From a virus (taxonomy: Duplodnaviria; Heunggongvirae; Uroviricota; Caudoviricetes), in the IMG/VR virus record IMGVR_UViG_2778261673_000009: a DNA stretch of 23,750 bases; one strand, given 5' to 3'. The notes under the pieces are model-generated. The model was not told the origin of the DNA, made no database searches, and was given only the letters and a program-made list of their open reading frames with translations. Positions 1-23,750 of the stretch are shown piece after piece. Position 1 is the first letter of the stretch. Every line of letters begins with the position of its first letter. The translations under genes were made by a program, and so were the position numbers.

Positions 1-411
1 ATGCCTGCCCCCGTCGTCCTGATCCTTGCGGCCGGGCGTGGAGAGCGCTTTCTCGCCTCCGGGGGAAATACCCATAAGTGTATCGGCTGGCGTCAGTCCC
101 CGGAGGTTGCGCCTTATCGCTGGCCATTTGAAGAAAACGGGAGAACTTTCGACCTTGCGATTGAACCGCAGATTACGACTAATGATCTGCGTCTGATGTT
201 GAGGCTGGCTCTTGCCGGCGGAGGAATAACAATTGCCACTCAGGAAACTTTCAGGCCATATATTGAAAGCGGTAAGCTTGTATCGCTGCTTGATGACTTT
301 CTTCCACAATTTCCGGGCTTCTATCTGTATTTCCCACAGCGTCGCAATATTGCACCAAAGCTCCGCGCCCTGATTGACTACGTCAAAGAATGGCGGCAGC
401 AATTGGCTTAA
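1..411 (+). CDS. LysR-family transcriptional regulator, C-terminal effector-binding part; 5' end lies outside the window
   Basis: ORF runs from the window edge to a stop at 409-411. The translation has the look of a LysR substrate-binding domain C-terminus (LRLALAGGGITIATQETF...GKLVSLLDDFLP). G+C resembles the chromosome, not the AT-rich cargo. Taken as chromosomal flank. Confidence 0.6.
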   Translation: MPAPVVLILAAGRGERFLASGGNTHKCIGWRQSPEVAPYRWPFEENGRTFDLAIEPQITTNDLRLMLRLALAGGGITIATQETFRPYIESGKLVSLLDDFLPQFPGFYLYFPQRRNIAPKLRALIDYVKEWRQQLA

Positions 412-545
412 ATGTCTGCACCTGCACTGCCTGATGTCAGAACAGTATTTTGATGAATTGCCAAGGTTACAATGGCACAAATACGGCACAGGAGGAAACG
501 TGGTGTATTTAAATATGGGGTAACTCTTTGATTTTAATGGTGCGA

Positions 546-563
546 TAATAGGAATGAATATTA
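546..563. repeat. Putative attachment-site core, junction copy next to crr (ATGGTGCGATAATAGGA)
   Basis: 17/18-bp direct repeat with 11873-11890 (ATGGTGCCGATAATAGGA). The two copies sit exactly where a P4-like prophage should end: just outside crr and just upstream of int. Confidence 0.45.
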
Positions 564-660
564 AAATCTAAAGCATTGATTTATAACAGATAATTATATT
601 CAAAAAATATAACTATACACATATCTATACACACTGCGCGCATCGCTTGTTTTTTACACA

Positions 661-980
661 ATTAAAAGTAAGAAAAAAGTTTTTTTTCGAAAGAACTGTT
701 CACACTGTTCACCTTTCTGTTTTCTCCTTTTATTTCAGCATTATAGGTGGTGAATAATGGGTGAAGGGTGAACATTCGATTCTTCACCTCCGGCATTCTG
801 CCGGTGTGACTCATACCGGTGATTAATCCCCCGTACTGAAATCACACAGGGAGAAAAAAGTTTTTTTTTGATTTGATTGTTCACACTGTTCACCTTTCAT
901 TTTTCTCTTTTAATTTCAGTGTGATAACGGATGAATACACGGTGAAGGGTGAACAGTTGATTGTTCACCTTCGGGGAATT
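661..980. repeat. crr-like cis replication region: two direct repeats of about 120 bp carrying TGTTCACC/GGTGAACA octamers
   Basis: Two near-identical blocks (about 678-795 and 858-975), each with GTTCACACTGTTCACCTTTC...GGTGAAGGGTGAACA...TTCACCT. The octamer matches the P4 alpha-binding type I iteron. The position downstream of alpha is as in P4. Confidence 0.7.
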
Positions 981-987
981 CAGGGAT

Positions 988-1012
988 GAAAAAAGACCGG
1001 CAGATGCCGGTC
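988..1012 (-). terminator. Rho-independent terminator downstream of alpha
   Basis: Perfect hairpin GACCGGC-AGAT-GCCGGTC (995-1012) followed on the minus strand by a run of six T (plus-strand A run 989-994), 17 nt after the alpha stop. Confidence 0.6.
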
Positions 1013-1028
1013 AGATGAGTCATGAGGG

Positions 1029-3362
1029 TCAGGTTGTTGCAGGGTCGTCACATTTTGGCAGCCAGTCGCCGTAGCTTTCCTCTTTCAGCGTCAGGTTGGT
1101 CTGTATCCCCTGTTTGGTATGGCGCTTCTCGTAATTCAGTCCGTATTCCTTCAGCATCACCGGCAGCCCCAGCCCGAACATTTTCAGACTGAGTACATTC
1201 CGGTAGCCGTTTGCCTCCATGTAGGCCAGATAGGCGTGATAGAGGTATTTACGGTAATTGCGCGGGATGATACTGGCGTTCCCCATATACATGCCGCTGG
1301 TCTGCGGCAGGGTTTCCAGATAGCCGATAAAATCAAACGTCGGGTCGGCATCCCGTTTGATGTTCAGCGCCTCGTCTGAGTTCTGCTGGGACTGAAGCAG
1401 TGACCGGGCGAGCATCGGGTCGCTGAACTTCTGCATCAGGTGACGCACGATGACCGCCAGCTCGCGGGTGATTTTGTCCTTGAGCTGCGGGTCGCGCTCC
1501 TGCGGGGCTATCTGTTCCGGGAAGTGAATAATCACCCGCCGGCGTGACACGCCGCCGCTGCGGTCGGTGAAGCGCATCGGGTTATTGTTCACGGCCAGAA
1601 TCACCGCCGGGATATGCGTGGAGTACGCATCCCGGTATTTCGGGTCAACGGACACCGCATCGCCGCCGGTGATGGCCTTGAGTCCGGCTCCGTCGCCGCT
1701 CCATTTTTCCTGGTCCGGCAGGCGTATCAGTGAGAAGCCAGTTAACGCGGCACGTTCACGCGGGGATTCCAGCGTCTCAATGGTGGCCGACGTGGCGTTA
1801 TCCTCCCCGGCCAGCAGGGTGGCTATTTCGGCCATGATACTTTTGCCGCTGCCGCCGGGACCGGTCACCTCCAGAAAGAGCTGCCAGTCGTAGCGGTTTG
1901 CCAGCACCATAAACAGTGCGGCCAGAATTACGTCGCGTTTTTCCGCACGACCACCGGCAGCACGGTCAAGCCAGCGCCAGAACGCGGGGGCGTGGGTTTC
2001 CAGCGTTTCCCCTTCCACCGGCGGGGTGAAATCCACATCGCACAGGGTGCGCATCCAGTGTGACGGACTGTGCGGGTGGAACGTGCCGTTCTGCGTGTCG
2101 AGCACGCCGTTACGAAAGCCAATCAGGCGGCGGGAGGGGGCTTCCTGCTGCGGAATAATCAGCTTCAGGGTGTCCACCACGGAGGCCACCTTCCCGGAGG
2201 AGAACGGCGCACGCAGCCGCTGAAACAGCCCGGCCACATCCCGGGCAAAGTCCTGTGGTGGCAGCACCTTCCAGACACCATTTTCATAACGGGACAGAAG
2301 CTGGCCGTTGGCATCGACCGCGAGCGCCTCGCCGTAATGCTCATAGATACGCATGGCCTTTTCGCTGGTACTCATGGCGGAAAACTCTGCTTCGCTCATG
2401 GTGTCGAACGGGCTTTCAGCCGGTGGCCGGATGGCATCGTAAATGGCCTTACGGGTGGCCTCCCCGCCGTACTGCGTGAAGGCATCATTCCAGTCACCGA
2501 AGACCGGCGGCAGGGCAACAACGCCCTCACACGCATCTGCGGCTGCGGCGGCTTTTTTCTGGCCGTCACCGCTGAGGTCACGGTCTGCGGCAAGGACAAT
2601 CTGACAGGCCGGATGCTTCTGCCGGGCAAGGCTGGCCAGAGAAAGGAGGTTCACGGAAGAAAGCGCCACCATCACCGTTTCACCGGTCAGGTGATGTACG
2701 GTAAGTGCGGTTGCGTATCCCTCCGCTATCCACAGACGTTTTCCGGCCTGATTCTGTCCTTCAAGGGTGTGACAGGTGCCCCTGACCTGTCCGCCTTTCA
2801 GGGTGCGCTTACGGCCGTCAGCACTGATTAACTGAAGGTTAACCAGTTCGCCGCTGTCGTCATACAGTGGCACCACAAGGTCACCGGCGCGCCAGCTCAC
2901 GCCACCGGCTCTGTGTGTGCCGGTCAGCATCCGGCATTCCCGGCCGGGAAAGCCCTTGCGGGTCAGGTAGGCGTTACCGGTTCCGGGACGGGTTTTTGCC
3001 ATCAGGGTTTGTGCCAGTGCGGCGGCGTTCTTCCGGGCGGCTTCTGTTTCAGCAACGGCGGCGGCCGTCACTGCCGGGTCAGCCGGGGGCAGACTGCCGG
3101 TCACGGCAGCCACCTTTGTGGCCGCGTCGGACGGGGAAACACCAAACACCTTTTCAACCAGTTTCAGGCCGTCACCGGCACCACACTGATTGCAGTACCA
3201 GGTGCCGCGCCCCTCCCTGTCATCAAAACGGAAGCGGTCACTCCCGCCACAGACCGGACAGGGCTGATGACGGTTCTTCAGCACCTGAATCCCCAGCGCC
3301 GGGAGAATACGCGGCCAGTGGCCGAGCGCATGGCTGACGGTGGCGGTTACGTTCATTTTCAT
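1029..3362 (-). CDS. alpha: P4 alpha-type replication protein (primase-helicase)
   Basis: 777-aa ORF, the same length as P4 alpha. N-terminal Cys-rich zinc-binding primase segment (CPVCGG...YCNQCG), flanked by both TGTTCACC iteron clusters. Plus-strand ORFs inside it are treated as antisense artefacts. Confidence 0.9.
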   Translation of the reverse strand: MKMNVTATVSHALGHWPRILPALGIQVLKNRHQPCPVCGGSDRFRFDDREGRGTWYCNQCGAGDGLKLVEKVFGVSPSDAATKVAAVTGSLPPADPAVTAAAVAETEAARKNAAALAQTLMAKTRPGTGNAYLTRKGFPGRECRMLTGTHRAGGVSWRAGDLVVPLYDDSGELVNLQLISADGRKRTLKGGQVRGTCHTLEGQNQAGKRLWIAEGYATALTVHHLTGETVMVALSSVNLLSLASLARQKHPACQIVLAADRDLSGDGQKKAAAAADACEGVVALPPVFGDWNDAFTQYGGEATRKAIYDAIRPPAESPFDTMSEAEFSAMSTSEKAMRIYEHYGEALAVDANGQLLSRYENGVWKVLPPQDFARDVAGLFQRLRAPFSSGKVASVVDTLKLIIPQQEAPSRRLIGFRNGVLDTQNGTFHPHSPSHWMRTLCDVDFTPPVEGETLETHAPAFWRWLDRAAGGRAEKRDVILAALFMVLANRYDWQLFLEVTGPGGSGKSIMAEIATLLAGEDNATSATIETLESPRERAALTGFSLIRLPDQEKWSGDGAGLKAITGGDAVSVDPKYRDAYSTHIPAVILAVNNNPMRFTDRSGGVSRRRVIIHFPEQIAPQERDPQLKDKITRELAVIVRHLMQKFSDPMLARSLLQSQQNSDEALNIKRDADPTFDFIGYLETLPQTSGMYMGNASIIPRNYRKYLYHAYLAYMEANGYRNVLSLKMFGLGLPVMLKEYGLNYEKRHTKQGIQTNLTLKEESYGDWLPKCDDPATT

Positions 3363-3376
3363 GGTGTTGTTCTCCT

Positions 3377-3697
3377 TCAGTGCAGTACCGGCGCTTTTAT
3401 GTGACGGGCACAGAGTTCATCCATCACAACCAGCCCGAGAAAGGACAGCGACGGCGCGGCCTTCAGGGGGCCGGATTCCATTAAATCTTCCAGCAGGGCA
3501 CAGGCTATCTGACGCCCTTTTTCCTCACCGTGCTGGCGCAGATAAAAGCCTTCCAGCTCAGCGGCGATGGCCGCCTCCAGTGACTCAAGGGTGAGATGCG
3601 GGTAGCGGTGCTGACGTTCGCACACGGTCAGCCAGGCACAGGCGACAGCGCGACGGTAAAGGGCAGCGCGTAAGACGGGCGGTAAGGGTGTTTTCAT
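3377..3697 (-). CDS. P4 orf106-like protein
   Basis: 106-aa ORF immediately upstream of alpha, matching the P4 orf106 position and length. Confidence 0.6.
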
Positions 3698-3832
3698 TTG
3701 CTTTCCTCCCTGTGACAGATGACTGCATTCCGTGCCGGTTGCATTAACTGATAAGGCATATCTGCGTCTCCTGAAGACGTGCGTATCCCTGCGCGAATAC
3801 GCACATTTAATTTTTCGGGTGTCGTTTTTTAA

Positions 3833-4288
3833 TTACAGATAATTGCGGTAACTGTTATCCGGGGTGGTTTCCGGGTCAGGCTCCGTGCGGGGAATTTCCC
3901 GCCATTCCCGCGCCACCGGTGCTGCCCGGCTGACCGGAACAGTGTCCTGCGGGTAAATATCCAGATATTTTTCCCGCCATTTCTGTAATTCCGGGTCTCC
4001 GGCCATTTCTTTCAGTACCGCATGCCGGTTTACGGGGCTGCGTTTAAACAGGTCAGGACGGTCACAGGTAAATTCCCGCAGAAAACGCCCCAGCGGGATG
4101 TCTGTGGTGCGTCCGTCAGCGAGGATACGCACAAGGATACTGAATTTACGGCGGTACGGGTTCCAGACAATGTCCGGGCAGCGGTACGGCATTTCCCACG
4201 GAATACCGTCTTCCAGAATGCCGACCACGGCCACATCGGGAAAACCGGCAGAACGGTAAATCTCACCGGGCTGGGGAAAATCAAACAT
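3833..4288 (-). CDS. P4 orf151-like protein
   Basis: 151-aa ORF in the P4 orf151 position, co-directional with alpha. Confidence 0.6.
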   Translation of the reverse strand: MFDFPQPGEIYRSAGFPDVAVVGILEDGIPWEMPYRCPDIVWNPYRRKFSILVRILADGRTTDIPLGRFLREFTCDRPDLFKRSPVNRHAVLKEMAGDPELQKWREKYLDIYPQDTVPVSRAAPVAREWREIPRTEPDPETTPDNSYRNYL

Positions 4289-4568
4289 GCGTCCTGTCTC
4301 CCCGGTCTTTCTGCTGGGCGAGAAAATCGCGGCACAGGCCTTTGGCTTTCAGCTCATTCAGCACAAAATCAATATCTTCATTCAGGTAGCTGAAAATATG
4401 CGGAATGTAGAGCTGATGCAGGCCGGAGAGTTCACGGTGAATCAAATCACCCCCAACAAACCGGGATACGGCGCTGGCGCGGTTGAGCTTATGGTAAGCC
4501 TCAATGCTGAGGTGTTCACGGGCGTCATGACGCGCTGAGACGGTCTGAGGGGCTTTTTTATTACGCAC
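4281..4568 (-). CDS. Epsilon-like small protein (95 aa, GTG start) in the P4 left operon
   Basis: The 190-aa ORF in the track has no credible start. An in-frame GTG at 4568 is preceded by GGAGG with a 6-nt spacer and gives a 95-aa product overlapping the orf151 start. The name is by synteny only. Confidence 0.4.
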
Positions 4569-4758
4569 GGGACACCTCCACCACCGGCAGACGGGCAGCA
4601 AGGGAGAGCACATAGTCACGGACAAGGGAACGGCGGGCGCTGCGTTCATCACCGGCGACGGTGCGAAGCATACAGATACGGGGATGACGGTCTGCGCGAC
4701 GGACAGCCGCAAACACAAAGACAAATTCAGGGTGTGAGGGGGTAAGGGTTGTAGCCAT
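4561..4758 (-). CDS. Small left-operon protein, 65 aa (kil-like position)
   Basis: ATG at 4758 preceded by AGGAGG (about 8-nt spacer). It is the 3' part of a longer track ORF with no credible upstream start. It ends 4 nt before the epsilon-like GTG. Confidence 0.4.
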
Positions 4759-5156
4759 GATGGCAGCCTCCTGTGAATAGCAAATAACGCTATCGCCGGA
4801 GTTCTCACGCTCGATGGCGATAGCCCAGACGGGGGTGAGAATACCGGCTTCACAGGATACCGGCCAGCCCGGAGGCTGCCCCGCCTGAGCTACCATTGAC
4901 TCTGCGGCATAATGAGCGGACGCGGGCAGGATGCACGGAATGCCATCTGCACGACTGACCACACACCACACCATAATCTGGCGCTCTGTGGCATTGATTG
5001 CGACACAAAAAAAGACGCGTGGCGCGTCATATGTCGCCTGTGAATTGCTCGGGTTCTCACGCCCGGCTGCCGATTTTGCGGCAGCGGAAAAACTATATCC
5101 GCAAATGCCGGAAAAAGGCAAGCCAGAAAAAGGGAGTTTTTGCAGAGCGGGCATCA

Positions 5157-5423
5157 TCATGCGTCGTACCCCCGTTTGCGTCCGGCAATGCGCCCGGCCA
5201 TCCATGCGGTGACTTCAGAGTGCAGCCAGGCCACATTTTTACCGCCAAGACTCACCTGCGGCGGAAATTCCCCCTTACGGATGAGTTCATAGATGGTCGA
5301 GCGTGACAGGCCGCACAGGTGCATCACTTCCGGAAGACGTAAAAAACGCTCCTGTGTGATGTCCGGCAGCGGCATCAGTGGCGTCACAGGGGCGGGAGAC
5401 GGGGAAGAAAAAACAGCTTGCAT
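5157..5423 (-). CDS. vis: AlpA/Vis-family DNA-binding regulator (88 aa)
   Basis: 88 aa with an AlpA-type helix-turn-helix ([28 protein letters not shown]). Matches the length and position of P4 orf88/vis, the first gene read leftward from the late-left promoter region. Confidence 0.8.
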
Positions 5424-5525
5424 CGGGCTACCTCGTTAATGTCCATACAGCACCGGATAAGTCCGTCCGGCTTCGGGTAGCGTTTTATTTTGTGAATATT
5501 TTCAGCAGACGCAACAGGGGGGATT

Positions 5526-5543
5526 TGTTCCGGCAGCCTTACA
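5526..5543 (-). promoter_or_regulatory. TGT-N12-ACA dyad (Delta/Ogr-type activator site), late-left promoter-like
   Basis: TGTTCCGGCAGCCTTACA, centred about 110 bp upstream of the vis start. This is the dyad typical of P2/P4 late promoters. Confidence 0.4.
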
Positions 5544-5567
5544 ATGCTTGTGTGTTTTTTGTTCATC

Positions 5568-5606
5568 TCCACTTAAAGTCATTTAAAGCCACTTAAAGCA
5601 ATTCGT
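5568..5606. repeat. Three tandem copies of CACTTAAAG-like motif
   Basis: CCACTTAAAGT CATTTAAAG CCACTTAAAG, read directly, between the late-left dyad and the iteron cluster. Confidence 0.4.
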
Positions 5607-5694
5607 AATTTTTATAGTGAAATACAAATCGTTTTTTCTTATTCATTCCCGGCGAATTAATAAAAACAAACAGTAATAAACAGCACAAAAAGCC

Positions 5695-5820
5695 CATCAA
5701 CGGGTGAACAGTGGTGAACAGACGGTGAACAGTCATTACTTCGATTGTTCACCCTTTAACTTACTGTATTACTTATCTTTTTTCTTATGGTGAACAGAGG
5801 TGAACAGAGGTGAACAGTAA
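5695..5820. repeat. ori-like iteron cluster: seven GGTGAACA/TGTTCACC octamers
   Basis: GGTGAACA at 5703, 5713, 5724, 5789, 5799 and 5809, with an inverted TGTTCACC at 5746. It lies about 4.8 kb from the crr-like repeats, comparable to the P4 ori1-crr spacing. Confidence 0.7.
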
Positions 5821-5895
5821 AATATAAAAAAACAAACAGTAAGCCGGTTTTTCCTGCGACCTTTTCCTGGCTTGCCGGTCTGAGGATGAGTCTCC

Positions 5896-5913
5896 TGTGT
5901 CAGGGCTGGCACA
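5896..5913 (+). promoter_or_regulatory. TGT-N12-ACA dyad, Psid-like late promoter activator site
   Basis: TGTGTCAGGGCTGGCACA, centred about 80 bp upstream of the sid ATG. Confidence 0.45.
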
Positions 5914-5985
5914 TCTGCAATGCGTCGTGTTGTTGTCCGGTGTACGTCACAATTTTCTCAACCTGAAGTGACGAGGAGCCGGAAA

Positions 5986-6720
5986 ATGTCTGACAACACC
6001 ATCCCTGAATATCTGCAACCCGCGCTGGCACAACTGGAAAAGGCCAGAGCCGCCCATCTTGAGAACGCCCGCCTGATGGATGAGACCGTCACGGCCATTG
6101 AACGGGCAGAGCAGGAAAAAAATGCGCTGGCGCAGGCCGACGGAAACGACGCTGACGACTGGCGCACGGCCTTTCGTGCAGCCGGTGGTGTCCTGAGCGA
6201 CGAGCTGAAACAGCGCCACATTGAGCGCGTGGCACGCCGGGAGCTGGTACAGGAATATGACAATCTGGCCGTGGTGCTGAATTTTGAACGTGAACGCCTG
6301 AAAGGGGCGTGTGACAGCACGGCCACCGCCTACCGGAAGGCACATCATCACCTTCTGAGTCTGTATGCAGAGCATGAGCTGGAACACGCCCTGAATGAAA
6401 CCTGTGAGGTGCTTGTCCGGGCAATGCATCTGAGTATCCTGGTACAGGAAAATCCGCTCGCCAACACCACCGGCCATCAGGGCTACGTCGCACCGGAAAA
6501 GGCTGTCATGCAGCAGGTGAAATCATCGCTGGAACAGAAAATTAAACAGATGCAAATCAGCCTCACCGGCGAGCCGGTTCTCCGGCTGACCGGACTGTCA
6601 GCGGCAACACTCCCGCACATGGATTATGAGGTGGCAGGCACACCGGCACAGCGCAAGGTGTGGCAGGACAAAATAGACCAGCAGGGTGCAGAGCTTAAGG
6701 CCAGAGGACTGCTGTCATGA
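5986..6720 (+). CDS. sid: Sid capsid size-determination (external scaffold) protein
   Basis: Taking the ATG at 5986 (GAGGAG 7 nt upstream) gives 244 aa starting MSDNTIPEYLQPALAQLEK, matching P4 Sid in length and N-terminus. Track ORFs antisense to it are rejected. Confidence 0.85.
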   Translation: MSDNTIPEYLQPALAQLEKARAAHLENARLMDETVTAIERAEQEKNALAQADGNDADDWRTAFRAAGGVLSDELKQRHIERVARRELVQEYDNLAVVLNFERERLKGACDSTATAYRKAHHHLLSLYAEHELEHALNETCEVLVRAMHLSILVQENPLANTTGHQGYVAPEKAVMQQVKSSLEQKIKQMQISLTGEPVLRLTGLSAATLPHMDYEVAGTPAQRKVWQDKIDQQGAELKARGLLS

Positions 6721-7217
6721 TTTACTGCCCGTCGTGTGGACATGTTGCTCACACCCGCCGCGCACATTTCATGGACGATGGCACCAAGATAATGATTGCA
6801 CAGTGCCGGAATATTTATTGCTCTGCGACATTTGAAGCGAGTGAAAGCTTTTTCTCTGACAGTAAAGATTCAGGAATGGAATACATTTCAGGCAAACAGA
6901 GATACCGCGATTCACTGACGTCAGCCTCCGGCAGTATGAAACGCCCGAAAAGAATGCTTGTTACCGGATATTGTTGTCGGAGATGTAAAGGCCTTGCACT
7001 GTCAAGAACATCGAGGCGTCTGTCTCAGGAAGTCACCGAGCGTTTTTATGTGTGCACGGATCCGGGCTGTGGTCTGGTGTTTAAAACGCTTCAGACCATC
7101 AACCGTTTCATTGTCCGCCCGGTCACGCCGGACGAACTGGCAGAAAGCCTGCATGAAAAACAGGAACTGCCGCCAGTACGGTTAAAAACACAATCATATT
7201 CGCTGCGTCTGGAATGA
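6717..7217 (+). CDS. delta: Delta late-gene transcriptional activator (duplicated Ogr-like zinc finger)
   Basis: 166 aa, as P4 Delta, with two Cys-rich Ogr-like halves (CPSCGH...C....C and CCRRC...C.DPGC). ATGA overlap with the sid stop. Confidence 0.85.
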   Translation: MIYCPSCGHVAHTRRAHFMDDGTKIMIAQCRNIYCSATFEASESFFSDSKDSGMEYISGKQRYRDSLTSASGSMKRPKRMLVTGYCCRRCKGLALSRTSRRLSQEVTERFYVCTDPGCGLVFKTLQTINRFIVRPVTPDELAESLHEKQELPPVRLKTQSYSLRLE

Positions 7218-7290
7218 GGGCTGCCGGTTAACCCCGGCCGTCGCCGCACACCGTATTTTTATTCTTCAGCATGATGAGAAAGAGATAACG

Positions 7291-7863
7291 ATGGAAAGCA
7301 CAGCCTTACAGCAGGCCTTTGACACCTGTCAGAATAACAAAGCAGCATGGCTGCAACGCAAAAATGAGCTGGCAGCGGCCGAACAGGAATACCTGCGGCT
7401 TCTGTCAGGAGAAGGCAGAAACGTCAGTCGCCTGGACGAATTACGCAATATTATTGAAGTCAGAAAATGGCAGGTGAATCAGGCCGCCGGTCGTTATATT
7501 CGTTCGCATGAAGCCGTTCAGCACATCAGCATCCGCGACCGGCTGAATGATTTTATGCAGCAGCACGGCACAGCACTGGCGGCGGCACTGGCACCGGGGC
7601 TGATGGGCTACAGTGAGCTGACGGCCATTGCCCGAAACTGTGCCATACAGCGTGCCACAGATGCCCTGCGTGAAGCCCTTCTGTCCTGGCTTGCGAAGGG
7701 GGAAAAAATTAATTATTCCGCACAGGATAGCGACATTTTAACGGCCATCGGATTCAGGCCTGACGCGGCTTCGGTGGATGACAGCCGTGAAAAATTCACT
7801 CCTGCGCAGAACATGATTTTTTCGCGTAAAAGTGCGCAACTGGCATCACATCAGTCTGTGTAA
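7291..7863 (+). CDS. psu: Psu polarity-suppression / capsid-decoration protein
   Basis: 190 aa, as P4 Psu, and the last gene of the sid-delta-psu operon. Confidence 0.85.
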   Translation: MESTALQQAFDTCQNNKAAWLQRKNELAAAEQEYLRLLSGEGRNVSRLDELRNIIEVRKWQVNQAAGRYIRSHEAVQHISIRDRLNDFMQQHGTALAAALAPGLMGYSELTAIARNCAIQRATDALREALLSWLAKGEKINYSAQDSDILTAIGFRPDAASVDDSREKFTPAQNMIFSRKSAQLASHQSV

Positions 7864-7898
7864 AACTCCCCGAAAATCCGCCCGTTTTTACTGAAAAA

Positions 7899-7940
7899 AG
7901 CCATGCATCGATAAGGTGCATGGCTTTGCATGCGTTTTCC
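7899..7940 (+). terminator. Terminator-like hairpin after psu
   Basis: Perfect 9-bp stem AGCCATGCA / TGCATGGCT (7899-7907 and 7917-7925) with a 9-nt loop, followed by TTGCATGCGTTTTCC. The T tract is imperfect. Confidence 0.45.
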
Positions 7941-8027
7941 TGCCTCATTTTCTGCAAACCGCGCCATTCCCGGCGCGGTCTGAGCGCGTCAGTACAACTG
8001 CATTAAAACCGCCCCGCAAAGCGGGCG

Positions 8028-8046
8028 GGCGTGGCGGGGGGAGCAT
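8028..8046. other. cos-like cohesive-end site
   Basis: GGCGTGGCGGGGGGAGCAT matches the P2/P4 19-nt cohesive end (GGCGAGGCGGGGAAAGCAC, recalled from memory) at 15/19 positions. It lies about 165 bp past psu, as in P4, next to a GC-rich inverted repeat (CCGCCCCGC/GCGGGCGG). Confidence 0.55.
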
Positions 8047-8129
8047 TGCGCGCTAAGGCTGATATTATAATTTTCTTTAATTCTATTTGGTATTTTGGCT
8101 TTATTCGTCAGAAGGAACTTTTAGAAATA

Positions 8130-8157
8130 GACCACTACAATGGATTGTAGCGGTCTG
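8130..8157 (-). terminator. Inverted-repeat hairpin downstream of the cargo operon
   Basis: AGACCACTACAAT-GG-ATTGTAGCGGTCT (12/13-bp stem), 9 nt after the partner gene stop. The following minus-strand tract ATTTCTAAAAG is only weakly U-rich. Confidence 0.3.
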
Positions 8158-8165
8158 CATGATAT

Positions 8166-8906
8166 CTAGCGTTGCATTTCAGTTACTATGAAATTTTCTT
8201 CTGTAATAGAATTCATTATCTCAAAGTACAATTCTTCAGGTTGAATAAACGCCAACTCTTTGCAAAGGTTGACAATGGTATCACTATAAGTGATACCCAT
8301 CCGAGGATTGAAAAGCTCAAATCTCTTGATGTTTCTTTTGTTTTTTGAGTAAAAGTTTAAAGTGAAATATATTAGCACCTGTCTAAGATCGTAAACACTA
8401 AACTTCCTATCTCCTGATTTTATTTCCACAAGAACATTTGAATAATAAATATCGCCATATGAATTATTTATTACTCCGCATCCATCGAATTGTGGAGACA
8501 CTTCAATTTGGTTTTCCATTCCATATCGAGACAAAATGTTTCTTGCTATTTCCCTTATGGCATTGTACTCAACCATGCTTAAGGGTAGCTTGAAGTTAGA
8601 ACCGTAAGCGAACCGCTGTAGATATTCTTTTGTTTTTTCAAAAACAACCTGAAAATCAGCATTATGGAAGATATCATGTGCTGAAAGAATATTTCTGTCT
8701 AACGAATCATTCTGTATTGCCCTATATAAATTAAATGCGCACTCATTGACAAAGACGTTATTTGACCTATTAGCGCAGTCATCTAGAGGAGGATAAACGT
8801 CCTCGATGAGACTGCCGTTAATGATGCGTATGAAATTATTAGCATTTGGAAGCAATTGATTCCAAAATGAAGTGAATTTTCGAGAAAACGTTAATTCAGA
8901 TATCAT
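8166..8906 (-). CDS. Hypothetical 246-aa protein, partner of the reverse-transcriptase gene; possible PD-(D/E)xK-type nuclease
   Basis: AT-rich ORF whose ATG overlaps the RT stop (ATGA). It contains GDIYYSNVLVEIKSG, that is D-x9-E-x-K. The nuclease reading is motif-level inference only. Confidence 0.6.
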   Translation of the reverse strand: MISELTFSRKFTSFWNQLLPNANNFIRIINGSLIEDVYPPLDDCANRSNNVFVNECAFNLYRAIQNDSLDRNILSAHDIFHNADFQVVFEKTKEYLQRFAYGSNFKLPLSMVEYNAIREIARNILSRYGMENQIEVSPQFDGCGVINNSYGDIYYSNVLVEIKSGDRKFSVYDLRQVLIYFTLNFYSKNKRNIKRFELFNPRMGITYSDTIVNLCKELAFIQPEELYFEIMNSITEENFIVTEMQR

Positions 8907-10531
8907 AGCGCATCCTCAAGATTTCTTGCGGTATGCCTTTTACTTGCCCAATCCCTGTAAATCACCTCTACAAAGTTGAATGTTTTCTTATTATGCTCTC
9001 TCCAGTGCCGTCCTTCATCACCTAAGATGTAACTGGAAACGATCAATAGTCTTCTCTGCAACGGATGCATTGCAGAGAAATTTTTTTTGATATCAGAAAG
9101 CCATGCGTAAGAATTAATTTTTGCCATTGACTGTGTAACTATGTTCTTGACTAAGATGCTTTCTGGATTGTTATTGTATATTTCACTAAGGATTAGGGTG
9201 GATTTTTCTGAATTTTCTTTTGAGAGCATTCGGGCTACATAGGCTAAGTTGAGCTCAGTACTCAAAATATATGAATCTTGTTTAATTAGTGCAGTTATTT
9301 TATCAAGAATAATATCTTTGGTTTCTGTGCTTAATTTTTGCCAGTTGGAGTTAGCTACTTGAATTATAGTTGTAAATATTGGATATAACTCATGCAAGTT
9401 ATTAAACATTACTTTGAAAGCACTACTTATTATTTCATCTGATGTTGCTGAGAATGCCTTTATCAAATGCTTGCTAAAAGATTGGTTAATTTTTGATTTT
9501 TGTAACTCACTACTCAGCATAGCTAACAAGTCAAAATCTTTTAAAGATTCCTTTATCTCTTCATATTCCTCTATCGCATTTGCTGAGTAAGGATCGAATC
9601 TTATAGGAAGACTCATAAATTTAGCCTTCATAGGAGATTCTTCATCTTCATCATTACCATGCAACTTAGCTTTAGTTACTGAAAGGAACTCTTCTTTAGT
9701 AACAATATTGGTTTTTTGTTTCTGTAAAGTTAGCCCTTCATTTTCCATCAGTTTTTTACTAAGCAAAGTTAAAATCTTATGAGCATCCTCTCTAGAGTTA
9801 CAAAAAATAACAAAGTCGTCGACATAACGCTTATAGTTGATTCTATTCATAGACAATAATTTATCAATAGAATCTAGAGCTAGTTCTGCTAATATTCTAG
9901 AGGCAGGACATCCAACTGGTACTCCATATGATTTTGTTTCACTAAATGTCTGTAGTAATTTCTTGATTTTCCCAGAGTAATCTTTATTGGGGTCTACTCT
10001 ATCTAACGCATTTTCTAAACGGTGGTGATAAATACGCGGATAGAAATCTGCTATATCGCATGTAAGTACATACTTTATTTCATCGTTAGAACATTCAGAG
10101 ATACTGTCTTCTTGATATTTTCTCCAAGAGATCTCTTTATCAAAAAGAGAACCATCAGCAAGGTTTGGTTTAAAGCGATATGAATAAACCTGCGTTTTAG
10201 TAGATCTATTCCTTTCAATATCATCAGCGATTTTTAAAACTAACCCAAGAAAAAAAGCATTCCAGAATGGATCAATTTGGGTCGCCCACCTGTAACCATA
10301 ATAACCAATACTTGAAAAGCTATTAATTATGTTTGGTGGAATCTCGATCCTTTTATTTTCAAAGTCATTAAATGTTTGCATTAATGCAGTTTTTACTTTC
10401 TCCTTATCATCTTCAAATAACCGACTTTCAAATGGGTAAGGGAAAATATCTGTATCGCCGTGCTTTATAATATTTTCCAATGCAAGCTCAAAGCAATTTT
10501 CTAGTTTACTACTATCAAACTCGTTACTCAT
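8903..10531 (-). CDS. Reverse-transcriptase-domain protein with a long alpha-helical C-terminal extension (Abi/DRT-like architecture)
   Basis: 542 aa with RT motifs read directly: CDIADFYPRIYHHRL (motif A-like), YGVPVGCPASRILAELAL (motif B-like) and YKRYVDDFVIF (YxDD catalytic motif, encoded near 9811-9822). About 250 C-terminal residues lie beyond the RT core. Strongly AT-rich relative to its neighbours. Confidence 0.85.
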   Translation of the reverse strand: MSNEFDSSKLENCFELALENIIKHGDTDIFPYPFESRLFEDDKEKVKTALMQTFNDFENKRIEIPPNIINSFSSIGYYGYRWATQIDPFWNAFFLGLVLKIADDIERNRSTKTQVYSYRFKPNLADGSLFDKEISWRKYQEDSISECSNDEIKYVLTCDIADFYPRIYHHRLENALDRVDPNKDYSGKIKKLLQTFSETKSYGVPVGCPASRILAELALDSIDKLLSMNRINYKRYVDDFVIFCNSREDAHKILTLLSKKLMENEGLTLQKQKTNIVTKEEFLSVTKAKLHGNDEDEESPMKAKFMSLPIRFDPYSANAIEEYEEIKESLKDFDLLAMLSSELQKSKINQSFSKHLIKAFSATSDEIISSAFKVMFNNLHELYPIFTTIIQVANSNWQKLSTETKDIILDKITALIKQDSYILSTELNLAYVARMLSKENSEKSTLILSEIYNNNPESILVKNIVTQSMAKINSYAWLSDIKKNFSAMHPLQRRLLIVSSYILGDEGRHWREHNKKTFNFVEVIYRDWASKRHTARNLEDAL

Positions 10532-11708
10532 TCACATTCTCCTTAATAAAAATATAATCTGAATACCACTGCATCATATCACGGCGTTTATCAATATATT
10601 GAGCATGATTATACGTACCTCTAATATTATTCTTATCTATATGAGCAAGCTGTATTTCTATCCAAGCCGAATCATATCCTTTTTCGTGGAGGATAGTAGA
10701 TAAGGAATGTCGAAATCCATGACCAGTAAGTTTTCCACCATAACCAATACGCTTGATAACTTGGTTAATACTCGCCTCACTCATAGGCTTGTTCGGATCG
10801 TTCCGCCCCGGAAAAACATAACTATACTTCCCTGTCATCATCTTGAGTTCATTTAGCAAATCTAACGCTTGAGTCGACAAAGGCACAAGGTGTGATCTGC
10901 GCATTTTCATCCTTTCAGCAGGAATTTCCCAAATAGCGTTATCTAAATCAAATTCTGACCATAATGCCGCACGTAATTCGATGGTTCTAACACCTGTAAT
11001 CATGAGCAATTTCGTGGCAATCAGGACAAGCCGACTTCCGGTATATCCGTTTAAGGCGCGAAGAAAATCAGGTATCTCATTAGCCTTTAAGAACGGGAAA
11101 TGATTTGATTGGTGTACATTGAGGGCGCTTGAAAGATCCGCAGCAGGGTTAAACTCAGCCCTTCCAGTAGCAATGGCATAGCGGAAAACTTCTGAGCATC
11201 GCTGCCGAACTTTGCGCATTTTTTCTAATGCACCGCGCTTTTCGATTTTACGCAGCACATTAAGCAGTTCTAGCGGTTTAATCTCTCCCACTGGCCTTGT
11301 TCCCACATAAGGAAAAATGTCGTTCTTAAACGCTTCCATGATGTCTGATGCATATCCCGCCGACCATTTGGTAGACTTCTGTTGATGCCACTCTCTGGCT
11401 ATCTTTTCGAAGGCGTTCTCTGACTCTGTTTGCAGAGCCAGCTTTTGCTCTTTTCGAACCTCACTAGGGTTCTTTCCTTCTGCCACAAGTTTTCGAGCTT
11501 CATCACGACGGGAACGAGCATCAGCAAGAGTGATCGTTGGGTAAACACCAAGCGAGATCATTTTGGGTTTACCGGCATAGCGATAACGAAATCGCCAGCT
11601 TTTACTTCCATTTGGCTCTACAAGTAAAGACAACCCTTGCCCATCCCCAAGTGTATAGGCTTTAGCTTCAGGTTTAGCACGGCGAATCTGCATATCATTT
11701 AGGGGCAT
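10524..11708 (-). CDS. int: P4-family tyrosine integrase
   Basis: 394 aa with a typical P4-type integrase N-terminus (AKPEAKAYTLGDGQGLSLLVEPNGSKSWRFRYRY) and a C-terminal catalytic region (HGFRHSLSTIL...). It is adjacent to the putative att core. The true start may be the second Met, 15 nt downstream. Confidence 0.9.
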   Translation of the reverse strand: MPLNDMQIRRAKPEAKAYTLGDGQGLSLLVEPNGSKSWRFRYRYAGKPKMISLGVYPTITLADARSRRDEARKLVAEGKNPSEVRKEQKLALQTESENAFEKIAREWHQQKSTKWSAGYASDIMEAFKNDIFPYVGTRPVGEIKPLELLNVLRKIEKRGALEKMRKVRQRCSEVFRYAIATGRAEFNPAADLSSALNVHQSNHFPFLKANEIPDFLRALNGYTGSRLVLIATKLLMITGVRTIELRAALWSEFDLDNAIWEIPAERMKMRRSHLVPLSTQALDLLNELKMMTGKYSYVFPGRNDPNKPMSEASINQVIKRIGYGGKLTGHGFRHSLSTILHEKGYDSAWIEIQLAHIDKNNIRGTYNHAQYIDKRRDMMQWYSDYIFIKENVNE

Positions 11709-11872
11709 GTGTATAGAATTCCAAAATCGAACAGGAACATATACATAATCCTATACACATTTAGTACTGGATTCTACTGGAAAGTTATGGACTAATACGA
11801 ACAGTAAAAACAAAAAATCTTTTATAAAACAGTGCGGTTATGGATAAATACGGATGTTTGAAGAAGTGGAGA

Positions 11873-11890
11873 TGGTGCCGATAATAGGAG
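11873..11890. repeat. Putative attachment-site core, junction copy next to int (ATGGTGCCGATAATAGGA)
   Basis: Direct repeat of 546-563, about 165 bp upstream of the int start. The nearby sequence carries TATACACA-type motifs (11712-11760), also seen inside the other end (620-641), as expected for integrase arm sites. Confidence 0.45.
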
Positions 11891-12033
11891 TAAAACACTC
11901 GATTAATCTCGTGTTAATGCCATCACCTACGACTATTACTAATTGATTGAATCTTATAGAAAAATAATCATTTTCTATGCGTCACAATCAATTTTCACAT
12001 TACAAACGCTCCGACACTTTAGCCGGAGATTTT

Positions 12034-13311
12034 ATGAGATACAAGCCTAACCAATACTTAATCTGTGATTCTTACGGTAACTACTATTTAAGGATCACGC
12101 TGCCTGTGTATATGCAGCCCTTTTTTGAAGGAAAAAGGACGTTTGTCAGAAGTCTACACACAAGTAATCTTCGTGTTGCACGTAGAAAGCGTGATCAGAT
12201 TGCAGATGAATACCATTGCTTACGGGAGAGTGTTGCCCCTGTAAACAGCACAATAGAAAACACGCTGGAACTGTTACGCAGTAAGGCTAAATACGCCAAA
12301 ACAGCTACCAGAGTGCAAGATACAGCGTCTTCGTGTCCGTCATTGCTTAAAATTCTTGAAATCTACCTGACAATTAACAGCACGAAGAAGAAGCCAGCCA
12401 CTTTAGCTAAGGCAAGAAAAGCGGTAGAGATGTTTCTCTCCTACCGTAAAAAGCCTGATATTGCATTGCAAGATGTAAGCCGCACCACTGTTACAGGCTG
12501 GATTGAACACATGCAAAAAACTCTTTCACAACAATCAATTGCAAATTATATCAGCCCAATGGCCCAGCTATGGGAGTTAGCTTCATCACGTTACCACGAT
12601 GCGCCAGAAAGGGCGCTCTCCCCCTGGCGAGGGCATAGGCTTGATGTGGCACAAAGTAGAGAGAGCTACGAGGCATTTTCTAACAAAGAGCTATTGCAGG
12701 TGTTGCAAGTATTTTCCGGTAATTCAGCAGAAAACAAAGAAATGACGGCTTTGTGTCTTATCGGTTTATATACAGGTATGCGGATCAATGAGATAGCAAG
12801 TCTCACAATAGACGATGTGAAAGAGATCGAAGGTGTGCTGTGTTTTGAAATCACACAGGGAAAGACGAAAGCAGCGGCACGTGTTGTGCCTGTACATAGC
12901 CTTATCACTCCGTTGGTGTTGTCGCTGCGTGAAAAGCCTCACAATGGCTTTTTGTTCTATCACGCCAGCATTACAGAGCGTGCTGATGGTAAACGTTCCA
13001 CGTGGCATACGCAGAGATTTACAAGAGCTAAACGAAAGGCTTTAGGGGAAAAGGGAACAGAAAGGAAGGTGTTTCATTCTCTGAGACACGGAGTAGCACA
13101 GCTTCTTGATCGAAATCAAATTCCAGAAGACAGGATCGCCCTTCTCCTGGGCCATACACGCGGCAATACAGAAACATTCCGCACATATAGCAAAAATGCA
13201 GCTTCTCCAGTAGAGCTTAAAAAATATATTGAGCTTTTACGCTACCCTGAAATAGAGAAAGGCTTATCAATCAATAAAAAATCAAATTTAAGGCGTAAAA
13301 CAACGCCATAG
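12034..13311 (+). CDS. Tyrosine recombinase / phage-type integrase of a second element
   Basis: Catalytic motifs visible: TGMRINEI, HSLRHGVAQLL and LLGHTRGNTETFRTYS. The track's longest ORF begins at 11977, but the ATG at 12034 has a GGAG Shine-Dalgarno 6 nt upstream and is preferred. Confidence 0.8.
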   Translation: MRYKPNQYLICDSYGNYYLRITLPVYMQPFFEGKRTFVRSLHTSNLRVARRKRDQIADEYHCLRESVAPVNSTIENTLELLRSKAKYAKTATRVQDTASSCPSLLKILEIYLTINSTKKKPATLAKARKAVEMFLSYRKKPDIALQDVSRTTVTGWIEHMQKTLSQQSIANYISPMAQLWELASSRYHDAPERALSPWRGHRLDVAQSRESYEAFSNKELLQVLQVFSGNSAENKEMTALCLIGLYTGMRINEIASLTIDDVKEIEGVLCFEITQGKTKAAARVVPVHSLITPLVLSLREKPHNGFLFYHASITERADGKRSTWHTQRFTRAKRKALGEKGTERKVFHSLRHGVAQLLDRNQIPEDRIALLLGHTRGNTETFRTYSKNAASPVELKKYIELLRYPEIEKGLSINKKSNLRRKTTP

Positions 13312-13392
13312 ACGTAATAAGGAGGCTTCAACATAGATTGGTAGCCTCTTTTATAATTACATCGTTACAGAGCGTTTCATAGGCGTTTAAGG

Positions 13393-14070
13393 CTATTGTT
13401 TAAATACTGGTGTTACAACGTCTTGCCCTGGGCTTTTTTGATTTTTCTGTTCTGTTGTATTTACCTGCATTTTAACCTGTCCCCCTACAGATTTATTTGG
13501 TGCTGTTTTTACAGCAATAGCATTAGTGGTGGCCTTAGAGACAAGACGAATTTGCTCAAAATCAAGAGTAAACAATATGCTTTCGCTTGCTTCTTCTTCG
13601 TAAGACATGCCAACTAACACAACGTTGTCATAATTTTTTAACTCAGTGACAAGTAGGAAAGGTTGGCGACTGTCCATCAACTGATTTAGGTATTCAAGCA
13701 TAAGCATACGTCGATTGCCGTTAATTCCAGCATTCTTAATCATATCAGGATTGAGCTTCAATACGGTTTCAGAGATACGCCCTTGTAATGTGAACTTGTT
13801 ATTCCGTATTTGAACATGATCACTAACTTCTGATCCTGATTCGACAGCATAGCTTGTAACGTCTGCATTTCTGCTAACTCTCGTCGATTCCACGCTATCA
13901 AATGATAATGCCTGGTAGTCATTGTAAGCAGCATTTGCACCACTGCCGAGATTAGAGGTAATGATCGCAAAGCCGTTACCCCCTTTAGTTGTTCTACCGT
14001 TGCTATCGTTGCTTGTGCTGTTGATTTTCGCCTCAGTCGGGCGACCAATGGTTAACGGACCCATTGCCAT
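13393..14070 (-). CDS. Hypothetical 225-aa protein, last gene of the structural-type operon
   Basis: ORF with AAGGA about 9 nt upstream of the ATG, co-directional with the upstream genes. No recognisable motif. Confidence 0.55.
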   Translation of the reverse strand: MAMGPLTIGRPTEAKINSTSNDSNGRTTKGGNGFAIITSNLGSGANAAYNDYQALSFDSVESTRVSRNADVTSYAVESGSEVSDHVQIRNNKFTLQGRISETVLKLNPDMIKNAGINGNRRMLMLEYLNQLMDSRQPFLLVTELKNYDNVVLVGMSYEEEASESILFTLDFEQIRLVSKATTNAIAVKTAPNKSVGGQVKMQVNTTEQKNQKSPGQDVVTPVFKQ

Positions 14071-14117
14071 AATTTGTAATCCTTATTTAAGGGGGCTAAA
14101 CAGCCCCACAGTGATGA

Positions 14118-15959
14118 TTAATAGGTTGACCCGCCTGACATAACACCCAGCGTTAATAGCTTGCTAAACTCAGCGGAGGATGCCTTTGATTTGAAGTCGA
14201 TAAATTCGCTCAATCGTCCGGTGTCTGATTCGATAGTTAGCGGCACTTCTGCATTTACTTGTAATTCTGGATTGAAGTTAATAACAGGTGCAAAGGTGTA
14301 AGAAGGAGCCTTGAAAGCTTGTTGTGCTGCACTCTGTTTCAGATTTGCAATGTTTTGTCCTTCGAGACTGTATTGATTTACAGCCTGCGCCCCACCTACC
14401 GTTTCTTCTGGCATAAACCAGCTTTTAATAGTGTTAACCAGGGAATTGCTGTTATCTGGCTTAGTTGTTCCGGTGCCAGCGCCTTTATATTGATCAGGAG
14501 TGAGATTAGAAAGATTCTGCTTCATTCCTTCGTTAGATAGTGGCGGTGCATCACCTAAATTCTTCTGAATAGCTGCCGTCTTCTCGTCGTTTTTCATCAG
14601 CCAGTTGATTGTTTTCATTACGGCGTTAACCAATCCGCCGATAGCCTCGCCTAATTTGGTAAACATTGGCAGCATTGCAACCATGCTCTTTTTAAACTCT
14701 TCAATCACTTTCGGATCAAGAGATTTCATAAAGCCATCAACAAAGGCGATCCCTTGTGAGTCAGAAAGCCCACTAAGTGCATTATTCAGTTCACGGAATT
14801 TAATAACGCTTTCCTGTTGTGCCTGTGTTACCCAGCGCCCTGATTCTCGTTGTTCTCGTGCTGATTGTTCCACTTCTTTAGCGGAGCGTGTCCAGTATTT
14901 AGAGGTGAGCATCAAATCATCAGCCAGATCTTCCAGACGACTACCGATTTGTGCATCTGAATAGCCTTTAGCTACCATTCCCTGAACTGCTTTACTAACC
15001 AGACCAGCCGGATTATCAGCAAAGTCTTTTAGATCCTTTTTAGTTAGGAATCCTTCATTCATTAAAGTATTGATGCCGCTATCGCCGCCCTTCCATTCGC
15101 CTTTCCCTGTTTTCTTATCGACTACATATTCAGCCTCATCATAGCTTTTGGTTGCACGCTCACGCACATCTTTCATCTGATCGAGATACTTACGTTTACC
15201 TTGATCCCCCATCATTGAATCAACGCCGTTTTTATACGCCCATTGCTCAATATTGTTCATCTGGTTAACGTCTACACCGCCCAGCTTCGCACGGCTATAC
15301 AATTCTCCCAGCGTTTCAGCACTGGCAAAGCTGTTAGTAACAAATTCAGAGGCTTTGCTCATAGCCATATACGTAGCGCCAGCGCCTAAGCCACCCAGCA
15401 TAACAGCCGCAGCACCGCCGCCAATACTCCCGCTACCCTTAACAGGTGCATAGGCTTTAGCGTGAGCGTTACGATTGCCATTAATCTTACGTTGTTGCTG
15501 TTGTAGGCGTTTCATTTGGCTATTCATACGTGCCAGACTAATAGCGCCTCTTTCATATTGGAGGGCAATTTCTCTAGCCTGTGCAATAGCTTTATATTGT
15601 TCCGCTACAGAAAGACGGTGCATTGCACTAATGCTTGATCCAACGTCTAAAAGCTTTAAGTCTGCCTTCTCTTTGCGTGCTGCCAGGGCTTTTTGTTCTC
15701 TTGCAACTACACGTTGAGCGGCTAATTGTGCTTTAGCATTAGCTTTATCAGCCTGTGCTTGCTTTTTAGCAATATCGTCTACGTCTTTTTTTGCTTTAGC
15801 GGTTGATTGTTTATGTGTCTTAACACGCAATTCTATATCTTTCACAGCCGCCATTTGTTTACGAAGTTTTTCTACTTCTGCTTTTGCTTTCTCTAATGAT
15901 GGTCGATCAACCTGGAAGGTGACAACGTTTGATAAGCGGCTGACGGTAAGGTCTAACAT
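14118..15959 (-). CDS. 613-aa protein with N-terminal coiled-coil region and Gly-rich hydrophobic segment (tape-measure-, ejection- or scaffold-like)
   Basis: The N-terminal 150 aa are rich in K/A/E/Q heptad-like sequence, followed by GSGSIGGGAAAVMLGGLGAGATYMAM and then a long polar region. The functional class is inferred from composition only. Confidence 0.65.
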   Translation of the reverse strand: MLDLTVSRLSNVVTFQVDRPSLEKAKAEVEKLRKQMAAVKDIELRVKTHKQSTAKAKKDVDDIAKKQAQADKANAKAQLAAQRVVAREQKALAARKEKADLKLLDVGSSISAMHRLSVAEQYKAIAQAREIALQYERGAISLARMNSQMKRLQQQQRKINGNRNAHAKAYAPVKGSGSIGGGAAAVMLGGLGAGATYMAMSKASEFVTNSFASAETLGELYSRAKLGGVDVNQMNNIEQWAYKNGVDSMMGDQGKRKYLDQMKDVRERATKSYDEAEYVVDKKTGKGEWKGGDSGINTLMNEGFLTKKDLKDFADNPAGLVSKAVQGMVAKGYSDAQIGSRLEDLADDLMLTSKYWTRSAKEVEQSAREQRESGRWVTQAQQESVIKFRELNNALSGLSDSQGIAFVDGFMKSLDPKVIEEFKKSMVAMLPMFTKLGEAIGGLVNAVMKTINWLMKNDEKTAAIQKNLGDAPPLSNEGMKQNLSNLTPDQYKGAGTGTTKPDNSNSLVNTIKSWFMPEETVGGAQAVNQYSLEGQNIANLKQSAAQQAFKAPSYTFAPVINFNPELQVNAEVPLTIESDTGRLSEFIDFKSKASSAEFSKLLTLGVMSGGSTY

Positions 15960-15993
15960 ACTGATTGTTTCCCTGTATTATGATTGTTGTTTG

Positions 15994-16191
15994 TTATTGT
16001 TTTTTAGAACAATAATATTGGATTGCTTCGAAAGTGCTGCACCCGGTCTGAAACACACGCTGCCGCACATTATTTGCATCAATTGAAAGCATTCTGCATA
16101 AGGCACTGACATTGATTATTGAGTCATCGCTAATAGCTGCCAGTTCTTTTACAGATTTAAGAATTAATGCCTGTGAATTTTCTGTGTTCAT
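15994..16191 (-). CDS. Small hypothetical protein (65 aa)
   Basis: ORF with a weak ribosome-binding site between the capsid-like gene and the 613-aa gene. Confidence 0.3.
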   Translation of the reverse strand: MNTENSQALILKSVKELAAISDDSIINVSALCRMLSIDANNVRQRVFQTGCSTFEAIQYYCSKKQ

Positions 16192-16355
16192 TGGTTTTCT
16201 CTCACATATATATTTTTATTTGGATTTGTAGACAGTAGAAAAACAAAAAGGGCAAAGAGATTCGTTACTGTATTTGCGCCTACAGGTTAGTTAATCTCCT
16301 TACCCTTATTGCCCCCCGATTATTTCCAGACGTAGGGGAACGTCTTTAACACTTT

Positions 16356-17384
16356 TTACGCTACTGTGATCTGCACAGAGAAGCCAACACCGTGGTTAAC
16401 CACAAGCGAGCTATTCTCGGTCACTACGTGCACTGCGTCGCCGCGATTCGATTCGAAAGCATAGCTGTAATACTCTTTAGCGCCTTGAGACAGCAGATCG
16501 AAGGAACTGGAAGGCGCGCCATAGATAGCTTGGTAAACACCTCCACCCTTAGCGAATTTAGGCACGGCTACAGCGTCAGCGGTCATATGTGCCAGCAGCA
16601 GCGGATCAGTCACTTTGATCAGATCAATGTTAGTTCCTGGAATGGTGAAAGTAGTTACGCCAGGCAGCAGAGAACGCACATTAAACACCACGTTTGCATC
16701 GTCTACAGGGCTTGCATATTGGAACGCATTGACCATGCCAACGCTGTAACGAATAGCGTTGAATGCCGCAGGTTTACAGAACACAACAACACGCTCAATG
16801 GTTGCAGCCTGGCTTTGTGCCTTAGCAATCATATCCGTATGCATCTGATCAAATTGCTTGAATACGGTCATTGTGTTGGTGCTGGATGCGTCAACGGTTG
16901 CAGTCATTGGAGACACACCGAACAGAGTGCTGTAATCGATCAGAACATCGTCAGTTTTCGGCGTATGTGTCTTGCCAGAGAACAGAGAAGCCGCGAGGAT
17001 GCTTTCTTTAGTGCGCTGGAATGCAACATTGTGTTTAGCGATATATTCCGCATACAGATCCGGCAGTGTTTCTTCAATAGAGCTTCCGGCTTTGCGTTTG
17101 CCTTGCACGTCCTGCGGTTTGATCAGGTCTTCACGCAGGAAGTAAGGGATTTCAATCAGCCATTCTTCCCCGTTCTCACGCTTAGTAACGTTATGCTCAG
17201 AGCTAAAACGGCTTGTAGGATGGTTGAACAGAGATTCATTGCTCTCGATAAGCTGGGAAACAGCCACTTTGTGACTTTCTACAGGCACAGGATCAGTAAA
17301 ATCCAGAGTAGACAGTAGGTAATTGCGTGAGTCGTTTAATTCGAACAGTGGAGCAAGATCAACCACTTCATTTCCGATAATCAT
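16356..17384 (-). CDS. Putative major capsid protein, lambda gpE-like
   Basis: 342 aa, essentially the length of lambda E-family capsid proteins. C-terminus ...GFSVQITVA resembles the E-family C-terminal motif as recalled. Preceded by a 124-aa gene, like the lambda D-E pair. GAAGGA lies 10 nt upstream of the ATG. Confidence 0.5.
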   Translation of the reverse strand: MIIGNEVVDLAPLFELNDSRNYLLSTLDFTDPVPVESHKVAVSQLIESNESLFNHPTSRFSSEHNVTKRENGEEWLIEIPYFLREDLIKPQDVQGKRKAGSSIEETLPDLYAEYIAKHNVAFQRTKESILAASLFSGKTHTPKTDDVLIDYSTLFGVSPMTATVDASSTNTMTVFKQFDQMHTDMIAKAQSQAATIERVVVFCKPAAFNAIRYSVGMVNAFQYASPVDDANVVFNVRSLLPGVTTFTIPGTNIDLIKVTDPLLLAHMTADAVAVPKFAKGGGVYQAIYGAPSSSFDLLSQGAKEYYSYAFESNRGDAVHVVTENSSLVVNHGVGFSVQITVA

Positions 17385-17400
17385 TATTATTTATTCCTTC

Positions 17401-17775
17401 TTAAGATGTGAAAACAGAGTGGAAGCCTTCAAGCTGGAAGCCTTTAGCAGCGAGAGCTGCAATAGCAGCTTCTTTTACAGCGCCTTCGGCATTCAGGGCA
17501 TCAGCTTTGATGCAAACGAGTCCGGCATTAGCACGAAGCACGTTAACTGTTTTATTTGAATCAGCAGTTACGAAGTCAGACACAACGACAAGAACATCAG
17601 CGCCGCTAACATATTTAGCGCCGGATGAATCAATGAGGTCGCCGCACGTTACATCTTGTGCAAGTGCTGCAAATTTTTTGCTTTCTACAGCCGCGTAAGG
17701 GTCGGTTGCATAGCTCACTACGTCAGTGATGCTTTTACGATGTGGGAAAACATCGCTTAATTTTAAAATAGCCAT
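17401..17775 (-). CDS. Putative head-decoration-like protein (124 aa)
   Basis: Small Ala/Val/Gly-rich protein immediately upstream of the capsid-like gene. Strong AAGGA ribosome-binding site. Start overlaps the stop of the upstream gene (TAATG). Function assigned by position and size only. Confidence 0.4.
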   Translation of the reverse strand: MAILKLSDVFPHRKSITDVVSYATDPYAAVESKKFAALAQDVTCGDLIDSSGAKYVSGADVLVVVSDFVTADSNKTVNVLRANAGLVCIKADALNAEGAVKEAAIAALAAKGFQLEGFHSVFTS

Positions 17776-17984
17776 TATTTTTCCTTAGATTGTTTGATTT
17801 GTTGAGCTTTAGCATTAATCAAATCTTGGTGAGATGGTTTATTGCTGTCAGCCTTATAAAGACGTTCACACTGTTTCTTTAATTCTGTAGGAGTGATGCC
17901 AAGCGCGTAGGCTGTAGCATTCAACACATCCTCAGTTAGTGTTAACTTTTCATTGCCATATTTCAGGATAATTTCTTGTTTCAT
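17775..17984 (-). CDS. Small hypothetical protein (69 aa), first gene of the structural-type operon
   Basis: ORF translationally coupled (TAATG) to the 124-aa gene. Weak ribosome-binding site. Confidence 0.45.
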   Translation of the reverse strand: MKQEIILKYGNEKLTLTEDVLNATAYALGITPTELKKQCERLYKADSNKPSHQDLINAKAQQIKQSKEK

Positions 17985-18013
17985 AAAATAACGATTCCGT
18001 TATGTTCCGAGTA

Positions 18014-18062
18014 ATAAAAAGCCCCAGGCTATAAGAGGTTCAATCAACAATAGCAAGGGGCT
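18014..18062 (-). terminator. Terminator-like hairpin preceding the structural-type operon
   Basis: GCCCC(AG)GCTAT...ATAGC(AA)GGGGC stem-loop followed on the minus strand by a T run (plus-strand AAAAA at 18016-18020). It sits between the early-type genes and the capsid-like genes. Confidence 0.3.
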
Positions 18063-18990
18063 TATTTATTTTGTATCGGGCAAAATACATATTGTGATAA
18101 GTCAACTTTGAGGAGGTTTAACGTTATCTCTAAGAATACTTTTATAAATACGCTTAGAGATATGTTAAGGGTGAATAACAGGACCGCAGGAGAAATTGGC
18201 TCTTAGGAGGGGCCAACCCTTTGGAATCTACGATCCTGCTATTCGATGCGGGGGCTAAACCGCTGCCTGTTTTTGCTGTGGATGCAACAAAGTAAGGCTT
18301 TAAGGAATCACTATTCCAATTCTAATCTACTCACAGATCAAATTTTAATAGGATTAACTACACCAACAGTAATCTACCGTTTCAGAAAATCGTTTTTACA
18401 ACCAAAGCTTATAGATCCGCATTCTATAAAACCCGTTTTGCTATCAATATTTCCAAAGTTTATTGCACCATTCTTAGCTAAACTCTCTCTACTTGCGGCT
18501 AACGCTATGCAGATGATAGTTTTTTGACAACAACTTAATAGATTATTCTGTTACTAACTTCCGTCATTAAATAAGAGTTTAATGATGTTAGTAAATAGTT
18601 ATAAAATATAACTATCAGTGTAAGGCTCTTTAATGTTTTCGGACAAAATAAGGAGCTTTAGGATAAGCATAGATGAAAAATAAGAGCGGGAAGGGCAAGG
18701 AGATAACACCTACCCGCTTTTATCAAAATTAAGCACAATGCCTAACAACATTCATCAACACAACGTAGAAACAATCAACAATCAAAGAGGGAGTTATGAT
18801 TATTCTAAAACTTCTTGAGAGATGGAAGGTAATATTTGTTAGAGGTTAATGCCACTCAACCTTTGAGGCTATCACCTTCCATATGCAGGGATTTATGACA
18901 ATAGAAGGATTAACGCCAACTAAAATCTTTTTATCTACCCCTAAAATTATTATATAACAAAATCATTATAAATGCAAATGATTTTCATTA

Positions 18991-19299
18991 TCATTTAGAG
19001 AAAATAGCACTTTTTGCTAAATCATCTACTAATTGCTGAATCTCTTCACTTGCAACCTTTAACGTGGTGGCGATGTCTGTGATGATTTGATTACACTGTT
19101 TTGCATCGTGCTCAGATAGCTTTAAATAGCTCACCAGAGAGATAAAATCGTCAAGGCTTACATTCACCTTCATTAAGCTAATAACGCATTGAGAGAGCGT
19201 GTAATCGCATAAATCTGAATAGGCTTGATTTATTCTTGTTTGTAGTGAGATAGTCAGATCTAAAAGTTGTTCCATTGCATTGCTAATATCTTCTTCCAT
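18991..19299 (-). CDS. Small hypothetical protein (102 aa)
   Basis: ORF whose ATG overlaps the stop of the upstream 67-aa gene (TAATG). Confidence 0.5.
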   Translation of the reverse strand: MEEDISNAMEQLLDLTISLQTRINQAYSDLCDYTLSQCVISLMKVNVSLDDFISLVSYLKLSEHDAKQCNQIITDIATTLKVASEEIQQLVDDLAKSAIFSK

Positions 19300-19502
19300 T
19301 ATGCGTATTCTCCTTGTAATGCATCATTAATCATATTCAATACGATGTTAAAAGGTGTCTTGAGCGTCAGCACTTCATCACGGTAACGATCTAATGCTTC
19401 GTAGTCTTCTGTTTCTTTTGCCAGCCGGATTAACTCAGCATAGTTTTTTGCATCAGACAGGATCATCTGAAATAATTGTGTTTCTTGAATATAGCCAATC
19501 AT
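19299..19502 (-). CDS. Small hypothetical protein (67 aa)
   Basis: ORF with AAGGA 8 nt upstream of the ATG. Confidence 0.45.
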   Translation of the reverse strand: MIGYIQETQLFQMILSDAKNYAELIRLAKETEDYEALDRYRDEVLTLKTPFNIVLNMINDALQGEYA

Positions 19503-19560
19503 TATTTTTCCTTTTTTTGAATATTTTCATTGGGCGCTTATACATACGCCCATCATTTTA

Positions 19561-19944
19561 TTAGTTAGAACGTTTGTTAGAAGCTAATGTATCTTCTAAA
19601 TGAGCCATCAGATCGACTTCCGATGCACCACCTACACAATTATTGAAAGCGTTAAATCCCAAAAAATGATGATAGGAGCTAAACCCTAAAAGCTGCCAAC
19701 GTTTCAGAGTGCCATCAGAAATGATAGTTTGTTTTCTTGTTCTTGGGCGAAAGTAAACGCCTGGCATTGACTGGATTATTTCTAATTCTTCATCACTTAA
19801 TTCAGGGGATTCTGTTTCAAGAATAAAGATTATCTCTTCCCCTGGAATTTCGTTATTGGTATGTGTCGGTGGACGTTGTCTTGTTGAATTGAAATTACTG
19901 TTTTTTTCAATACGTTTTAAGTTGTTCTTCTTCTTTCTTCCCAT
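19561..19944 (-). CDS. Hypothetical protein (127 aa)
   Basis: ORF with GAGGG 5 nt upstream of the ATG. Basic N-terminus (MGRKKKNNLKR). Confidence 0.5.
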   Translation of the reverse strand: MGRKKKNNLKRIEKNSNFNSTRQRPPTHTNNEIPGEEIIFILETESPELSDEELEIIQSMPGVYFRPRTRKQTIISDGTLKRWQLLGFSSYHHFLGFNAFNNCVGGASEVDLMAHLEDTLASNKRSN

Positions 19945-20040
19945 TTTCCCTCTTTTTATGTGGATTATAAAAACTGAATGCCATAGTTACGATGAATATC
20001 GCCATAAATGCATTTGCCATATGTATTGCCCGATCTGTTG

Positions 20041-20310
20041 TTATTGATTGTTTGTGATAAACAATTCAAAATCTTTGTTTAATTTCAAAAGACGAAATGT
20101 AGTGCTGTTAATCCCTTCATAATCCAGCACACCGAACGATGTAAAATGATTTAACCAATGATTTACGTGTTGTGCGCTGTAGCCGCCTAAACTACAAAAG
20201 CTAACCACTGTCGGCGGTGAGAACTCTATTTCCAAAATAGCTTTTAAAATGTTGTATCCGCTTTCAGTTATTTCAATAGTTTTGTTTCCTGTAGTGATGT
20301 TATAAGTCAT
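20041..20310 (-). CDS. Hypothetical protein (89 aa)
   Basis: ORF with AAGGAG 6 nt upstream of the ATG. Confidence 0.5.
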   Translation of the reverse strand: MTYNITTGNKTIEITESGYNILKAILEIEFSPPTVVSFCSLGGYSAQHVNHWLNHFTSFGVLDYEGINSTTFRLLKLNKDFELFITNNQ

Positions 20311-20319
20311 TTATTCTCC

Positions 20320-20889
20320 TTAGAATGGTATTGAATCGTATATTTCACTTTTTTCTCTTAGAGATATTATCAGATCGTGAAAAGCCTGTTTCTCAAGATA
20401 GATATTCTTTGAATCTAATGCACGTTTTACAAAATCTTCTGTTTCTTCGTGCGGTGGTTTCTTCTTATCAAGGGAAAGAAGCCAAGTAAAAATTTCGGGC
20501 CGCTCAGGGAACTCTGATTCCTGTGTTTCTTCTTCAACGATGATTTCGGAAACATTCAATATTTCATTAGATTCGTCTTCTTTCTCAGAAGGATCAGGTA
20601 GTGATGATTCTCCTTTTGGAATATCAAGCACTCGATAAAGGTTAGAGCTTCCTGGTCGTGCATCTTTTATAATTAATCCCATTTCGAGCAATTTCTTAAC
20701 CCTTTCTTCTGCTGCTCTTGGTGTTATGCCAAAAACATCGCCTATCTTAGCGTAAGAGGGAAATGCACGATCAAACCCTCTCAAATAGCAGTAAAGGTTT
20801 TTAGCACTATCTGTAAATTTATGCCCGTTTACTTGGCTTATTTTTAGAATCCACATAGGAACTTTTACAAATTGTTCTTCATTAATCAT
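20320..20889 (-). CDS. Putative replication initiator / replisome-organiser with N-terminal winged-helix domain
   Basis: Likely start is the ATG at 20889 (AAGGAG 7 nt upstream; the track ORF begins at a GTG at 20913). N-terminal pattern FVKVPMWILK...SAKNLYCYLRGF...FPSYAKIGDVFGITPRAAEERVKKLLEMGLI is typical of phage and island replication-initiator DNA-binding domains. Acidic C-terminal half. Confidence 0.55.
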   Translation of the reverse strand: MINEEQFVKVPMWILKISQVNGHKFTDSAKNLYCYLRGFDRAFPSYAKIGDVFGITPRAAEERVKKLLEMGLIIKDARPGSSNLYRVLDIPKGESSLPDPSEKEDESNEILNVSEIIVEEETQESEFPERPEIFTWLLSLDKKKPPHEETEDFVKRALDSKNIYLEKQAFHDLIISLREKSEIYDSIPF

Positions 20890-20942
20890 TAAAAATCTCC
20901 TTGATGTAATCACGCTCTACGGCGCTACTATGGTGATAAAAA

Positions 20943-21113
20943 TCACTTGCTTTTGTTTGAGAGTGTTTCAGCCTCTCTTTTCAACATATCAAGAATGTAA
21001 TCTGTAACAGTGATACGTTTACTTCTGGCTTCTTTAAACAACACCTGAAATACTTCATCAGGAATATGAAAGCAAGTGCGTGGTTGTCTTTTCTTTTCTG
21101 TAGTTTCGCTCAT
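20943..21113 (-). CDS. Small 56-aa protein, possible ribbon-helix-helix regulator
   Basis: Not in the ORF track (under 60 aa). ATG at 21113 with GGAG 6-7 nt upstream. Translation MSETTEKKRQPRTCFHIPDEVFQVLFKEARSKRITVTDYILDMLKRE has a strand-helix-helix look. Confidence 0.4.
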   Translation of the reverse strand: MSETTEKKRQPRTCFHIPDEVFQVLFKEARSKRITVTDYILDMLKREAETLSNKSK

Positions 21114-21134
21114 AGTTTTCTCCTTCTCCTGTTA

Positions 21135-21317
21135 TTATTCTTTCTCTGCTTCTGCCTTACGCAGTTCATCAATAATTTTTAGTGCATCGTCAAAACATTT
21201 TTCACGCTCTGGATAACCACAGCGTCGCGCTGTGTTCCTGTTCATCCTTACTTTAAAACGATTAATCTCACCACGTTTCCAGGCTTCAACTACATCTTGA
21301 GAAGTGAAATACTTCAC
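21135..21317 (-). CDS. Small 60-aa protein, first gene of the leftward early-type operon (GTG start)
   Basis: Start codon is GTG at 21317, with AGGAGG 7 nt upstream. Basic small protein. Confidence 0.5.
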   Translation of the reverse strand: MKYFTSQDVVEAWKRGEINRFKVRMNRNTARRCGYPEREKCFDDALKIIDELRKAEAEKE

Positions 21318-21486
21318 TAATTAACCTCCTATTCTATTTGGTTAAAAGAAAAAACACCTTGCAAGCCTTGTTGGGCTTCAAAGTGCGGTGCATTGGTTTA
21401 ATTACTTAGAGGATAAGAATGTTTTCTGTCCCTAATATTACTTTACCACGACTAAAAGCTTTTGTCAACCCCTGGCCATAAAAATA

Positions 21487-21511
21487 TTGATCATTTTCAG
21501 TGTGTTATAAT
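21487..21511 (+). promoter_or_regulatory. Candidate extended -10 promoter (TGTTATAAT) reading rightward into the ORF-poor region
   Basis: TGT-TATAAT at 21503-21511 with TTGATC 13 nt upstream. The upstream hexamer is too close for a standard -35, so the call rests on the extended -10 alone. Confidence 0.3.
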
Positions 21512-21618
21512 TTTTCTTAGCAATTCGTGCTCTTACGAGTGTTCCTATTCTTCCTTATTCTCTAAAACGCTCTAAAACGCGTTCTAACGAGGTATTTGAT
21601 AAAAACAATACATTCCCT

Positions 21619-21656
21619 TATGTAGAGGTTGTTTAGCTCGCCAGAGGCTTATTTAA
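21619..21656. repeat. Repeated element, copy 1 (GTTTAGCTCGCC-N3-GGCTT-ATTTAAG-GGG)
   Basis: GTTTAGCTCGCCAGAGGCTTATTTAAGGGG recurs at 21797-21832. The tail AAGGGGCTTATTT..TTGTAT also recurs at 18052-18076. Confidence 0.5.
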
Positions 21657-21796
21657 GGGGCTTATTTTGTATTTGTTAGGTATATGAAAAGGAGATGATA
21701 GATAAAATCTAATTTCAGACATCTTATAAAATACCTGTAAAGCTCTCAGAAGCTCTGTAACGAGCTAATCTATTACCGCTAAGTGTTTCCCTGCCT

Positions 21797-21832
21797 TATA
21801 TACGTTTAGCTCGCCTACGGCTTGATTTAAGC
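21797..21832. repeat. Repeated element, copy 2
   Basis: GTTTAGCTCGCCTACGGCTTGATTTAAGCGG, a direct repeat of 21619-21656 with few mismatches. Confidence 0.5.
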
Positions 21833-22301
21833 GGTAGAATCTTATTTAACCTTCAACTACTAAAACCATTCTTTCTTTTTTGTTTGTTGTTGGTTGTTGT
21901 CTGTGTCTATGTGCTAACATCGCTAACGCGTAGCACACAAGGTTATTGCACAAGTAAATTTCAATCGTTAGATGGTAGTTAGTTAATTATCGTTCTGCGC
22001 ACAGCGCAAGACTATTTAGCCTTACGCAAGCCGTAGGCTATTTGCACATAGTAGATTACATATTCGTTGTGAGCGGCATTAGCGAACATAGATCTACTAA
22101 CTAACATCAACAAACAAAAACTATGTGTTATGACAAGCAGTCTAACGACTAACACTCTAACTTGTGCAAGGTTCTGGCGAATGCCAATAGATTAAGGGAT
22201 AGTCAAGGACTCCCCTAACGGGTACCCCTATAATTATTCTTTAAAGATAAAAGAATTTATAAAAGATAATTTAATTGTAGTTTGATAGTTGATCTAATAG
22301 G

Positions 22302-22435
22302 TAACAAAATTCTGTAGGGGTGGCTAACAGTTTTCTGTGGGGGTGTATAACATAATTCTGTTAGGGTTGGGGTAACAGTTTTCTGTTAGGGTGCATATTT
22401 CTTTAAAAGTTAAGGATAACAGAATTCTGTGGGGG
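22302..22435. repeat. Iteron array: five 19-bp direct repeats TAACA-N3-TTCTGT-N-GGG(G), each with an internal ACAG-N4-CTGT dyad
   Basis: Units start at 22302, 22325, 22348, 22373 and 22417, giving spacings of 23, 23, 25 and 44 bp. The unit at 22417 contains the perfect palindrome ACAGAATTCTGT. Putative origin of the second element. Confidence 0.6.
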
Positions 22436-23262
22436 TAGTTCACAGTGACCTACCGTTACATCCATTTATCACATAACATCTGTGCAATGATCTTCTAAAA
22501 GTGTTTCTTGCTACCAAAATTAAACATCTAAAACAGGCTTAAATTCAAGATTAATTGATGATTAATCCTTATGTAATTCCATACTAAAAATTCAATGAAA
22601 AGTAGCTTAAAAGTGCAATTCTTACTTTCTTCACTTTTACATCACTTTCGCAAAGCCTTGTGTAATGCGGCTTACAGAGCACTATCAGAAATTGTTGATT
22701 AAAAATCAATCTATTATTTGTCGAACAAGTTTCTTTCACGTGTTGAAAATTTATGTTTAAATTTGCTTTCAATCTTTAATGTGCAATCACTATCAACATA
22801 AAAATAAAAACCTTCTATTATATTTCATAGCATACAAAAGTCAATAGAAGCCCTCTCGTGCTCCTACGTAAAAAATCCACCACTTTTCCCCTGATACATC
22901 AACTCAAGGCGTTCTATGTGTTCCTTAGTGCATATTACGATTATTATGTTAAATGGATTTTGGCCTATATTTTGACCTGCACCCGCATAAACACTGGTTT
23001 CATCGCTTACAGCCCTTGTGAGACGTGGTGCTGTTTCTAGCATCTGATCCGACATAAAACCGATCATTCTCGTGTTTAGTGAAAGTTTAGTGAGAGACAT
23101 TACAGAAAGGCTTTCTGTGTAATGATTTAATAGGTAAAAACGATGTTGATTACGCAAGAAAATTCCTTGCTGATATTTGGGGATTCTGGATTTTCCAGAT
23201 CGGGGGGCGCTAAAAATCGCGTTAAGCACCTCTCGCAATCTAGCCATAAGGGAAGGGATATA

Positions 23263-23305
23263 GGTATTTAGATGTATTTATAGCTATTTATGGCTATTTA
23301 TTTTT
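23263..23305. repeat. Four tandem copies of a roughly 10-bp AT-rich unit (nnTATTTAnn)
   Basis: GTATTTAGA TGTATTTATA GCTATTTATG GCTATTTATT, at helical-repeat spacing. A nearby pair CCCTTAAATCCCC / GCCTTAAATACCCC lies at about 23393-23430. Confidence 0.4.
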
Positions 23306-23596
23306 TATTTACCTTTATTAAAAAATAACCTTATAAATCAATAAGATACAGAGCTATCTGTTTATATTTTAATCAATTAAATCAAGTTTAATACCCTTAA
23401 ATCCCCTGAAAATAGCCTTAAATACCCCAATAATTAATTTTAAGGTTTTCCGTGTTCTCTTCTGCATTATGAAAATGCAAAATAAGGCACAAAACAAGCT
23501 CACAGACGCATTAAACACACATCACCTATGCATCCCTATACCAAGCAATGAAAACAGCGTTAGAATGCGTCCTGTTGCGTTCTGGAGATTTTCAGA

Positions 23597-23750
23597 AATC
23601 CTCTCTAAGCCATTTCAACTCACTAAGGAGTTTTCTTTCTTCGTTCTCTCGTTGCTTTCGCTCTAGCCAGGCTTTTCCTTCTGGCGTAGACAGGAACTTA
23701 CGAGCGTGAATCTTGCGGTTATTCCGTTTGATAGCTGCAATGTTTTTCAT
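23597..23750 (-). CDS. Small ORF starting at or beyond the window edge (possibly partial)
   Basis: The minus-strand ATG sits at the last three bases of the window and reads MKNIAAIKRNNRKIHARKFLSTPEGKAWLERKQ... to a stop near 23597. Any upstream signal is outside the window. Confidence 0.25.

Follow-up and report, generated by a model that had tools for sequence, protein, structure and literature searches.

Two tandem satellites at thrW

The window, meaning the whole stretch of 23,750 nucleotides that was analysed, is Escherichia coli chromosome at the thrW integration site (tRNA-Thr, beside proA), where two elements lie in tandem. A P4-like satellite comes first, with genes for an alpha primase, an Icd-like protein, delta and psu and, at 10524-11708, an integrase. 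The variable region of this satellite (8166-10531) holds a reverse-transcriptase defence system, composed of Drt8 (4.9e-166) and an RT-associated PD-(D/E)XK protein (5.5e-69). The second element, of about 12.5 kb, has as its other boundary thrW itself, which lies about 600 bp past the end of the window; a tRNA scan of the window returned none. Between two divergent integrase genes sits a 21-bp copy of the thrW 3' end, the junction of the tandem satellites. The second element encodes, within 13393-17775, a Dit-like protein, a 613-aa tape-measure-like protein and a major capsid protein (Phage_cap_E), with a 124-aa protein encoded upstream of the major capsid gene, as well as several small proteins besides the 189-aa protein, termed Rep here, that is the candidate initiator. 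No portal or terminase was recognised in it, and no helicase, primase or polymerase is recognisable. None of the related genomes that are free of insertions has an annotated gene between 21318 and about 23590, and the repeats considered here fall inside this stretch. The features of the second element are as follows.

11871-11891: distal att repeat of the second element, the 21-bp copy of the thrW 3' end
11977-13311, + strand: tyrosine integrase of the second element
20320-20889, - strand: Rep, 189 aa, candidate initiator
20943-21113, - strand: 56-aa protein, directly upstream of rep
21135-21317, - strand: 60-aa protein, first gene of the leftward operon
21440-21468, - strand: sigma-70-like promoter match facing the 60-aa/56-aa/rep operon (TTGACA-17-TAAAGT with TG; consensus match only)
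22229-22300: A+T-rich tract directly upstream of the array, 72 bp, 82-90% A+T, candidate unwinding element
22302-22320, + strand: iteron 1, TAACAAAATTCTGTAGGGG
22325-22343, + strand: iteron 2, TAACAGTTTTCTGTGGGGG
22348-22366, + strand: iteron 3, TAACATAATTCTGTTAGGG
22373-22391, + strand: iteron 4, TAACAGTTTTCTGTTAGGG, a unit duplicated in strain 1410D004 (six copies there)
22392-22416: A+T-rich spacer between iterons 4 and 5, 25 bp
22417-22435, + strand: iteron 5, TAACAGAATTCTGTGGGGG, the consensus copy, holding a perfect 12-bp palindrome
22436-22457, + strand: single class 3 iteron unit, TAGTTCACAGTGACCTACCGTT, abutting iteron 5; the cognate repeat of the 208-aa Rep class
23199-23244, + strand: 46-nt phi92-like stretch, candidate packaging-signal mimic

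The array itself, which is shown directly, consists of five direct + strand copies of the 19-bp unit TAACANNNTTCTGTNGGG (TAACA-N3-TTCTGT-N-GGG(G)) at 22302-22435, with start-to-start spacings of 23, 23, 25 and 44 bp. This satisfies the geometry of an iteron-type origin, which calls for at least three direct repeats of ~17-22 bp about two helical turns apart. A pattern scan with shuffles upheld the original prediction in the number of repeats, their coordinates and their spacing: allowing up to two mismatches, TAACANNNTTCTGTNGGG occurs five times in the 23.75-kb window, every time within the array, and the shuffle control gave a mean of 0.18 expected occurrences, with none of 100 shuffles reaching five. 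The further claim on the internal dyad was slightly overstated: the ACAG-N4-CTGT arms are perfect in three copies (iterons 2, 4 and 5), with one arm mismatch each in iterons 1 and 3, and it is the full 12-bp palindrome, ACAGAATTCTGT, that is found in iteron 5. Missed altogether were the 72-bp A+T-rich tract, the A+T-rich spacer and the unit of foreign class at 22436-22457.

No open reading frame of at least 40 aa was found overlapping the array, and an Rfam scan of 17700-23750 returned one sub-threshold chance match only, hence no known RNA and none at the array. The DnaA box TTWTNCACA is absent from 21318-23590, as is the IHF consensus WATCAANNNNTTR from 22100-22600. Such sites are common, though not universal, in plasmid iteron origins, and their absence fits a helper-dependent or otherwise DnaA-independent origin.

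Several smaller observations concern the surrounding non-coding DNA. In most of the loci examined, the conserved right flank starts with the class 3 unit at 22436-22457, and the bases right after this unit (CGTTACA) form a half-site of the class 4 iteron. Short repeats are found at 21550-21840, namely GTTTAGCTCGCC-N4-GGCTT in two to three copies and CTCTAAAACG in two. In many relatives, a gene for a serine recombinase of the resolvase family is inserted between the candidate origin and thrW (L003 4785-5336; L009 2512-3063; L012 2632-3189; L028 1889-2428), and other small genes or IS elements are sometimes inserted in the same interval, which has the look of a cargo hotspot.

DNA similar to 21800-23750 was found in 742 of 5,426 complete E. 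coli genomes (about 14%), and a scan of one genome per species gave just two loci, so that other species add no breadth. The idea that this segment is a plasmid replicon was rejected, because no true plasmid replicon matched it and 742 E. coli chromosomes did, which indicates a chromosomal island; the matches among plasmid records were to two wrongly filed chromosomes and to a segment of a single E. coli plasmid of 166 kb. Eight iteron matches in IMG/VR were likewise rejected as evidence of packaging, as they are apparently prophage-type calls from isolate genomes, judged by contig names.

The candidate initiator and the classes of repeats

The array lies 1,413 bp from the ATG of rep at 20889, in keeping with the roughly 1.4 kb to an initiator-like gene that the original prediction had given. 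That layout had been described as more distant than usual; the gap is conserved throughout the family and is its normal layout rather than an anomaly.

In the predicted structure of Rep (mean pLDDT 64.7), residues ~8-90 form a winged helix and 130-180 a three-helix C-domain; the acidic linker between them (93-128) is disordered, as is the tip, which ends in YDSIPF. Its best PHROG matches are replication initiation and O-like families (phrog_270, 1.2e-8, and others), the O-like matches being weak. In Pfam, HTH_36 alone was reported for the window's Rep, at 19.9 bits against a cut-off of 25 and thus below threshold, with neither RepA_N nor Phage_rep_O reported for it; across the Rep N-domains, HTH_36 is the best family, at 19.9-32 bits. 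Fold searches with Rep return mostly transcription factors, and in structural comparison DnaD and RepA score no higher than the DNA-binding domain of LexA, so the winged helix is structurally generic. The label "LexA family transcriptional regulator" that PGAP places on homologues was therefore discounted, since it reflects this generic fold alone and the Pfam domain Peptidase_S24 is absent from Rep.

Across both types of C-domain, 93 of about 100 full-length homologues end in YDS(I/L)PF or (E/D)DFD(I/L)PF; the window's Rep carries the YDSIPF tip (20320-20340), and the other C-domain type ends in EDFDIPF. The tail of E. coli SSB ends in DFDDDIPF, and its DDDIPF tip docks primase, chi and many other proteins (PMC5872125, PMC3632105). 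It is conceivable that the Rep tip mimics this C-terminal docking peptide, an inference made from sequence alone.

The strongest evidence linking Rep to the repeats is comparative. In a sample of 25 related satellite loci from E. coli genomes, in each of which the N-domain class and the matches to five iteron consensuses were scored, the Rep homologues fall into five N-domain classes, each joined to one of two C-domains, and N-domain class pairs one to one with iteron class in all 25 loci, at the same cassette position. The classes are listed below.

Class 1 (that of the window): 12 loci, TAACAGAATTCTGTGGGGG, 5-6 copies
Class 2: 2 loci, TAGGAACTCATTTCCTAGGT, 3-4 copies
Class 3 (208 aa): 7 loci, TAGCTCACAGTGACCTACCCCC, up to 9 copies
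Class 4 (224 aa): 2 loci, TGTAACGAnnCGTTACA, 4 copies
Class 5: 2 loci, GGTATCAGACTTGATAGGGG, at least 3 copies (5 by eye in L028)

Each of the five repeat types has an internal dyad of its own. Both C-domain types are found in class 1 and again in class 2, which shows that the type of repeat follows the N-domain rather than the backbone or the remainder of the protein. For class 5, the pairing was predicted before its loci were fetched, and the prediction held. The 25 loci are mutually related, so that the effective evidence amounts to about seven class/backbone pairings, that is, five class pairings and two cross-backbone repeats.

The boundaries of the exchange are sharp, as the swapped DNA is precisely the array: the conserved flanks stop at about 22283 and restart at 22436. 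An A+T-rich tract equivalent to 22229-22300 precedes the array in every related locus examined, and wherever a locus was inspected by eye, this tract is followed first by the cognate array. Copy number differs within a class, as it does in iteron origins, and the layout of n units, an A+T-rich gap and one more unit is common to classes 1, 2 and 5.

The covariation is shown, and binding is inferred from it in the absence of binding data. On this basis, the five repeats are almost certainly binding sites for the 189-aa Rep, and the Rep N-domain and its iteron cassette form a matched, exchangeable pair, of which there are at least five types in E. coli. One observation does not fit a simple model of one Rep and one origin, which leaves unexplained the extra non-cognate arrays of some relatives (L004 4280-4500, L005 4260-4500, L022, and L028 7110-7220), those of L004 and L005 sitting behind a second A+T-rich tract. 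They could be composite origins, remnants of cassette exchange, sites for the initiators of co-resident satellites, or decoys.

Chimeric genes in virulent phages

When phage genomes were searched by tblastn with the 189-aa Rep, a 328-aa protein encoded by Mt1B1_P17, a virulent phage, matched the first 105 residues of Rep at 99% identity. Proteins of this chimeric type are encoded in the following phages.

Mt1B1_P17: QNJ49226.1, L015 4001-4987
BI-EHEC: L016
inny: inny_184, L026 1414-2517
muut: muut_154, L027 1135-2133

Each chimera consists of a first Rep-type winged helix, a second one of class 2, and a C-terminal nuclease domain of GIY-YIG type. The first domain varies, being of class 1 in Mt1B1_P17 and BI-EHEC, of class 4 in inny and of class 5 in muut, and the identity of the Rep-type domains to the satellite classes is given as 83-100% over all. 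The nuclease domain matches phrog_681 (endonuclease; 2.4e-18) and Pfam MUG113 (21.2-22.6 bits against a cut-off of 22.3), with a weak match to T5orf172; the second domain matches Phage_rep_O below the cut-off (E 0.011-0.014). At the DNA level, Mt1B1_P17 is 99.2% identical to the rep gene of the window over 355 nt, starting 41 nt upstream of the rep start codon, and muut is 100% identical to satellite rep over 316 nt. Phage and satellite DNA being this nearly identical, the exchanges must be recent.

A BLAST search of the five iteron consensuses against 50,697 phage records gave no match (E up to 10, roughly 18 nt or more), so that the targets of the chimeras' DNA-binding domains are not in phages. 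For the same reason, that no phage record contains any iteron, the possibility that the chimeric protein is the phage's own initiator was rejected. The existence of the chimeric genes is shown; cleavage is inferred by analogy to ICP1 Odn, and the phage chimeras are candidate origin-directed nucleases that probably cut these origins. Just upstream of the chimeric nuclease genes of muut (L027 916-1083) and inny (L026 1194-1376) lie homologues of the 56-aa protein, with 44-46% identity, a two-gene arrangement that the satellite therefore has in common with these two phages.

All four chimera phages belong to the Stephanstirmvirinae (Phapecoctavirus or Justusliebigvirus), and two further features of the second element lead to the same group. 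The stretch at 23199-23244 is 93-96% identical to phi92 318-363, a segment lying across the right-hand end of that phage's left direct terminal repeat (1-343); some 60 further phage records match this stretch as well, most of them with Stephanstirmvirinae names. The best full-length phage matches of the satellite capsid are major head proteins of phAPEC8 type, at 25% identity, 100% length and E ~1e-8. It can thus be inferred that virulent phages of the phAPEC8/phi92 type are the likely helpers, or at least adversaries, of the second element.

A probable iteron origin among rival readings

The original prediction took the repeats to be iterons of the second tandem element, the 189-aa protein to be their partner and the array to be a likely origin for that element. 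The first claim is supported; the second is supported by comparative evidence, namely the covariation of N-domain and iterons in 25 of 25 loci; and the third is supported with origin activity inferred from anatomy and from the analogy with PLE RepA, its origin and Odn. The array is likely to be the core that confers specificity on the replication origin of a phage satellite of about 12.5 kb integrated at thrW. Replication is an inference that rests on the covariation, the A+T-rich anatomy, the PHROG matches to initiator families, the phage chimeras and the PLE RepA/ori/Odn analogy.

In the proposed mechanism, of which every step is inferred, Rep would act as a dimer whose N-terminal winged helices bind the dyad of every 19-bp unit. 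The loading or multimerisation of Rep on five close sites would then destabilise the 72-bp A+T-rich tract, the spacer before the last unit, or both, after which the C-terminal helical domain and the D(S/F)(I/L)PF tip may recruit helicase and primase or other parts of the host or helper replisome. The phage nucleases, carrying two copied Rep N-domains, would cut satellite origins as ICP1 Odn cuts those of PLEs.

Several points weigh against the origin reading: the element encodes no replication enzymes, Rep is small and its winged helix generic, the Pfam matches are below threshold, a gap of 1.4 kb separates rep from the array, DnaA and IHF sites are lacking, and non-cognate arrays exist. Specific binding would also be consistent with three alternatives, each of which accounts less well than an origin for the anatomy, the family-level matches and the phage nuclease.

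The best-surviving rival, which remains unlikely, is that the array is an operator bank, with the 189-aa protein acting as a transcriptional regulator (a master repressor or activator) and the repeats controlling a promoter. In its favour, homologues are named "transcriptional regulator" or "LexA family" by PGAP and other sources, the hits of the fold searches are mostly transcription factors, and covariation proves specific binding and not replication. Against it, no gene starts within about 0.9 kb on either side, and the operon has its closest promoter-like site at 21440-21468. Furthermore, five to nine repeats in the same orientation, beside an A+T-rich tract and in variable copy number, are the anatomy of an origin and atypical for operators, and the family-level matches are to initiators. 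An operator would also be an odd target for a phage nuclease, compared with the documented targeting of origins (PMC8263062).

A packaging site, at which the protein would serve as a small-terminase-like factor steering the helper terminase to satellite DNA, is very unlikely. Small terminases do combine an N-terminal winged helix with a C-terminal partner-binding domain and bind repeated sites, and satellites often encode a small terminase of their own; however, neither Pfam nor PHROGs gives a terminase match, and there is a better, separate candidate at 23199-23244, where the boundary of the putative helpers' terminal repeat is copied. That the array is a partition or centromere-like site, or instead a decoy titrating a protein of the phage or of a rival satellite, is likewise very unlikely: Rep does match the centromere-binding protein TubR weakly (E 0.03) and the non-cognate arrays of some relatives could serve as decoys or incompatibility determinants, but the TubR match is not significant, the element is integrated and encodes no partition NTPase, and a cognate array is never missing and is in every case the first to follow the A+T-rich tract.

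The origin reading can be set beside known systems, of which the experimentally characterised PLE satellites of Vibrio cholerae and their phage ICP1 are the closest. The Odn protein of ICP1 is a T5orf172 nuclease whose N-domain is similar to the RepA_N of PLEs; it cuts PLE origins at the iterons, and PLEs escape it by swapping RepA_N and origin together (PMC8263062). In both cases a satellite of a virulent myovirus has semi-palindromic iterons in a non-coding region; the N-domain of the initiator covaries with the iterons and its C-domain is conserved, a modularity seen here in the occurrence of classes 1 and 2 with both C-domains; and a phage chimera joins the DNA-binding domain of the initiator to a nuclease of the GIY-YIG superfamily (T5orf172/MUG113-like). 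Among the differences, the host here is E. coli and the phage group is Stephanstirmvirinae, and the Rep N-domain is not Pfam RepA_N by sequence, its best family being HTH_36. At least five specificity classes exist here, whereas two replicon groups are described for PLE (PMC8263062), and the satellite, unlike PLE, encodes its own capsid, tape-measure-like and Dit-like proteins. The chimeras, in contrast to Odn, carry two tandem Rep-type domains, the first of them swappable, and the identity between phage and satellite domains, given as 92-100% in this comparison, is 42% for Odn.

The origin of phage lambda, like the array here, has iterons of about 19 bp with an internal dyad, in about four to five copies spaced about 23 bp apart, beside an A+T-rich tract. 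Rep resembles lambda O in being a two-domain initiator, with specificity in the N-domain and recruitment assigned to the C-domain, and in its weak O-like PHROG matches. However, the lambda iterons lie inside the O gene and the array here is non-coding and 1,413 bp upstream of rep; moreover, Phage_rep_O is not met and no P-like helicase loader is recognisable. The origins of SaPI and PICI islands have iterons flanking an A+T-rich stretch and island-specific pairs of initiator and origin, and the same holds here. By contrast, SaPIs have a helicase as Rep, an origin directly 3' of rep and a primase as well, whereas Rep here has no NTPase domain and there is no primase. With the RepA_N initiators of Gram-positive plasmids (PDB 4pql, 4pta) and the N-terminal domain of DnaD there is no significant sequence similarity, and the structural scores of Rep against 4pql/4pta and DnaD are weak, no better than those of generic winged-helix regulators.

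A bolder reading takes these elements together as one joint claim, for and against which the evidence seems to us fairly balanced. According to it, the array belongs to a set of at least five origin cassettes that can replace one another, in a family of ~12.5-kb E. coli satellites that has apparently not been described and parasitises virulent phages of the phAPEC8/phi92 type (Stephanstirmvirinae). This family would use a minimal initiator whose SSB-like tip (DFDIPF or YDSIPF, compared with DFDDDIPF in SSB) recruits SSB-client replication proteins, would be packaged by way of a copied boundary of the helper terminal repeat, and would be attacked by nucleases with two stolen initiator domains. 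The literature searched holds no description of thrW satellites of this kind, of satellites of Stephanstirmvirinae or of origin-directed nucleases in E. coli, which is not proof of their absence.

Iteron origins are textbook material, and the array alone is ordinary; the unusual part is its context. Across hundreds of E. coli genomes, the array is exchanged together with the DNA-binding domain of Rep, the two forming a matched pair, and virulent phages from a single subfamily bear nearly identical copies of such domains, joined to a nuclease. If the interpretation is true, it points to helpers for the abundant but unstudied thrW/leuX island, and it would provide five orthogonal pairs of initiator and origin ready for use. 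The mimicry of the SSB tail, if real, may be a new way for an initiator to recruit the replisome. E. coli would also possess a satellite-phage arms race of the PLE/Odn kind, so far known from Vibrio cholerae alone. Such a second case would be independent of the first and more elaborate, and its host is genetically tractable.
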